Assembly (NCBI GenBank): GCA_050014835.1
Contig: JBEKCO010000009.1
Span: 1 to 62,989, forward strand
From: Acidimicrobiales bacterium
Lineage (GTDB): Bacteria > Actinomycetota > Acidimicrobiia > Acidimicrobiales > Bog-793
Reading direction: 5' to 3'
DNA: 62,989 bases
Shown: positions 1 to 62,989 of the stretch, in pieces
Layout of the letters: each line of letters opens with the position of its first letter
Position numbering within the stretch: the first letter of the stretch is position 1
Translations under genes and position numbers: made by a program
Notes under the pieces: generated by a model
What the model saw: the letters and a program-made list of their open reading frames with translations, nothing else
What the model was told of the DNA's origin: nothing
Database searches by the model: none

Positions 1-118
1 TGTTGCCCTCGACACCGGTGAGCTCACGAACCTGCACACGTTCAGCCATCTACAAAGTCTGCGCGATCACGGTCGCGAGGTGGTGGACGCGACCCCTCAG
101 ACGTTGCCGGTCACGGCA

Positions 119-973
119 CTAGTTCGTCGTGCGGCGCCGGAAGAGATGGACCGCCAGCGGTGCGAAAACGGCGATCATCGCGAACGACCAGAGCAACGCG
201 GCCACCAGTGCGTGCTGCATCGGCCAGTTCTGGATCGTCGCCGACGGGTTCGGGCTGCCCCAGAGCTGGCGGCAGGCTTCGGTGACGACGCTGATCGGGT
301 TCCAGTCGGCGAACGCCCGCATGACCTCCGGCATGTGCTGGGTCGGCACGAAGGCGTTCGAGACGATGGCCGCCGGGAAAAGGATCACCAAGCCGATGCC
401 CTGGGCAGACTCGGGGCCCTTGCTCACGAGCCCGAGGCAGCCGCACCCCCATGACAGGGCGTAGGCGAAGAGCAGCACAAGAGCGAAGCCGCCGATCACC
501 TTGCCGAATCCCGCGTCGGGGCGCCAGCCGATCCCGAGCGCCGTGACGGCGACGATCGCCGCGCAGATGAGCGAGGTGAGCAGGTCGGTGACGGACCTTC
601 CGACGAGGATCGCCGGTCGCCACATCGGAAGGGTACGGAAGCGGTCGATCACGCCGGTGTTGAGGTCCGTGGAGAGCCCCACGGCGGTCCCCATCGACGA
701 GGTGACGAGGTTCATGCCGAGCATGCCGGCGATGGCGAAGTCGACGTAGGTGCCGCCCGTCGGCAGGACGACGCCGGCGCCGAGGATGTAGACGAAAAGC
801 AACGTGAAAAGCGCCGGCTGGACGGTCACGTCGGAGAGCTGGAGCGGCTCGCGGCGGATGTGAACGAGATTGCGCCGGGTCATGACGACGACGTCGCGCA
901 GCTGCGTGCGGAACCGGTGGGGCCGCGGTTGACGGACCCGGTGGGCAGGTGGGTTCTGGGCCGTGACCGTCAT
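119..973 (-). CDS. ABC-2 type exporter permease (DrrB-like)
   Basis: 284-aa ORF with multiple hydrophobic helices. Its start overlaps the stop of the upstream ATPase gene by 4 nt (tcat at 970-973). Confidence 0.8.
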   Translation of the reverse strand: MTVTAQNPPAHRVRQPRPHRFRTQLRDVVVMTRRNLVHIRREPLQLSDVTVQPALFTLLFVYILGAGVVLPTGGTYVDFAIAGMLGMNLVTSSMGTAVGLSTDLNTGVIDRFRTLPMWRPAILVGRSVTDLLTSLICAAIVAVTALGIGWRPDAGFGKVIGGFALVLLFAYALSWGCGCLGLVSKGPESAQGIGLVILFPAAIVSNAFVPTQHMPEVMRAFADWNPISVVTEACRQLWGSPNPSATIQNWPMQHALVAALLWSFAMIAVFAPLAVHLFRRRTTN

Positions 974-1962
974 CGCCGATCGCTTTCGGGCCCCGCGGCG
1001 GGATCGCCCGGCTCGTCCGATCCGTTCTGCGTCTGGCCGGTCAGGGCGAAGAAGACGTCATCGAGCGACGCCTGGTGGACGATGACGTCGTCGACGGTGA
1101 CGTGCGCGCCGTCGAGGGCCCGCACGACCGTCGTCGCCAGGCCGTCCTCGGTTCGCACGCGACCGCGTAGCCGGCGACCGTCGTGGCTGACGTGCACGTC
1201 GCCGAGGACGTAGGGCGCGAGCGCCACGGCCGCCTCCGGGTGCGCCTCGTTCAGCGTCACCTCGAGGCAGGCCTCGCCGGTGCGGGCCTTCAGCTCGGCC
1301 GAGGTGCCGTCGGCGATGAGCTGGCCGTGGTTCATGACGACGATGCGGTCGGCGAGCTCGTCGGCCTCGTCGAGGTACTGCGTCGTGAGAAGCACCGTCG
1401 CGCCGTCGGCGACGAGCCCGCGGATGATGCCCCAGACACGGGCCCGGCTCGACGGGTCGAGCCCCGTCGTCGGCTCGTCGAAGAAGAGCACCGGTGGTCG
1501 CGCGACGAGGGTCGCCGCGACGTCGAGGCGCCGCCGCATGCCGCCGGAGTACTGCTTGAGGATTCGGTCCGTCGCCCCGACGAGCTCGAACTGCTCGAGG
1601 AGCGCGCTCGCCCGCCGGACGGCGTTGCGACGACTGAGCCCGCTCAACCGGGCGACCATCACGAGGTTCTGTCGTCCCGTGAGGTTCTCGTCGAGGGTCG
1701 CGTCCTGGCCGGCGACGCCGATGTTCCGGCGCACCGCGGCGGCCGCGTGGACGACGTCGAAGCCGGCGACCCGGGCGGTGCCGCCGTCGGGCATCGTGAG
1801 CGTCGTGAGGATCCGCAGGGTGGTCGTCTTTCCGGCGCCGTTGGGACCGAGGAGCCCGATGATCGCCCCGCGGGGGACAGCGAAGCTCACGCCGTCGACG
1901 GCGACGGTCGCGCCGAAGCGCTTCGTCAGGTTCTCGACCTCGATCATCGCGTCGTCGCTCAC
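970..1962 (-). CDS. ABC transporter ATP-binding protein (DrrA-like)
   Basis: Walker A GPNGAGKTT, ABC signature YSGGMRRR, Walker B LFFDEPTTGLD. Confidence 0.9.
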   Translation of the reverse strand: MSDDAMIEVENLTKRFGATVAVDGVSFAVPRGAIIGLLGPNGAGKTTTLRILTTLTMPDGGTARVAGFDVVHAAAAVRRNIGVAGQDATLDENLTGRQNLVMVARLSGLSRRNAVRRASALLEQFELVGATDRILKQYSGGMRRRLDVAATLVARPPVLFFDEPTTGLDPSSRARVWGIIRGLVADGATVLLTTQYLDEADELADRIVVMNHGQLIADGTSAELKARTGEACLEVTLNEAHPEAAVALAPYVLGDVHVSHDGRRLRGRVRTEDGLATTVVRALDGAHVTVDDVIVHQASLDDVFFALTGQTQNGSDEPGDPAAGPESDRR

Positions 1963-1983
1963 CAGCCACCCGTCCGCTCGGCA

Positions 1984-2015
1984 CTTACTGACCGCATGGT
2001 AAGCAAATGCTTACC
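1984..2015. promoter_or_regulatory. Candidate TetR operator in a divergent promoter region
   Basis: Perfect palindrome GGTAAGCAAATGCTTACC at 1998-2015, plus an extra CTTAC half-site at 1984-1988. Lies between the divergent ABC and TetR-MFS genes. Confidence 0.4.
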
Positions 2016-2069
2016 GGTCGTCAAGTAGAGCTTATATACTTGCCGGGCGGGTTGAACTCGGAGGTAGAC

Positions 2070-2795
2070 GTGGTCGAGAGGGCGGGTCCCGTCGGCGGTC
2101 GGCGCAGCGCTGCCGCGCGCCGGGTGGCCGGCGAGAGCACCCGTGACCGGATCCTCGACGTGGCGCTCGATCTGTTCATCAAGGACGGTTTCGATCGGGC
2201 GTCGCTGCGCGAGATATCGGAGAAGCTCGGGTTCTCCAAGGCCGCCATCTACTACCACTTCGCCAGCAAAGAGGACATCTTGATGGCGCTCCACATGCGC
2301 CTCCACGAGATCGGGCAGCGCGCCGTCGACGAGCTGCGCGACCTGACGCCGGGTGCGGAATCCTGGGCGACGCTGCTCGGCGAGCTCGTCGGCGAGATGC
2401 TCGCCAACCGCCGGATCTTCGTGATGCACGACCGCAACCAGTCGGCCTTCGAAGCGCTCCACCGCCGCAAGCACGCGGGCATGCACGAAGAGCTCAACGA
2501 CGGACTGCGGCGGGTCATCGGCGATCCGGCTTTGTCGCCCCGTGACCGGGTCCGCATGGCGTGCGCGGTGGGCGCGGTGTTCACCACCCTCATCGTCTAC
2601 GGCGACCTGTTGCGCGACATCCCTTCCGCGGAGCTCGAGGATCTGATGGGCGCCACGATCGGAGACCTCCTCGGCGTCCCCGCCGGGACCACGCGCCCCG
2701 CGGCGCGCCGTGCGACGACCGGGCTCGCCCGGCCGGACCGCACCCGCCAGCCGGTCGCCGGGCGGTCCCGTCCCCCGAGAAGATCCACCCGTTAG
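2070..2795 (+). CDS. TetR/AcrR family transcriptional regulator
   Basis: HTH block RILDVALDLFIKDGFDRASLREISEKLGFSKAAIYYHFASKEDIL. GTG at 2070 follows GGAGG. The ORF track opens at 2007. Confidence 0.85.
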   Translation: MVERAGPVGGRRSAAARRVAGESTRDRILDVALDLFIKDGFDRASLREISEKLGFSKAAIYYHFASKEDILMALHMRLHEIGQRAVDELRDLTPGAESWATLLGELVGEMLANRRIFVMHDRNQSAFEALHRRKHAGMHEELNDGLRRVIGDPALSPRDRVRMACAVGAVFTTLIVYGDLLRDIPSAELEDLMGATIGDLLGVPAGTTRPAARRATTGLARPDRTRQPVAGRSRPPRRSTR

Positions 2796-4349
2796 ATGAC
2801 GGGCCCGGTGGGCGGAGCCGGCGCCTCGAGCACCCCGGGGGTCGCGCGATCGCACTGGATGGCGCTCACCGTCCTGTGCGTCGCCGTGCTCGTCGTGAAC
2901 CTCGACAACACGATCCTCAACGTCGCGCTGCCGACCCTCGTCCGCCGCCTCGGCGCGACGACCGACGAGCTGCAGTGGATCGTCGATGCCTACGCGATGG
3001 CCTTCGGCGGGTTGCTCCTCGTCGGCGGGAGCCTCGCCGACCGGTTCGGACGCAAGCGGTTCTTCGTCCTCGGACTCGCCGTTTTCGGGGGCGGGTCACT
3101 GGGCGCGGCCTTCTCCGGGGGCGTCGGCCCGCTCATTGCCTGGCGCGCCGTCATGGGCGCCGGCGCGGCGATGACGATCCCGTCCGGCCTCTCGATCGTG
3201 AACGATCTCTTCCGCGCGGCCCAGGCCCGCGCCCGGGCGATCGGCATCTGGTCGGGCACGATCGGGCTCGGGATCGCGATCGGCCCCGTCGCCGGGGGGC
3301 TGCTCCTCAGCCGCTTCTGGTGGGGGTCGGTCTTTTTCGTCAACGTGCCGGTCGTCGTCTTGGGCATCGTCGGGACACTGGTTTTCGTCCCCGAGTCGCG
3401 TAGCTCCTCCCCCAACCGGCCGGACCCGGCTGGATCGGTGCTCTCGATCATCGGGCTCGGGCTTGTCCTGTGGGCGATCATCGAGGGCCCGACCCGCGGC
3501 TGGGCCTCGGGCCAGGTCCTCGGCGTCGGCGTGGCGGGGCTCGTCGTCGTCGTCGGGTTCGTCGCCTGGGAACGGGCGATCGACCACCCGATGCTGCCGC
3601 TCGGGTTTTTCGGGTCGCGCCGGTTCAGCGTCGCGATCGTGACCGTCGGCCTCGGGCTCTTCGCGCTGTTCGGGGGACTTTTCATCATGACCCAGTTCCT
3701 CCAGTTCTTCCTCGGCTATACGCCGCTCGGCGCGGGCCTCCGCATCCTGCCGATCGCCGGGATCCTGGCGTGCGGCGCGCTCGTCTCCCCGCGGGGCGTG
3801 CGGATGATCGGGACGAAGCTCGTCGCCGCGTTGGGGCTTCTGGCGATCGTCGGCGGGCTCGCCCAGATCGCCGTCGTCTCGACCGGTTCGGCGACCTACC
3901 CGAGCGAGCTCCCGGGGATGCTGCTTGTCGGGCTCGGGGCGGGCCTGCTCGTGCCGGCGGCGATCGACTCCGTGCTCGGGGCCGTCACCCAGGCCGACGC
4001 CGGCGTCGGGTCGGCGGTGAACTCGACGGCGATGCAGATCGGCGGGGCGATCGGCGTCGCCGTGATCGGCAGCGTGCTCTCCACCCGCTACCGGGGTGCG
4101 ATGCAGCAGGCGATCGCCGGGAAGCCGGTGCCGGCCGGCGCGGCGCACGCCATCCTCGGGTCGATCGGGGGCGCGCTCGGCGTCGCCCACCTCGTCGGGG
4201 GCGCGTTCGGCGCCGAGCTCACCCGGGCCGCCATCGACGCTTTCGCGACCGGATCCCGCACGGCCCTTGTCGTCGGGGCCTTTGTCACCGGGGCGGGCGT
4301 GCTTGTGGCCCTCGCCGCGCTGCCCTCGCGTGCCGGGCCGAAGGCGTGA
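2796..4349 (+). CDS. MFS transporter, DHA2 (EmrB/QacA) type
   Basis: 517 aa, about 14 hydrophobic segments, motif A-like GGSLADRFGRKR. Immediately follows the TetR stop. Confidence 0.85.
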   Translation: MTGPVGGAGASSTPGVARSHWMALTVLCVAVLVVNLDNTILNVALPTLVRRLGATTDELQWIVDAYAMAFGGLLLVGGSLADRFGRKRFFVLGLAVFGGGSLGAAFSGGVGPLIAWRAVMGAGAAMTIPSGLSIVNDLFRAAQARARAIGIWSGTIGLGIAIGPVAGGLLLSRFWWGSVFFVNVPVVVLGIVGTLVFVPESRSSSPNRPDPAGSVLSIIGLGLVLWAIIEGPTRGWASGQVLGVGVAGLVVVVGFVAWERAIDHPMLPLGFFGSRRFSVAIVTVGLGLFALFGGLFIMTQFLQFFLGYTPLGAGLRILPIAGILACGALVSPRGVRMIGTKLVAALGLLAIVGGLAQIAVVSTGSATYPSELPGMLLVGLGAGLLVPAAIDSVLGAVTQADAGVGSAVNSTAMQIGGAIGVAVIGSVLSTRYRGAMQQAIAGKPVPAGAAHAILGSIGGALGVAHLVGGAFGAELTRAAIDAFATGSRTALVVGAFVTGAGVLVALAALPSRAGPKA

Positions 4350-4407
4350 GGTCCCGTCGCGCCCGGCGGGCCGGAGAGTCCCGGGGTCGGCTGACCCGCC
4401 TCGGTCG

Positions 4408-4869
4408 CTAGGCCGACCCGGTGGGCTCGGACCGCTCCCTGATCCGGGCGAGCGCCGCCAGGCCGGCGCGTAGCCCGGCGAGCTCGTCCGGGGTGATCAT
4501 GGCGGCGAGCTCCGCCTCGACCCTGCCGACGGCTTCGCCGACCTCGTCGGCGACGGCGCGGCCGCGGTCGGTGAGCTCGATCGTCATCCGGCGCCGGTCG
4601 GCGGGGTCGACCTCCCGATTGAGGTAGCCGCGCAGCACGAGCGAGTCGATGAGCTGGCTGACGGCCTGTTTCGAGACGCCGAGGCCACGGAGCTGGTCGA
4701 TCGCGACCCGTCCCCGGAACGCCAAGCCCCCGACGACGAAGGCGCCGTGGCGGGGGAGGTCCTCGATGCCGGCGGCGGCGAGTTGGGCGGTGATCGCCTG
4801 GGCGTAACAGCCGCGCGCGGCCCGCAGCAGCGCGGGGATGCTGACTTCGTCGGAGCGTGTCTCGGTCAT
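4408..4869 (-). CDS. MarR family transcriptional regulator
   Basis: Winged-helix block LGVSKQAVSQLIDSLVLRGYLNREVDPADRRRMTIELTDRG. ATG at 4869; the ORF track opens at TTG 4896. Confidence 0.85.
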   Translation of the reverse strand: MTETRSDEVSIPALLRAARGCYAQAITAQLAAAGIEDLPRHGAFVVGGLAFRGRVAIDQLRGLGVSKQAVSQLIDSLVLRGYLNREVDPADRRRMTIELTDRGRAVADEVGEAVGRVEAELAAMITPDELAGLRAGLAALARIRERSEPTGSA

Positions 4870-4899
4870 GGGCCGAGGATACGGGCGGTCCCCCAACTA

Positions 4900-4921
4900 G
4901 TCAAGCACCTTGACAGTCAAG
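4900..4921. promoter_or_regulatory. Candidate MarR box
   Basis: GTCAAG-CAC-CTTGAC inverted repeat at 4900-4914, followed by a third GTCAAG at 4916-4921. Sits about 30 nt upstream of the MarR start. Confidence 0.35.
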
Positions 4922-5270
4922 ATTCAGGACCGTCCCGGTGAGGGGGATCGGCGGGACCCCAGACGTAGAGGGACGTCGAGGCGGCGACCACGAGCCTGAG
5001 GCGCTCGAGGATCGGGTGGCTGGTGGGTGCGGCGTCGGCTTGGAGGGCCGACTTGCCGTGCACTCCTCGTCGCCCGGGCATCGTGTCTCCTGTGGGAATG
5101 GCGTGCCCGAAGCGAGATGCGCCAATGACATTATGGCGAAGCGCGGGCCGTAACAGTCGGGCCCCGTCGCGCGTTCGCGATCCGCTGGCGCGCGCCGGCC
5201 CAGGGGGCGTCACAATAGGTGGAGCCGCGGTCCGGCACGACCGACGGCGCAGGGAGGCGTGGAGGCGACG

Positions 5271-5681
5271 ATGGCGGGCAAGGAGCACTGGAAGGACGAG
5301 CCCGAGGAGCAGGACTATCCGGCGGCGCTGAGCTACCTGACGCTCGTCACGAGCGAGGCCAGCGCCGAAGCGCTCGTCGAGGCGTTGAAGAAGGCCCCGA
5401 TCGTGCGGCGGATGGCGAAGGACCTTTTGCGGGCGAGTCGCCTCGAGGTGTTGCCGGCCGAGAACTTCCACGTTCAAAAAGACCTGAAGAAGGTCCAGAA
5501 AGGACGTCGCCTCTCACCGGTCCTCCTCGTCGCCGGCGATCTGGCGTCGGACACGCCGCTCACCATCGCCGACGGCTACCACCGGATCTGTGCGAGCTAC
5601 CACCTCTACGAGGACGCCCTCATCCCGTGCCGGCTCGTCGGCTGCGAGGTCGAGGAACGCTCGCCGGTCCACACGATCTGA
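5271..5681 (+). CDS. Hypothetical protein with ParB/sulfiredoxin-like fold signature
   Basis: ATG 5271 lies 5 nt after GGAGG. C-terminal block LSPVLLVAGDL..LTIADGYHRICASY resembles the (I/V)DG(H/Y)HR core of ParB N-terminal-like domains. Confidence 0.5.
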   Translation: MAGKEHWKDEPEEQDYPAALSYLTLVTSEASAEALVEALKKAPIVRRMAKDLLRASRLEVLPAENFHVQKDLKKVQKGRRLSPVLLVAGDLASDTPLTIADGYHRICASYHLYEDALIPCRLVGCEVEERSPVHTI

Positions 5682-5702
5682 GCGCGCAGCACGCGGTCGC
5701 GC

Positions 5703-6434
5703 CTAGCGGCGCCCGGTCGACTTCGAGCCTTCCGCGGAGGGTTTGTCGCTCTGGGCGGACGCTTCGCTCCCCGGAGTGACGGCGACCTTCTTCCACGGGC
5801 CGACCGCCGCGGCGAGCATGCCCGAGTTCGGGATGTTGAGGACGCCGTCGTCGGTGCGGAGCGTCACATACGTGAGGTTCATCCCCCGCACGACGCCGTT
5901 CAGCTCCCCGCCGAGGGCACCGGAGCGCACCCGGATGTGGTCCCCAATGCTGAATGGATGGGCGAGCAGCAGCACCGCGCCGGCGAAGACGTTGCCGAGC
6001 ACCTGCTGGGCGGCGATGCCGAGCACGACACCCGTCAGCGCCCCGCCGACGAGGAGGTGGTCGATCGGCACCGAGACGAGGCCGAGCGTCCCGAAAAGCA
6101 CGATGACGTAGCCGGCGATCGAGGCGGTGAGCCGCAGGACCCGCCCGGTCGTGGCCGGCGTGCGGGAGCCGACGACGTGGCCCAGCCAGCGGGCGAGGCG
6201 CCGCGTCGTCGCGAGCCCGGCGACGACGAAGACGGCGGTCGCCGCCCAGATAACGACCCGTGGCTCGACCCGGGGCGTGTGGATCTTGCCGAAGATCGAT
6301 CCGACGATGAGCGCCGCGACGGTGAAGGCCCCGTAGACCGCCGACATCACGCCGTAGTGGTCGGGCGGGGGCGGGGCCGGACCGAAGCCGGCCGGTTGCC
6401 CGCGTTCGGCCCTGGCGGGCGGTCGCTCAGCCAT
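5703..6434 (-). CDS. Mechanosensitive ion channel family protein (MscS-like)
   Basis: TM helices followed by VLGNVFAGAVLLLAHPFSIGDHIRV and a beta-domain. Start taken at the internal ATG 6434 (MAERPP). Confidence 0.8.
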   Translation of the reverse strand: MAERPPARAERGQPAGFGPAPPPPDHYGVMSAVYGAFTVAALIVGSIFGKIHTPRVEPRVVIWAATAVFVVAGLATTRRLARWLGHVVGSRTPATTGRVLRLTASIAGYVIVLFGTLGLVSVPIDHLLVGGALTGVVLGIAAQQVLGNVFAGAVLLLAHPFSIGDHIRVRSGALGGELNGVVRGMNLTYVTLRTDDGVLNIPNSGMLAAAVGPWKKVAVTPGSEASAQSDKPSAEGSKSTGRR

Positions 6435-6579
6435 CAGGGTTCCCCTCGGCCGGAACCGTTCGTTTGTGACGGGATCGACGTGCCGTCGCGGGCTTGCACG
6501 ACGAGGAGTGTTGCACTCCGCCGCGGTGGTCGCCCAACGGCGGGCGACTAGTCGGCGGGCGGCACGCGAGACTGGAGGC

Positions 6580-7578
6580 GTGCGGGCGTGGATCATCGAC
6601 CAACCGGGACCCATCGAGGGTCACCCCCTCCGCCTCGTCGACCGTCCCGTCCCCGAACCGGGTCCGGGTGAGATCCTCGTCGCCGTCGCCGCTTGTGGGG
6701 TCTGCCGCACCGACCTCCACCTCGCCCTCGGCGAACTCGCGCCGCGCCGGCACGGGGTCGTGCCCGGCCACGAGGTCGTCGGCACCGTCACGGCCTCAGG
6801 ACCCGGCGCGACGCGTTTCGCGCCCGGTGACCGGGTCGGGATCGCCTGGTTGCGCGGGACGGACGGGACGTGCGAGTTCTGCCGCCGGGGCGCGGAGAAC
6901 CTGTGCCGGGATCCTTCCTTCACCGGTTGGGACGCCGACGGCGGGTACGCCGAATACGCGGTCGTCGACGAGCGCTTCGCCTACCAGATCCCGGCGGGCC
7001 TCACCGACGTCGAGGCGGCGCCGTTGCTCTGCGCGGGGATCATCGGCTTCCGGGCGTTGCGGCGGGCTGCGCTGCCACCAGGCGGCCGCCTCGGCATCTA
7101 CGGCTTCGGTGCCTCGGCGCACCTCGCCGCCCAGGTCGCATTGCATGAGGGGGCGACGGTCCACGTGATGACGAGGTCGGCCGACGCCCGGCGGCTCGCC
7201 CTTGAGCTCGGCGCGGCCTCCGCCCAGGGGACCGCCGACCCGCCGCCGGAGCCGCTCGACGCGGCGATCCTTTTCGCGCCGGCGGGCGAGATCGTGCCGG
7301 TGGCGCTGCGTGCTCTCGAGCGCGGCGGGACGCTCGCCGTGGCGGGGATCTACCTGTCAGAGATCCCCGCCCTCGATTACGAGTCCGAGCTTTTCTACGA
7401 GAAGAACCTGCGCAGCGTGACGGCGAACACGCGGGCCGACGGCGAGGAGTTCCTCCGGATCGCCGGGGCGGCGCGCCTCCGCGTCGTCGCGACGCCGTAC
7501 GCGCTCGACCGGGCCGACGAGGCCCTCGCCGACCTCGCCGCCGACCGGTTCGAAGGGGCCGCGGTCCTCGTCGTGTAG
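6580..7578 (+). CDS. Zinc-dependent alcohol dehydrogenase family protein
   Basis: GVCRTDLHL, GHEVVGTV, structural-Zn Cys cluster CEFCRRGAENLC. GTG 6580 (VRAWIID); the ORF track opens at 6466. Confidence 0.85.
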   Translation: MRAWIIDQPGPIEGHPLRLVDRPVPEPGPGEILVAVAACGVCRTDLHLALGELAPRRHGVVPGHEVVGTVTASGPGATRFAPGDRVGIAWLRGTDGTCEFCRRGAENLCRDPSFTGWDADGGYAEYAVVDERFAYQIPAGLTDVEAAPLLCAGIIGFRALRRAALPPGGRLGIYGFGASAHLAAQVALHEGATVHVMTRSADARRLALELGAASAQGTADPPPEPLDAAILFAPAGEIVPVALRALERGGTLAVAGIYLSEIPALDYESELFYEKNLRSVTANTRADGEEFLRIAGAARLRVVATPYALDRADEALADLAADRFEGAAVLVV

Positions 7579-7595
7579 GCCGGAGCGCCGGGCCT

Positions 7596-7786
7596 CTAGC
7601 GGATGGCCGAGGAGGCGGCGAAGGCCGCGATCGCGATCGCGTTGAATAGCGAGTGGGTCGTCATCGACGAGCCGAGCCGGCCCGTGAGGTGCCGCACGGT
7701 GCCGAGCCCACCTCCCGTGCCGGATCCGGCGATCCACGAGACCAGCGCGAGAAGCAGGATCCGAGGAAGACGTGTGCCCAGCCCAT
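7596..7786 (-). pseudogene. Small two-helix membrane protein, reading frame split by a 1-nt indel
   Basis: ATG 7786 gives MGWAHVFLG, then the frame is lost. The adjacent frame reads ILLLALVSWIAGSGTGGGLGTVRHLTGRLGSSMTTHSLFNAIAIAAFAASSAIR to a stop at 7596. Total length is 191 nt (3n+2). Confidence 0.4.
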
Positions 7787-7827
7787 GGTCTCGGGCCGCG
7801 CGACATCGAACGTCACCGGGGAATCGG

Positions 7828-8322
7828 TCACGGGTCAGATTCCTTCAGCTGCGCCGCGACAGTCCTCGCCCAGGCTGCCACCTGCGCCGGGTCGCGCCAG
7901 TCGCCGGAGTGCTCCTTTGCCATCGCCCGGGCGGGAAACCCCGTCGCGTCAGGGGAGAGCCGGCCGCCGAAGGTGACATGACCGCGGGCGTTGACGCGCT
8001 TCATCAGCCGCTTGACCCCGGCCACGGGCGGGATCTCCTTTTTCGTCGCGGAGTCGTTGAGCGGTCCGCTCGAGAAAAAGAACGTCGGGAGCTTCCGCAG
8101 TTCCTTCGCGTGGTGCCGCACGAACCGGCGGGACGACTTGTGCCAACGGCCGGCGTAGACGGCGCCGCCGACGACGACGGCGTCGAAATGGTCGAGGTGC
8201 TTGACCTCGTCCGGACGGAACAGGCTGACGGCGTGCCCTTCCTGCCGCAGGCCGTCGGCGACCATCTGGGCGAGCTCCTCGGTGCCCCCGCGTTTCGACC
8301 CGCAGGTCACTAGGACGCGCAT
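7828..8322 (-). CDS. Flavodoxin-like domain protein
   Basis: MRVLVTCGSKRGGTEELAQ..., FDAVVVGGAVYAGRW; flavodoxin_5/HemG-like pattern. ATG 8322. Confidence 0.75.
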   Translation of the reverse strand: MRVLVTCGSKRGGTEELAQMVADGLRQEGHAVSLFRPDEVKHLDHFDAVVVGGAVYAGRWHKSSRRFVRHHAKELRKLPTFFFSSGPLNDSATKKEIPPVAGVKRLMKRVNARGHVTFGGRLSPDATGFPARAMAKEHSGDWRDPAQVAAWARTVAAQLKESDP

Positions 8323-8584
8323 CGGCGATCCCCCTTTCTCGTCCCGTCCCTCGGGACCCATCGGTCGTCGTCACCGCGGCCAGTACGACCGTCGGCATCC
8401 GGGTCCACCCGTGGCCGCTCGCCAACGGGGCCCCGTCCCGGACCAACGGGTGCCGGGGGTTCCCGTCGACTCGAAGCCGGCCGGCGTCATGATCGCACGC
8501 CTCGCCCCTCGGCAGGAACGACCGGATCCCGGATCCGGTCGTGGTCGCAATCAGTCCGTGCCAGCGTCTCGGACGAAGGACGCG

Positions 8585-9127
8585 TCATGGTTCCGATGCC
8601 TTCGCCGCTTCGAGGATCTTCGCGGTCGTCGGGAAGAACCTCGTGGTCAGCTGGGTCTGCAGCGCCTTGGTGAGGAAGCTCTGGAACGCCGGCGGTCTGC
8701 CGTCGACGACGCGCCACGTCATGAAGGCCTCGTAGTCCGAGGCATCGATAATCGCCATGTCGTTCTTCGCCGAGCGGAGAGGAAGGTCGAGTGGCGGGAT
8801 TCGATCGGCGGTGAATGCCACGCACAGCCTCAGGTCGGGGGTGACGACGACGCCCCGGAAAGGATCGCGGGCCACCACCTGTTCGAGCTCGGACCGTGTG
8901 CGCAAAAAGACCGGGACCTCGTAGCCGAGGGCGTCGCGCAGGTGCCCCGCGATGCGGCTTGCCAGAACCGACCGGTCGGCCGACGGGTCTGAGAAGAAGA
9001 CGTTGCCGCTCTGGATGTACGAGCGAACGTCGGCGAGGCCGATCTCGCGGAACAGCCCGCGCGGGTGCTCCATGCGCACCGTGTGACCCCCGACGTTGAT
9101 CCCCCGTAGGAGCGCGATGTACCGCAC
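8585..9127 (-). CDS. DUF1697 domain-containing protein
   Basis: N-terminus MRYIALLRGINVGGH...SGNVFF is the DUF1697 hallmark. Confidence 0.8.
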   Translation of the reverse strand: MRYIALLRGINVGGHTVRMEHPRGLFREIGLADVRSYIQSGNVFFSDPSADRSVLASRIAGHLRDALGYEVPVFLRTRSELEQVVARDPFRGVVVTPDLRLCVAFTADRIPPLDLPLRSAKNDMAIIDASDYEAFMTWRVVDGRPPAFQSFLTKALQTQLTTRFFPTTAKILEAAKASEP

Positions 9128-9270
9128 GTCCTATCTTCTAACCGGTCCCGCCGCCTTCGCCTTCACCTTCGGCCCGGGGGCGGCTCCGACCCGGTCGTGC
9201 CACGCCGTCGCCGCGGAGCGCGATCGCCTGTCATTGTGGGTAGCCGCGCCGAGGGGCGCGACGGACCGAG

Positions 9271-9685
9271 GTGCGGGCGATGAAGGACGAGATTCGGGTC
9301 GCGGGCCCAGAGGATTACGAGCGGATCGTCGCCATCGTCGACGATTGGTGGGGACAACCGATCAGCGACAAGCTGCCGCGTCTTTACCTCGACCACTTCT
9401 GGTCGACGAGCCGCGTCGCCGAGGACGCGTCGGGCCTGGCCGGTTTCCTCGTCGGCTTCGTGTCGCCGTCGCGCGGGCCTTGCTCGCGCGCTCTACCGAA
9501 AGTTCGAGGAGGGTGTGGCGGCGCTCGGGTGCGTCGAGGTGCACGCGATCACGGGACCCGGGAACACCGATTCCATCCACTTCCACCGGCATCTCGGTTT
9601 CGCGGTGAGCGCACCTGTCACCGGCTACAACGGGCCCGGTCGCCCGATGGTGACGTTCCGAAGGGCGCTGGAAACCTCTGCCTGA
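9271..9685 (+). pseudogene. GNAT family N-acetyltransferase with internal deletion and frameshift
   Basis: The N-terminal part (IRVAGPEDYERIVAIVDDWWGQ...GFLVGFVSPS) is in one frame. The C-terminal part (RAGLARALYRKFEEGVAALGCVEVHAITGPGNTDSIHFHRHLGFAV..., stop 9683-9685) is in the next frame. The expected beta4 strand (AYIHFVGV-like) is absent. Confidence 0.6.
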
Positions 9686-9721
9686 CGGTCACGGGTTGCG
9701 GCCGAAGACGGATTACGGGTC

Positions 9722-10393
9722 TTACTCGCGCATCTCCTGGCAGATCGACCAGTGGAGCTGCCGGGGCGACACGCCGAGACCCGCGGCCGCGGCGGCTATC
9801 GCCGAGGCGGCGTCGGAGTCGCTCGCGCGGTGGCCGATCGCGGTTTCGACGAACCGGTGGAGGCGTTCGTCGGGTTTCAGTGTCTCGATGCCGAGACGCA
9901 TCACGAGCCAGCTGTAGACCGCGGGCCCGAGCCCGAAGGTGCGCCCCTCGGCTGTGTACTGGACCCGACCCTGGAAATCCTGCCTGAAATCGCTCCTGTC
10001 GGCCCACGCCCGGAGAGCGGTGAGGTCGCCGACGCCCTCGTCGCGCAGGAACTGGACGAGCGCGCGCAACAGGCCCACGCGGGTCCACATCGCGTAGCCG
10101 AGCAGGTCCTGCGCCAGCTTCTCGTTGCCCCTCCTCGTGTTCGGGTACCGGACGAAGAGCCGCTCGAACTCTCCGAGGGTCGATGCCCGGTGCGCAGGGT
10201 CGTTCTCGAAGCGGGCGAGCGCGCGCGAGACCACAGTCACGTGCATCTGGAAGTCGACGACGGTCGTGACGAGGCAGGTCCCGAGGTTGTCGTCGACGCG
10301 GGCCTCCGAGACGATCGGGACCTTCGCCGCGGCCCGGGCGACCCGCAGGAGATTTGTCGTCGAGAGCATGCGCGAAGGATATGAGCGGCGCAT
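9722..10393 (-). CDS. Hypothetical protein (possible helix-hairpin-helix-like C-terminal half)
   Basis: Protein-like composition in a long ORF. Start guessed at MRRSYPS (10393). No motif I can name with certainty. Confidence 0.45.
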   Translation of the reverse strand: MRRSYPSRMLSTTNLLRVARAAAKVPIVSEARVDDNLGTCLVTTVVDFQMHVTVVSRALARFENDPAHRASTLGEFERLFVRYPNTRRGNEKLAQDLLGYAMWTRVGLLRALVQFLRDEGVGDLTALRAWADRSDFRQDFQGRVQYTAEGRTFGLGPAVYSWLVMRLGIETLKPDERLHRFVETAIGHRASDSDAASAIAAAAAGLGVSPRQLHWSICQEMRE

Positions 10394-10687
10394 CGCCTTC
10401 AGCCGGTCGGTCGCCCTGGGTGCACGGCACCTCGACACAAGACAAGTTCCGCGTCTACGCCGGTCCGGTCGGGCACCTCTTTCGCCTGTGTTCCTGGTGA
10501 TCGTCCCCTCGAGGGCCACCCCGAGACCCGGTCGACGTCAGGCGCGCGGCGACGCCTGTTCTTCGCCTGGGCGCGCGGCTTTCTACGAGCGCAGCTGGCT
10601 CGCTATTTGCGAATTGCGGATGGACCGAGGCGTGGCGCTTCGCGGCGCGTCGCCGTGGACAATCGTCGCGTGCTCGTCCGGTCGATC

Positions 10688-12409
10688 TCAGCCGCTGATG
10701 AGGGCGCGTGCCGCGTCGGCGATGTGGGCGGCCGAGATGCCGGCCGCCTCGAGGAGCTCGGCCGGTGTGCCCGACTGCGAGAGCCCCCGCACCGCGAGGT
10801 GCGTGATGAGCGGCGTGACACCCGCCTCGGCGAGAGCTGACAATGCCGCCTCGCCAAGTCCGCCGGCGGGGTAATGGTCCTCGGTGACGACGATCCGGGA
10901 GCCAGTCGCGGTGCAGGAAGCGACGAGCGTCGCGACGTCGATCGGCTTGACCGAGTAGCAGTCGATGACGCGGGCGGCGATCCCTTCCGCGGCGAGGAGA
11001 TCGGCCGCGGCGAGGCTCTCGTGCAGTGTCACGCCCGCCCCGACGAGGGTGACCGCGTCGTGTGGACCGGACCTTACGACCTTGGAGCCCCCGATCACGA
11101 ACTCCTCGCCGGCGTCGTAGATGACGGGGTAGGCGCCCCGGGTCGTCCGGATGTAGCAGACGCCCTGGCGGTCGGCCATCGCGACGGTGAGCGCGACGGT
11201 CGACGTTGCGTCGGCGGGGTAGAGGACGGTCGAACCGTTCACCGCCCGCATCGAGGCGAGGTCCTCGAGGGCCATCTGCGATGGTCCGTCGGAACCAATC
11301 TCGACGCCGGCGTGGGAGCCGGCGAGCCGGATCGACACCTCGGAGACCCCTGACATCCGCAGGAAGTCGAAGGCGCGCGACATGAACGCGCCGAACGTCG
11401 CGGCGAACGGCACGTAGCCGCGTACGGCGAGTCCCGCAGCGGCCGCGATCATCAGCTGTTCGGCGATGAAGGCCTCGAAATAGCGCTCGGGCGCGACGGC
11501 GTAGAAGAGCTCCGAGTTCGTCGAGTTCCCGACCTCGGCGTCGAGGACGACGACCTCCGGGCGCGCCGCGAGCGCGACGAGCGCTTCGCCCCAAGCCCTG
11601 CGGGTCGCGATCTTCTCGCCGAGCGCGTACCGGGGGAGCGTGAGCGGTACGTGCGGGTTCGGCACGATCGCCGGCGTCCCGGGCTCCGGAGGCGCGGAGG
11701 TGACGACGAGGGAGGTCGGCCCGCCGAGCGCGGCGATGGCCTTCTCGGCGAGCTCGGCCGGGAGCGCCGTGCCGTGCCAGCCGTTCTTGTCCTCGATCTC
11801 CGGCACACCGCGGCCCTTCACCGTCCGGGCGAGGATCACCGACGGGCGTGCGACGCGCCGGGCCTCGCAGTAAGCCGCGTCGAGGGCCGCGAGGTCGTGC
11901 CCGTCGACTTCGATCGGGTGGCACCCGAAGGCGGCGACCCGCTTCGCATAGGCGTCGAGGTCCCAGCCGAACTCGGTCGGCCCGCGCTGGCCGAGCCGGT
12001 TGACGTCGACGATCGCCGTGAAATTGTCGAGCTCGTAGTACGCCGCCTTGTCGAGGGCCTCCCAGACCGAGCCCTCGGTGAGCTCGCTGTCCCCGCAGAG
12101 CACCCAGACCCGATAGGGGAGCTCGTCGAGGAACTTGCCCGCCAGCGCGACGCCGACGGCCGCGGCGACCCCGAAGCCGAGCGACCCCGTCGCCAGGTCG
12201 ACCCACGGCAGCATCGGCGTCGGGTGGCCCTGGAGGCGCGAGCCGAAACGGCGGTAGGTCGTGACGAGCTCGTCCTCGTCGACGACGCCGACGGCCCGGA
12301 AGACCGCGTACAGAAGCGGCGAGGCGTGACCTTTCGAGAAGATCAGGTGGTCGTTCTCGGGCCGCTTCGGCAACGCCCAGTCGTAACGGAGGTGGCGGGT
12401 GACGAGCAC
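10688..12409 (-). CDS. Transketolase family protein (fused N- and C-terminal halves)
   Basis: IFSKGHASPLLYA, GSLGFGVAAAVGVALA, LCGDSELTEGSVWEA, and a pyrimidine-binding/C-terminal half. The first canonical start is GTG 12409, but a conserved in-frame segment continues to 12526. Confidence 0.85.
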   Translation of the reverse strand: MLVTRHLRYDWALPKRPENDHLIFSKGHASPLLYAVFRAVGVVDEDELVTTYRRFGSRLQGHPTPMLPWVDLATGSLGFGVAAAVGVALAGKFLDELPYRVWVLCGDSELTEGSVWEALDKAAYYELDNFTAIVDVNRLGQRGPTEFGWDLDAYAKRVAAFGCHPIEVDGHDLAALDAAYCEARRVARPSVILARTVKGRGVPEIEDKNGWHGTALPAELAEKAIAALGGPTSLVVTSAPPEPGTPAIVPNPHVPLTLPRYALGEKIATRRAWGEALVALAARPEVVVLDAEVGNSTNSELFYAVAPERYFEAFIAEQLMIAAAAGLAVRGYVPFAATFGAFMSRAFDFLRMSGVSEVSIRLAGSHAGVEIGSDGPSQMALEDLASMRAVNGSTVLYPADATSTVALTVAMADRQGVCYIRTTRGAYPVIYDAGEEFVIGGSKVVRSGPHDAVTLVGAGVTLHESLAAADLLAAEGIAARVIDCYSVKPIDVATLVASCTATGSRIVVTEDHYPAGGLGEAALSALAEAGVTPLITHLAVRGLSQSGTPAELLEAAGISAAHIADAARALISG

Positions 12410-12565
12410 GGCGAGCAGATCGGCGGCCGAGAGCGACGAGGTCGGGTGACCCGCGCCGGCGGCGGTCGTGCAGCGGATCGAGTCGACCCGGAGCTGTGTC
12501 GCGAGATCGGCGAGAGCCCTCGTAGGCTACCGCCGGGTGGAGCGGGAACTCGGCTGTGCGACGGC

Positions 12566-13072
12566 TCAGACTGTCCCGAGGTCCTTTCCCATGCAGACGC
12601 TGACCGACGAAGCGACGTAGGGGCCGAACTTCTCGATCTCGTGGTACCCCTCCCGCCGGTAGAGGGCGAGCGCCTCCGGCGAGCGGATCCCCGTCTCAAG
12701 GACGATCCGGTTCGCGCCGAGCGCTCGGGCCTCGTCTTCGAGGGCGCAGAGGACGACCGCCGCGATCCGCCGTCGGCGGAGTTCGGGCACGACGAACATG
12801 CGCTTCAGCTCGGCGACGTCGTCGTCGATCAGCCGGACGGCGCCGCAGCCGACGTCGGTGTCGCCGATCGACGCGACGACGAACATGCCGCGGCCGGCCC
12901 CCACCTCCTCCTCGGCGAGGTCGAAGTGGCAGTCGACGCGATTGGGATAACGCCCGGAAAGCTCGGCGTTGAGGGCCGTGACGAGCGCGACGGCGGCCGC
13001 GCTCGACAATTGCTCGCGGTGGACCCCGACGCCCACCGGTCCCTCGGCGCCGGGGATCGGCGCCGAAGTCAT
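12566..13072 (-). CDS. GNAT family N-acetyltransferase
   Basis: AELKRMFVVPELRRRRIAAVVLCALEDEARALG (motif A). ATG 13072 overlaps the TetR stop (tcat 13069-13072). Confidence 0.8.
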   Translation of the reverse strand: MTSAPIPGAEGPVGVGVHREQLSSAAAVALVTALNAELSGRYPNRVDCHFDLAEEEVGAGRGMFVVASIGDTDVGCGAVRLIDDDVAELKRMFVVPELRRRRIAAVVLCALEDEARALGANRIVLETGIRSPEALALYRREGYHEIEKFGPYVASSVSVCMGKDLGTV

Positions 13073-13746
13073 TCCGCGCCGCCCCGCCGTCGCTTCGAGG
13101 TCCCCCGACCCGGCCCGCTCGTCGCCGGTGACTGTGCGGCGGGCGAGAGCAAGGCCCCGAGGGAGGCGATCATCACCCGGGTCGCCGACGCCGGGGACCT
13201 GCCGAGCGAGGCGCGCAGGTACTCCCACATCGGCCAGGACGTCACGAGGTCGATCGCGTCCGTGAGGACGCGAGCATCCGCCCCGCGCTCACCCAGCTCG
13301 GGGGCGAACGTGGCGACGACATGGTCGCGCCGCGTTCGGGTGCAGAAGGCGATGCCCTCCGCCATCTCCGGTGAGCTCTGCTCGTCGAACATCGTCGCTC
13401 GGCGGATCGGCGTGAGGATCTCGAACAGCTTGCGGCACTGAGCGGCGACCGCCTCGATGCGTTCGGCGAGGGCGCGTTGGGTATCGATGGGCTTGAGGAT
13501 CTCCGCGTGCCGGCGCATCTGCAGATCGAGGGCGAGCCGCCGCAACGCCTCGACGTCCTCGAAGTGGTGGTACACGGTGCGGAGCGCGACCCCGGCGCGG
13601 GTCGCGACCTCTTGCGCCGTGGGCCGGACGGTGCCCGTGTCGACAAGGTCGAGGAGGGCCTCGATGACCCTGAGGCGTGTCCGCTCGCCGCGGGCGCGTC
13701 GCCCGTCAACCGGGAATGTCTCGATGTCTCCCATCACCATGACCAT
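13069..13746 (-). CDS. TetR/AcrR family transcriptional regulator
   Basis: RVIEALLDLVDTGTVRPTAQEVATRAGVALRTVYHHFEDVEAL. Start at MVMVMGD (13746). Confidence 0.8.
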   Translation of the reverse strand: MVMVMGDIETFPVDGRRARGERTRLRVIEALLDLVDTGTVRPTAQEVATRAGVALRTVYHHFEDVEALRRLALDLQMRRHAEILKPIDTQRALAERIEAVAAQCRKLFEILTPIRRATMFDEQSSPEMAEGIAFCTRTRRDHVVATFAPELGERGADARVLTDAIDLVTSWPMWEYLRASLGRSPASATRVMIASLGALLSPAAQSPATSGPGRGTSKRRRGGAE

Positions 13747-13922
13747 CGCACCTCGCGTACGGGCGAGCGGCACAATCTCGGCGATATTTGCACACGGTCG
13801 CAACCGGCACGAACTCGGGTCGACCGGATCACCATTTTTGCTGGATCCTGGCTGTTCTGCGGACGTCGCGGCCGGCGCCCGCCGGATCGGACCCTCGCCC
13901 GCTCGCCGCGGGCGCCGCCGGG

Positions 13923-14225
13923 TCAGGGGACGCGAATGTCGTGGAGGTGCGAGGCGAGTTGTCGCTCCTCGGCCGTCAGCGCCGACACCCGGGCCGGGGT
14001 GACGAGGCTCCAGTGCCTGCCCGCCGGGCAGCGTTGGAGCCTCCACCAGCCGAGGCGGATCGCCTTCAAGGACCCACCTGGGATCCAGAACGTGGTGAAC
14101 AGGTGCCCGCGCCGGCAGCGCACGACGGTGTTGACGCCAAAGATGGAGCCGCGACGGCGCGCCACCACGGCGAACTCGGCCGCGGTGACCAAGACGACGA
14201 CCACCAGGATGACCCTGCGCCGCAC
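13923..14225 (-). CDS. Small membrane-anchored Cys/His protein (conserved hypothetical)
   Basis: GTG 14225. One N-terminal TM helix (VILVVVVLVTAAEFAVV), then VVRCRRGHLFTTFWIPGGSLKAIRLGWWRLQRCPAGRHW. Confidence 0.5.
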   Translation of the reverse strand: MRRRVILVVVVLVTAAEFAVVARRRGSIFGVNTVVRCRRGHLFTTFWIPGGSLKAIRLGWWRLQRCPAGRHWSLVTPARVSALTAEERQLASHLHDIRVP

Positions 14226-14272
14226 GGTGCCAGGGTACGCCTCACGGCACGGCGGATGGTGGAGGGAAGCCT

Positions 14273-15055
14273 CTACCGTGGCGGCGTCCGCAGCCGGAAA
14301 TACGCCCCGGCGGGGTCGGTCACCGTCGCCACCTTCCCGTAAGGGGTGTCGTCGACGCCGGTGACGACGGAACCGCCGAGAGCCCGAACCTTCCTGGCGG
14401 CGGCGTCGACGTCGTCGACGTTCCAGTAGATCGACCAGTGTGGGGGCGTGCCTTGGGGGAGCGTCGCGCGGGCGTCGAGGATCCCCGCGAGCCATCCGTC
14501 GCTGTTCGGATCCTTCATCGTCGTGTAGCGGAACTCGCCGGAATCGTTCACGGTGCTCGTCTCCCACCCGAAGACGTCTCGGTAGAACGAGACGGCGGTT
14601 TCGTAGTCCCGGGTGTGCAGCTCGAACCAGTCCGGGGCACCGTGCTCGCCGAAGACGGTGAACCCCGGGAAGGTGCCCGGTTGCCAGGCCCCGAGAGGTG
14701 CGCCGGTCGGGTCGACGAACACCATCTGGGAGCCGAGGTCGGCGACCGCGGTCGGCGGGAAGGCGATGTTCGCGCCGGTGGCGGCGGCCGCATCGGCGGT
14801 CCGTGCGATGTCGTCGGTGCACAGATAGATCTTCCAGGTATTGTCGGCGCGCATGTCCCCCATGTCGCCCATCGCTCCGGCGACCGGGACGCCGTCGCGG
14901 GTGAACATGAAGTAGCCGCCGAACTCGGGGCTCGGCTCCTCTGCTTTCCAGCCGAAAACCTCGGCGTAGAACTTGCGGCTGCCCTCGACGTCAGAGGTCC
15001 ACAGGTCAGCCCAGCAGGGCGACCCTGCGGGTGCGCTGTTGCGGGTGGGCATCAT
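14273..15055 (-). CDS. VOC (glyoxalase/bleomycin-resistance) family protein, two-domain
   Basis: Repeated FYAEVFGW / FYRDVFGWE modules. Confidence 0.85.
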   Translation of the reverse strand: MMPTRNSAPAGSPCWADLWTSDVEGSRKFYAEVFGWKAEEPSPEFGGYFMFTRDGVPVAGAMGDMGDMRADNTWKIYLCTDDIARTADAAAATGANIAFPPTAVADLGSQMVFVDPTGAPLGAWQPGTFPGFTVFGEHGAPDWFELHTRDYETAVSFYRDVFGWETSTVNDSGEFRYTTMKDPNSDGWLAGILDARATLPQGTPPHWSIYWNVDDVDAAARKVRALGGSVVTGVDDTPYGKVATVTDPAGAYFRLRTPPR

Positions 15056-15434
15056 CGCTCCTTTCGATCCGGCCGTCGGTTTCAGACCGGCGGGGACGGT
15101 TCCGGTGTCGTTGCTCCTCGTTGAGAACCTGGCTCGTCGGGCGTCTCGCGCTGCGTCGGCTGACCGTCATCGACCGGGCGATGTACACCCTAACGGCGCG
15201 TCGTCCCGGCACTGGCGCCCTGCGGCGAGATCCGGCCCGGTTCGTCGATCTGACGGAGGAGGAAAAGGGGTGGAGCGGGCCGTCGGCTCGTTGGCGGAGT
15301 CGGCCGACGTCGCAGTCTTGCGCGCGACGTGCGTCGCGCGCACCCGTCACGTTGTGATCCCGGCGGTCCGAGAGCAAGCGCGACCTTCAGCGCCGTGAGG
15401 TTTCTGTTCGGGAGGGAATCCGTCTGATCCGGCC

Positions 15435-15925
15435 TCAGGAGATCCAGAGGCGGCCGTTGACGAGCTCGCACGTCGCGTCGAGATGACCGGCATGGCATGC
15501 CGTCTCCGTGATCACGTGGAGGACGATCTCCCGCAGATCGTGCAGTCTCCATGTCGGCCAGATGTCGTCGGGCCACGTGGCGGGTGGGGCGTCGAGGGAA
15601 GTCGCGGTGATGATCGCGTTCGCGCGCGCGATCTTCGCGCGGTACCGGCCGAAACCGCCTCGGCCGACATTTCCGCGGGGACGCGCCGCGCGGCATCGGC
15701 GTCGAGGTCGGGATCCGCTGGATCGAACGACTCCCCGGCGACGATCTCGCGGAACGAGAACCTCTCGACGCCGAGCGTCAGGTGACGCACCATGCCGAGG
15801 CACGTCCAACGGGACGGCAGGACCGGGCAGCGCAGCTGCCCGTCGGAAAGACCCTCGAGGATCCCGAGGACGTGTTCCCGTTGGTTGTCGGGCGTCGAGA
15901 CGAGCAGAGTGGTGCCTTTGCTCAT
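15435..15925 (-). pseudogene. DinB/DUF664 family protein split by a 1-nt frameshift
   Basis: N-terminal half in ORF 15512-15925 (REHVLGILEGLSDGQL...MVRHLTLGVERF). C-terminal half in ORF 15435-15809 (RYRAKIARANAII...LREIVLHVITETACHAGHLD). The frames meet near 15652-15660. Confidence 0.65.
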
Positions 15926-16043
15926 CCCGGCATTCTTACGGGCGCCCTGCCGGGATCGCGCCGCGAGGCGCGAGTCCGACCCTCTCCGTCGGCGGCCTTA
16001 CGGCGCCGCCTACAGTTTCGCCCGTGGCACGGGTCACGACGGC

Positions 16044-16685
16044 GTGAACACGCTGCTCAGCCCGCTTCTCGGGCTCGGTGGCTGGGAGGCGTACGCGCTC
16101 GTCGGGGCGCTGTGCTTCGGCGAGGCGGCGCTGTTCGTCGGATTCGTGCTCCCGGGCGAGACGGCGGTCGTGTTCGGGGGCGTGCTCGCCTCGGAGCACC
16201 ACGTCAGCCTGTCGTGGATCTGCACCCTCGTTGTCGTCTGCGCGATCGTCGGCGACAGCGTCGGCTACGAGGTCGGCCGGCGCTTCGGGCCGGTGCTGTT
16301 GTCCCACCGTCCGCTCAAGGACCACCCGGGGGTCGAGCGGACCCGTGACTTTCTGCAGCGCCGGGGCGCCTACGCCGTCTTCGTCGGCCGGTTCGTCGCC
16401 GTGTTCCGCGCCCTCGTCCCCGGCGTCGCCGGGGCGTCCGAGGTCCGCTACCGCACGTTCCTCGCCGCCAACGCGACGGGCGGGCTGATCTGGGGGACCG
16501 CCTACACGCTCGCCGGCTACGCCGTCGGCAAGTCGTACGAGAAGGTGCTGACCTGGGGCGGTCGGGCGTCGACCGCGATCATCGTCGTCGTGGCGGTCGG
16601 CGTCGTCGCCGCGGTCATTGTGCATCGGTGGCGCAAGCGGGTTGCTCTTTCTGAAGGGAGAAACAGCCCCGATCACAACGGTTGA
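16044..16685 (+). CDS. DedA family membrane protein
   Basis: FVLPGETAVVFGGVLA, GDSVGYEVGRRFG, FVGRFVAVFRALVPGVAG. GTG 16044. Confidence 0.85.
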   Translation: MNTLLSPLLGLGGWEAYALVGALCFGEAALFVGFVLPGETAVVFGGVLASEHHVSLSWICTLVVVCAIVGDSVGYEVGRRFGPVLLSHRPLKDHPGVERTRDFLQRRGAYAVFVGRFVAVFRALVPGVAGASEVRYRTFLAANATGGLIWGTAYTLAGYAVGKSYEKVLTWGGRASTAIIVVVAVGVVAAVIVHRWRKRVALSEGRNSPDHNG

Positions 16686-16709
16686 CGTGTCACACGTCGT
16701 CGCTATAGT
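16682..16709 (+). promoter_or_regulatory. Candidate promoter with embedded palindrome upstream of peroxiredoxin 1
   Basis: TTGACG (16682-16687), 16-nt spacer, TATAGT (16704-16709). The spacer carries the perfect palindrome GACGTGTCACACGTC (16684-16698). Confidence 0.35.
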
Positions 16710-16795
16710 GCTTTTGACTGACGCCGGAAAAGGCGTTCGCTGGCATCCGTCGACGGGGGAACGGATGTTGAGCGCCATGCTCTACGGGGGAGAAC

Positions 16796-17431
16796 ATGAC
16801 ACTGCGGCTCGGCGACCACGCGCCCGATTTCGTCTCCGACTCGACCGAGGGAGTGATCGCGTTCCACGACTACCTCGGCGACAGCTGGGGGGTTCTCTTC
16901 TCGCACCCGCAGGACTTCACACCGGTGTGCACGACCGAGCTCGGCGAGGTCGCCCGTCTCATCGGCGAGTTCGAGCGTCGCAACACCAAGGTGCTCGGCG
17001 TCTCGGTCGACCCTGTCGCGACCCACCGGGATTGGTGCAGCGACGTCAGGGACGTGACCGGCCACTCGCTCAACTTCCCGTTGCTCGGCGACCCCGACCG
17101 CATCATCGCGAGCCTCTACGGGATGATCCATCCCTTCGCCGACAACTCGCTCACGGTCCGCTCCGTCGTCGTCGTCAGCCCGCGCAAGACCGTCGCGCTC
17201 ATGATGAACTACCCGATGAGCACCGGGCGCGACTTCACCGAGATCCTGCGGGCCCTCGACTCCCTGCAGCTCGCTGCGCAGCACCCGGTCGCGACGCCGG
17301 CGAACTGGCGACCGGGCGACGATGTACTCGTCGCGTCGGCGGTTTCGGACGCCGATGCTGCAGCGAGGTTCCCGCGGGGTTACCGCGCGGTGAAGAACTA
17401 CCTCCGCTACACCCCGCAACCCGGGCTCTGA
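16796..17431 (+). CDS. Peroxiredoxin (1-Cys/Prx6-like, AhpC/TSA family), copy 1
   Basis: WGVLFSHPQDFTPVCTTELG peroxidatic-Cys motif; 211 aa. Confidence 0.9.
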   Translation: MTLRLGDHAPDFVSDSTEGVIAFHDYLGDSWGVLFSHPQDFTPVCTTELGEVARLIGEFERRNTKVLGVSVDPVATHRDWCSDVRDVTGHSLNFPLLGDPDRIIASLYGMIHPFADNSLTVRSVVVVSPRKTVALMMNYPMSTGRDFTEILRALDSLQLAAQHPVATPANWRPGDDVLVASAVSDADAAARFPRGYRAVKNYLRYTPQPGL

Positions 17432-17576
17432 GCTGGCCCGACGGCGCCGCGGCCCGTGCCGAGGCACGGACCGGTCGAGGTAGTCGGGAATTTTCGCGGC
17501 GCCGTTAAGCTTGCCGGACACGATCGACACGGTGGTCAGCGCGGCATGCGCGACCGGAATGGAAGAGGACCACAAG

Positions 17577-18212
17577 ATGGCATTGCAGCTGGGCGACACC
17601 GCCCCGAATTTCACCGCGGAATCGACCGAAGGGGAGATCACGCTCTATGACTACCTGGGCGACAGCTGGGGCGTCCTCTTCTCGCACCCGAAGGACTTCA
17701 CGCCGGTGTGCACAACCGAGCTCGGCGAGGTCGCGCGCTTGAAAGGCGAATTCGACAAGCGCAACACCAAGGTTCTCGGCGTCTCGGTCGACCCGGTCTC
17801 CTCGCACGAGGCCTGGGTCGCCGACATCAAGGACGCGACCGGGCAGTCGCTCAACTTCCCGTTGCTCGGCGACCCGGACCGCAAGGTCGCCGATCTCTAC
17901 GGGATGATCCACCCGAACGCCGACAACACGCTCACCGTCCGGTCGGTCTTCGTCATCGGCCCGGACAAGAAGGTGAAGCTGACGATCACCTACCCGGCGT
18001 CGACGGGTCGGAACTTCAACGAGATCCTGCGGGTCCTCGACTCGCTTCAACTGACGGCGAACTACTCCGTCGCGACGCCGGTGAACTGGAAAGACGGCGA
18101 GGACGTGATCATTGTTCCGGCGGTGTCCGACGAGGATGCCAAGGAGAAGTTCCCGAAGGGGTTCAAGACGGTCAAGAAGTACCTCCGCTACACCCCGCAA
18201 CCGAACCGCTGA
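17577..18212 (+). CDS. Peroxiredoxin (1-Cys/Prx6-like, AhpC/TSA family), copy 2
   Basis: WGVLFSHPKDFTPVCTTELG. ATG 17577 after GGAAGAGGA. 211 aa, colinear with copy 1. Confidence 0.9.
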   Translation: MALQLGDTAPNFTAESTEGEITLYDYLGDSWGVLFSHPKDFTPVCTTELGEVARLKGEFDKRNTKVLGVSVDPVSSHEAWVADIKDATGQSLNFPLLGDPDRKVADLYGMIHPNADNTLTVRSVFVIGPDKKVKLTITYPASTGRNFNEILRVLDSLQLTANYSVATPVNWKDGEDVIIVPAVSDEDAKEKFPKGFKTVKKYLRYTPQPNR

Positions 18213-18330
18213 GCGGAACCGCCCGACCGCTCGGGGCGCCGAGTCCCGCCTCCGGTCTCCGGAGGCGGGACGGTGCGCCCCTCATCTAGCCTCACGGGGC
18301 CTTCCGGCCCTGCTAGTACGATTCGGACCG

Positions 18331-19680
18331 ATGCCAGAGGCTGTCCTTTCGGCGTATCGGCGCGTCATGTTGTGGGCCCCGGTCGAAAAGGACGTCTTCC
18401 TCTACTCGTGCGCGACGATCTTCGCCGTCGCGAACGCCGTCTTCGCGATCTCCGCCGACTACCGCGAATGGGGCCAGATGGCCGTGGTGGCCTACGGGGT
18501 CGGAACCGTCGTCTGCGCCGCGGTGGCGGTCGCGGCGAGGCGCGGGGACCTGCGGGCGGCGACGGTGAGCCTCGTGCGGCGCCTCGTCGTCGTGGCACTC
18601 ATCATCGGCGCGGTCCTCGTGCCCCTCGTCGCCGAGCTCGTCTGGCGGGCCGACGCCCGTCCCGGGGCGAACGCGCAGTCCGAGGTCGCCGTCGTCGAGC
18701 GCGCCGGTGACCGGCTCGCTGCCGGCCACAATCCGTACCTCAGCCACCCGGTGACGGTCGGCGTCTCGCCGCGCTCGGACGCGAAGTCGATTGATGCCAA
18801 CTCGTTCTACCCGTACCTGCCGGGGATGGCGCCCTTCGGCCTCGCCAACGCCGCGGCGGGTCCGCCCGAGCTCACCGACGCCCGCGTGACGCTCGCCGGA
18901 TTCAGCCTGCTCGTCGGGGCGCTCGCCCTCGTCGCGGGGGGCGCGACGGTCGGGCGCCGCGGCCGGGTGCTCCAGTTCCTCGTCGTGCTGCCCTCCGGCG
19001 CGTTGCCGATGGTGACGGGCGGGGACGACCTGCCCGTCATCGTCCTCATGCTCGCGGGCCTCGTGCTCGTTGCGAAGCGACGACCGGTGCTCGCGGGCCT
19101 CGTGCTCGGGGCCGCGGCGACGCTCAAGTTCACTGCCTGGCCGGTGATCGTCTTGATGCTGCTCGCGATTCGAGACCGCGAGGGCCGCCCGGCCCTTCTG
19201 CGGTACTCGGGGGCGGTCTGCCTCATCGCCGTCCCCGTGGTCGGGATCGGCTTCGCGACGAATCCGGCGGCGTTCGTCTTGAACGTGATCAAGTTCCCGC
19301 TGGGGCTCACCTCGGTGAAGTCGCCGGCGGCGAGCCCGCTCCTCGGGCAGGTCCTCGTCACGACATTTCCCGACCACAAGCGGCTGATCATCGCCGTCCT
19401 CACCCTGGTGGGATTCGGCCTCGTCGCCTACGGCCTGCGGCGCTTCACGCCGCGCACCCCGGCGGCCGTCGTGCGCTTCACCGCGTGGGCGATGCTGCTC
19501 GCCACGCTCCTCGCCCCGGCGACGCGCTTCGGCTACCTCATGTACCCGGCGAACCTCTTCGTCTGGGCGTACCTGCTCGACGGCATGGTCCCCGCCCCGC
19601 CGCCGGCCCCGGCCGAGGCGCACCCGGTTCCGCTCGAGGCCGTCTTGGCGGGCGGCCCGGCGGCCGCCGTCCCCGGCTGA
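18331..19680 (+). CDS. Polytopic membrane protein, probable GT-C glycosyltransferase (GT87/DUF2029-like)
   Basis: More than 10 hydrophobic segments. An early loop and the overall architecture resemble actinobacterial polyprenol-dependent mannosyltransferases. ATG 18331. Confidence 0.55.
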   Translation: MPEAVLSAYRRVMLWAPVEKDVFLYSCATIFAVANAVFAISADYREWGQMAVVAYGVGTVVCAAVAVAARRGDLRAATVSLVRRLVVVALIIGAVLVPLVAELVWRADARPGANAQSEVAVVERAGDRLAAGHNPYLSHPVTVGVSPRSDAKSIDANSFYPYLPGMAPFGLANAAAGPPELTDARVTLAGFSLLVGALALVAGGATVGRRGRVLQFLVVLPSGALPMVTGGDDLPVIVLMLAGLVLVAKRRPVLAGLVLGAAATLKFTAWPVIVLMLLAIRDREGRPALLRYSGAVCLIAVPVVGIGFATNPAAFVLNVIKFPLGLTSVKSPAASPLLGQVLVTTFPDHKRLIIAVLTLVGFGLVAYGLRRFTPRTPAAVVRFTAWAMLLATLLAPATRFGYLMYPANLFVWAYLLDGMVPAPPPAPAEAHPVPLEAVLAGGPAAAVPG

Positions 19681-19765
19681 CCCGCCGGCCGGCGGGGGCG
19701 CGCGAAGGGCCAGCTCGGGACCGGGCGGTGCCGCCGTGACCAGGTCGGCGACGGTACCCTGTGTC

Positions 19766-22045
19766 ATGGACGCGGTGGGCCCGATCGACCGGGAGTACCT
19801 CACCACCCCGATGCTGCTCGTCGGGATCGACGAGCAGCCGGAACCGGTGAGCTCCATCGAGCCGCTGATCGCGACGCTCGCCTACCGCCATCCGGGGGCG
19901 GACACCGAGTTCGTGCGGCGCGGCTACGCGATGGCGGCGCGCGCCCACGAGGGACAGCACCGCCTCTCGGGCGAGCCGTACATCACGCACTCGATCGCCG
20001 TGGCGCAGATCGTCGCCGACTTGGGGCTCGACGCGACGAGTGCCGTGGCCGCGCTCCTCCACGACGTCGTCGAGGACACGTCCGTGACGGTCGCGGAGAT
20101 CGAGGCGGAGTTCGGCCCCGTCATCGCCGAGATCGTCGACGGGGTCACGAAGCTCGACCGGCTGAGGTTCTCCTCGCGCGAGGCCCAGCAGGCGGCGACG
20201 GTGCGCAAGATGCTCGTCGCCATGGCGAACGACTGGCGGGTGCTCGTCATCAAGCTCGCCGACCGGCTCCACAACATGCGGACGCTTTCGGTGATGCCCG
20301 ATTGGAAGCAACGCCGCATCGCCCAGCAGACCCTCGACATCTACGCGCCGCTCGCCCACCGCCTCGGCATCCAGGAGATCAAGTGGCAGCTCGAGGACCT
20401 CTCGTTCTTCACCCTCCACCCGAAGCGCTACGAGGAGATCGCCCAGATGGTGGCGACCCGGGCACCGAGCCGCGAGGCCGAAGTCGCCGAGGTCCTCGAA
20501 GCCCTGAGGGCCCGGCTCGAGTCGCTCGGCATCGAGGCGATCGTCACCGGCCGGCCGAAGCACCTCTGGAGCATCTACGAGAAGATGGTCGTGCGCGGCA
20601 AGGAGTTCGAGGAGATCAACGACCTCGTCGGGATCCGGATCATCGTCGACTCGGACAAGGACTGCTGGGAGGCCCTCGGCGTGGTGCACGCCCTGTGGCC
20701 GCCGGTCCAGGGCCGGTTCAAGGACTACATCAACTCGCCGAAGTTCAACCTCTACCAGTCGCTCCACACGACGGTCGTCGGTCCCCGTGGCAAGCCCCTC
20801 GAGGTGCAGATCCGGACGATGGCGATGCATCTGCGCGCCGAACATGGCATCGCCGCCCACTGGGGCTACAAGGAGGACGCCGCCCACCGCGGCGAGACGT
20901 CGTCGGCCGACGAGATGCAGTGGTTGCAGCGGATCGTCGACTGGGAACGCGAGACCCCCGATCCCATCGAGTTCCTCGAGACCCTGAAGCTCGACCTCGA
21001 ACAGGACGAGGTCTACGTGTTCACCCCGAAAGGCGAGATCGTGACGCTGCCGACAGGGGCGACGCCGATCGACTTCGCCTACACGATCCACACCGACGTC
21101 GGCCACCGCTGCGTCGGGGCGCGCGTCAACGAGAAGCTCGTCCCGATCGAGACGCGGCTGCAGCCGGGCGACACCGTGGAGATCATCACGTCGAAGCTCC
21201 CGACGGCGGGCCCCTCGAGCGACTGGCTAAAGATCGTCGTCTCCGCCAAGGCGCGCAACAAGATCCGCCAGTGGTTCAGCCGGGAACGCCGCGAGGACGC
21301 GATCGACAACGGCCGGGACGACCTGGCGAAGGAGCTCCGCCGGGAGGGCCTCCCGGTGCGACGGCTCTTCGGCTCGACGGCGCTCGAACGGCTCGCCGGG
21401 GCGCTCGGCTACGCCGATCTCGACGGGCTCTACGCCGCGATCGGCGAGAGCCACCTCTCGGCGCGTTCCGTCGTGCAGCGGCTACGGCGCGAGCTCCTCG
21501 GCGAGGGCGAGGAGCAACTGCCGACGACCGTGCTGCAGCCGCGCCGCGCCGGCGAGCCGGTCGCCGCGGGCGTCTTCGTCGAAGGCCTCGACGACATGCT
21601 CGTGCGCCTCTCGGCGTGCTGCACGCCGGTGCCGGGGGACCGCATCGTCGGGTTCGTCACCCGCGGCCGCGGCGTGTCGGTCCACCGCGCCGACTGCGTG
21701 AACGCCCTCTCGCTCGTCGGCGAGCACCGGGAGCGGCTCGTCGAGGTGGAGTGGGACGCCGCGCAGGTCGGTCTGCACACCGCGGGCATCGGCGTGAAGG
21801 CGCTCGACCGCTCCGAGTTGCTCGCCGACGTGGCGCGGGTGCTCGCCGAGCACCACGTCGGCATCGTCGCAGTTTCCGCCGAGACCGCACCGGATAGGGT
21901 GACGAGCATGCGATTTGAGTGCGAGCTCGCCGACAGCGCGCACCTCGACTCGGTCCTCGTCGCGTTGCGGGGGCTCGAGGGCGTCTACGACGCCTTCCGC
22001 CTGCTGCCGGGCAAGGGCAGGTCCTTGCGCGCCAGCAACTCGTGA
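19766..22045 (+). CDS. rel: Bifunctional (p)ppGpp synthetase/hydrolase (RelA/SpoT homologue)
   Basis: HD hydrolase (HDVVEDT), synthetase (YQSLHTTV), TGS and ACT regions. The stop overlaps the hisS GTG. Confidence 0.95.
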   Translation: MDAVGPIDREYLTTPMLLVGIDEQPEPVSSIEPLIATLAYRHPGADTEFVRRGYAMAARAHEGQHRLSGEPYITHSIAVAQIVADLGLDATSAVAALLHDVVEDTSVTVAEIEAEFGPVIAEIVDGVTKLDRLRFSSREAQQAATVRKMLVAMANDWRVLVIKLADRLHNMRTLSVMPDWKQRRIAQQTLDIYAPLAHRLGIQEIKWQLEDLSFFTLHPKRYEEIAQMVATRAPSREAEVAEVLEALRARLESLGIEAIVTGRPKHLWSIYEKMVVRGKEFEEINDLVGIRIIVDSDKDCWEALGVVHALWPPVQGRFKDYINSPKFNLYQSLHTTVVGPRGKPLEVQIRTMAMHLRAEHGIAAHWGYKEDAAHRGETSSADEMQWLQRIVDWERETPDPIEFLETLKLDLEQDEVYVFTPKGEIVTLPTGATPIDFAYTIHTDVGHRCVGARVNEKLVPIETRLQPGDTVEIITSKLPTAGPSSDWLKIVVSAKARNKIRQWFSRERREDAIDNGRDDLAKELRREGLPVRRLFGSTALERLAGALGYADLDGLYAAIGESHLSARSVVQRLRRELLGEGEEQLPTTVLQPRRAGEPVAAGVFVEGLDDMLVRLSACCTPVPGDRIVGFVTRGRGVSVHRADCVNALSLVGEHRERLVEVEWDAAQVGLHTAGIGVKALDRSELLADVARVLAEHHVGIVAVSAETAPDRVTSMRFECELADSAHLDSVLVALRGLEGVYDAFRLLPGKGRSLRASNS

Positions 22046-23304
22046 GCGCCTTCCAGGCGCCCAAGGGTACGAAGGACGTCCTCCCGCCGGAGAGCGCACG
22101 CTTCGCGGCCGTCGTCGCCCGGTTCGCGCGGGCTGCCGCCCTCGCCGGCTACGGGCTCCTCGTGTCGCCGATGTTCGAGGACGCGCAGGTCTTCCGCCGC
22201 GGTGCCGGTGAGGCGACCGACCTCGTGCGAAAAGAGATGTACGAGTTCACGGACAAGGGCGGCCGGCTGCTCGCGCTCCGGCCGGAGGGGACGGCCTCGG
22301 TCGTGCGCGCCTTCGTCGAGCACCACCCGAGTCTGCCCTGGAAGGTCTGGTACGCGACGCCGGCCTTCCGCTACGAGCGGCCGCAGGCTGGCCGCTACCG
22401 CCAGCACCACCAGGTCGGCGTGGAGGCAATCGGGAGCGCCGATCCCGACCTCGACGTCGAGGTGATCGTGCTCGGCCACGCCTTCCTTGCGTCGCTCGGG
22501 CTGACGGGCGTCGAGCTCCGGGTGAACTCGATGGGCGACGACGCCTGTCTGCCCGCGTATCGCGAGTCGCTGCGGGACTACCTCGCCGGCCACGAGTCGG
22601 AGATCTGTGACGAGCACGCCAAGCGCTGGGCGGTGAACCCGCTGCGCGTGCTCGACTGCAAGGACCCGGCCTGCGTGGAGGTCTCTGCCGTGGCCCCGGC
22701 GCTCGGCGACGCGTTGTGCGCGCCGTGCCGCGAGCACTTCGCCCGCGTGACCGAGGGCCTTTCCGCGGCGGGGATCCCGTGGACCCGGGACCAGCGGCTG
22801 GTCCGGGGTTTCGACTACTACACGCGGACGACCTTCGAGTTCGCCTCGGCGCGCCTCGACGCCGCGCAAGACGTCGTCTTGGGCGGTGGCCGCTACGACA
22901 AGCTCGTCGCCGCGCTCGGCGGGAAGGACACACCCGGGATCGGGTTCGGGTGCGGCATCGAGCGCGTCGTGCTCGCTGGCGAGCTCGACGGAGCTCTCGA
23001 CGGGGTCGGCGACCACATCGACGTCTTCGTCGTCGATGTGCTCGACGGGGCGGCGGCGCGGGACGTGTCGACGCGGCTGCGCGCAGCCGGGATCGCGACC
23101 GACCGGGCCTTTGACCACCGCTCGATGAAGTCCCAGCTCGGCCTGGCCGACCGCAGCGGGGCGCGGCTCGCCGCCATCGTCGGCGCCGCGGAGCGGGCGG
23201 CCGGGACCGTCACGCTGCGCGTACTGCGCGGCGCGGGCTCAGGCGAGCAGGAGTCGGTCGCGACCGGTGATCTCGAGGCGGCGGTCCGGAGGTGGATCTC
23301 GTGA
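22042..23304 (+). CDS. hisS: Histidine--tRNA ligase
   Basis: KGTKDVLP, LRPEGTASVVRA, FRYERPQAGRYRQHHQ. GTGA overlap with rel. Confidence 0.95.
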   Translation: MSAFQAPKGTKDVLPPESARFAAVVARFARAAALAGYGLLVSPMFEDAQVFRRGAGEATDLVRKEMYEFTDKGGRLLALRPEGTASVVRAFVEHHPSLPWKVWYATPAFRYERPQAGRYRQHHQVGVEAIGSADPDLDVEVIVLGHAFLASLGLTGVELRVNSMGDDACLPAYRESLRDYLAGHESEICDEHAKRWAVNPLRVLDCKDPACVEVSAVAPALGDALCAPCREHFARVTEGLSAAGIPWTRDQRLVRGFDYYTRTTFEFASARLDAAQDVVLGGGRYDKLVAALGGKDTPGIGFGCGIERVVLAGELDGALDGVGDHIDVFVVDVLDGAAARDVSTRLRAAGIATDRAFDHRSMKSQLGLADRSGARLAAIVGAAERAAGTVTLRVLRGAGSGEQESVATGDLEAAVRRWIS

Positions 23305-23336
23305 CAGGGGTCGAATACCCGGCGGCCGGGCTCGGC

Positions 23337-25091
23337 ATGCGCACGCATTACTGCGGGGCGCTGCGCGAGGCGGACATCGGGGCGGAGGTGGCGGTCTGCG
23401 GCTGGGTGGCCCGCCGACGCGAGCACGGCGAGCACCTCGCCTTCCTCGACGTGCGCGACCACACCGGCGTCATCCAGTGCGTCGTCGAGCGCGCCCACGC
23501 CATCCGGCCGGAGTACGTCGTGCGCGTGACGGGCACGGTTCGCCGGCGCCCCGAGGGCACCGCGAACCCGGCGCTTTCGACCGGCGACGTCGAGCTCGGC
23601 GACTGCACGGTCGAGACGCTGGCGACGTGCGAGCCGCTGCCGTTCTCCCTCGACGAGCGGGTCGAGACCGAGGAGCCGTTGCGGCTGCGCTACCGCTACA
23701 TCGACCTGCGGACCGACCGGATGCAGGCGAACCTGCGGCTGCGCGCGGTCGTGAACTCGGCGATCCGCCGTTCGATGGAACGCCAGGGCTTCGTCGAGAT
23801 CGAGACGCCGTTGCTCTGGACGCCGACGCCGGAGGGCGCCCGCGAGTTCGTCGTGCCGTCGCGGTTGCAGCACGGCCTTTTCTACGCCCTGCCCCAGAGC
23901 CCGCAGATCGCCAAGCAACTGTCGATGATCGGCGGCTTCGACCGCTACTACCAGATCGCCCGGTGCCTGCGCGACGAGGACCTCCGGGCCGACCGGCAGT
24001 TCGAGTTCACCCAGCTCGACGTGGAGGCGAGCTTCGTCGGCGAGGACGAGGTCCTCTCCTTCGTCACCGACGCGATGGTCGAGGCGGCCGAGGCGGCGAC
24101 GGGCGAACGCCCGGGGGGGTTCGCCCGGATGACGTGGGCCGAGGCGCTCGACCGCTACGGCACGGACAAGCCCGACGTGCGCTTCGGGATGGAGCTCGTC
24201 GACCTCACGGCGGTGCTCGCCGGCACCGGGTTCAAGGCGTTCCAGGCCCCCGCCGTGCGGGCGATCGTCGTGCCGGACGGCGCGGCGCTCGGCCGCGCCC
24301 GTCTCGACGAGCTCGTCGAGCGGGCGAGGTCGCTCGGCGCGAAGGGCCTCGTCTGGATGCGGGCCGTCGGCGACCCCGTCGCGCTCGACAGCCCGGTCGC
24401 AAAGTTCCTCTCCGCCGGCGAGCTCGAGGGCATCGCCAGGGCCGCGTCGCCCGCTGCGGGTGACCTCGTGCTCGTCGTCGCCGACGAGCGCCGTCGCGCC
24501 TGCGAGGTCCTCGGGCAGCTGCGGCTCGAGCTCGGACGCCCGGCGGCGGTCAGGGGCGCGCTGCGGTTCTGCTGGGTCGTCGACTTCCCGCTGTTCGACG
24601 GGGTGGACGAGGACGGCAACCCGCAGGCCGCCCACCACCCGTTCACGATGCCGTACCTCGAGGACCTCGACCGGATCGAGACCGACCCGTTCAGCGTGCG
24701 GGCCCACAGCTACGACCTCGTGCTGAACGGCTGGGAGCTCGGTTCCGGCTCGATCCGGATCCACCGCCCGGAGCTGCAGCGCCGGATCTTTTCGGCGCTC
24801 GGCATCTCGGCCGCCGAGGCGGAGTCGCGGTTCGGGTTCCTCCTCGACGCCTACCGCTACGGCGGCCCGCCGCACGCCGGCTTCGCCGTCGGGCTCGACC
24901 GGCTCGCGGCGATCTTCGCCGGCGAGGAGAACATCCGCGAGGTGATCGCCTTTCCGAAGACCCAGTCCGGCTCGGACCCGATGACCGGCGGGCCGTTACC
25001 CCTCTCGGACCGGCGCCTCGCCGAGATCGGCGTGCGCGTCGTCGCCGACCCGCCCGCCAAGCCGGCCCCGACCCCGACGGGGGCGAGCTAG
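23337..25091 (+). CDS. aspS: Aspartate--tRNA ligase
   Basis: MRTHYCGALR, FLDVRDHTG, QSPQIAKQL, CLRDEDLRADRQ, GGPPHAGFAVGLDRL. Confidence 0.95.
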   Translation: MRTHYCGALREADIGAEVAVCGWVARRREHGEHLAFLDVRDHTGVIQCVVERAHAIRPEYVVRVTGTVRRRPEGTANPALSTGDVELGDCTVETLATCEPLPFSLDERVETEEPLRLRYRYIDLRTDRMQANLRLRAVVNSAIRRSMERQGFVEIETPLLWTPTPEGAREFVVPSRLQHGLFYALPQSPQIAKQLSMIGGFDRYYQIARCLRDEDLRADRQFEFTQLDVEASFVGEDEVLSFVTDAMVEAAEAATGERPGGFARMTWAEALDRYGTDKPDVRFGMELVDLTAVLAGTGFKAFQAPAVRAIVVPDGAALGRARLDELVERARSLGAKGLVWMRAVGDPVALDSPVAKFLSAGELEGIARAASPAAGDLVLVVADERRRACEVLGQLRLELGRPAAVRGALRFCWVVDFPLFDGVDEDGNPQAAHHPFTMPYLEDLDRIETDPFSVRAHSYDLVLNGWELGSGSIRIHRPELQRRIFSALGISAAEAESRFGFLLDAYRYGGPPHAGFAVGLDRLAAIFAGEENIREVIAFPKTQSGSDPMTGGPLPLSDRRLAEIGVRVVADPPAKPAPTPTGAS

Positions 25092-25110
25092 GCGCGCGGG
25101 CGCGTCGGCG

Positions 25111-26472
25111 ATGGCGCAGCGACCGACCTCCGACCTGTTCGACGCCGCGGCCGCCGAGGAGTTGTCCCGGGTGGCGCCGCTCGCCACCCGGATGCGTCCG
25201 GCGACCCTCGAGGGCTTCGTCGGCCAGCACCACCTCGTCGGTCCGGGCGCGACCCTACGGGCGCTCATCGAGGCGGACCGGCTCTCCTCGGCGGTCTTCT
25301 TCGGACCGGCGGGCTCGGGCAAGACGACGCTCGCCCGGATCGTCGCGGCCTGCTCGGCGAAGGTCTTCGTGCAGCTCTCGGCGACCTCGGCCGGCGTGAA
25401 GGACATCCGCGAGACGCTCGAGGCGGCGCGGCGCGAGCTCGGGACGACGGGGCGGGGCACGATCCTTTTCCTCGACGAGATCCACCGCTTCTCGCGTTCC
25501 CAGCAGGACGCGCTCCTGCCGGGCGTCGAGGAGGGCGTCGTCGTCCTCATCGGAGCGACGACGGAGAACCCGTTCTTCTCGCTCACCTCGCCGCTGCTTT
25601 CGCGTTCGACGCTGTGGCGCTTCGACGCGATCGGCCGTGACGATCTCGCGGCGCTCGGGCACCGGGCGGCCGAGCTGGAGCGGGCGACGGTCGACGACGA
25701 CGCGCTCGGCGCCTGCTGCGACCTCGCCGACGGCGACGCCCGGGCGATGCTCACGACCCTCGAGATCGCCGTCGCCGTCGCCCGCGCCCGCGGCGAGGCG
25801 GACGTGGTGATCGGCCGGGACGACGTCGAGGCGGCGCGGACGACCCGGGCGCTTCGACACGGGCGCGACGCCCACTACGACCTCATCAGCGCGCTCATCA
25901 AGTCCGTGCGGGGCTCGGACCCCGACGCCGGGGTCTACTGGCTGGCCCGCCTGCTCGCCGGGGGCGAGGACCCGCGTTTCGTCGCCCGCCGGCTCGTCAT
26001 CCTGGCGAGCGAGGACGTCGGCATGGCCGACCCGCTCGGTCTCGTCGTGGCCGAGGCGGCCGCGGCGGCCCTCGACCGCGTCGGGCTGCCGGAGGCCGCC
26101 CTCAACCTCGCCGAGGCGGTCGTCTACCTCGCGACGGCGCCGAAGTCGAACCGGTCGGCGGCGGCCCTGTGGGCGGCGCAGTCCGACGTCGAGTCCGGGG
26201 CCCTCGGCGACGTGCCGGCCGCGCTCCGGGGATCGAACTACCCCGGGGCGGCCACGCTCGGGCACGGCGTCGGCTACGAGTATCCTCACGATGACCCGCG
26301 TGGCTGGGTCGAGGCCGACTACCTCCCGGCGGAGCTCGTCGGACGGCAGTATTACGAGCCGTCCGAGCACGGGGCCGAGGCCGGGGTCGCGAAGCGGCTG
26401 GCGGCCCTGCGCAGCCTCCGGCACGACGCCGCGTCCGGGCGAGCAGCACCGAAGGAGAACCGGGCACGGTGA
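25111..26472 (+). CDS. rarA: Replication-associated recombination protein A (AAA ATPase)
   Basis: Walker A GPAGSGKTT, Walker B LFLDEIHRF, MgsA C-terminal domain. Confidence 0.9.
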   Translation: MAQRPTSDLFDAAAAEELSRVAPLATRMRPATLEGFVGQHHLVGPGATLRALIEADRLSSAVFFGPAGSGKTTLARIVAACSAKVFVQLSATSAGVKDIRETLEAARRELGTTGRGTILFLDEIHRFSRSQQDALLPGVEEGVVVLIGATTENPFFSLTSPLLSRSTLWRFDAIGRDDLAALGHRAAELERATVDDDALGACCDLADGDARAMLTTLEIAVAVARARGEADVVIGRDDVEAARTTRALRHGRDAHYDLISALIKSVRGSDPDAGVYWLARLLAGGEDPRFVARRLVILASEDVGMADPLGLVVAEAAAAALDRVGLPEAALNLAEAVVYLATAPKSNRSAAALWAAQSDVESGALGDVPAALRGSNYPGAATLGHGVGYEYPHDDPRGWVEADYLPAELVGRQYYEPSEHGAEAGVAKRLAALRSLRHDAASGRAAPKENRAR

Positions 26473-26476
26473 GGAC

Positions 26477-29089
26477 ATGACGATCTCGAGCGACCAGCTG
26501 CGGGAGGCGTTCACCCGCTTCTTCGTCGAACGGGGCCACGCCGCGCTGCCGGCGGCGAGCCTCGTGCCCGTCGACCCGTCGGTCATGTTCACGATCGCCG
26601 GCATGGTGCAGTTCAAGCCGTACTTCGTCGGCGACGAGACGCCGCCCGAGAAGCGCGCGACGACGATCCAGCCGTGCTTCCGGATGTCGGACATCGACAT
26701 CATCGGGACGACGGCGCGCCACGAGACGCTGTTCGAGATGCTCGGCAACTTCAGCTTCGGCGACTACTTCAAGGAGCTGGCGATCCCGTACGCGTGGGAG
26801 CTCGTGACCGAAGTATTCGGCTTCGAGCCCGGCCGGCTCTGGGTGACGATCCACGAATCCGACAACGACTCGGCCGGGATCTGGCAGGAGGCGGCGAAGC
26901 TCCCCGCCGAGCGCATCCAGAAGATGGGCGAGGACAACTTCTGGAAGATGGGCGACACCGGTCCGTGCGGGCCGTGCTCGGAGATCTACTACGACCGGGG
27001 GGAATCCTTCGGCCCGGCGGGTGGGCCCGCCCAGGGGGACTCCGAGCGCTACACCGAGATCTGGAACCTCGTCTTCATGCAGTTCGAGCGCGCCGCCGAC
27101 GGGACGCTCACCGAGCTCCCGAACAAGAACATCGACACCGGGGCGGGGCTCGAGCGGATCCTCACGCTCCTCCAGGGGGTCGGGTCGCTTTTCGAGACCG
27201 ACCTGCTGGCCCCGGTCGTCGACGCCGCCGCGGCGCTCACGAGGTCATCCGCCGGCCGTGACGAGCCGACCGACGTGGCGTTGCGGATCCTCGCCGACCA
27301 CGCCCGGGCGGCGACCTTCCTCGTCTCCGACGGCGTCTTCCCCTCGAACGAGGGGCGGGGCTACGTCCTGCGCCGCGTCCTTCGCCGGGCCGCGCTCCGC
27401 GCCCACCAGCTCGGCGTGACCGAGATCGTGCTGCCCGACCTCATCGACTCCGTCGTCGCCACGCTCGGCGGGGCCTACCCGAAGCTTGTCCGCGACGCCT
27501 CGCTCGTGCGGACGGTCGTCGGCCACGAGGAGGAGGCGTTCCGCAGGACGCTGCGCGCCGGCTCGCAGCTCATCGACTCCGAGCTCGAAAAGGGCGGGAG
27601 CGTCCTCGACGGCACGGCGGCCTTCAAGCTCCACGACACCTACGGCTTCCCGATCGATCTCACCGTCGAGGTCGCCGGGGCGCGCGGGGTCTCCGTCGAC
27701 CGGGCCGGTTTCGAGGCGGCGATGGCGGAACAGCGCGCCCGGGGCCGGGAGGCGACGCGCAAGGCCGCCGCGGAATCGCGGCGCGAGGGCGCGCGCGAGG
27801 TCCTCGGCGAGTTCGGGGCGACCGTCTTCGTCGGTTACACGGAGACCTTGTGCGCGGCCCGCGTCCTCGGCGTCGAGGCGCGTCTCGACGCCGAGGGGTT
27901 CGAGAACGTCGACGGCGAGACGGCACCCCCGGGTGCCGAACTCCTCGACGTCTTCCTCGACCGCACCCCCTTCTACGCCGAGGCCGGGGGACAGGTCGGC
28001 GACACCGGGACGCTCGCGGGTCCGACGGGCACGTTCCGCGTCCTCGGCGCGACCTCGGCGGACGGGGTCACCTGCCACACGGGCTACGTCACCTCCGGGG
28101 TCCTCGCCGCGGGTGCCGAGGTCGTCGCCACGATCGACGTCGAGCGCCGGGAGGCGATCCGGCGCAACCACACGGCGACCCACCTGTTGCACTGGGCCCT
28201 GCGCGCCGTGCTCGGCGAGCACGTGCGACAGCAGGGCTCGCTCGTCGCGCCAGACCGGTTGCGCTTCGACTTCAGCCACTTCGCCGCCGTCACGCCCGCC
28301 GAGCTCGCCCGGGTCGAGGACATGGTCTCGATGGCGATCCTCGCCGACTCGCCGGTGCGGGTCGACGAGACGTCGCGGGTCGAGGCCGAGCGTGCCGGCG
28401 CCATCGCCTTTTTCGGCGAGAAGTACGGCGAGATCGTCCGTGTCGTGCACGCCGGCCCGGACTCGGTCGAGCTCTGCGGGGGGACCCACGTCTCGGCGCT
28501 CGGCACGATCGGGCCGTTCCGCATCGTCGCAGAGAGCTCGATCGGCGCCAACACGCGCCGCATCGAGGCGACGACCGGCACCGGGACGCTCGCCCGGTTC
28601 CGCAGGCTGGAATCGGTCGTGGCGCGGGCGGCCGCCGCGTTGCACACCCCGCCCGACGAGCTCGACGAGGCGGTCGAGCGCCTCGTCGAGCGCGAGCGTG
28701 CGCTCGCCGACGATCTCCGGCGGCTCGAGGGCCAGTTCCGATCCACCGAGGCGAAGAAGCTGGCCGAAACGGCGGAAGGGGGAACCGTCGTCGCCCGCCG
28801 GGACGGGATCGACCCTGCCGAGCTCCGGGAGCTCGCGCTCGCCGCCCGCCGGGAGGAAGGGGTCGTGGCCGTCGGCCTCATCGGCGCGTCCGACGATGAC
28901 CGGGTGGCGATCGTCGTCGCGACGACGAAGGCGAGCGGGATCGATGCCCGCACCGTCGCGGCGGCGGCGGCGGCGGTCGTCGGAGGGGGAGGGGGCGGCT
29001 CTCCGGAGCTCGCCACGGCAGGTGGGCGGGACGTGTCCGCCGTCGACGCCGCGCTGGGGACGCTGCACTCGCTGCTCGGGTCTGCTTGA
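26477..29089 (+). CDS. alaS: Alanine--tRNA ligase
   Basis: FTIAGMVQFKPYF, FEMLGNFSFGDYFK, editing HTATHLLH and CGGTHV. ATG 26477. Confidence 0.95.
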   Translation: MTISSDQLREAFTRFFVERGHAALPAASLVPVDPSVMFTIAGMVQFKPYFVGDETPPEKRATTIQPCFRMSDIDIIGTTARHETLFEMLGNFSFGDYFKELAIPYAWELVTEVFGFEPGRLWVTIHESDNDSAGIWQEAAKLPAERIQKMGEDNFWKMGDTGPCGPCSEIYYDRGESFGPAGGPAQGDSERYTEIWNLVFMQFERAADGTLTELPNKNIDTGAGLERILTLLQGVGSLFETDLLAPVVDAAAALTRSSAGRDEPTDVALRILADHARAATFLVSDGVFPSNEGRGYVLRRVLRRAALRAHQLGVTEIVLPDLIDSVVATLGGAYPKLVRDASLVRTVVGHEEEAFRRTLRAGSQLIDSELEKGGSVLDGTAAFKLHDTYGFPIDLTVEVAGARGVSVDRAGFEAAMAEQRARGREATRKAAAESRREGAREVLGEFGATVFVGYTETLCAARVLGVEARLDAEGFENVDGETAPPGAELLDVFLDRTPFYAEAGGQVGDTGTLAGPTGTFRVLGATSADGVTCHTGYVTSGVLAAGAEVVATIDVERREAIRRNHTATHLLHWALRAVLGEHVRQQGSLVAPDRLRFDFSHFAAVTPAELARVEDMVSMAILADSPVRVDETSRVEAERAGAIAFFGEKYGEIVRVVHAGPDSVELCGGTHVSALGTIGPFRIVAESSIGANTRRIEATTGTGTLARFRRLESVVARAAAALHTPPDELDEAVERLVERERALADDLRRLEGQFRSTEAKKLAETAEGGTVVARRDGIDPAELRELALAARREEGVVAVGLIGASDDDRVAIVVATTKASGIDARTVAAAAAAVVGGGGGGSPELATAGGRDVSAVDAALGTLHSLLGSA

Positions 29090-29099
29090 GGGGCGCGCG

Positions 29100-29597
29100 G
29101 TGAGCGACGGCGGCGGCTCGCCCGGTCCCTGCCTCGGCGTCGACCTCGGCGCGGTGCGTATCGGCCTCGCCGTCACGGACTCGGCGCGCACGGTCGCCAT
29201 CCCGCGGGGGGTCCTCGCCCGCCGCGGCGACGAGGGGGCCGATCACGACGCGATCGCCGAACTCGCGCGCGAACTCGGCGCGACCGTCGTCGTCGTCGGC
29301 GTGCCCCTGAGCCTCGACGGCGGGATCGGACCGGCGGCGGGACGGGTCATCGCCGAGGCCGCCCGGCTGGCGGACGCGCTCTCCGTGCCCGTCGAGACGA
29401 TCGACGAGCGGTTCTCGACCGTCGAGGCGAGCCGCCGGCAAAAGGAGACGGACGCCTCGGGCCGCCGCGGCGGGGCCTTCCGGGGACGGGTCGCGCGGCG
29501 CCGCGCCTTTCGGGGCCGCGGGGCGCGTCCCCCCGTCGACGCCGGGGCGGCGGCGGTGATCCTCCAGGCGTACATCGACCGGGCGCGATCGCAGTGA
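29100..29597 (+). CDS. ruvX: Holliday junction resolvase-like protein RuvX (YqgF)
   Basis: LGVDLGAVRIGLAVTD, DERFSTVEA. GTG 29100. Confidence 0.85.
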   Translation: MSDGGGSPGPCLGVDLGAVRIGLAVTDSARTVAIPRGVLARRGDEGADHDAIAELARELGATVVVVGVPLSLDGGIGPAAGRVIAEAARLADALSVPVETIDERFSTVEASRRQKETDASGRRGGAFRGRVARRRAFRGRGARPPVDAGAAAVILQAYIDRARSQ

Positions 29598-30454
29598 TCG
29601 AACCCGACGCGGCCGTGCCGGCCGGCACGACGCTCGCCGCCGGGCTCATCGGCGACCCGGTCGCCCAATCGCTTTCGCCGGTGATCCACAACGCGGCCTA
29701 CGCCGCGCTCGGGCTCGACTGGTCCTACGGGCTGTTCCGGGTGCCCGCCGGCGGGGCCGCCGCGGCGCTCGCCGCCGCCGGGGCCCGGGGGTTGCGGGGC
29801 TTGTCGGTGACGACGCCGCACAAGATCGCCGCGGCCGCCGCCTGCGACGAGCGCTCGCCGACCGTCGAACGGATCGGCGCGGCGAACACCGTCGTCTTCC
29901 GCGGCGGGCGGAGCTGCGCCGAGAACACCGACGGGGTGGGCCTCCTCGACGACCTCGCGGCGACCTGGCGCTTCGACCCGGCGGGCGCGGTCTGCGCCGT
30001 GGTCGGCGCGGGTTCGACGGCGCGGGCGATCGTCGCCGCGCTCGCCGACGCCGGGGCCCGGGAGGTCCTCGTCGTCGACCGGACCGCCGCCAACGCCGGG
30101 GCGGCCGCGGCGCTCGCCGGCGCCGCGGGGCGGGTCGCCCGGGTCGAGGAGGTCGCCTCGGCCGCGCTCGTCGTCCAGGCGACCTCGGTCGGGTTCGGCG
30201 GCGCGCGAGCCGGGTTCGCGGGGGGATGGGAGGCGGTCACCGGCCACCTCGGGTCGGACCAGCTCGCCGTCGACGCCGTCTACGCTCCCCCGGTCACCGA
30301 GTTCCTGGCGCTCGCCGGCGCGCAGGGGGCCCGTGTCCGCAACGGCCTCGGCCTGCTCGTGCACCAGGCGGCCCGCCAGGTGGCGCTTTTCACCGGCAAG
30401 ACGGCGCCCGTCGGGGCGATGTTCGCGGCGCTCGGTATCGATCCCGGGCGCTGA
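29594..30454 (+). CDS. aroE: Shikimate dehydrogenase
   Basis: SLSPVIHNAAY, SVTTPHK, GAGSTARAI. GTGA overlap with ruvX. Confidence 0.85.
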   Translation: MIEPDAAVPAGTTLAAGLIGDPVAQSLSPVIHNAAYAALGLDWSYGLFRVPAGGAAAALAAAGARGLRGLSVTTPHKIAAAAACDERSPTVERIGAANTVVFRGGRSCAENTDGVGLLDDLAATWRFDPAGAVCAVVGAGSTARAIVAALADAGAREVLVVDRTAANAGAAAALAGAAGRVARVEEVASAALVVQATSVGFGGARAGFAGGWEAVTGHLGSDQLAVDAVYAPPVTEFLALAGAQGARVRNGLGLLVHQAARQVALFTGKTAPVGAMFAALGIDPGR

Positions 30455-30499
30455 CAACGGTCGGCCGGACGGGCCCGGAGCCGCAAGGTCGCAGCCCCC

Positions 30500-31678
30500 G
30501 TGGCACCGGTAACGTTGCGGGTCGTGGCCGCCCACTACCTCGGGCGACGTGTCGCGCGCCGCCGAAGCGACAACGCCGCCGTCGCCGTCCTGCGCCACGT
30601 CGACTACGTGCTCGTCGGCTCCATCGTGTTGCTCGCGGTGTTCGGGGTCGTGATGGTGTACTCGGCCTCGCGCTCGTTGTATCCGCTCGAGCCGACGTAC
30701 TTCCTGAAGCGCCAGATCGCCTACGACGTCGTCGGGTTCGGCGCGATGGTCGTCGCCGCGCTCGTCGACTACCGGCGGCTGGAGGAGTGGGGCTACGTGC
30801 TCTACGGCGCGGTCGTCGTTGCCCTCGTCGCCGTGAAGGCGATCGGGCACACCGAGAACGGTGCCGAGCGCTGGATCTCGATCGCGGGTTTCCAGCTCCA
30901 GCCCTCGGAGTTCGCCGTGCTCGCCGCCATCATCGTGATCGGCGTGTACTTGTCGCGTCACGAACGGGTGCTCAACGTGCGCTCCGTCGCCGCGCTCGTC
31001 GTCCTGGCGGGCGTCCCGATGCTGCTCGTCGTCGTGCAGCCGGACCTCGGCACGGCGATCCTCCTCGCCGTGGTGCTCTTCGTGATGCTCTTTGTTGGCG
31101 GGGTCCGCCTGCGCTTCTTGGCCGCGCTCGCCGTGCTCGCCGTCGCCGGCTTCGCGATCGCGGTCGCGGTCCACGTTCTCAACCGCTACCAGCTCGACCG
31201 GCTGACGGCGTTTCTGCACCAGGACAGCGGCGGATCCCAGACCCTCAACTACAACGTCATCCAGTCGAAGACCGCCATCGGGGCCGGGGGGCTGCGCGGC
31301 ACGGGGCTGTTCCGCGGCCTCGAGACGAACCTCGCCTACGTGCCGATCCAGTACGCCGACTTCATCTTCTCGGCGATCGGCGAGCAGATCGGCTTCATCG
31401 GCTCGGCGTTGGTGATCGGGCTGTACGGGGTCGTCGCCTACCGCGTCTTCCGCGCCGTCCAGGTCGCCCGGGACTCCCTCGGGCGGCTGTTGTGCGCGGG
31501 GGTGCTCGCCTTCCTCGCCATCTCCGTGTTCGAGAACATCGGCATGGCGACGGGGATCATGCCGATCACGGGGATCCCGCTTCCGTTCATCTCCTATGGG
31601 GGCTCGGCGCTCCTCGCGTTCTTCCTTGCCGCGGGCGCCGTGGTTAATGTCGAACTGCACCGGAGCCGCCCACGATGA
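30500..31678 (+). CDS. rodA: SEDS family peptidoglycan polymerase (RodA-type)
   Basis: QPDLGTAILL, QSKTAIGAGGLRGTG, ADFIFSAIGEQIGFIG, PLPFISYGGSA. Confidence 0.8.
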   Translation: MAPVTLRVVAAHYLGRRVARRRSDNAAVAVLRHVDYVLVGSIVLLAVFGVVMVYSASRSLYPLEPTYFLKRQIAYDVVGFGAMVVAALVDYRRLEEWGYVLYGAVVVALVAVKAIGHTENGAERWISIAGFQLQPSEFAVLAAIIVIGVYLSRHERVLNVRSVAALVVLAGVPMLLVVVQPDLGTAILLAVVLFVMLFVGGVRLRFLAALAVLAVAGFAIAVAVHVLNRYQLDRLTAFLHQDSGGSQTLNYNVIQSKTAIGAGGLRGTGLFRGLETNLAYVPIQYADFIFSAIGEQIGFIGSALVIGLYGVVAYRVFRAVQVARDSLGRLLCAGVLAFLAISVFENIGMATGIMPITGIPLPFISYGGSALLAFFLAAGAVVNVELHRSRPR

Positions 31679-32274
31679 CGCCAAGACCGCGCAAAGCCAC
31701 CGCCAAGACGCCCGCCGCGACCGCCGAGGTGGCGGTGGCGGTGACGGTCGGCGCGCCCCCCGACGGGCCCGAGGCGGCCTCCGAGGAAACGGCCCCCGGG
31801 ACGGAGGTGCTGGCGACCGAGGCGGACAAAGAGGAGGACGGGCCGGGCGCGGGCTTCTCCCTCGTGCACGTCGTCGACGTCGCGATGGTGCTCCCGAACC
31901 CGAACCCGGTCCTCGTCCTGGAGGAGCTCGCCGCGCCGAGGCGGAGGCTCGCCATCCCGATCGGCCTCGCCGAGGGGACCGCGATCAGCTACGCGCTACG
32001 TGGCCGGACGACCCCGAAGCCGCTCACCCACGAACTGTTCGTCGACGTGGTGAACCGGCTCGGCGGGCAGGTGAGGGCGGCGCGCCTCACGCTCTACACG
32101 CAGGGCGCCTACTACGCCGAAGTCGTCGTGGCATCCTCGGGGGCGGAGCACGCTGTGTCGTGCCGCCCCTCGGACGCCATCGCCCTGGCGTTGCGTCAGG
32201 GCGCGCCGGCGACGATCGCCGTCGCCTCGGTGCTGCTCGACCAGCTCGGGACGGCCGGTTCGACGACCGGCTGA
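31675..32274 (+). CDS. Bifunctional nuclease family protein (DUF151)
   Basis: PVLVLEE...IPIGLAEGTAISYAL..PKPLTHELF...YYAEVVV...RPSDAIALALR. ATGA overlap with rodA. Confidence 0.8.
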   Translation: MTPRPRKATAKTPAATAEVAVAVTVGAPPDGPEAASEETAPGTEVLATEADKEEDGPGAGFSLVHVVDVAMVLPNPNPVLVLEELAAPRRRLAIPIGLAEGTAISYALRGRTTPKPLTHELFVDVVNRLGGQVRAARLTLYTQGAYYAEVVVASSGAEHAVSCRPSDAIALALRQGAPATIAVASVLLDQLGTAGSTTG

Positions 32275-33560
32275 TTCCCCTCGTTCGAGATCCGCATGAG
32301 GAGCGCGAGCAGCGCGTAGTTGGCGACGAGCGAGGAGCCGCCGTAGGAGACGAAGGGGAGCGTCACGCCGGTCAGGGGCAAAAGGCGCGTGTTGCCCGCC
32401 ATGATGAGGAACGCCTGGAGGCCGAGCGTCGCGGTGAGCCCGGCGGCGACGAGGCGGGCGAACTCCGAGTGGGCGCGACGCGCGGCGCGCAGCCCCGCGC
32501 CGACGATGATGGCGTAGCAGCAGACGACGGCGGCCGCGCCGACGAGCCCGAGCTCCTCGCCGATCACGGCGAAGATGAAGTCGCTCGACGACACCGGCAG
32601 CGTCCGGGCGGCGATCCCGAAGCCGATCCCCGTGCCGAAGAGCCCCCCGCGGGCGAAGGCGAGCTCGCCCTGGACGGGCTGGTAGCCGGTCCCGGTCGCG
32701 CGGGCCCAGGGGTCGAGCCAGTCCGAGATGCGCTCGTTCACCTGGCCGAGGACGTGGCTCGCCGCGAGGGTCGCCAGCACGAAGACGACGAGCCCGATCA
32801 CGACGTAGGTCCACCGCCCCGTCGTCATCCAGATCATCACCAAAAAGACGAGGAACAAAAGCAACGAGAAGCCGATGTCGTGCTCGGCGAGGATGATGAG
32901 GAGCGCCAGCACCCCGGCGACGACGATCGGCCCGAAGGCGCGCAGGTCCGGGAGCATGCGGTTGCCGATGCGCTGCGTCGAGATCGTGAGCAGTTCGCGC
33001 TTGTCGATGAGGTAGGACGCCCAGAACACGACGATGAGGAGCTTCGCGATCTCGACCGGCTGGAACTCGATGGAGTCGATGTGCACCCAGAGACGTGCCC
33101 CGTTGATCTTCTCGCCGATCCCCGGCACGAGCGGCGAGACAAGGAGCAGAAGGGCGGCCCCGGCGAGCAGGTAGCGGTAGCGCTCGAGGTCGCGGCTGCG
33201 CCTCACGACGAGAAGTACGGCCGCGTAGAGCCCGAGCCCGATCACCGTCCAGGCGAGCTGTTCCCCGGCGCGCCCGGAGTCGCCGCGCTCGATCATCACG
33301 TAGCCGAGGCCGTTCAGGAAAAGGGCCACGGGCACGATCACCGGGTCGGCGTTCGGTGCGAGGAGCCGGTTCACGACCTGCACGCCCAAGCTGAGGAGGA
33401 CGAGGCAGACGATGAACGTGACGACGTGGTCGGGGAGCGCGTTCGTCGTGGCGAGCGACTGCATGAGCGTCGCCGCGAGCACGACGAGGGCCCCGACGCA
33501 GAGCAGTCCCGCCTCGGTCCGCCGTCGCGACGCCCCGCGGCGGGCTGCCAGAAGCGTCAC
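32196..33560 (-). CDS. SEDS family protein (FtsW/RodA, mycobacterial RodA-like)
   Basis: C-terminal 454 aa of the 1140-aa track ORF: RRTEAGLL, DPWARATGTGYQPVQ, SDFIFAVIGEELGLVG, LPFVSYGGSSL. GTG 33560. Confidence 0.8.
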   Translation of the reverse strand: MTLLAARRGASRRRTEAGLLCVGALVVLAATLMQSLATTNALPDHVVTFIVCLVLLSLGVQVVNRLLAPNADPVIVPVALFLNGLGYVMIERGDSGRAGEQLAWTVIGLGLYAAVLLVVRRSRDLERYRYLLAGAALLLLVSPLVPGIGEKINGARLWVHIDSIEFQPVEIAKLLIVVFWASYLIDKRELLTISTQRIGNRMLPDLRAFGPIVVAGVLALLIILAEHDIGFSLLLFLVFLVMIWMTTGRWTYVVIGLVVFVLATLAASHVLGQVNERISDWLDPWARATGTGYQPVQGELAFARGGLFGTGIGFGIAARTLPVSSSDFIFAVIGEELGLVGAAAVVCCYAIIVGAGLRAARRAHSEFARLVAAGLTATLGLQAFLIMAGNTRLLPLTGVTLPFVSYGGSSLVANYALLALLMRISNEGNQPVVEPAVPSWSSSTEATAIVAGAP

Positions 33561-33614
33561 GCCCCGTACGGTAGTTGAAAGGGACCGAACCGCCTGGCCA
33601 GCTAGCCTGGGGCG

Positions 33615-35813
33615 ATGGCCACGGAGCCGCTGGTGGAGCGCGCTTGGCAGCCGGCGGAGCCGGCCGTCGAGGAGGCGCGGGCGGACGTCGAGACCTTCGG
33701 GCCGGCGCGCTACCTGAACCGGGAGCTGTCCTGGCTCGAGTTCGCGGCCCGGCTCCTCGACATCGCCGGGGACGAGGCGCTGCCGCTGCTCGAGCGGGCG
33801 AAGTTCCTGGCGATCTTTTCCACGGGGCTCGACGAGTTCTTCCAGGTCCGCGTGGCCGGGCTGAAGAACCAGCTCGACGCCGGCCGGCGGGGGCGCTTCC
33901 CCGACGGGCGGAGCGTCCTCGAGACGCTCGAGGCGGTGCGGGGCCGCGTGACGGCTCTCGTCGACCGCCAGGCGCGGATCTTCAACGACTCGGTGCGGCC
34001 CGGGCTGTCGGCTGCCGGGATCGAGATCGTCGAGGGCGCCGACCTCGGCCACGTCGACCAGGACCGGCTGCGGCGGCACTTCGAGCGCGACATGTTCCCG
34101 GTCCTCACGCCGCTCGCCGTCGACCCCGGCCACCCCTTCCCGTACATCTCGAACCTCTCGCTCAACCTCGCCATCTCGGTCGAGGACCCGGTGACGGGCG
34201 AGAGCCGGTTCGCCCGGGTGAAGGTCCCGCCCTCGCTCGAGCGTTTCGTGCGCATCGACGGCGAGCGTTTCGTCCCGCTCGAGCAGGTGATCGCGGCGAA
34301 CCTCAACGACTTGTTCCCCGAGATGCGGATCGGGTCGTGCCATCCCTTCCGGGTCACGCGCAACGCCGACATGGAGCTCGACGACTCCGAGGACGACGAC
34401 CTGCTCGCCGCCGTCGAGTTCGAGCTGCGCCGGCGGCGGTTCGGCCGGGCCGTGCGGCTCGAGGTCGGGCCGGGGATGCCCCCGGAGCTCGTCGAGTTCC
34501 TCCGGCACGAGCTCGAGCTCGGCGAGGTCGACGTCTATGCGTCGGCGACGCTCCTCGACCTCGGCCAGCTCTGGGCGATCGCCGGGCTCGACCGCCCCGA
34601 CCTCTGCCTGCCGTCGTTCTCGCCGCGCACGCCGCCGCGGCTCATGAACGAGGCCGGCGAGCCCGTCGACATCTTCGCCGTGCTGCGCGAGCGCGACGTG
34701 CTCGTCCAACACCCCTACGACTCGTTCGCCTCCTCGGTCGAGGAGTTCATCTCGCAGGCGGCGGCCGACCCCGATGTGCTCGCGATCAAGCAGACCCTCT
34801 ACCGGACATCGGGGGACGCTCCGTTCGTCGCCGCGCTCGCCCGGGCCGCCGAGGCTGGCAAGCAGGTCGCCGCGCTCGTCGAGCTCCAGGCGCGCTTCGA
34901 CGAGCAGCGCAACATCGGCTGGGCCCGGCAGCTCGAGGAGGCCGGGGTCCACGTCGTCTACGGCGTCGTCGGCCTGAAGACGCACTCGAAGACGTCGCTC
35001 GTCGTCCGCCGGGAGGACGAGGGGATCCGGCGCTACTGCCACATCGGGACCGGCAACTACAACTCGGACACGGCCCGCGTCTACGAAGACCTCGGGCTGC
35101 TCACCGCGGACCCGGTCCTCGGCGAGGACCTCACCGCCCTTTTCAACCACCTGACGGGGTTCTCGCGCGCAGTCGAGACCCGCTCGCTCATCGTCGCCCC
35201 GGCCCGATTCCGCGCCTGGGTGCTCGAGGGGATCGCCGCCGAGCGCGAGGCCGGCCTTGACGGCCGGATCGCGATCAAGGCGAACGGGCTGACCGACCCG
35301 GTCATCGTCGACGCCCTCTACGAGGCCTCCCAGGCCGGGGCGCGCGTCGAGCTTCTGATCCGGGGGATCTGCTGTCTGCGTCCGGGGATCCCGGGGCTCT
35401 CGTCGACGATCACCGTGAAATCGATCGTCGGCCGCTACCTCGAGCACAGCCGGATCTTCCGCTTCGGCGTGCCGACCCGCGAGGTCCTCGCCGCCTCGGC
35501 CCTCGCGCGCGAGGACGGCCCCGTTCCGCCCGGCAACCCGGCGACGTACTTCATCGGCTCGGCGGATCTCATGGAGCGCAACCTCGACCGGAGGATCGAG
35601 GCGGTCGTCCCGGTGCACGACATCGAGCTGTGCGGCCGGCTCGAGGACATCCTGACCCTCGACCTCGCCGACGACGAGTGCTCCTGGGAGCTCGGGGCCG
35701 ACGGGAACTGGTCACGGGTCGCCACCTCCGCCGGGCTCTGTGCTCGACGCCGCTTCGAGGAGCTCGCCCGCGAGCGCTCGCGTCGCCGGCGTCCGGCTGA
35801 CGGCGCGTTCTAG
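33615..35813 (+). CDS. ppk: Polyphosphate kinase 1
   Basis: YLNRELSWLEFAARLL, two PLD-like modules including HSKTSLVVRRE. Confidence 0.95.
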   Translation: MATEPLVERAWQPAEPAVEEARADVETFGPARYLNRELSWLEFAARLLDIAGDEALPLLERAKFLAIFSTGLDEFFQVRVAGLKNQLDAGRRGRFPDGRSVLETLEAVRGRVTALVDRQARIFNDSVRPGLSAAGIEIVEGADLGHVDQDRLRRHFERDMFPVLTPLAVDPGHPFPYISNLSLNLAISVEDPVTGESRFARVKVPPSLERFVRIDGERFVPLEQVIAANLNDLFPEMRIGSCHPFRVTRNADMELDDSEDDDLLAAVEFELRRRRFGRAVRLEVGPGMPPELVEFLRHELELGEVDVYASATLLDLGQLWAIAGLDRPDLCLPSFSPRTPPRLMNEAGEPVDIFAVLRERDVLVQHPYDSFASSVEEFISQAAADPDVLAIKQTLYRTSGDAPFVAALARAAEAGKQVAALVELQARFDEQRNIGWARQLEEAGVHVVYGVVGLKTHSKTSLVVRREDEGIRRYCHIGTGNYNSDTARVYEDLGLLTADPVLGEDLTALFNHLTGFSRAVETRSLIVAPARFRAWVLEGIAAEREAGLDGRIAIKANGLTDPVIVDALYEASQAGARVELLIRGICCLRPGIPGLSSTITVKSIVGRYLEHSRIFRFGVPTREVLAASALAREDGPVPPGNPATYFIGSADLMERNLDRRIEAVVPVHDIELCGRLEDILTLDLADDECSWELGADGNWSRVATSAGLCARRRFEELARERSRRRRPADGAF

Positions 35814-35819
35814 TTTCCG

Positions 35820-37406
35820 GTGCGGATCGCCGCCCTCGACCTCGGTAGTAACTCGTTCCACATGATCGTCGTCGAGGCGCGCCCCGACGGCAGCTTCGTG
35901 CCGCTCGTGCGCGAACGGGAGATGCTCCGGCTCGGCGACATCGTCGCCCGCGACCGCGTCATCGGCCGGGCCGCGGCCGACGAGGCGATCGCGGTGGTCG
36001 CCCGGTTCAAGGCGATCGCCGAGATGAACGGCGCGGACGAGATCATCGCCCTCGGCACCTCGGCGATCCGCGAGGCCCTCGACGGGGGATCGCTCGTCGA
36101 CCGGGTGAAGACCGAAACCGGCGTGAAGATCCACGTCGTCGACGGCACCCGCGAGGCCGAGCTCATCTTCAAGGCGATCCGCTCGAGCGTGACGATCGAC
36201 CCCGGTCCGGCGCTCGCCGCCGACCTCGGTGGGGGCAGCCTCGAGCTCATCGTCGGCGACCGCGCCGAGATCGCCTTCGCAACGAGCGTCCACCTGGGCG
36301 TCGGCCGGCTCACCGCCGAGCTCGTGGCGAACGACCCCCCGAGCGACAAGGACCTGAAGCGGCTGCGCGCCCGGATCGCCAGCACGATCGAGCCGGTGCT
36401 CGACGAGATCCTGGCGCTGCGGCCCCGGCAACTCATCGGCTCGTCGGGGACGTTCGTGTCGCTCGCCCGCATGGCCTCGGCCGGCCGCGACGGGGTCGTC
36501 CACGAGGTCGTGAACCAGCTCACCGTGGGGCGCGCCGATCTCGAGGCGCTCCGGGACCGCATCTACGCCCTGCCGGGCGCCGAGCGCGCCAGGCTGGCCG
36601 GGGCGGAGCCGAAACGGGTCGACCTCTTGCCGGCGGGGATGGCCGTCCTCGACCACCTGATGGTGGCGACGGGTCTCGACGAGCTCACCGTGAGCGACTG
36701 GGCGTTGCGCGAGGGGATCGTCATCGACGCCCTCGGCGGGCGCGACCGCGTCGAGCTCCTCGACGACCCGCGCGAGCTGCGGCGCTGGTCCGTCCTCGTG
36801 CTGTGCCGCCGTTCGAACTGGCGCCAGGAGCACGCCCGCCAGGTCGCGGCGCTCGCGGTGCAGCTCTTCGACGAGACCGTGCCGATCCACGGGCTCGGGC
36901 CCGCCGAGCGGGACCTGTTGGAGTTCGGGGCGCTCCTCCACGACATCGGCGAGCACATCAGCCGGCAGGACCACGACCGCCACACCGCCTACCTCATCGA
37001 GCACGGGGGGCTGCGGGGCTTCTCGCCCCAGGAGGTCCGGATCCTCGCGACGATGGGCCGCTACCACGTGCGCGGCACCCCGAAGCTCGCCTTCGAGCCG
37101 TTCGCCCAGCTGCGCAGGCCCGACCGCGCCCGGGCCGTCGCCCTCACGGCGATCCTGCGCCTCGCCGACAGCCTCGACGCCTCCCACCGGGGGCTCGTGC
37201 GGTCGGTCCGGGTCGAGGCCGAGGCGGGGCGTCCCCTCGCGCTCGTCATCGGCGCGGCCGGCGAGCCCGAGCTGGAGGCGTGGACGCTGCGGCGCAAACA
37301 GAAGATGTTCGAGCGGACCTTCGACGTCGAGCTCGCCCTGCGGGTCGAGGCGACGGGGCACGGGGGCCTCGACGCCGTCACCTCGGCGGGCTCGGGCCTC
37401 GGCTGA
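35820..37406 (+). CDS. ppx: Exopolyphosphatase (Ppx/GppA) with C-terminal HD domain
   Basis: IAALDLGSNSFHM, GTSAIREA, LLHDIGEHIS. Confidence 0.85.
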   Translation: MRIAALDLGSNSFHMIVVEARPDGSFVPLVREREMLRLGDIVARDRVIGRAAADEAIAVVARFKAIAEMNGADEIIALGTSAIREALDGGSLVDRVKTETGVKIHVVDGTREAELIFKAIRSSVTIDPGPALAADLGGGSLELIVGDRAEIAFATSVHLGVGRLTAELVANDPPSDKDLKRLRARIASTIEPVLDEILALRPRQLIGSSGTFVSLARMASAGRDGVVHEVVNQLTVGRADLEALRDRIYALPGAERARLAGAEPKRVDLLPAGMAVLDHLMVATGLDELTVSDWALREGIVIDALGGRDRVELLDDPRELRRWSVLVLCRRSNWRQEHARQVAALAVQLFDETVPIHGLGPAERDLLEFGALLHDIGEHISRQDHDRHTAYLIEHGGLRGFSPQEVRILATMGRYHVRGTPKLAFEPFAQLRRPDRARAVALTAILRLADSLDASHRGLVRSVRVEAEAGRPLALVIGAAGEPELEAWTLRRKQKMFERTFDVELALRVEATGHGGLDAVTSAGSGLG

Positions 37407-37409
37407 CGC

Positions 37410-38513
37410 CTAGTCGACCGGTGGGGGCTCCGGCGGGGGGAGCCGCACCGCAAGGTCGGCGAGGGCGCGTCGCCCGGCGCCGAGCCCCTCCCCGCGGTGC
37501 AGTCGCAACGACAGGTAGGAGGCGGCGCCGATCGGGATCGGCAGCCAGAAGTTGACGATCCGCCAGCCGAGCACGCCCAGGAGCGCGACGTTCTTCGTCA
37601 CGCCGAAGCTCGCCAGCAGTAGCGGCAGGGACGCCTCGACGAAGCCGAGCCCGCCCGGCGTGATGGGGATCGCGGCGAGCACGTTCGCGATGCCGTAGGC
37701 GGCGAGGAGCTCGATCGGGTTGACGTAGCGCCCGAGAGCGGCGAGGAACGCCCAGAGCGCCGCGGCGTCGAGCAGCCAGTTCGCCGCGGCCCAGACGAGG
37801 GCGGAACGGAGCCGGTCGCGGTTCGTCGCCAGGGTGCGCAGCGAGTCGCTGATGTGGCGGAAGGTCTCCTCGAACCGGTCCGGCCGGACGCGCGGCAGCA
37901 GCTCGCCGACCCGCCGCACGAACCGCGCCGCCGGGTCTTCGCCCCGGGTGAGGAGCAGGACGAGGACCCCGAAGAAGGCGAGGGCGATCATGCCGAGCAG
38001 CGCGACGACGATGTAGATCGTGTGGAACCCGGCGAGCGGGATCGAGACGACGAGCGCGAGCCACAACATGACGTTCAGGACGACCGCCGAGCCGATGCCC
38101 TGGGTCGCCATCGTGAAGGCGGCGTCCGTGCCCGTGACGCCGTTCGTCGTCAGCAACCGGTAGCCGAGCCCGGCCGAGGCCGCGCTCCCCCCCGGCACGG
38201 TGTGGGCGACCGCCGTCGTCGAAAGGTCGATCCGGAAAAGGCGCGAGATGCTCGGGCGGTGGTGCGGAAGCACCGTCCAGGTGAGGAGGGCGTAGGTGAA
38301 AAGCGACGCCGCCTCGAAGCCGACGCCGGCGGCGAGCCAGCCGATGTTCAGCTTCTCGAGGTAGTGGACGTTCCTGCTCGCCCCGATGAGCTCCGGGACG
38401 ACGAGGTACTCGACGACGACGACGAGGAGGAAGATGAGGATCCCGTGGCGCAGCGGCGCCGGGACGGCCGCACGCCAGCGCGAACGCGGGCGTGTCTTTT
38501 CCTCCTCGGGCAT
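37410..38513 (-). CDS. Flippase-like / lysylphosphatidylglycerol synthase TM-region family membrane protein
   Basis: 367 aa, about 8 TM segments, UPF0104-like layout ending GGLGFVEASL. Confidence 0.65.
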   Translation of the reverse strand: MPEEEKTRPRSRWRAAVPAPLRHGILIFLLVVVVEYLVVPELIGASRNVHYLEKLNIGWLAAGVGFEAASLFTYALLTWTVLPHHRPSISRLFRIDLSTTAVAHTVPGGSAASAGLGYRLLTTNGVTGTDAAFTMATQGIGSAVVLNVMLWLALVVSIPLAGFHTIYIVVALLGMIALAFFGVLVLLLTRGEDPAARFVRRVGELLPRVRPDRFEETFRHISDSLRTLATNRDRLRSALVWAAANWLLDAAALWAFLAALGRYVNPIELLAAYGIANVLAAIPITPGGLGFVEASLPLLLASFGVTKNVALLGVLGWRIVNFWLPIPIGAASYLSLRLHRGEGLGAGRRALADLAVRLPPPEPPPVD

Positions 38514-38611
38514 CCGACCATGCTTCCACGTCCCCGCGGCGCCCGGTCAACCCCGGCGCGCCGGCGGCGGAAAGACACGGCCCGGCCCCCCGGGTCGGCT
38601 TGACTGGGCAC

Positions 38612-39775
38612 ATGGACGAACCGGCCGGGCCCGCGGGCCGGACGCGGGTCGGTCGTTCGCGGGACGCGGCGGAGGCGACGCGCGAGCGGGCGACCGAGTG
38701 GCTCATCGTGCGCGCGGCGGTCTGGGTGCTCGCCGTCGGATTCGTCTTCACCGTCTTCGCGCTGCTCGCCTGGCGACTGCGGGTGACGTTCCTCCTCCTC
38801 GCCGTGTCGCTTTTCGTCGCCGTCCTCCTCAACCCGTTCGTGCGGGCCTTGTGCCGGCGCGGGCTGCGGCGCGTGAACGCCGTCCTCGTCGTTTACGGCG
38901 TGATCGTCGTCGTCGCGCTGGCGTTCGGCTACCTGCTCTTCCACCCGCTCGTGTCCTCGGCGACGCGTTTCGCCCACGACCTGCCGACCCTCGTGCGCGA
39001 CGCCCAGCACGGCCGGGGCCCGGTCGGCCACCTCGTCGCGCGCCTCCACCTCGAGAGCTGGGTCCGCCGCCACGTCCCGAACCTCGAGAGCGCGATCGCC
39101 AAGCTCTCCCGCCCCGCCTTCGCCGTCGGCAAGACCGTCGTCTCGGGGATCGTCGGGCTCGTCACGATCGCGTTCATCTCGTTCTTCGTCCTCGTCGAGG
39201 GGCCCCGCACCTACGAGACCATCCGGGGGTTCATGACCGAGGAGCACGCGACCCGCCTGCGCCGCGTCACCGACGCGATGGCCCGCGAGGTCACCGGCTT
39301 CATGATCGGCGACCTCGCCACCTCCGTGATCGCCGGCCTCGTCGTGTTCGCCACGCTGGAGGCGACCCACGTGCCCTTCGCGCCGCTGCTCGCCGTGTGG
39401 GTCGGGCTCGTCGACTTCCTGCCGCTCGTCGGGGGGCTCCTCGCCGGGGTGCCGACCGTCGGCGTGGCGTTCCTCCACTCGGCCGTGGCGGGGATCGTGA
39501 CGGTCGTCGTCTTCCTCGTCTACCAGCAGATCGAGAACCACCTCCTCTACCCGCTCATCGTCTCCCGTTCGGTCCGGCTCTCGCCGTTGTGGGTGCTGCT
39601 CGCCGTGCTCATCGGCGCCGAGACCGGCAACATCGTCGGCGCGACCTTCGGCGCGATCGCCGGCGCGATCCTCGCCGTCCCGGCGGCGGGTTCCGTCCAG
39701 GTGGCGGCCCGCGAGCTCCTCGCCGAGCGCCGACGGCCCCCGGCACGCCCGGGCGAGGTGGCCGCCGACGGGTAG
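38612..39775 (+). CDS. AI-2E family transporter
   Basis: Polytopic protein with the C-terminal block ...VDFLPLVGGLLAGVPTV...VYQQIENHLLYPLIVSRSV. ATG 38612. Confidence 0.8.
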   Translation: MDEPAGPAGRTRVGRSRDAAEATRERATEWLIVRAAVWVLAVGFVFTVFALLAWRLRVTFLLLAVSLFVAVLLNPFVRALCRRGLRRVNAVLVVYGVIVVVALAFGYLLFHPLVSSATRFAHDLPTLVRDAQHGRGPVGHLVARLHLESWVRRHVPNLESAIAKLSRPAFAVGKTVVSGIVGLVTIAFISFFVLVEGPRTYETIRGFMTEEHATRLRRVTDAMAREVTGFMIGDLATSVIAGLVVFATLEATHVPFAPLLAVWVGLVDFLPLVGGLLAGVPTVGVAFLHSAVAGIVTVVVFLVYQQIENHLLYPLIVSRSVRLSPLWVLLAVLIGAETGNIVGATFGAIAGAILAVPAAGSVQVAARELLAERRRPPARPGEVAADG

Positions 39776-39784
39776 GGTCTTGGC

Positions 39785-40543
39785 ATGCGGGTCCTTGTCG
39801 TTTTGCCGACCTACGACGAGCGCGAGAACATCGAGGCGATCCTTGAGACGGTGCGCGCCGTCGTGCCGGAGGCGTCCGTCCTCGTCGTCGATGACGGAAG
39901 CCCGGACGGCACGGCCGAGCTCGCCGAGAAGGCCGCCGCGGACCTCGGCGGGATCGAGGTGCTGCGGCGCGCCGGGAAGACCGGGCTCGGCTCCGCCTAC
40001 CGCGACGGGTTCCGCTGGGGCCTCGCCCGGGGCTACGAGGCGTTCGTCGAGATGGACTCGGACTTCTCGCACGACCCGAAGGTGCTGCCCGAGCTTCTCG
40101 GGGCCCTCGGTGACGGCGTCGGGCTCGTCATCGGCTCGCGCTACGTCCCCGGCGGCACGATCCCGAACTGGTCGGTCTCACGCCGGCTGATCTCGCGGCT
40201 CGGCAACATCTACGCCAACGTGCTCCTCGGTCTCGCCGTCGAGGACTCGACCGCCGGCTACCGCGTCTACGCCGCGACGCTGCTGCGCCGCCTCGACCTC
40301 GACCGGGTCCGCGCCGACAGCTACGGGTTCCAGATCGAGATGACCCACCTCGCCCGCCAGGCCGGCGCCGGCATCGTCGAGGTGCCGATCCACTTCGTCG
40401 ACCGGGTCGCCGGGACCTCGAAGATGTCGACCTTCACCGTCGTCGAGGCGTTCGTCCTCGTGACGCGGTGGGGGCTCCACCGGATCCTCCGGCCCTCCTG
40501 GCGCCGGTCGGTCGTGCGCACCGGAGTCGCCGAGGGCTCCTGA
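39785..40543 (+). CDS. ppm1: Polyprenol monophosphomannose synthase (GT2)
   Basis: VVLPTYDERENI, VVDDGSPDGT, MDSDFSHDP, GYRVY. Confidence 0.85.
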   Translation: MRVLVVLPTYDERENIEAILETVRAVVPEASVLVVDDGSPDGTAELAEKAAADLGGIEVLRRAGKTGLGSAYRDGFRWGLARGYEAFVEMDSDFSHDPKVLPELLGALGDGVGLVIGSRYVPGGTIPNWSVSRRLISRLGNIYANVLLGLAVEDSTAGYRVYAATLLRRLDLDRVRADSYGFQIEMTHLARQAGAGIVEVPIHFVDRVAGTSKMSTFTVVEAFVLVTRWGLHRILRPSWRRSVVRTGVAEGS

Positions 40544-40681
40544 GAAGGCGCCCGTGGCGGACCCGGCGGTCAGGTGACGGGTCCCGGCCGTGAGACGCCG
40601 GGTTGCCGGCGGTCGGGCACGGCGGCGTCACCTCGCGCCACAGGCCGGGCGGAAGGCGCCCCCCGTCGCCCGCACCGGTCG

Positions 40682-41695
40682 TCAGCGGCCGAGGATCTCG
40701 TCGATCCGCCGGAGGTGACCGGCCGGCAACGGTCCGAAGCGGATCGCGCCGACGTTCTCCTCCACCTGGGCGGGCGTCTTGAACCCGGGGATCGGCACGG
40801 CGGCCGGGCTGCGGGCCCAGAGCCAGCCGATTGCCCCCTGCACGAGGCTGCGGCCACCGTCGGTGAGGACCTCACGTAGCGCGTCGAGCTTGGCGAGCCA
40901 CCGCGGTTCGGCGCTGCCGTCCGGGCGGAACATGTCCCCCCAGCCGAGCGCTGTCTCCTGGGCCCGCCAGTCGTCGGCCGGCAGCCGGGAGTCGGGCCCG
41001 TACTTGCCCGACAAGAAGCCGGAGGCGAGCGGGCTGCGGATGAGGGCCGTCATCGAGGTCTTCTCGCAGAGCTCGAAGAACTCGGGCTTGTCCTCCAAGA
41101 CGTTGCAGGCGATCTGGACGGCCGCGCACGTGCCCCGCGCCGCCCAGCGGGCGGCCTGGGGGGGAACGTCGCTGCTCCAGCCGAAGTGCCGGATGAGACC
41201 TTGTGACTGCAACTCCTCGAGCGTGCCGGCCGCGGCGTCGGCCGCGGCGTCGGGGAGGCTGCCGACGTGGAGCTGGTAGAGGTCGATGTGGTCGCGACCG
41301 AGACGCCGCAGCGACGCCTCGCACGCCGCCCGGATCTCGGCGGGCTGGACGCGGAGCTTGTCCGTTGCGTCGCCCTCGTCGCCCACCGTGAATCCGAACT
41401 TCGTGGCGACGAGGACCTCGTCGTGGCCGCGCAGCGTCTGGCCGACGAGGGTCTCGCTGTGGCCGCGGCCGTAGACGTTGGCGGTGTCGAACAACGTGAC
41501 GCCGAGATCGAGGCCCCTTTCGATCGCGGCGACCGACTCGTCGTCGTCGACGCTCCCCCAGCCGATCGTGTGGCCGTCGTCGCGGATGACCGGGCCTCCG
41601 ATCGCCCAGCATCCGAGCCCCATCACGCCGATCTCCGGCCCCGTGGCCCCGAGCCGGCGCGCCGGGACGGGGTTGGATCGCAGGTTCTCGCCCAT
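40682..41695 (-). CDS. Aldo/keto reductase
   Basis: ATG 41695 follows GAGGAGGAG. DTANVYGRGHSE, IDLYQLH. Only the last 337 aa of the 636-aa track ORF. Confidence 0.85.
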   Translation of the reverse strand: MGENLRSNPVPARRLGATGPEIGVMGLGCWAIGGPVIRDDGHTIGWGSVDDDESVAAIERGLDLGVTLFDTANVYGRGHSETLVGQTLRGHDEVLVATKFGFTVGDEGDATDKLRVQPAEIRAACEASLRRLGRDHIDLYQLHVGSLPDAAADAAAGTLEELQSQGLIRHFGWSSDVPPQAARWAARGTCAAVQIACNVLEDKPEFFELCEKTSMTALIRSPLASGFLSGKYGPDSRLPADDWRAQETALGWGDMFRPDGSAEPRWLAKLDALREVLTDGGRSLVQGAIGWLWARSPAAVPIPGFKTPAQVEENVGAIRFGPLPAGHLRRIDEILGR

Positions 41696-41811
41696 CTCCT
41701 CCTCGAGTCGCACGCGGACCAGAAACAATAGGCGCGCCCGTCGGGTGCGGTCGTTTCTGCAAACAGGATCCGCGGGCTCGACGCACGAGGACGGTGCCGG
41801 TGGCGACATGG

Positions 41812-42105
41812 TCACCGGGGAGGGTGAAGCTCCACCAGATCCGCGTCCTGCCCGGGGCGGTGCCGTCCGGGATCGAGCGTCATTTCGAAGCGGACCTCGC
41901 CGTGGGCGGGGACCGAGGCGTCGCCGGGTCGACAGGCCGGGGCGTCGGTCGCGGGCGGCACCGTCGAAAGCGGGCGGGGGAGCGAAGGGGCCGCCGACCG
42001 GTCGATCCAGGGCACGAGGCTGGCGGCCCCGTCGCCCGACCCGGCGCATCCCGCAAGCAACCCCGAAAGGATGAGGGTCGCGAACAGTGGTGCGGCCACC
42101 GGCAC
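41812..42105 (-). CDS. Putative lipoprotein, probably a truncated or frameshifted remnant
   Basis: Signal peptide with lipobox (LILSGLLAGC). The last ~25 aa look non-native, and an alternative frame (IPDGTAPGRTRIWWSFTLPGDHVATGTVLV) looks more protein-like. Confidence 0.3.
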   Translation of the reverse strand: MPVAAPLFATLILSGLLAGCAGSGDGAASLVPWIDRSAAPSLPRPLSTVPPATDAPACRPGDASVPAHGEVRFEMTLDPGRHRPGQDADLVELHPPR

Positions 42106-42275
42106 CGCGGACCCCGCCCGGACCGGTCACGGCCGCGGGTGGCCACCTTGCGCCGCGCGGTCTTGCGCCCCGACACGAACCCCGGCATCGCCCGCTCCCG
42201 TGCCTCCCTACCCCGAGACCTGGCCCGTCTCGCACCGCCGCGCGCGAAGCATGGCACCGGCGCGCGGCGGCGCGT

Positions 42276-43115
42276 TCAGCGCGGCGGGCCGGCGTCGATG
42301 CGTTGGCGGGCGGAGTCCACGCCGCCCCGCCACCAGCCGAGCGCTTCGACCCACCAGGTGAGTCCCACCGCGGCGTACTCGCCGATGCGCGCCGTGTCGC
42401 GCCTGCCGGGCGACGTCGCGCCCTCGAGAGCGACGTCGAACGGCGTGGCGCGATGCGTGGCGACGTAGTCGACCACGGCACCGAGCTCTTCCGGGGGCAT
42501 CGTCTCGCCCGACCCGTAGGAGGCGTGGATCGGGAAGACGCCGTCGAAGCGCGCCGCCCGTCGGAAAGGCGCGCGGTTCGGCCACCTCCCACCGATCCAG
42601 ATGGGGATGCGCGGGCGTTGGAGCGGCACCGGGGTCATCGCCGGCGCCTCGACCTGGAAATGCCTTCCCTCGTGGGCAAAGGGCAACCCCGCCCACGAGG
42701 CGGTGACGATCTCGAGCGCCTCGTCGAGCCGTCCGGCGCGCTCGGTCGCGTCGGACGGCAGACCGAAGGCGGTGAATTCCTCGGTGCGCGACCCGAGACC
42801 CGCGCCGAGGATGAAGCGGCCGCCGGAGAGCTGGTCGATCGTCGCGGCGCGCTTCGCGACCTCCCAGGGCAGCTGCCGGGCGAGGAGGGCGACACAGAGC
42901 CCGAGACGGATGCGCTCGGTCCTTGCCGCGACGGCGGCGAGGGTCACCCAGGGGTCGACGACGGGCCAGTCGTCGGCGTAAAGCAGGTGATCCCACAGGA
43001 AAAAGCCGTCCCAACCCGCCCGTTCCGTCGCTGTCGCGAGCTCGGCAAGCAGGTTCGGATCGGCGAACTGCCCGACGTTCGGCAGGTCGATCGCGTAACT
43101 GACGTCGCCGGTCAC
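42276..43115 (-). CDS. LLM class (luciferase-like) flavin/F420-dependent oxidoreductase
   Basis: AERAGWDGFFLWDHL, IRLGLCV, GGRFILGAGLG. GTG 43115. Confidence 0.75.
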   Translation of the reverse strand: MTGDVSYAIDLPNVGQFADPNLLAELATATERAGWDGFFLWDHLLYADDWPVVDPWVTLAAVAARTERIRLGLCVALLARQLPWEVAKRAATIDQLSGGRFILGAGLGSRTEEFTAFGLPSDATERAGRLDEALEIVTASWAGLPFAHEGRHFQVEAPAMTPVPLQRPRIPIWIGGRWPNRAPFRRAARFDGVFPIHASYGSGETMPPEELGAVVDYVATHRATPFDVALEGATSPGRRDTARIGEYAAVGLTWWVEALGWWRGGVDSARQRIDAGPPR

Positions 43116-43231
43116 GGCGACATCATGCCCGCGGGCGGGCCCGGGCGAACAGCCGCGCGACCGGTCCTCGGTCCGGCTGTCGAGGCCGCGTCGCGCGTGA
43201 TGCCGGACCGGACAAGCCGGCCGCCGCGTGA

Positions 43232-43771
43232 CTAGCGACTGCCGGCGAAAACCACCAGTCCGGGGTGCGCGAGCCCCATGGCCTCGCCGAGGGTCCTCCA
43301 GAATTGCGGTGACCGGGCGGTCCACCGCGCGCCGCCAAGACCGGTCACCTTCTGGCAACCCGTCGCCTCGGCGTGCACGACCGGGAACGTGTGGGACCGC
43401 GACGCGAACGTGAGCTGGTAGGAAATGCCCCAGTCGGCCGGGCAGTGCAGGCCGGTGCGCGGCATCTTCGGGAGTGCGCACAACGCCCGGGCGACACGGC
43501 GCAGCGCTGTCGCGTCGGTCACGGTGACGACGTCGGGGAAGGCGAAGCGGAACTGGTTCTTCGCCAGCGCGTCGGCGCGGCCGACGACGAGACGGTCGAG
43601 GCCGGCGACCGAGCTGCACAACGCGGGGGCGGCGACGGATCTCGCGACCGACTCCGACGGACGCGCCGTGCCGCCGGCGCTTGCCGCCGCGGTGAGCGCC
43701 CAAGCTCCGGCGCAGCACATCACGGCGACGATCCCGACCCGGTGCCAGGGTCGTGCGGTTCGAAGCCTCAC
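43232..43771 (-). CDS. Secreted hypothetical protein
   Basis: N-terminal signal-like segment (VGIVAVMCCAGAWALTAAASA). Several Cys in the mature part. No recognised motif. Confidence 0.45.
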   Translation of the reverse strand: MRLRTARPWHRVGIVAVMCCAGAWALTAAASAGGTARPSESVARSVAAPALCSSVAGLDRLVVGRADALAKNQFRFAFPDVVTVTDATALRRVARALCALPKMPRTGLHCPADWGISYQLTFASRSHTFPVVHAEATGCQKVTGLGGARWTARSPQFWRTLGEAMGLAHPGLVVFAGSR

Positions 43772-43909
43772 TGGCCCTCCTCCTCAAAGACGTGACCTTC
43801 GCGTCCTAATAGACGCTCCCGCGGGCTGACAGGTTCGATTCTGCCGCGACCGGGACGGCGACCCCTTTGCTCGTCACCCCGTGTGCTTTTCGAGCTCGCC
43901 GCACGGTCC

Positions 43910-44461
43910 CTACTCGGCCGGGAAGTGGACTTCGGCCTGCCACTTGCCGGTGAGACGCACGTTGCACAGCGCCTTGCCGGCCCGCAGGGCCCAGTCGAGG
44001 ACGACCTCGGGGGACGCCGCCGCTGGCACCTGCACGACGAGACCCCGACGGGGGTGGTCCTGCTCGACGAGCCATCCTGCGGGGAGCGTGACGTCCTGCG
44101 ATCGCAGCCGGGCGGCGGCGTCCCGGCCGCAGGCGTGCATGATGCCGAGCTTCGCCGGGTCCCGCCCGCGGCGGTCCTGTCCCGCCGCGACCCAGGTGCA
44201 CATCGTGACGCCCGGGTTCCCGCCCCCGAAGATGGCCGCCAGGCCGGTCGGCATCGTCGGGCCGTCCTCGTCGTCGACGACCGCGGGAAGCAGGTTGATC
44301 CAGCCGTCGCGGGCGTCGGACAGCTGTCTCATGCAGGCGGCGACCATCGCCGAGTCGTCGGGGGCGAACTCGAACCTCTCGACGTTGCGCCGCCTCGACC
44401 CCACAGGGGCAGCTTGGCAGGTTGAAGGGCCGAACGAAGGGCGGCACGGGCGAGGACCCAC
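43910..44461 (-). CDS. Hypothetical protein
   Basis: Protein-like composition. Start uncertain. No recognised motif. Confidence 0.4.
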   Translation of the reverse strand: MGPRPCRPSFGPSTCQAAPVGSRRRNVERFEFAPDDSAMVAACMRQLSDARDGWINLLPAVVDDEDGPTMPTGLAAIFGGGNPGVTMCTWVAAGQDRRGRDPAKLGIMHACGRDAAARLRSQDVTLPAGWLVEQDHPRRGLVVQVPAAASPEVVLDWALRAGKALCNVRLTGKWQAEVHFPAE

Positions 44462-44486
44462 CGCCCGTGTCTCGCCTGCCGCAGCG

Positions 44487-45263
44487 TCAGGCGCGGGCCT
44501 GCTCGAAGACGCGTGCGGCGGCGTCGAAGACGGTCCTCGTCGCGACTTCGATGAGTATCGAACGCAGCTCCGTCGACATCACCTCGAGGCCCCAGGGGCC
44601 CGGGAATCCCAGGCTGTCGATCGCGCGGATGAAGCCGACGACGTCGACGTCGCCCTCTCCCGGGGCGAGGCGGTTGTCGAACGTGTCGTCGTAGAGGGTG
44701 CCGACCGGTTGGGCGCGCCCGTCGCTCATCTCGACCGCGAACACGTACTCCGCCGGGAGCTTCTCGACGAGTTCCGCGTAGGCCGTCCCGCTGCGGAAGA
44801 TGTGCCAGATGTCGACGAGGAGCCCGCCGGCGGGGTTGGCGATCGAGCGCACGAGCTCGGCGGCGGGAGCGATCGCCCTCATCATGGAGTCGGCCGGTGG
44901 CTCGAGGGCGATGCGGGTCCCGTGGGCCCGCGCCTCGGTGGCGAGGCGGTCGAACTCCTCGGCGAGGCGCCCCTCGTCGTAGTCCTCCACACGGTGGCTG
45001 AGACCGACCTTCACGTGATCGACGCCGAGCTCGGCGGCCGCCTCGAGCAGCACGGCTCGGACCTCGTCCGAAGCGCGGCGCCTATCTCCCCGGGTCCACC
45101 AATCCTCCAGGTACTCGACCTCGACGAACCGGATCCCCTCGTCGGCGAGGAGCCGCGCCATCGCCGGATAGCCGATGGTCGCGCGCGCGACCTCCAGATC
45201 GGGGGCGGCGATTCCGAACCCGCGATACCCGGCGTGCGCGGCCGTCCGGACCCGTTCCTTCAC
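44487..45263 (-). CDS. Sugar phosphate isomerase/epimerase (xylose isomerase-like TIM barrel); N-terminus displaced by a frameshift
   Basis: AAHAGYRGFGI, VEVEYLEDWW, RIALEP, VDIWH. A better start (GAGGAG-5 nt-ATG at 45352, MTLLPDLLAT) lies in another frame. Confidence 0.8.
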   Translation of the reverse strand: MKERVRTAAHAGYRGFGIAAPDLEVARATIGYPAMARLLADEGIRFVEVEYLEDWWTRGDRRRASDEVRAVLLEAAAELGVDHVKVGLSHRVEDYDEGRLAEEFDRLATEARAHGTRIALEPPADSMMRAIAPAAELVRSIANPAGGLLVDIWHIFRSGTAYAELVEKLPAEYVFAVEMSDGRAQPVGTLYDDTFDNRLAPGEGDVDVVGFIRAIDSLGFPGPWGLEVMSTELRSILIEVATRTVFDAAARVFEQARA

Positions 45264-45624
45264 CGAGTGGGAGCTGACGCCTCCGTTGCGGGCCGGGACG
45301 ACGTCACCCGCCGAGGTCCAGAGGTGGCCAGCAGATCGGGCAGGAGTGTCATCGCGACTCCTCGTCGTGGGAGTGGGTGCCTATGCGCCTCTGTATTCAC
45401 GAATCATCAAAGCGGAAACCCGACGGCCGGCTTCCGGATTCGGCATGGCCCGGAAGGGTCGTGGGCGCACCGGATCGCCGGTGGAAGGACCGACCCTGGT
45501 CCGACGACGCCTCGGGGCCGAGGTTTCCGATAGCCACATGGAGCTCGTGTTGCCCGTCGCGGCGACCGCCGCCGCGAAGCCCGCGAACTGCGGACGTCGC
45601 CGCGCGTCTGTCGCCGAGATCGGG

Positions 45625-46443
45625 TCACGACGTCCCTTTTGTTCCCGTTCCCTTGAAGAACGTGTAACAGAAGACGCCGTCCGCCTCGGTCGTGCGCTGG
45701 AGGGCGCGCATCCCGGCATCGAAGGTGACGGCGTCGATGAGGCCGGCCGAAAGGGAGGCCTCCCGCACGCCCGCGACCATCGCGGCGAAGGTCTTCTTGG
45801 TGAAACCGTCGACGAGCCCGGGGCGGCTCGCGTCGACGTACACGACGCGCGGGTCGATCCGGACGTCGCGGAAACCGGACTCGACGAGGAGCGGATAAAC
45901 TTTCCTCCCGATCAGCGCGTCGCCGCCGGCCCGCCGCTGCAACTCGACGAGGCAGGCGATCGCGGCGTGGGCGGCGGGGTCGTCGGGATGGAAGTAGGCG
46001 GAACCGTGGTCGCCCTCGATCACGGTCACTGTCCCGCCGGGCCGCAGGAGCGTGCCCAAAAGGCGCAGGGCGTCGGCCGGACGCGCCAGGTGCTCGAGGA
46101 CGAAACAGACGAAGACGTGGTCGAACGACCCCGGCGGGAACGGCAGCGAGAAGATGTCCGCCCGCTGGAACTCGACGTTCGTGAGCCCGGCGGACGCGAC
46201 CCGGCGTCCGGCTTCGGCGAGGGATTCGGCAGAGACGTCGATCGACGTGAAGTGCGCGCCGGGGCTGCGGCTGGCGAGCGTGATCGTCTGGGCCCCGACG
46301 CCGCACCCGGCCTCGAGCACCGCCGATCCTGCGGGGTACGCGGTGTCGTGGTGGAGAAGCTCGACGAGGGTTCCTGCCTGGTCCCGGAGCCGGTCGTTCT
46401 CGCGCTCGTGGTAGCCGTGCACGTACCGGTCGGTCACGGGCAC
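45625..46443 (-). CDS. Class I SAM-dependent methyltransferase
   Basis: Motif I VLEAGCGVGAQT, post-I DVS, FDHVFVCFVLEHL. Confidence 0.85.
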   Translation of the reverse strand: MPVTDRYVHGYHERENDRLRDQAGTLVELLHHDTAYPAGSAVLEAGCGVGAQTITLASRSPGAHFTSIDVSAESLAEAGRRVASAGLTNVEFQRADIFSLPFPPGSFDHVFVCFVLEHLARPADALRLLGTLLRPGGTVTVIEGDHGSAYFHPDDPAAHAAIACLVELQRRAGGDALIGRKVYPLLVESGFRDVRIDPRVVYVDASRPGLVDGFTKKTFAAMVAGVREASLSAGLIDAVTFDAGMRALQRTTEADGVFCYTFFKGTGTKGTS

Positions 46444-46467
46444 ATCAAAGCACGCGCCGTTCGCCCT

Positions 46468-47784
46468 TCAGGGGCGCACGAACGCGGCGAGGAGCGCTTG
46501 GAGTTTCAGCTGGGTCTCGGCGAGCTCGGCCGAAGCCTCGGAGCCCTCGACGATGCCGACCCCGGCGAAGAGCCGTGCCGTCCTCCCGTCGACGAGCGCG
46601 CTGCGGATGCCGATCCACCACTCGCCGTCGCCGGAGGCGTCGAACCAGCCGACGGGGCCTGCGAAGCGGCCGCGGTCGAACCCCTCGTTCTTGGCGAGGT
46701 AGGCGAGGGCGGCGGAGCGCGGCGTGCCGCCGACGGCGGGCGTCGGATGGAGTTCGAGCGCGAGCGCGAGCGCGCTCGGGAGCCGCCCGTCGGCGGATTC
46801 GCGCAGCGTCGCGGACACCGACGTGGCGAGGTGGGTGACGTTGCGGAGCTCGAGGAGCTCCGGTGTGCCGGGGACGGCGACGTCGTCGGCGTGTCCGGAG
46901 AAGCAGGCAGTGATGGCGTCGACGACGTAGCGGTGCTCGAGCCGGTCCTTCGCCGAAGAAAGGAGGCCTGCGGCGAGCCGGGCGTCCTCGTGGGCGTCGC
47001 CGCTGCGGGCGACGGTGCCGGCAAGCGGGCGCGAGGAGATCGCCCGGCCACGGCGCCGCACGAGGAGCTCGGGGCTCGCCCCGACGAAGCCGTCAATCGC
47101 GAAGGCGGCACAGGTCGGATGGAGCGCCCTGATCCGCTCGAGGAGGTCGTACTGACGGAAGGCCCGGTTCGCGCGGATTGCGACCTCGCGGACGAGGACG
47201 ACCTTGTCGAGCTCGCCTGCGCCGATCGCCTCACGTGCCGCACGGACCCGGGCGAGGAAGTCCCCGTGGGGGAGGACCGAGTCGACCCGGAACCGGTCGG
47301 GTGCCGCAGCGTCGGCCGTGCCGTCCTCGGGCAGGTGGAGGGCGAACCCGAGCCGTTCTCCGGGCTCGGCGAGTTTCATCCTCGGCCCGACGGCGACGGC
47401 GAAGGCGTCGTCGCCGTCGTCGACGACGGTGACCCCGGGGATGACGAGTGCACCCCACGCCGAGGTGTCGAACGGGAGCGCGCCGAGCGCGACCGGGCCG
47501 CGGCACACCTCGCCGTCGTCCGGTCTTCCCGGGATCGCGGACAAGAGCTCGTGGGCGCGCTCGGCTGCGGCAGGCGCGCCCGAACCGAGTGGAAACTCGA
47601 GGCGCGCGGCGAGCCCCCAGGACAGCACGGCGGCGCCGTCGCGCTCGATCACGCGCCCGTCCCGGAAGGCGTGCCGTCGGGCCCGTGCGACGACGCCCCG
47701 ACCGAGGCGGGCGGCGCGCCAGCTCAGCGCGTCGGCGTGCAGCGTCCCGCCGTCGGGACCGGTGAGCCGGACCGGCGAGCTCAC
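46468..47784 (-). CDS. menF: Isochorismate synthase
   Basis: Chorismate-binding C-terminus: PTPAVGGTP, FDRGRFAGPVGW, IGIRSAL. GTG 47784 overlaps the menG stop (GTGA). Confidence 0.8.
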   Translation of the reverse strand: MSSPVRLTGPDGGTLHADALSWRAARLGRGVVARARRHAFRDGRVIERDGAAVLSWGLAARLEFPLGSGAPAAAERAHELLSAIPGRPDDGEVCRGPVALGALPFDTSAWGALVIPGVTVVDDGDDAFAVAVGPRMKLAEPGERLGFALHLPEDGTADAAAPDRFRVDSVLPHGDFLARVRAAREAIGAGELDKVVLVREVAIRANRAFRQYDLLERIRALHPTCAAFAIDGFVGASPELLVRRRGRAISSRPLAGTVARSGDAHEDARLAAGLLSSAKDRLEHRYVVDAITACFSGHADDVAVPGTPELLELRNVTHLATSVSATLRESADGRLPSALALALELHPTPAVGGTPRSAALAYLAKNEGFDRGRFAGPVGWFDASGDGEWWIGIRSALVDGRTARLFAGVGIVEGSEASAELAETQLKLQALLAAFVRP

Positions 47785-48476
47785 GCCGGGTTCCCCGTCG
47801 GAGCGGGAGGACGGGACCGCGCGACGAGGGGTCGCCCGCCCACCCGGGTCGCGACGAAGATCTGGGCGATCCCGCCGTGGAGCGGATGGTGTCGCGCGCC
47901 GGTGAACCCGGCACGTTCGATGAGCCCGGCGAGCTCCGTCCGGGGTGGGAGGTAGGCGACGGAGCGCGGCAGGTAACGGTAGGCGGCGCCATCGGAGAAA
48001 AGGGCGCCGAGGCGGGGCACCACCCAGCGGAACCAGACCGCGTGGCCGAGGGCGAGAAAACGCGAACGCGGCTCGTCGACCTCGAGGAGCGCGATCCTCC
48101 CACCCGGGCGCACGACACGTCCGACCTCGGCGAGCACCGACGCGAGGTCGGCGAAGTTGCGGAGAGCGAAACCGCACACCAGCCCGTCGGCGGCGCCCGT
48201 GGCGAGCGGCAGTGCCACGGCGTCGGCCCGGACGAGGGGCACCGGGCTGGCCTTCGCCGCGGCGAGCATGTTCGCCGCGAAATCGACCCCGACGGCGCGG
48301 TGGCCGGCCGCAGTGAGCTCGCGGCACAGGTCGCCGGTCCCGCAGGCGAGGTCGACGACGTCCGACGGGGGCGCGAGCTCCAGCATCCGGACGGTGCGCT
48401 TGCGCCAGGCGCGGTCGAGGCCGAGCGAGATCAGCCGGTTCATGAGGTCGTAACGGGGCGCGATCCGGTCGAACAT
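47781..48476 (-). CDS. menG: Demethylmenaquinone methyltransferase (UbiE/MenG family)
   Basis: MFDRIAPRYDLMN, DLACGTGD, FALRNF, RPGGRIALLE. The first canonical start is ATG 48476. Confidence 0.8.
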   Translation of the reverse strand: MFDRIAPRYDLMNRLISLGLDRAWRKRTVRMLELAPPSDVVDLACGTGDLCRELTAAGHRAVGVDFAANMLAAAKASPVPLVRADAVALPLATGAADGLVCGFALRNFADLASVLAEVGRVVRPGGRIALLEVDEPRSRFLALGHAVWFRWVVPRLGALFSDGAAYRYLPRSVAYLPPRTELAGLIERAGFTGARHHPLHGGIAQIFVATRVGGRPLVARSRPPAPTGNPA

Positions 48477-48580
48477 CGCCCGGACGAGGGCGACCTTCTC
48501 CTCGCCCCGCGGCAGGGCTTCCCCATCGGGCGATGAGGTGGCGCGCGGCGCGCGGTCCTCGACGGGGCGGGGGTTCGACG

Positions 48581-48949
48581 TCAGCGGTACCAGAGCCGGT
48601 AGTAGTCGCGGCTCGTCGAGTGGACGAGGAGCACGACGAGCGCGACTTCGAAGAGCAGCTCGAGTATCCCGGCTCCGAGATAACCCGCGACCGCGATGAC
48701 GAGGACGAGCGGGACGACCGCCGCCGCGAGGGCGAGGACGTATCCCCACCGGCGCTCGTTGGCGATCCCGAACGCGCCGGCCGCCTCGCCGGCCGCCAGC
48801 GCCAGTGCGAGGTGCCCCGCCCCACCAACCGCCAGGCCGGCGACGAGACCGAGAAAAGCGTTCCAGTACAGCAACAGGGCGGCGATCTGCAGAGTTTGTG
48901 GCTGGTGGGCGGGGAACCAGTGCCGCTCGCGCGAGACGCGGTTCATCAC
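48581..48949 (-). CDS. Small integral membrane protein (hypothetical)
   Basis: 122 aa with 3-4 hydrophobic helices; codon usage matches the host. Confidence 0.5.
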   Translation of the reverse strand: MMNRVSRERHWFPAHQPQTLQIAALLLYWNAFLGLVAGLAVGGAGHLALALAAGEAAGAFGIANERRWGYVLALAAAVVPLVLVIAVAGYLGAGILELLFEVALVVLLVHSTSRDYYRLWYR

Positions 48950-49030
48950 GCCTCCAGTTTGCCAGAGGCGCGCGCGGTGACTTCCGCGGTGGCGCCGGCA
49001 ACGACGGATGCGCCGGTGCGCGACGCTCCG

Positions 49031-49939
49031 CTACTTGGACTGCGAGATGCTTCCCTTGGGCTCGGCGAGGAGATCGAGGACGGTCACGTACGGCCCTTCT
49101 CCGCCGGACGCCGGTGACTCGATGAGGCAGCGGCTGCCGAGCGGCGTGCCGATGAGCGGGTCGAGCCCGCTCGGCTCGCTCGTGATCCCGATCGGCGAGG
49201 CGTCCGGGACCTTCGCCGTCCAGGTCGAGTAGGCGACCTTGCCCTTCCAGTTGTACCAAACGGCCTGCACGATGACGAGGCCGGCCTTCACAGGGGCACC
49301 GTGGCCGCGGTCGAGCACCGTCGACAGTACGGCGGTGGGCTTTTTCGTCCCCTTGGCGATCGTGACCTTGGGCTGAGACCCGAGCGCCCCGGAGACGTTC
49401 ACGCCGCCGAGGCCGGTCCGCTCGACGGTGGCGTGAACGTCACCGGAGATGTCGGGGCTGTAGGTGCCGAGGATGTCGACGACGAACACGAGCGTGTCGG
49501 TCCCGGTGATCCCGGCCCCGGGGTTGCCCTTCTTGCCGTAGCCGTCGACCGGCGGGATGACGAGCAGCACCCGGCTGCCGACGTGCATTCCGACGAGCGT
49601 GTCGTTCCAACCCGGGATGAGGCCCTTGACGCCGATGTGGAAGGCCTGGGGCACGGGCTGGTTGAACGAGGTGCCGAAGACCTTGCCGCCCCAGATCTGG
49701 CCGACGTAGTTCACGACCATGAGGTCGCCCTTTTTGACGACGGGACCGGTCCCTTTCTGGAGGACGGTCGCCGACAGCTTCTTTGGCGGAGCGGTGTTCG
49801 GGATGACGATCTTCGGCGTGTGGCCGAACGTGGTCGAGACCGTCGGGAGCGTGCTCGACGACCGGGCGACGCGCACCGCCCCGGCGACCGGCGCCGACAC
49901 GGCGAGGAGGACGAGGACGGAAAAGACGATGCGGCGCAA
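49031..49939 (-). CDS. FKBP-type peptidyl-prolyl cis-trans isomerase, secreted, two-domain
   Basis: TTG 49939 after GAAGGGAA. Signal-like RRIVFSVLVLLAVSAPVAGA. GLIPGWNDTLVGMHVGSRVLLVIPPVDGYG. Confidence 0.8.
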   Translation of the reverse strand: MRRIVFSVLVLLAVSAPVAGAVRVARSSSTLPTVSTTFGHTPKIVIPNTAPPKKLSATVLQKGTGPVVKKGDLMVVNYVGQIWGGKVFGTSFNQPVPQAFHIGVKGLIPGWNDTLVGMHVGSRVLLVIPPVDGYGKKGNPGAGITGTDTLVFVVDILGTYSPDISGDVHATVERTGLGGVNVSGALGSQPKVTIAKGTKKPTAVLSTVLDRGHGAPVKAGLVIVQAVWYNWKGKVAYSTWTAKVPDASPIGITSEPSGLDPLIGTPLGSRCLIESPASGGEGPYVTVLDLLAEPKGSISQSK

Positions 49940-49992
49940 GGAGTTCCCTTCGTTCGGCGGACGCCCGAGCGTAACCGTCTCGGCGCGCCGCG

Positions 49993-50000
49993 GACCTGCC
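49993..50000. repeat. Target-site duplication, left copy (GACCTGCC)
   Basis: Identical 8-mer at 52295-52302, directly abutting the other IS end. Confidence 0.75.
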
Positions 50001-50023
50001 GGTAGTGGGTCAGTTTGAATCCG
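50001..50023. repeat. IS terminal inverted repeat, left (GGTAGTGGGTCAGTTTGAATCCG)
   Basis: Exact reverse complement of 52272-52294. Confidence 0.9.
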
Positions 50024-50033
50024 AGGAGCGCAA

Positions 50034-50237
50034 ATGACAATCCGGCATCCGGGAGCTACCCTTCGCCACATGGGCGTGACGGTGGTTGTGGACTCAGAAG
50101 TCTCTGACGAATACGACATTGGTGACCGTTGGTCCGTCGACGGCGGCGGCGTGCTAACCGTTGTGGATTTGAACGGGTACCAGGTCGCAAGCTATCCCAG
50201 CGGCGGTTGGAAGACCGTGGCCAAGAAGCAAAACTAA
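50034..50237 (+). CDS. IS cargo ORF-A, 67-aa hypothetical protein
   Basis: ATG 50034 lies 5 nt after GAGGAG, which starts at the inner edge of the IR. The stop overlaps the transposase stop (convergent). Confidence 0.45.
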   Translation: MTIRHPGATLRHMGVTVVVDSEVSDEYDIGDRWSVDGGGVLTVVDLNGYQVASYPSGGWKTVAKKQN

Positions 50238-51091
50238 TCAAGCAGGCTCGCTATCTGCGTGTAGCTCCAGGGATACTTGGCAATCCCCGCCGCCATCGCT
50301 GGAGTGGTCGGCTTCCCGTACCGCTTGGTAAGCGTCTGATGCGGCCTGGCGAAGTTGTAGTACATGTAATGCAGATTGACCGCGTGGGTCAGGTTCTCAA
50401 GCTTCTTTGAGAAGGCGTTGGTCAGGCGGGTGAAGCGCCGCATCCCCATTCGCATGGTCAGGTTCTGGCGCTCCACGAAACTCGTTCCCGCCTTGTCGAG
50501 GTCAGGAGTGCCAGCAATCACGCGCTTGTCGATCCCGATGCACTGTGAAGGGCTGTAGGTCCGCTCCGTGTCGGCGTCGCTGCCGTAGAGCTTGTGGAGG
50601 ACTGAGTAGTCGATGTTGTCGCGGAACAGGCTGTCGACCACGTCGATGTAGAGCCGCAGGCCATCGGTCGTGAGCTGGATGCGGTGGCTCGGGTCGATCC
50701 GCGAGCGCATGTCAGCGATGAACGTGTAAGCGTCGGCCATCGTGCGCTCACCCACCAGCCAGCTCGGGACGAGCTTCGTGTCCGCGTCGACGGCAACCCA
50801 GGTCCAGACATCCCCATAGCCGGGAGTGTCTTGGAATTCGTCGGGAACGTTCTTTTGCTTTGCATAGCAAAACGACCAGATCTCGTCGCACTCCATCCGG
50901 CTCGGGCGCAGGTTGGTGAGCACGGCGTCCTGGTACTCGGCGCACGCCGCGCCGAGATCCACTAGGAGCTTCGTGACCGTGTTCTTCGCCACGCCGGTGA
51001 CGCGAACGATGGATCGAATGCTCATGCCTTCACACAGCAGGCTTACAACCTGGCCTCTGCGCTCCGTGCTTAACCTGTTCATAGTGACCAT
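50234..51091 (-). CDS. IS1 family transposase (single-ORF, HTH + DDE)
   Basis: Blocks colinear with E. coli IS1 InsAB: CDEIWSF, GERTMADAYTF, TTDGLRLY, VERQNLTMRMGMRRFTRLTNAFSKK. The native start is probably the second ATG (51082, MNRLSTERRG). Confidence 0.9.
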   Translation of the reverse strand: MVTMNRLSTERRGQVVSLLCEGMSIRSIVRVTGVAKNTVTKLLVDLGAACAEYQDAVLTNLRPSRMECDEIWSFCYAKQKNVPDEFQDTPGYGDVWTWVAVDADTKLVPSWLVGERTMADAYTFIADMRSRIDPSHRIQLTTDGLRLYIDVVDSLFRDNIDYSVLHKLYGSDADTERTYSPSQCIGIDKRVIAGTPDLDKAGTSFVERQNLTMRMGMRRFTRLTNAFSKKLENLTHAVNLHYMYYNFARPHQTLTKRYGKPTTPAMAAGIAKYPWSYTQIASLLD

Positions 51092-51130
51092 TATACGTGC
51101 TTAACCTGTTCATAGTGACCATTATACGTG
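51065..51130. repeat. 31-bp tandem duplication (2.1 copies) spanning the transposase start and -10 box
   Basis: 51066-51096 and 51097-51127 are identical (gtgcttaacctgttcatagtgaccattatac). Confidence 0.9.
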
Positions 51131-51149
51131 ACTGCCTTAGCATTGTCAA
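51121..51149 (-). promoter_or_regulatory. Consensus sigma70-type promoter for the transposase
   Basis: On the minus strand: TTGACA (51149-51144), 17-nt spacer, TATAAT (51126-51121). An ATG A-residue lies 8 nt downstream (51113). Confidence 0.5.
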
Positions 51150-51201
51150 GGCGCGTAAACCTGGCTTCAAGCCACGCGAGAAGGAAATCGCGCGAAATGA
51201 C

Positions 51202-51230
51202 TTGTCAGCCCCGCTTTCGCGCGGTAGAAT
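51202..51230 (+). promoter_or_regulatory. Near-consensus promoter facing away from the transposase
   Basis: TTGTCA (51202-51207), 17-nt spacer, TAGAAT (51225-51230). Confidence 0.45.
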
Positions 51231-51236
51231 GACGGA

Positions 51237-51310
51237 AGTTGTAGGGGGAGGACCGGTGCGGTGCCCGTGTCGCAAGCACGGAGGGCTCTGCCCGGTCCTT
51301 TCTATTTGGG
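51237..51310 (+). ncRNA. Candidate short structured transcript (sRNA or leader) ending in a hairpin plus T-rich tract
   Basis: AGGACCGG (51249-51256) pairs with CCGGTCCT (51292-51299). Inner stem CCGTG/CACGG (51265-51269 / 51277-51281). Followed by TTCTATTT. Confidence 0.25.
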
Positions 51311-51397
51311 CGCTGGCTGCCTGCTTCCCTCAGAATCGGCACAAGGGCAGCCCTGCCGGGTCATGTCATCTCGACCTCCTTCCCGCCCGACCTGGGG

Positions 51398-51910
51398 CTA
51401 ACCGAGAATCTGGGCTGCCACGTCGCGGACGCGGTCGCTCGTGGTCATGACGCCGTACTTGAAGATTGCGCCCATACCGCGCTGGGAGGCGACCTGCCAA
51501 AGGGCATGCCCGACGTTTTCCACGCGTCCGGCTTGCCGAAGTCCACTGAGAGCTGCGGAAACGTATTTCGCACTGTCGCCTTCACGGCCCTTATTGGTGA
51601 GCGCTGACGCGATCTGGTCGGGACTCATCGGGGTGCCGACCTCGTTAAGAACCGCAAGAACGGCGTCCGTCCGAGCCAAGTGCGCCCAGTCGATCGGCAT
51701 CGCCGCCGTAACGGTGCGCTCGATTTCGGCGAGCGCTTCCTTGTCGCCGAACTGCCGCGCGGCTATTCGCAGGCCGTCGAACATTTCGTCGATCTCGTTC
51801 ATCTCATCCTGCTCGTGGTCGAGCAAGTCGGAGAGTTCGGAAATCCGCGAAACGCTGGCCTCGCGGCGGGCCTTGGCTTGACGAACAATTTCGATTAGTT
51901 CCACGGTCAT
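51398..51910 (-). CDS. IS cargo ORF-B, 170-aa hypothetical protein (coiled-coil N-terminus, winged-helix-like centre)
   Basis: Acidic helical N-terminus, then AVLAVLNEVGTPMSPDQIASALTNKGREGDSAKYVSAALSGLRQAGRVENVGHALWQV, reminiscent of Mrr-N-type wHTH. Confidence 0.55.
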   Translation of the reverse strand: MTVELIEIVRQAKARREASVSRISELSDLLDHEQDEMNEIDEMFDGLRIAARQFGDKEALAEIERTVTAAMPIDWAHLARTDAVLAVLNEVGTPMSPDQIASALTNKGREGDSAKYVSAALSGLRQAGRVENVGHALWQVASQRGMGAIFKYGVMTTSDRVRDVAAQILG

Positions 51911-51973
51911 CTAGCGTACACGATTTCCCAGGCCCTGTCACTGGGTGCTGGGGCTGGCGTCCCCAGGACTACA

Positions 51974-52228
51974 TCAACGAGATTCGGTAGGTCTGGCTCG
52001 TCCCCATCGAGCTTCGGCCGCGCGCTTCGCTAGCTCAGATCGCTGGTCAGGGGTCAATTTAGCGGCCCGCGCCTTTCCGCCCTTCTTTCCGCCCAGCCTC
52101 CCCAGCTCCACGGCGGCAGGGTTCTTCCCCTTATAGGGATCGGGCTCCGGTTCGTCGCTCGTCGACTGGGCCACGATGGCCGCGGCGAGGGCATTCAGAT
52201 CACGGGGCTTACTCGAGCGCTTAGGCAT
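51974..52228 (-). CDS. IS cargo ORF-C, 84-aa basic protein
   Basis: LGRLGGKKGGKARAAKLTPDQRSELAKRAAEARW, a Lys/Arg-rich helical tail seen in many small mobile-element proteins. Confidence 0.55.
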   Translation of the reverse strand: MPKRSSKPRDLNALAAAIVAQSTSDEPEPDPYKGKNPAAVELGRLGGKKGGKARAAKLTPDQRSELAKRAAEARWGRARPTESR

Positions 52229-52271
52229 GTTCTCAGCGTACCGAATCGGATCAACGGTGCCTAGCCCTCGG

Positions 52272-52294
52272 CGGATTCAAACTGACCCACTACC
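52272..52294. repeat. IS terminal inverted repeat, right
   Basis: Reverse complement of 50001-50023, 23/23 identical. Confidence 0.9.
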
Positions 52295-52302
52295 GACCTG
52301 CC
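52295..52302. repeat. Target-site duplication, right copy (GACCTGCC)
   Basis: Identical to 49993-50000. Confidence 0.75.
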
Positions 52303-52321
52303 GGGCGGGGCGCTCGCCTTG

Positions 52322-53425
52322 CTACGCAGAGGGCGCCGGGGCCGTCTGGTCCGGGGGTCGCGTCGTCGGGGCCGGCGAGACGACGGATGGCGGTCGCGCC
52401 TCTCGCCGGAGGGCCGCGAGCTGGCCGCAGGCGGCGTCGATCGTGCGGCCCCGCGTCCGGCGCACAGTGGCGTTGACGCCGTTGGCGTCGAGCCGGTGCT
52501 GGAAGGAAAGAACCCTGGTCCGGGGCGATCCGGCGAGCCCGCGGGCCATTCCACCGGGCGTCGGGTTGAGCGGGATGAGGTTGACGTGGGCGCGCAACGC
52601 GAGCGCGATCCCCGAAAGCTCGTCCGCGTCGTCGTCGGAGTCGTTTACATCGCAGATGAGCGCCCACTCGAGAGAGATCCGGCGGTGTGTCGCCTCGACG
52701 TAGTCGCGACAGGCCCTGACGAGTTCGTCGAGGGGATACCGGCGGTTCAGCGGCACGAGCGAGTCGCGCAGCGCGTCGTTGGCGGCGTGTAGCGAGACGG
52801 CGAGATTGACCTGTCGCTTCGCCTCCGTGAGTTTCCGGATCCCGGGGACGACGCCGACGGTTGACACCGTGACGTGCCGGGCGGCGATGCCGATGTCGTC
52901 GACGATCCGTTCGATCGCCCGCCAGACGTGGTCGTAGTTGGCGAGTGGTTCGCCCATCCCCATGAAAACGACGTGATCGAGCCGTCGCCCGGCGGCCCGC
53001 GCGGCCCGGCCCGCCAGCACGACCTGCTCGACGATCTCCCCGGTCGAGAGGTGCCGGGCGAAGCCGGCGTCGCCCGTCGCACAGAACGTGCAGGCCATCG
53101 CGCAGCCGGCCTGTGACGATACGCACACCGTCGAGCGGCGCGGATGGTGCATGAGCACCGCCTCGATCGCCGTGCCGTCGCCGAGGGCGAGCAGCCATTT
53201 GCGGGTCGTGCCGCCGTCCGCCGCGAGCTCGTGCACGATCCGCAGGCCGGGCGCGAGAGCAGATTCCCCCAAGAGGCGCTCCCGGAGCGCCCTCGGGAGG
53301 ACGCGCAGCTCGCCCGGCTCGGCGAGTCCGCGGTACAGGCCGTCCCAGAGCTGGTCGGCCCGGTATCGCGGCTCGTCGGCGAGGAGCTCGGCGATCTCGG
53401 AGCGCGAGAGGTCGTAGCGGCTCAT
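52322..53425 (-). CDS. rlmN: 23S rRNA/tRNA (adenine-C2)-methyltransferase RlmN (radical SAM)
   Basis: YRADQLW, CAMACTFCATG, MGMGEPLAN. ATG 53425 overlaps the mshD stop. Confidence 0.9.
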   Translation of the reverse strand: MSRYDLSRSEIAELLADEPRYRADQLWDGLYRGLAEPGELRVLPRALRERLLGESALAPGLRIVHELAADGGTTRKWLLALGDGTAIEAVLMHHPRRSTVCVSSQAGCAMACTFCATGDAGFARHLSTGEIVEQVVLAGRAARAAGRRLDHVVFMGMGEPLANYDHVWRAIERIVDDIGIAARHVTVSTVGVVPGIRKLTEAKRQVNLAVSLHAANDALRDSLVPLNRRYPLDELVRACRDYVEATHRRISLEWALICDVNDSDDDADELSGIALALRAHVNLIPLNPTPGGMARGLAGSPRTRVLSFQHRLDANGVNATVRRTRGRTIDAACGQLAALRREARPPSVVSPAPTTRPPDQTAPAPSA

Positions 53426-54330
53426 CCCGCCGGCTCCACGTCGCCCACATAGGAGCGGTCGTCGTGGTCGACGACGAAGCCGGCCGCGGCGTACAGCTCG
53501 GCGGCCGGCGCGTTGTCGGCTTCGACGTACAGCATCGCGGTCCGGAGGCCCTTCGCCGAGAGCCACTCGAGGCCGGCCCGGAGCATCCCCCGTCCGATTC
53601 CGTGGGCCTGGATCGCGGGGTCGGCGCCGAGCACGTAGATCTCGCCGACCCGCGGCTCGTCGTCGTGGATCTTGGTCCAGCAGAAGGCGGCGATCTTCCC
53701 CTCTCGCTCGTAAAGGAGGAAGCCGTCGGGATCGAACCAGGGTTGTCGTTCGCGCGCGGAGAGGGTCGCCGCCGTCCAGGAGCCCTGGTCCGGGTGCGAG
53801 GCGAAGACGCGGTTGTTGAGCTCGAGCCAGACGGACTCATCCTCGCCGACCCGGAAGGGGCGGGTCGCCAGCGGCGCCGATCCGTCGGGTTCCAGGGGCA
53901 GCGGCCGCCTCATCTGGTGCAGCTCACGGTCGCAGGTGAGGCCGACGGAGGCCGCGATCTCGTCGCTCGTCGCCGTCGCCATCCGCACCCAGCACCGGAC
54001 GTGGCCGCCGCCTCGACGCGCGACGATGTCGAGCGCCGCGCGACAAAGCGCCTGGCCGGTCGCGAGGCCGCCGGTGAGCGCGGGGTCGAGGACGTAGGCG
54101 AGCTGCCAGGAACCTGGTTCCCCGTCCAGCTGTGCGTAACCGACGACGCGACCTGAGCCCGGATCGCGCGCGACGAACCCCGCGGAGCCCGCCGGGCGGC
54201 CCGCGACGAGTGCGTCCCAGCTGTCGTCGTCGATCGGCCGACTCCCGGACGCGTCCCGGACCGACTGCAGGAATGTGGTGATCCCCGGCCCGTCCTCGTC
54301 GTCGCGTCGCGCAACCTCGACTTGGCCCAT
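53422..54330 (-). CDS. mshD: Mycothiol synthase (two-domain GNAT)
   Basis: FCWTKIHDDEPRVGEIYVLGADPAIQAHGIGRGML...LYVEADNAPAAELY. ATG 54330. Confidence 0.8.
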   Translation of the reverse strand: MGQVEVARRDDEDGPGITTFLQSVRDASGSRPIDDDSWDALVAGRPAGSAGFVARDPGSGRVVGYAQLDGEPGSWQLAYVLDPALTGGLATGQALCRAALDIVARRGGGHVRCWVRMATATSDEIAASVGLTCDRELHQMRRPLPLEPDGSAPLATRPFRVGEDESVWLELNNRVFASHPDQGSWTAATLSARERQPWFDPDGFLLYEREGKIAAFCWTKIHDDEPRVGEIYVLGADPAIQAHGIGRGMLRAGLEWLSAKGLRTAMLYVEADNAPAAELYAAAGFVVDHDDRSYVGDVEPAG

Positions 54331-54397
54331 GACCCGAGGGTACCGGCCGGTGCGAGGAGAAGGAGGGGGAGAGGCGGTCTCGCTACCATCGGCCGCA

Positions 54398-55108
54398 GTG
54401 GCGAAGCCGAGGAGCACCGCGGGCCGGGCGCGGGTCGTCCTCGAACGTCTCGCCGCGCAATACCCGGGGGATGCCGCGACGCTCTGCGCTCTCCGGCACG
54501 ACGGGGCGTTCCAGCTTCTCGTGGCGACGATCCTCTCGGCCCAGACGACCGACGAGCGGGTGAACCTTGTCACCCCGGTGCTGTTCGCGCGCTATCCGAG
54601 CCCGGAGGATCTCGCCGGAGCGGATCCGGACGAGCTCGAGGACATCATCCATTCGACGGGTTTTTTCCGCGCCAAGGCGCGAGCGCTCACGGGCATGGCG
54701 CAGGCGCTCGCCCGCGAGTTCTCCGGCGCGGTGCCGCGCACCCTCGACGAGCTGGTGACCCTGCCGGGGGTGGGGCGAAAGACGGCGAACGTCGTGCTCT
54801 CCGTCGCGTTCGGGCTGCCGGGTCTGCCCGTCGATACCCACGTCGGCCGACTCGCCCGGCGCCTCGGGCTGAGCAGCGCCGAGGACCCGGTCGTCGTCGA
54901 ACACGACTTGTGCGCGATCGTCCCGCCCGCCGAGTGGGGTGCTTTCAGCGTCCGGCTGATCCTCCACGGTCGCAATGTCTGCGACGCCCGACGGCCGCGC
55001 TGCGATGCATGCGCGCTCGTCGACGTCTGTCCGCGGGTCGGTGTCGGGTGCCCGACCTCCGCGTCGCGCCCGATCAGATCATCGGCGCGCCGCCGGGGCG
55101 GAAGCTAG
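54398..55108 (+). CDS. nth: Endonuclease III
   Basis: LVATILSAQTTD, HhH LPGVGRKTANVVL, VDTHVGRL, Fe-S cluster CDARRPRCDACALVDVC. Start uncertain (54329, 54350 or 54398). Confidence 0.85.
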   Translation: MAKPRSTAGRARVVLERLAAQYPGDAATLCALRHDGAFQLLVATILSAQTTDERVNLVTPVLFARYPSPEDLAGADPDELEDIIHSTGFFRAKARALTGMAQALAREFSGAVPRTLDELVTLPGVGRKTANVVLSVAFGLPGLPVDTHVGRLARRLGLSSAEDPVVVEHDLCAIVPPAEWGAFSVRLILHGRNVCDARRPRCDACALVDVCPRVGVGCPTSASRPIRSSARRRGGS

Positions 55109-55299
55109 CGGCGCTCCGCGTTGATGAGGCGCTTCAGCCGTCTCGTCGCGCCGGCAAGGGCGCGCTCGACGGCGTAGAGATCGGCGGCGGGCTCGTCTCT
55201 CTTCGCGGCCTTTGCCGCGTCGCCCATCTTCCCGACGCGGCGCGCCAGCGCGTCCATCGACTCGGCCATCGAGGCGAGTTCCGAGTAGTCGATCGGCAC
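55105..55299 (-). CDS. Small helical hypothetical protein (64 aa)
   Basis: Host-like codon usage; fills the gap between nth and hisD; no motif. Confidence 0.4.
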   Translation of the reverse strand: MPIDYSELASMAESMDALARRVGKMGDAAKAAKRDEPAADLYAVERALAGATRRLKRLINAERR

Positions 55300-55358
55300 C
55301 TCCCCATCCTTACCGACCGCACCGGGGCGTGGATCGGTCGTTCGCTACGCTCGGCGAC

Positions 55359-56660
55359 GTGCTCACCACGCTCGACCTCCGCGGGACGTCACCTGACGTG
55401 CCTTCCGACCTGCCGCGCCCGGATCAGGCGGGTGACGAGCCCGTCGCCGGCGTGCGGGCGATCCTCGCCGAGGTCGCCCGGCGCGGTGACGAGGCGTTGC
55501 GCGAGCTGACCCGCCGCTTCGACGGCGTCGAGATCGGCGAGCTGCGCGTGCCCGTCTCCGAGGTTCGTGCCGCCCCCGACCGGGTCGGCGCCGAGCTCGC
55601 CTCGGCGCTACGGGCTGCGGCGGGGGCGATCGAGGCCTTCCACCGGAACGGTCTCGCCGCTCCCCAGACTTTCGCGAAGGACGGCGTCGAGATCACCGAT
55701 CTCTTGCTCCCCGTCGACCGGGTCGGCGTCTACGCGCCGGGCGGGCGGGCGACCTACCCCTCGAGCGTGCTGATGACGGCGATCCCGGCCCGTGTCGCCG
55801 GCGTCGGAACGATCGCCTGCTGCGCGCCGCCGGGACCCGACGGCGCGGTCGCGACGACGATCCTCGCCGCCGCGGCGATCGCCGGCGTGGACGAGGTCTA
55901 CCGGGTCGGCGGGGCCCAGGCGATCGGAGCCCTCGCCTACGGGACCGAGTCGATCCGCAAGGTCGACGTCGTCGTCGGGCCGGGTTCGAAATGGGTCTCG
56001 ATCGCCGAGCGCGAGGTGCGCGGCACGGTCGGCGTGCCGGCGGCCTTCGCCGGCCCGTCCGAGGTCGTCGTCGTCGCCGATGGGACGGCGCCGGTCGAGT
56101 GGGCGGCGATCGACGTCATCGTCCAGGCCGAGCACGGCCCGGACGGGTTCGCCTGGCTGGTCACCTGGTCCGAGGAGGTTGCCGCCGCGGTCTCGGAGTC
56201 CGTGGCACGCCTCGTCGCGGCGTCCCCGCGGGGCGACGAGACGCGGGCGGCGCTCGAGTCCGGCGGCTACGCGGTCATCGTCGACGACCCCGAGCACGCC
56301 ATGGCCGTCGTGAACGCGATCGCGCCCGAACACCTCGAGCTCATGGTCGAGGACCCCGGTCGTCTCGTCGCCCTCGTGCGCAACGCCGGGGCCGTCTTCG
56401 TCGGACCCTTCGCGCCGGCGTCGTTCGGGGACTACCTCGCCGGCCCGAGCCACGTGCTCCCGACGTTCGGCACGGCGCGCTTCGCGTCGGTGCTCGGCGT
56501 CGAGGACTTCCTGCGACGCTCGCACGTCATCTCGTTCACCGAGAAAGCCGCGCGCCGCGTCGCTCCCGACGTCGCGGCGATCGCGGACGCAGAACGGCTC
56601 CCGGCCCACGCCGAGTCGGCGCGCCTGCGGGCCGGCAAGCCAACCTGGAGCGCCAGGTGA
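55359..56660 (+). CDS. hisD: Histidinol dehydrogenase
   Basis: YAPGGRATYPSSVLM, QAEHGPDG, GDYLAGPSHVLPT. GTG 55359. Confidence 0.95.
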   Translation: MLTTLDLRGTSPDVPSDLPRPDQAGDEPVAGVRAILAEVARRGDEALRELTRRFDGVEIGELRVPVSEVRAAPDRVGAELASALRAAAGAIEAFHRNGLAAPQTFAKDGVEITDLLLPVDRVGVYAPGGRATYPSSVLMTAIPARVAGVGTIACCAPPGPDGAVATTILAAAAIAGVDEVYRVGGAQAIGALAYGTESIRKVDVVVGPGSKWVSIAEREVRGTVGVPAAFAGPSEVVVVADGTAPVEWAAIDVIVQAEHGPDGFAWLVTWSEEVAAAVSESVARLVAASPRGDETRAALESGGYAVIVDDPEHAMAVVNAIAPEHLELMVEDPGRLVALVRNAGAVFVGPFAPASFGDYLAGPSHVLPTFGTARFASVLGVEDFLRRSHVISFTEKAARRVAPDVAAIADAERLPAHAESARLRAGKPTWSAR

Positions 56661-57754
56661 GCCCCGGCGGTTCCCGCAACGCGCCCCGGCCGCGTCTCGC
56701 AGGAGCCCCCTGGTCCGGCTACCACTCGCCGCAGGTCGAGGTGGCGGTCCGGCTGAACACGAACGAGGCGCCGGAGCCGCCGCCGCCCGAGTTCGTCGCC
56801 GCGCTCGCCGCCGCCGTCGGGGAGGTGGCGCTCAACCGCTACCCGGACCGGCGGGCGACCCGGCTACGGGAGGCGATCGCCGGGCTCCACGGGCTCGGTG
56901 CGGACCAGGTCTTCTGCGCCAACGGCTCGAACGAGGTCATCCAGTCGCTCCTCCTCGCCTACGGCGGGCCCGGGCGGAGCTGCGCGTTGTTCGAGCCGAC
57001 CTACGCGCTGCACAGCCATATCGCGCGGCTCACCTCGACCCGGATCGTCGAGGGCGAACGGGGGCCCGGCTACCTCATCGAACCCGCCGAGCTCGACCGG
57101 GTGCTCGCCGCCGCGGCCGCGTCCGACGACGGCGAGCCGGCGGTCGTCTTCCTGTGCTCCCCGAACAACCCGACGGGGCTCGTCGAGCCGGACGAGACCG
57201 TCGAGGCGGTGCTCGCCCGCGCCCCGGGGATCGTCGTCGTCGACGAGGCGTACATCCAGTTCGCGCGCCACTCGGCGGTCGCGCTCCTCACCGGCCACGA
57301 CAACCTTGTCGTGCTGCGGACCTACTCGAAGACCTGGGCGCTCGCCGGGCTCCGCCTCGGCTACGCGCTCGGCGCGCCCGCGGTCGTCGAGGCGTTGTTT
57401 TCCGCGGCGCTCCCGTACCACGTCGACGCCCTGAAGCAGATGGCGGGGACGATCGCCCTGCAGTTCACCGCGGCGATGGACGACCGGGTCGCGCGTCTCG
57501 TCGCCGAGCGGGCCCGCGTGCTCACCGGCCTCGCGGCGCTCGGGCTCGCGGCGGTCCCATCGGAGTCGAACTTCATCTTGTTCTCGACCGGCGACCACGA
57601 CGCCCACGAGGTCTGGGAGGGGCTCGTCGCGCGCTCGGTCCTCGTGCGCGACCTGTCGGGCTGGCCGCGGCTCGCCGGGAAGTTGCGCGTGACGATCGGC
57701 ACCGGCGCGGAGAACGACGCCTTCCTCGACGCGCTCGCCGACGTGATCGGCTGA
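56657..57754 (+). CDS. hisC: Histidinol-phosphate aminotransferase
   Basis: RLNTNE, NRYPD, CSPNNPTG, YSKTWALAGLRLGY. GTGA overlap with hisD. Confidence 0.9.
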   Translation: MSPGGSRNAPRPRLAGAPWSGYHSPQVEVAVRLNTNEAPEPPPPEFVAALAAAVGEVALNRYPDRRATRLREAIAGLHGLGADQVFCANGSNEVIQSLLLAYGGPGRSCALFEPTYALHSHIARLTSTRIVEGERGPGYLIEPAELDRVLAAAAASDDGEPAVVFLCSPNNPTGLVEPDETVEAVLARAPGIVVVDEAYIQFARHSAVALLTGHDNLVVLRTYSKTWALAGLRLGYALGAPAVVEALFSAALPYHVDALKQMAGTIALQFTAAMDDRVARLVAERARVLTGLAALGLAAVPSESNFILFSTGDHDAHEVWEGLVARSVLVRDLSGWPRLAGKLRVTIGTGAENDAFLDALADVIG

Positions 57755-57794
57755 GGGCGCCTTCCGGGAGCCGCGTCCGGCGACGCGCGAGGCT

Positions 57795-58424
57795 GTGCCG
57801 ATGGCGAAGAAGAGCACCGAGACGACCGCCCCGCGCCGGCGCGCCGAGCGGCATCGCAAGACGAAAGAGAGCGACATCGCAGTCGAGCTCGAGCTCGACG
57901 GGACGGGTCGGGTCGAGATCGCGACGGGACTGCCGTTTTTCGACCACATGCTCAGCCAGCTCGGCACGCACGCCGGGTTCGACCTTGTCGTCCGGGCGAC
58001 GGGCGACCTCCACGTCGACGCCCACCACACCGTCGAGGACACCGGGATCGCGCTCGGCGAGGCGCTGGCGGCGGCGTTCGGGGACAAGGCGGGCATCCGC
58101 CGGTTCGCCTCGGTCGCCGTACCGCTCGACGAGGCGCTCGTCGACATCGCGCTCGACGTCTCGGGCCGGGCGTACCTCGACTACCGGATCGAGTTCGCGC
58201 CGGACACCCCGGGGCTCGGCACGCCGCCTTTCGACCCGCAGCTCGCCGAGGAGTTCTGGCGGGCGTTCGTCACCGCGGCGGCGCTCACGCTGCATGTCGA
58301 CTCGCCCCACGGCAAGAACACGCACCACGTCCTCGAGGCCTCGTTCAAGGCCGTCGCCCGGGCGCTCCGGGACGCGAAGCGCGTCGAGGGCGGCGCCGTG
58401 CCCTCGACGAAAGGGGTCCTCTAG
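57795..58424 (+). CDS. hisB: Imidazoleglycerol-phosphate dehydratase
   Basis: GLPFFDHML, DAHHTVEDTGIALG, HHVLEASFKA. Confidence 0.95.
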   Translation: MPMAKKSTETTAPRRRAERHRKTKESDIAVELELDGTGRVEIATGLPFFDHMLSQLGTHAGFDLVVRATGDLHVDAHHTVEDTGIALGEALAAAFGDKAGIRRFASVAVPLDEALVDIALDVSGRAYLDYRIEFAPDTPGLGTPPFDPQLAEEFWRAFVTAAALTLHVDSPHGKNTHHVLEASFKAVARALRDAKRVEGGAVPSTKGVL

Positions 58425-58427
58425 GCC

Positions 58428-59066
58428 GTGATCGCGGTGCTCGACTACGGGATCGGCAACCTGCGCTCGGCCGAGAAGGCGCTGTTGCACGTCGGGGCCG
58501 AGGCGCGCCTCGTCGCGTCGCCCGCCGAGGCGGACTCGGCGGTGGGGGTCGTGCTCCCGGGCGTCGGCAACTTCGGCGCCTGCGCGACGGCGCTGCGGGC
58601 GAGCGGGCTCGACCGGGTGGTAACCGACGCGGTCGCGGCCGGCAAACCGATGCTCGGCGTCTGCGTCGGCTTCCAGCTGTTGTTCGAGGACTCCGAGGAG
58701 AGCCCGGGGGTCGCCGGGCTCGGCGTGTTCGAGGGCACGGTCGCGCGTCTCGCCGGCGCGGAGAAGCTCCCCCAGATGCAGTGGAACGCGCTCGACCGGA
58801 CACCGGGCCGCGACTCGGTCCTTCTCGCCGGGCTCGCCGAGCACCCCTGGTTCTACTTCGTCCACTCCTACGCGCCCGTACCGGGCGACGAAAGCCGCGA
58901 CGCGGTCGTCGCGACCTGTGACTACGGGGGCCCGGTCGTCGCCGTCGTCGAGCGCGGGAACTGCTTCGGGTCGCAATTCCACCCGGAGAAGTCCGGCGAC
59001 TCGGGACTCGCGGTCCTCGCCAACTTCGCGGCCCGCTGCGCGGCGCCCGGTGTCGTGCGAAGCTAG
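58428..59066 (+). CDS. hisH: Imidazole glycerol phosphate synthase, glutaminase subunit
   Basis: [23 protein letters not shown]. Confidence 0.95.
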
Positions 59067-59074
59067 CCGGGGCG

Positions 59075-59833
59075 GTGGCGATGGAGTGCATCCCGGCGGT
59101 CGACATCCGCGGCGGACAGGCCGTGCGGCTCGTGCGCGGCGAGTTCTCCCAGGAGACCGCCTATGGCGATCCCGTCGAGCGTGCGCTCGCCTACGCCCGG
59201 GGCGGCGCGGCCCTCCTCCACGTCGTCGACCTCGACGCGGCGCGCACGGGCCACCCCGTCAACGGCGAGGTCGTGCGCGAGATCGTCCGCCAGGCCCCGA
59301 TCCAGGTGCAGTGCGGCGGGGGAGTGCGCACGATCGAGGCCGCCGACGCGCTGTTCGGGATGGGCGTCGGGCGTGTCGTCGTCGGCACGGCGGGCCTCGA
59401 GGACCCCGAGTTCGCGCGCCGTCTCGCCAAGCGCTACCCCGACCGCGTGCTCGTCGGGCTCGACCACCGCCGCGCGACGGTCGGCGGGAGGACGATCCGC
59501 GAGCTCGCCGTGCGGGGATGGGAGGAGTCAACCGGCGTCGATCTGGCCGCGGCGCTGCGTCGGCTCGCCGAGCTGCCGATCGCCGGCGTCGTCGTCACCG
59601 ACATCTCCCGCGACGGCACTCTCGAGGGGCCCGACCTCGAGGGTCTGCGGTACGTGCTCGGCGAGACGCGGTTCCCGGTCTTCGCCTCCGGCGGGGTCGG
59701 GGGCGTCGCCGACCTCGTCGCGCTGCGCGGGCTCGTGGTGCTCGACCGCCGGCTCGCCGGGGTGATCGTCGGGCGCGCCTTCGCCGCGGGCGAGCTCGAC
59801 GTCGCGGAGGCCGTCGCGACATGCGCAGTCTGA
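59075..59833 (+). CDS. hisA: Phosphoribosyl isomerase HisA (probably PriA-type, as in Actinobacteria)
   Basis: [28 protein letters not shown]. Confidence 0.9.
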
Positions 59834-60579
59834 GGATCATCCCGTGCCTCGACGTCGACCACGGTCGCGTCGTGAAGGGGGTGAACTTCGTCGGCCTGCG
59901 TGACGCGGGCGACCCCGTCGAGCTCGCCCGCCGATACGACGCCGAGGGTGCCGACGAGCTCATCTTTCTGGACATCACCGCCTCGTCGGACGATCGAGCG
60001 ATCCTCATCGACGTCGTCCGGCGCACTGCCGACGTGGTCTTCATCCCGCTCACCGTCGGGGGCGGGATCCGCAGCCTCGACGACGCTCGCCAGATCCTGC
60101 GTGCCGGGGCGGACAAGGTCGCCGTCAACTCCGCGGCGATCGCGCGTCCCGCCCTCGTCGCCGAGATCGCCGGGGTCTTCGGCAACCAGTGCGTCGTCGT
60201 GGCGATCGACGCCCGGCGCGCCGGCGCGGGCTACGAGGTCTTCTCCCACGGCGGGCGCCGGCCGACCGGCCTCGACGCCGTCGCCTGGGCCGCCGAGGTC
60301 GAGCGTTTGGGCGCGGGAGAGATCCTGCTCACCTCCATGGACCGCGACGGGACCGAGTCCGGCTACGACGCCGAGCTCGTCGGCCGCGTGGTGGGGGCGG
60401 TCGGCGTGCCGGTCATCGCCTCGGGCGGCGTCGGCAACCTCGGACACCTCGTCGAGGGGGCGGGCGCCGGCGCCGACGCCGTGCTCGCCGCGTCCGTGTT
60501 CCACTACGGCGCGACGACGATCGCCGAGGCGAAGCGGTACCTCGCCGCGAACGGCGTCGTCGTCCGTCCCCCCGGCTAG
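59821..60579 (+). CDS. hisF: Imidazole glycerol phosphate synthase, cyclase subunit
   Basis: [35 protein letters not shown]. Confidence 0.95.
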
Positions 60580-60619
60580 GGCGACCCGGCGCCACCGGGC
60601 GCGCACTACCGTCGTGGGC

Positions 60620-60979
60620 ATGGCGGTCGCCCCATCGTCGCGGCGCGGTGACAAGACACCGGGTGCCGTGAAGCAACCGATCACGATGGTGAACGACCGC
60701 GTGCTCGTCCAGGTACCGGACCCCGAGGGCGAGCGGCGCAGTCGCGCCGGGATCTTGATCCCGGCGACGGCGCAGATCACGAAGCGGCTCACCTGGGCCG
60801 AGGTCGCGGCGACGGGGCCGAACGTGCGCAGCATCAAGGTCGGCGACAAGGTGCTGTTCAACCGGGACGACTGCTTCGAGGTCGACGTGCAGGGCGAGGA
60901 CTACCTCATCCTGCGCGAGCGCGACGTCCAGGCGCTCGCGACCGAGCGGCTCGACGGCGGGACCGGCCTGTACCTTTGA
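60620..60979 (+). CDS. GroES (Cpn10)-like family protein
   Basis: [11 protein letters not shown]...[12 protein letters not shown]...[22 protein letters not shown]...YLILRERDV. Confidence 0.7.
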
Positions 60980-61004
60980 CCCGGACGACGAGGGGGACCA
61001 CACC

Positions 61005-61367
61005 GTGACCGACGGAACCGGCGCGCCGGCGGGGATCGAGCTCGCCGACTTCGACATCGTGCGATTCGGGCCGGGCGGGCTCGTCCCGGCGATCGTGCAG
61101 GACGCGACCTCGCACGAGGTCCTGATGGTCGCCTACATGAACGAGGAGTCGCTCCGGCGCACCCTCGAGACGAAAAGGACGTGGTTCTACTCGCGCAGCC
61201 GCCGCGAGCTCTGGCCGAAGGGGGAGACCTCGGGCAACCGCCAGCGGGTGCGGGCCGTGCTCGTCGACTGCGACGGCGACGCGCTCGTCGTCACGGTCGA
61301 CCAGGAAGGCTCCGGCGCCTGCCACACCGGCGCGCGCAGCTGCTTCATGCGCCGGCTCGCCGTCTAG
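61005..61367 (+). CDS. hisI: Phosphoribosyl-AMP cyclohydrolase
   Basis: [53 protein letters not shown]. Confidence 0.9.
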
Positions 61368-61376
61368 TCGGCCGCC

Positions 61377-62285
61377 GTGGCCGCGGGGTCCCTCGGGCTC
61401 GCCGAGACGTACGCCGCGCTCCACGACGCGGTCGTCGGGATCGAGGTCGGCATCGACGTGGTTTCGGTCTCCGGCCCGGACGCGATGAGCTACCTGCAGG
61501 GCCAGGTCTCCCAGGATCTCGGCCCCTTGGCCCCGGGCGACAGCGCCGAGACGCTCCTGCTCTCGCCCCAGGGCAAGCTCGACGGCTACGGCCGGGTCGT
61601 GCGCGTCGCCGACGCCGAGGCATGCCTCGTCGTTGACGCCGGCCAGGGCGAGGCGGTCCTCGCGCGCCTTGCCCGCTTCAAGGTCCGCGTCCGCGCCGAT
61701 CTCGGGTTGGCCCACGAGCGAGCGGTGCTTCTGCGGGGACCGGCGGCGCGACCGGCCGCGTCGGCGGCCACGGCGCCGATCGTCCTCGCCGTCGACGATC
61801 CCGGGTTCGCCGGCTGCGACCTCGTCGGCACCGCGGTGACGTGGCCGGCCGACGTGCCGGTGGGCGACCCCGCGGCCTTCGAGGCGGCGCGTATCGAGTC
61901 GGGCCGGCCGGTCATGGGACAGGACCTTTCCGAGAAGACCATCCCCCAGGAGGCCGGGCTCGTCGAGCGCGCCGTCAGCCTGACGAAGGGTTGCTACACG
62001 GGCCAGGAGCTCGTCGCGCGCCTCGACGCCCGCCACAGCCGTGTCGCGCGCCGGCTCGTCGGTTTCGTCATCGCCCCCGGCGACGCCGCCGCGGGCGGCG
62101 AGGTCGTCATCGGGGGGAGGACCGTCGGTTCCGTCACGAGCGTCGCCTACTCGCCGCGCACGGCATCACCGGTCGCGCTCGGCTATCTCCACCGCGACGT
62201 CGTCGTCCCCGCCACAGTCGAGATCGTCAACGGGGACGCGGCGTCGACCGCCACGGCGACCGAGCTGCCGCTGTGGCGGGGCTGA
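61377..62285 (+). CDS. ygfZ: Folate-binding YgfZ/CAF17 family protein (GcvT-like)
   Basis: GPDAMSYLQGQVSQDL and the family signature KGCYTGQELVAR. Confidence 0.8.
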   Translation: MAAGSLGLAETYAALHDAVVGIEVGIDVVSVSGPDAMSYLQGQVSQDLGPLAPGDSAETLLLSPQGKLDGYGRVVRVADAEACLVVDAGQGEAVLARLARFKVRVRADLGLAHERAVLLRGPAARPAASAATAPIVLAVDDPGFAGCDLVGTAVTWPADVPVGDPAAFEAARIESGRPVMGQDLSEKTIPQEAGLVERAVSLTKGCYTGQELVARLDARHSRVARRLVGFVIAPGDAAAGGEVVIGGRTVGSVTSVAYSPRTASPVALGYLHRDVVVPATVEIVNGDAASTATATELPLWRG

Positions 62286-62477
62286 TCTCCCGCGCGGCCG
62301 AGAAGCTGCGCGGACCGGGGTCGCAGATCAAGTATTCGCGCGTTGCACGCATGGCGTCGCGCCGCAGGGACGCGTCCGGATTGCCCCGTCATGGTGCGAT
62401 GTACGGGTGGTCGGGTCGCCCTTTCGCCAGGGCAGCCACGATGCGGCTCCCTGGCCCTGTCGGGCGGCACTTGGTAG

Positions 62478-62640
62478 GTGAGCAAGGCCGCGCGCTTCGC
62501 CGCCCGTGGCCGTCCTGGCCGTGCTGGCGGCCTTGAGCCTCCTGGTGACAGCCTGCGGGGGCACCACCCGCTCGGGAGTCGCGAGCATCGGGTCGACAAC
62601 CACGACCACCCCGTCGAGCGCTTCCGCGACAGGTTCTTAA
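62478..62640 (+). pseudogene. Lipoprotein gene fragment, signal peptide split by a 1-nt indel and body missing
   Basis: GTG 62478 gives MSKAARFAA. The next frame reads VAVLAVLAALSLLVTACGGTTRSG...TTTTTPSSASATGS to a stop at 62638-62640. Confidence 0.35.
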
Positions 62641-62899
62641 TGTCGCCAGTACCTGGGCCTGGGGGGTTCGCGTCGGAGGAGCGATGTCCACGATCTCCGA
62701 CTGGCGGCTTGAGCCGTGGGCCGGGACCTTACCGGCGATCTGGGATACCGGCACGGGCCACGGGTTGAGGTTGTGTCACCGGCCGGACAGACTCAGCAGA
62801 TGTGGGAACGGTGCAGCCACCGGGTGATGTCCGAAGTGTTCTGGCCGACGAACTCGACAGTCTGCGCCTAAGCGCTCGCCGCGGAATTGATCGCGTGAT

Positions 62900-62989
62900 T
62901 CATGCGCTCGCCACCGTGTAGTTCCAGTCGCCGTGGAACTCATGGCGGCGGAGGGGCACTGCTTCGAGCTCGGCGTCGCTGATCTTGAC
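62900..62989 (-). CDS. ISAzo13-family transposase, C-terminal 29 codons (partial; continues beyond the window)
   Basis: VKISDAELEAVPLRRHEFHGDWNYTVASA-stop matches the characteristic H-x-F-H-G-x-W-N-Y-T tail of this family. Confidence 0.55.
   Translation of the reverse strand, partial: VKISDAELEAVPLRRHEFHGDWNYTVASA

Follow-up and report, generated by a model that had tools for sequence, protein, structure and literature searches.

The window analysed here, a 62,989-bp stretch of DNA, contains at 50001-52294 a structurally intact 2294-bp element of the IS1 family in which the transposase gene occupies 37 % of the length and ~63 % is non-transposase. The question raised by this locus is whether the additional genes are integral to the mobile unit, and what kind of element carries them.

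Ends, composition and transposase of the element

The element is bounded by perfect 23-bp terminal inverted repeats, located at 50001-50023 on the plus strand (transposase-proximal) and at 52272-52294 on the minus strand (p84-proximal), each being the exact reverse complement of the other, and similarity between them extends to 32 nt at 91 %. The repeat sequence, GGTAGTGGGTCAGTTTGAATCCG, occurs exactly twice in the window, at these two positions, and 0 chance matches were expected from shuffled sequence, even with 3 mismatches. The transposase-proximal repeat contains the motif GGTCAGTTTGA at 50008-50018 and the family-wide tip GGTAGTGGGTCAGTTTGA. Both repeats are abutted by the 8-bp target-site duplication GACCTGCC, read directly at 49993-50000 (left copy) and 52295-52302 (right copy), and an 8/8 match has a chance probability of ~6e-5 at the local base composition. 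The same flanking 8 bp (GGCAGGTC in oriented loci) were present in other assemblies of the element. The G+C content is 60.7 % within the element and 71.8 % in the rest of the window, with 26 G/C in the 60 nt at 51101-51160. Neither the element (E values up to 1) nor the window as a whole matched any Rfam family, and no tRNA was found in the 62,989 bp. An earlier sequence-only reading had described the inverted repeats, the 8-bp duplication and the low internal G+C, all of which were confirmed by direct reading and counts; its estimate of about 60 % for the non-transposase share is close to the measured value, and the four ORFs that it listed (285, 67, 170 and 84 aa) were all present at the expected places. 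The alternative called lengths of 263 versus 285 aa and 55 versus 67 aa are gene-caller choices and not sequence differences.

The transposase is encoded by a single ORF of 285 aa at 50234-51091 on the minus strand and has an N-terminal HTH at approximately residues 8-42. Its real start is likely M4 at 51082, with a leaderless mRNA. The protein matched the Pfam DDE_Tnp_IS1 family (PF03400) with 28.2 bits (cut-off 24.1), and hhalign comparison of the family profile with Escherichia coli IS1A InsB gave 93.9 % probability and an E value of 1.6e-7 across 118 columns, the D, D and E blocks among them. The catalytic residues predicted from the alignment to InsB are D69, D143 and E207, and the set of family-invariant residues is complete. 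The NCBIfam IS1 model NF033558 matched with E 5e-15 and 56 bits, short of the required 100, and the transposase is therefore placed by profile comparison as a distant member of the IS1 family. It has more than 8000 homologues. Assignment to IS1595, whose transposases are of the DDNK/DDEK type with an N-terminal zinc ribbon, was rejected (NF033547, E 0.017, 15 bits versus a cut-off of 75; no match to PF12762 or PF12760), as were IS6 and IS481, whose scores were far weaker than the IS1 score.

IS1-family elements have tips of the consensus GGnnnTG. The tip here is GGTAGTG, compared with GGTGATG and GGTAATG in IS1A, and the 8-bp duplication lies within the 8-9 bp of the family; together with the PF03400 score and the InsB profile match, these features bear out the IS1-family assignment made in the sequence-only reading. 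Further likeness to IS1A (insA/insB') lies in the homologous DDE core (paired blocks DEQW/DEIW, TDGW/TDGL and ERHNLNLR...FSKS/ERQNLTMR...FSKK), the GGT..TG form of the tips, the 8-bp duplication and a predicted autoregulation by end binding. Elements of the classical IS1 group are under ~1.2 kb and have overlapping insA and insB' genes joined by a programmed -1 frameshift. The element described here has an uninterrupted 285-aa ORF, a length of 2294 bp and a p84 protein unrelated to InsA, and so is not a classical member. It differs from IS1A in having no insA/insB frameshift and no InsA homologue, in its length (2.3 kb versus 768 bp), in a transposase promoter that is internal and not within the end repeat, and in carrying passenger genes.

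Related elements and the conserved p84 gene

The delimited relatives (53) are 1862-4768 bp in length, with 8-bp duplications of at most 1 mismatch and a conserved tip, and the 18-bp tip GGTAGTGGGTCAGTTTGA is near-invariant in related loci across several phyla. Cultured carriers include Mesorhizobium loti p_1 (3370 bp, duplication CGCTGGTG), Acidiphilium multivorum (2634 bp) and Mycobacterium interjectum (2888 bp). Between the two ends of the element the order is p84, cargo slot, internal promoter, transposase and, optionally, a tail cargo, and this order recurs in 52 independently delimited relatives that differ in their cargo.

The p84 gene (51974-52228, minus strand, 84 aa) starts 66 nt inside the element end and encodes a basic, helical protein with the motif GGKKGGKARAAKLTPxQRSEIAKRAAEARW. 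About 8000 homologues with identities of 70-88 % were found, on contigs shared with transposase homologues. Among the 53 delimited relatives, p84 was detected by BLAST in 48 and by HMM in the other 5 (one weakly), giving 52-53 of 53. Because of this number of homologues and this near-universal presence, p84 is, as judged by homology searches, a highly conserved core accessory gene of the IS subgroup and not cargo. The structure model has four predicted helices (pLDDT 75); Pfam, NCBIfam and PADLOC gave no match to p84, the p84 profile against the PDB gave only noise (E 0.38), and Foldseek against the PDB gave nothing below E 5. Homology of p84 to IS1 InsA was considered and rejected, the comparison showing no relation.

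In relatives the slots often contain anti-phage defence systems, and their occupants include Rosmer RmrA/RmrT (E down to 1e-154), SoFic, HEC-06/GmrSD, SIR2, DUF3800, a methylase-Mrr fusion, SocA/Panacea and ClpP-like SDH proteases, among which RmrA, RmrT, SoFic and HEC-06 were PADLOC matches. In one relative, 96 % identity in the transposase goes together with only 60 % in p84 and with cargo that is different throughout. No paper on IS1-family elements with defence cargo was found in the literature. These comparisons uphold the earlier proposal that the extra genes are integral, in that the ends and the gene order are common to 52 relatives whose inserts differ. They do not uphold the listing of the 84-aa protein as cargo, since it is near-universal in the delimited relatives, and the statement that nothing in the element resembles a nameable module was too strong, a small core gene, a cargo slot and a transposase being the family-wide architecture. 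The suggestion of defence- or addiction-type cargo agrees with the genes in the same slots of relatives, but p170 and p67 of the window match no PADLOC system.

Internal promoter, shared motif and passenger genes

The promoter scan identified two promoter-like sites, compared with 0.3 expected. The transposase promoter is TTGACA-17-TATAAT (12/12) at 51121-51149 on the minus strand, and a divergent promoter-like site, TTGTCA-17-TAGAAT (10/12), lies at 51202-51230 on the plus strand. The latter belongs to a candidate RNA of ~70 nt (51202-51310, plus strand), defined by the promoter scan and by folding, in which the promoter-like site is followed by a hairpin at 51245-51303 (dG -42.2 kcal/mol, z -2.67) and UAUUU. 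The candidate RNA lies antisense to sequence that follows the 170-aa gene on its downstream side, and neither an Rfam match nor a similar sequence in relatives was found for this region. The two strong promoters and structured short transcript of the sequence-only reading thus correspond to two promoter-like sites and a hairpin.

A -10 box followed by GGTCAGT and then ATGAAC is an arrangement conserved across the family, and a 12-bp motif is common to both ends and the transposase start. In the form GGTCANT[AT]TGA it is present at one end in 37, at the other end in 43 and at the transposase start in 31 of the 53 delimited elements, and was found elsewhere in 180 kb only once, in the window element's own duplication. 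Its occurrence at these three places suggests a putative operator and autoregulation. Part of the motif coincides with the first transposase codons as annotated (MVS/T).

Repeat analysis of the element identified a perfect 31-bp tandem duplication (2 x CGTGCTTAACCTGTTCATAGTGACCATTATA) at 51065-51126, which doubles the -10 box, the GGTCACTATGA motif (copies at 51120-51110 and 51089-51079) and the first 6 transposase codons, the extra TATAAT lying at 51095-51090. It is present in every independent assembly of the element and in none of the relatives. The upstream copy opens a different reading frame, which encodes a 27-aa peptide, and the duplication probably lowers transposase expression by placing an out-of-frame AUG behind a strong promoter. 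A lowered transposase output fits an element fixed at one site.

The true passengers of the element are p170 and p67, both of which are absent from all 52 relatives, where other genes occupy the same slots. The p170 ORF (51398-51910, minus strand, 170 aa) has coding-like composition (GC1/2/3 of 0.68/0.43/0.74) and is an ORFan, with no homologue but itself among 5.8 billion proteins. Long coiled-coil-like N-terminal helices (residues ~2-70) are followed by a winged-helix-like C-terminal region (~74-143); the single-sequence AF2 model has pLDDT ~75 for the N-terminal helices and below 50 for the C-terminus. Residues 74-143 matched phrog_2440 "transcriptional regulator" with E 1.2e-4, and hhalign to same-slot proteins of four relatives (L033, L066, L087 and L097) gave a weak match (E 1e-3, probability 19 %). 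Nothing useful was found for p170 in Pfam, NCBIfam, PADLOC or the PDB, the best PADLOC match being PDC-M55C (E 0.0017, 15 bits, 38 residues). The protein is probably a DNA-binding regulator of predicted coiled-coil and winged-helix architecture. The p67 ORF (50034-50237, plus strand, 67 aa), taken from the ORF list, is also coding-like in composition (GC1/2/3 of 0.62/0.43/0.69) and is convergent with the transposase gene, with a 4-nt overlap and GAGGAG 4-9 nt upstream of its ATG. It is a small protein of a rare family, with three homologues of 55-66 aa (E 2e-4 to 7e-4) among 1.8 billion proteins searched and the common motif GD.W.V..GVLTV.D..G..VASYP.G.W. A p67 family HMM found no copy in any of the related loci, and comparison with the PDB gave only noise. 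PADLOC gave no match for p67, and the cargo of the window fits no defence-system model.

The identical 2294-bp element occupies the same rlmN/FKBP site, 61 nt upstream of the FKBP start and in the same orientation, in every contig read, with zero polymorphism. No further copies were found in the window or in the contig collection, in which all contigs carrying the exact transposase or p170 represent the same locus, and no second insertion site was found. An exact 22-mer across the predicted empty site had 11 metagenome matches, each of only 24-32 nt; these were dismissed as chance, with no RlmN or FKBP homology nearby. Nothing in these searches points to present-day mobility, and the recent, possibly still mobile state proposed in the sequence-only reading finds no backing in them.

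Proposed mode of action, alternatives and significance

With p170 and p67 enclosed by one pair of ends and one target duplication, the element is probably a transporter IS (tIS) in a large, divergent, single-ORF IS1 subgroup, and p170 and p67 would be dispensable for transposition. The transposase would bind the conserved tips and cut the target with an 8-bp stagger, and its leaderless mRNA would be transcribed from its own internal promoter of the sigma-70 type. Because the inner part of the terminal repeat (GGTCA-N-T-A/T-TGA) recurs between the -10 box and the start codon, a protein recognising the ends would also occupy and repress the transposase promoter, which would be the logic of IS1 InsA at IRL shifted to an internal site. 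By analogy to InsA in function, and not by homology, p84 may be an accessory or regulatory DNA-binding factor, against which stands the lack of a recognisable DNA-binding fold. The cargo slots would lie between conserved modules, their content being swapped by recombination between related elements, as is suggested by the relative that combines a 96 % identical transposase and a 60 % identical p84 with different cargo.

Transporter IS of the IS1595 and IS66 families have IS-like ends, one transposase and passengers inside a single target duplication (PMC9330008; PMC7986276; TnCentral preprint). The concept is the same here, whereas the transposase family differs (IS1595 E 0.017 versus IS1 5e-15), and in the present subgroup elements with cargo are the norm and the transposase comes with a conserved accessory gene of 80 aa. 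Transposons that carry defence genes, such as Tn7-like elements with defence cargo, form another point of comparison. The relatives described here likewise bear compact anti-phage systems (Rosmer RmrA/RmrT, SoFic, GmrSD/HEC-06, SIR2), but as minimal units of 2-5 kb with one transposase in place of the multi-gene Tn7 machinery, and for the cargo of the window element itself no match among known defence proteins was found. Within the IS1 family, the ISMhu11 subgroup of the ISfinder table comprises single-ORF IS1-type transposases in elements of up to ~4.6 kb. By this description the subgroup is compatible with the single ORF and with the 1.9-4.8 kb measured for the relatives here, and no mention of ISMhu11 was found in the literature searched.

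A different origin, in which a simple IS of ~1 kb was joined by accident to unrelated DNA that is no integral part of the mobile unit, could draw on the single known insertion site and on p170 and p67 being found nowhere else as such. It is largely refuted and very improbable, given that 52 relatives share the tips, whole-unit 8-bp duplications and the order p84-slot-transposase, that all delimited elements, the shortest being 1862 bp, exceed a bare IS in length, and that no second pair of ends was found inside the element. Of more weight, as a possibility that falls short of being favoured, is that the element is intact but no longer transposes and persists as a neutral relic or as a promoter source for the downstream FKBP gene. 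One identical, unvarying sequence at one site in every sample, the absence of a second copy from the 63 kb and the contig collection, the out-of-frame AUG that the 31-bp duplication places at the leaderless start behind a strong promoter, and the position 61 nt upstream of FKBP in the same orientation all point that way, while perfect ends, a perfect duplication and an open transposase ORF with all family-invariant residues argue against immobility, and the second TATAAT could still yield a correct leaderless mRNA.

Two further readings concern the role of p170. It is rather unlikely that p170 serves the element, for example by acting as a further repressor of the transposase gene or by insulating its expression; its winged-helix-like region, its position directly upstream of the transposase promoter and the similar architecture in the same slot of L033, L066, L087 and L097 favour such a role, but similarity among these slot proteins is weak (hhalign probability 19 %) and, because most relatives have no such protein, it is not needed for transposition in the family. 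Lower still is the likelihood of a new defence or addiction module, comparable to the Rosmer, SoFic and GmrSD cargo of relatives, that consists of p170 and may also include p67 and the short plus-strand RNA. Known defence genes do occupy the same slots in relatives, and the strong promoter-hairpin unit adjoins p170; however, neither p170 nor p67 has a weighty PADLOC match, p170 lacks any domain resembling an enzyme or a toxin, the two genes lie at opposite ends on opposite strands and form no operon, and the four relatives with p170-like slot proteins show no obvious adjoining effector. A broader proposal, which must be considered doubtful, is that the subgroup defined by the tip GGTAGTGGGTCAGTTTGA consists of undescribed, phylum-spanning minimal "defence shuttles", in which an IS1-type transposase works with p84 as a new, unrelated 80-aa cofactor, with a three-site operator (both ends and the internal promoter) and recombining anti-phage and toxin-antitoxin slots; the ORFan cargo of the window (p170, p67 and the short RNA) would then add a new member to this defence or addiction repertoire.

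Read as a transporter IS, the element is of a known kind within an under-described, defence-carrying IS1 subgroup, and the single element of the window is by itself of modest importance. For annotation, the abundant "IS1 family transposase" class (more than 8000 non-redundant proteins, mostly from soil and peat Actinomycetota, Chloroflexota and others) belongs to units of 2-5 kb with recognisable ends, and genes beside it that are annotated as "hypothetical", "histone H1" or defence belong to these mobile units. For the biology of mobile elements, an IS1 relative in which InsA appears replaced by an unrelated, more conserved small protein, with a copy of the end sequence on an internal promoter, offers a testable case. 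For phage defence, the subgroup is a very small vehicle for Rosmer, SoFic, GmrSD and SIR2-type genes, and its unannotated cargo, p170 and p67 included, is a sensible place to look for new systems.

Element boundaries and assignment to the IS1 family

Exactly two copies of the 23-mer GGTAGTGGGTCAGTTTGAATCCG are present in the window, on the plus strand at 50001-50023 and on the minus strand at 52272-52294; chance alone would give none, even if three mismatches are allowed. The inverted repeat that they form stretches to 32 nt at 91 %. The target duplication GACCTGCC lies directly outside both ends of the 2294-bp element (50001-52294), and at the base composition of the window agreement at 8/8 positions has a chance probability of about 6e-5. 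The G+C content of the element is 60.7 % vs 71.8 % for the remainder of the window, and 51101-51160 contains 26 G/C. The exact repeats, the flanking 8-bp duplication, the internal drop in G+C (with an exact count) and the four ORFs of 285, 67, 84 and 170 aa described in the sequence-only reading were all borne out. Its two strong promoters were recovered as two promoter-like sites against 0.3 expected, one being a perfect TTGACA-17-TATAAT on the minus strand, and its structured short transcript as a strong hairpin after the plus-strand site (dG -42 kcal/mol, z -2.7). Across the whole 63-kb window (1-62989), neither a tRNA gene nor an Rfam match at the gathering threshold was found.

The transposase is encoded by a single ORF of 285 aa (50234-51091, minus strand), which exceeds the gathering threshold of Pfam DDE_Tnp_IS1 and hits the IS1 model of NCBIfam (E 5e-15), yet under the strict cut-off of that model. 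A profile built from 24 family members aligned to InsB of Escherichia coli IS1A with 93.9 % probability (E 1.6e-7), the shared blocks being DEIW/DEQW, TDGL/TDGW and ERQNLTMR..FSKK/ERHNLNLR..FSKS; the proposed IS1-type transposase is upheld by all three comparisons. The tips of IS1A (GGTGATG/GGTAATG) and of the element (GGTAGTG) have the pattern GGT..TG in common. Because of the transposase matches, these tips and the 8-bp duplication, the element is assigned by sequence to the IS1 family; IS1595, IS6 and IS481 were rejected with far worse scores. Classical IS1 has an insA/insB' frameshift, whereas the transposase here is one uninterrupted ORF that includes an N-terminal HTH, no InsA homologue is present in the element, and its length is three times that of IS1. 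The earlier call of an IS1-family element thus holds, and on these sequence features the element is distinct from the classical type. Insertion sequences with passenger genes are already known as a category of their own, the transporter IS or tIS (PMC9330008; PMC7986276). The element is classed as such a tIS, within an IS1 subgroup that is divergent and has a single-ORF transposase.

Family architecture, p84 and exchange of modules

More than 8000 transposase homologues were found among non-redundant proteins, mainly metagenomic and many labelled 'IS1 family transposase'. Eighty loci were taken from species-representative genomes and searched for the 18-bp outer part of the terminal repeat (tip), which is near-invariant across Actinomycetota, Chloroflexota, Planctomycetota, Acidobacteriota, Nitrospirota and Pseudomonadota. 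Units delimited by a tip at both sides and by an 8-bp duplication (one mismatch or none) numbered 53, including the window's own, and ranged from 1862 to 4768 bp, none of them being of bare-IS length. The ISMhu11 subgroup of IS1 in ISfinder has lengths up to ~4.6 kb, an upper length that would match this range. Units from cultured organisms were those of Mesorhizobium loti 582 plasmid p_1 (CP050295.1; 3370 bp, duplication CGCTGGTG), an Acidiphilium multivorum plasmid (2634 bp) and Mycobacterium interjectum (2888 bp). The window's element is ordinary for its family.

The 84-aa basic protein (p84, 51974-52228) had been counted as cargo, a view that its distribution overturns: it was detected by BLAST in 48 of the 53 delimited units and by HMM in the other five, once weakly, and is thus a core gene of the subgroup. 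About 8000 homologues reach 70-88 % identity, so that by this measure p84 is more conserved than the transposase, and several of its matches sit on contigs equal in length to those of transposase matches. The gene is nearly always on the same strand as the transposase in delimited units and starts 15-85 nt from the end (66 nt in the window) or behind one or two extra genes. AlphaFold gave four helices at pLDDT 75, and no match was found in Pfam, NCBIfam, PADLOC, PDB sequences or Foldseek/PDB; the M. loti homologue (1575-1784 of locus L101, CP050295.1) carries the GenBank annotation 'histone H1'. The C-terminal motif, GGKARA..LT.EQRSEIA.KAA.ARW, in the looser form GGKARA..L..E.RS.IA.KAA.ARW is also the N-terminus of P63C-domain proteins (phrog_2384 and cargo of the related elements in L055, at 2806-3945, and L030), and may act as a portable module for targeting or for binding nucleic acid. 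The protein would be the accessory or regulatory factor of the subgroup, in a role analogous to that of InsA, to which it is unrelated by sequence.

The closest informative relative, a sister element of 2470 bp in locus L011 (2618-5087; also in L012-L020), shares its tips with the window's element and is flanked by a separate 8-bp duplication, GAGCCGTC. The two transposases are 96 % identical as protein and 86 % as DNA, but the p84 proteins only 60 %, and a proteasome-like (Ntn hydrolase) protein of 272-277 aa takes the place of p170. At the DNA level, similarity to the window is limited to the tips and to the transposase gene with ~50 nt on its upstream side. Other relatives show the opposite pattern, for example a transposase at 70 % with p84 at 83 %; modules are therefore shuffled between related elements, most simply by recombination at conserved segments. 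At several related loci (L039 1691/1700, L051 2388/2397, L088 2374/2383, and L076 1118/1127 and 3037/3046) the diverged right end of another element adjoins the left end of the delimited one across a spacer of exactly the 8-bp duplication, and in L083, L084 and L085 the spacer is 2-5 bp. The same 8 bp (TCTCAGAC) occur three times in L076, indicating a tandem array. Such adjoining ends suggest insertion beside pre-existing ends, or tandem multimers.

Cargo of the family and of the window's element

The cargo scan covered 82 ORFs of 140 aa or longer in the other 52 delimited units. Rosmer genes were matched, RmrA in 7-9 ORFs (full length, E down to 1e-154) and its partner RmrT in four (PADLOC); six ORFs matched ClpP-like SDH proteases (Pfam), and two each matched GmrSD/HEC-06 (Pfam, PADLOC), N6/N4 methylases, one fused to an Mrr nuclease (Pfam), and P63C (Pfam). 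SoFic, SIR2, DUF3800, SocA/Panacea, NYN and DUF1828/PDC-M24B gave single matches (Pfam, PADLOC; PDC-M24B was not counted across the set), and small XRE-type HTH proteins gave 14 including the RmrA proteins (Pfam HTH_3). Complete Rosmer genes occupy the slot between p84 and transposase at seven loci (L021, L038, L062, L070, L090, L093 and L094), in IS1-type units flanked by 8-bp duplications; RmrA of these relatives combines an XRE-HTH with an M78 peptidase, and RmrT adjoins it in L021, L062, L070 and L093. Beside its p84 homologue, the M. loti unit encodes an HTH protein of 367 aa and a hypothetical protein, in a layout that resembles the RmrA/RmrT cargo of other relatives. By the genes returned in the scan, the family thus carries compact genes of defence and toxin-antitoxin type. 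No paper on IS1-family elements with defence cargo was found.

In the window's element the slot between p84 and transposase is held by p170 (51398-51910, minus strand), an ORFan with coding-like codon-position G+C whose only match in 5.8 billion proteins was itself. In the single-sequence AlphaFold model the long helices of the N-terminus are confident, and the C-terminal half is not reliable. Residues 74-143 matched a 'transcriptional regulator' family of phages (E 1e-4), and aligned weakly (hhalign E 1e-3, probability 19 %) with the winged-helix-like C-termini of same-slot proteins in L033, L066, L087 and L097. The protein is read as a putative coiled-coil and wHTH DNA-binding protein; the earlier wHTH-like description is retained for the regulator-like residues, with a weak same-slot alignment and an unreliable C-terminal model. 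The product p67 (50034-50237, plus strand) is encoded convergently with the transposase gene, has GAGGAG upstream and coding-like codon-position composition, and has three small homologues with a clear common motif; p67 is absent from the other elements. Neither p170 nor p67 matched known defence models in PADLOC; the suggestion of defence- or addiction-type cargo agrees with the findings at the level of the family only. The plus-strand unit at 51202-51310, a promoter-like site followed by the hairpin, plausibly yields a short RNA (~70 nt, predicted at about 51237-51310) antisense to p170 read-through towards the transposase gene; it had no Rfam match and no homologue, and all copies were without sequence variation. 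Part of the element's interest lies in the possibility that its ORFan cargo represents a new module of defence or regulation.

Transposase promoter, mobility and significance

Nearly all transposase genes of the family are preceded by (TTGAC..)-17-(c/t)ATAAT, then GGTCAGT, then ATGAAC, and the spacing of the -10 box to ATGAAC would fit a leaderless mRNA starting at the invariant Met4-Asn5. The motif GGTCA-N-T-(A/T)-TGA at the transposase start echoes the inner terminal repeat (GGTCAGTTTGA); among the 53 units it was found at one end in 37, at the other end in 43 and at the transposase start in 31, and elsewhere in the 180 kb of delimited elements at one place, the window's own duplication. A promoter does not depend on conservation of its discriminator region. 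Most simply read, the predicted factor that binds the ends would also bind and repress the transposase promoter.

In the window's element a perfect 31-bp tandem duplication (51065-51126) doubles the -10 box, the operator-like (end-like) motif and the first codons, and is present in every assembly of the element and in no relative. The copy behind the perfect -35/-10 promoter opens an out-of-frame leaderless peptide of 27 aa, and the in-frame transposase start is preceded by TATAAT with a poor -35, from which we infer that the duplication lowers transposase expression; this would fit a fixed, quiescent copy. The predicted leaderless starts are at 51113 and 51082.

The element is intact, with perfect ends, a perfect duplication, an open transposase ORF and all family-invariant residues. 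The p170 sequence was indexed in 66 blocks and 23 contigs were read, in which the element was base-for-base identical; all contigs read that have the exact transposase or p170 represent one rlmN / element / FKBP locus. Other copies and empty sites, which the sequence-only reading had proposed to seek, did not emerge: no second copy lies within the window, and the 22-mer of the predicted empty rlmN-FKBP junction, CGCGGACCTGCCGGGCGG, gave chance matches only. On the minus strand, which all three share, the element follows the stop of a radical-SAM (RlmN-like) gene by 27 nt and precedes the start of a gene for an FKBP-type peptidyl-prolyl isomerase by 61 nt, with flanking entries at 49031-50119 and 52322-53566. 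The insertion may divide what was once an operon, or transcription from it may run on into the FKBP gene.

The subgroup appears to be under-described at the family level, in its universal p84, the end motif on its internal promoter and its defence-rich cargo. The significance of the element rests on this family-level picture and on a possible new ORFan cargo module, and not on the element being unusual.
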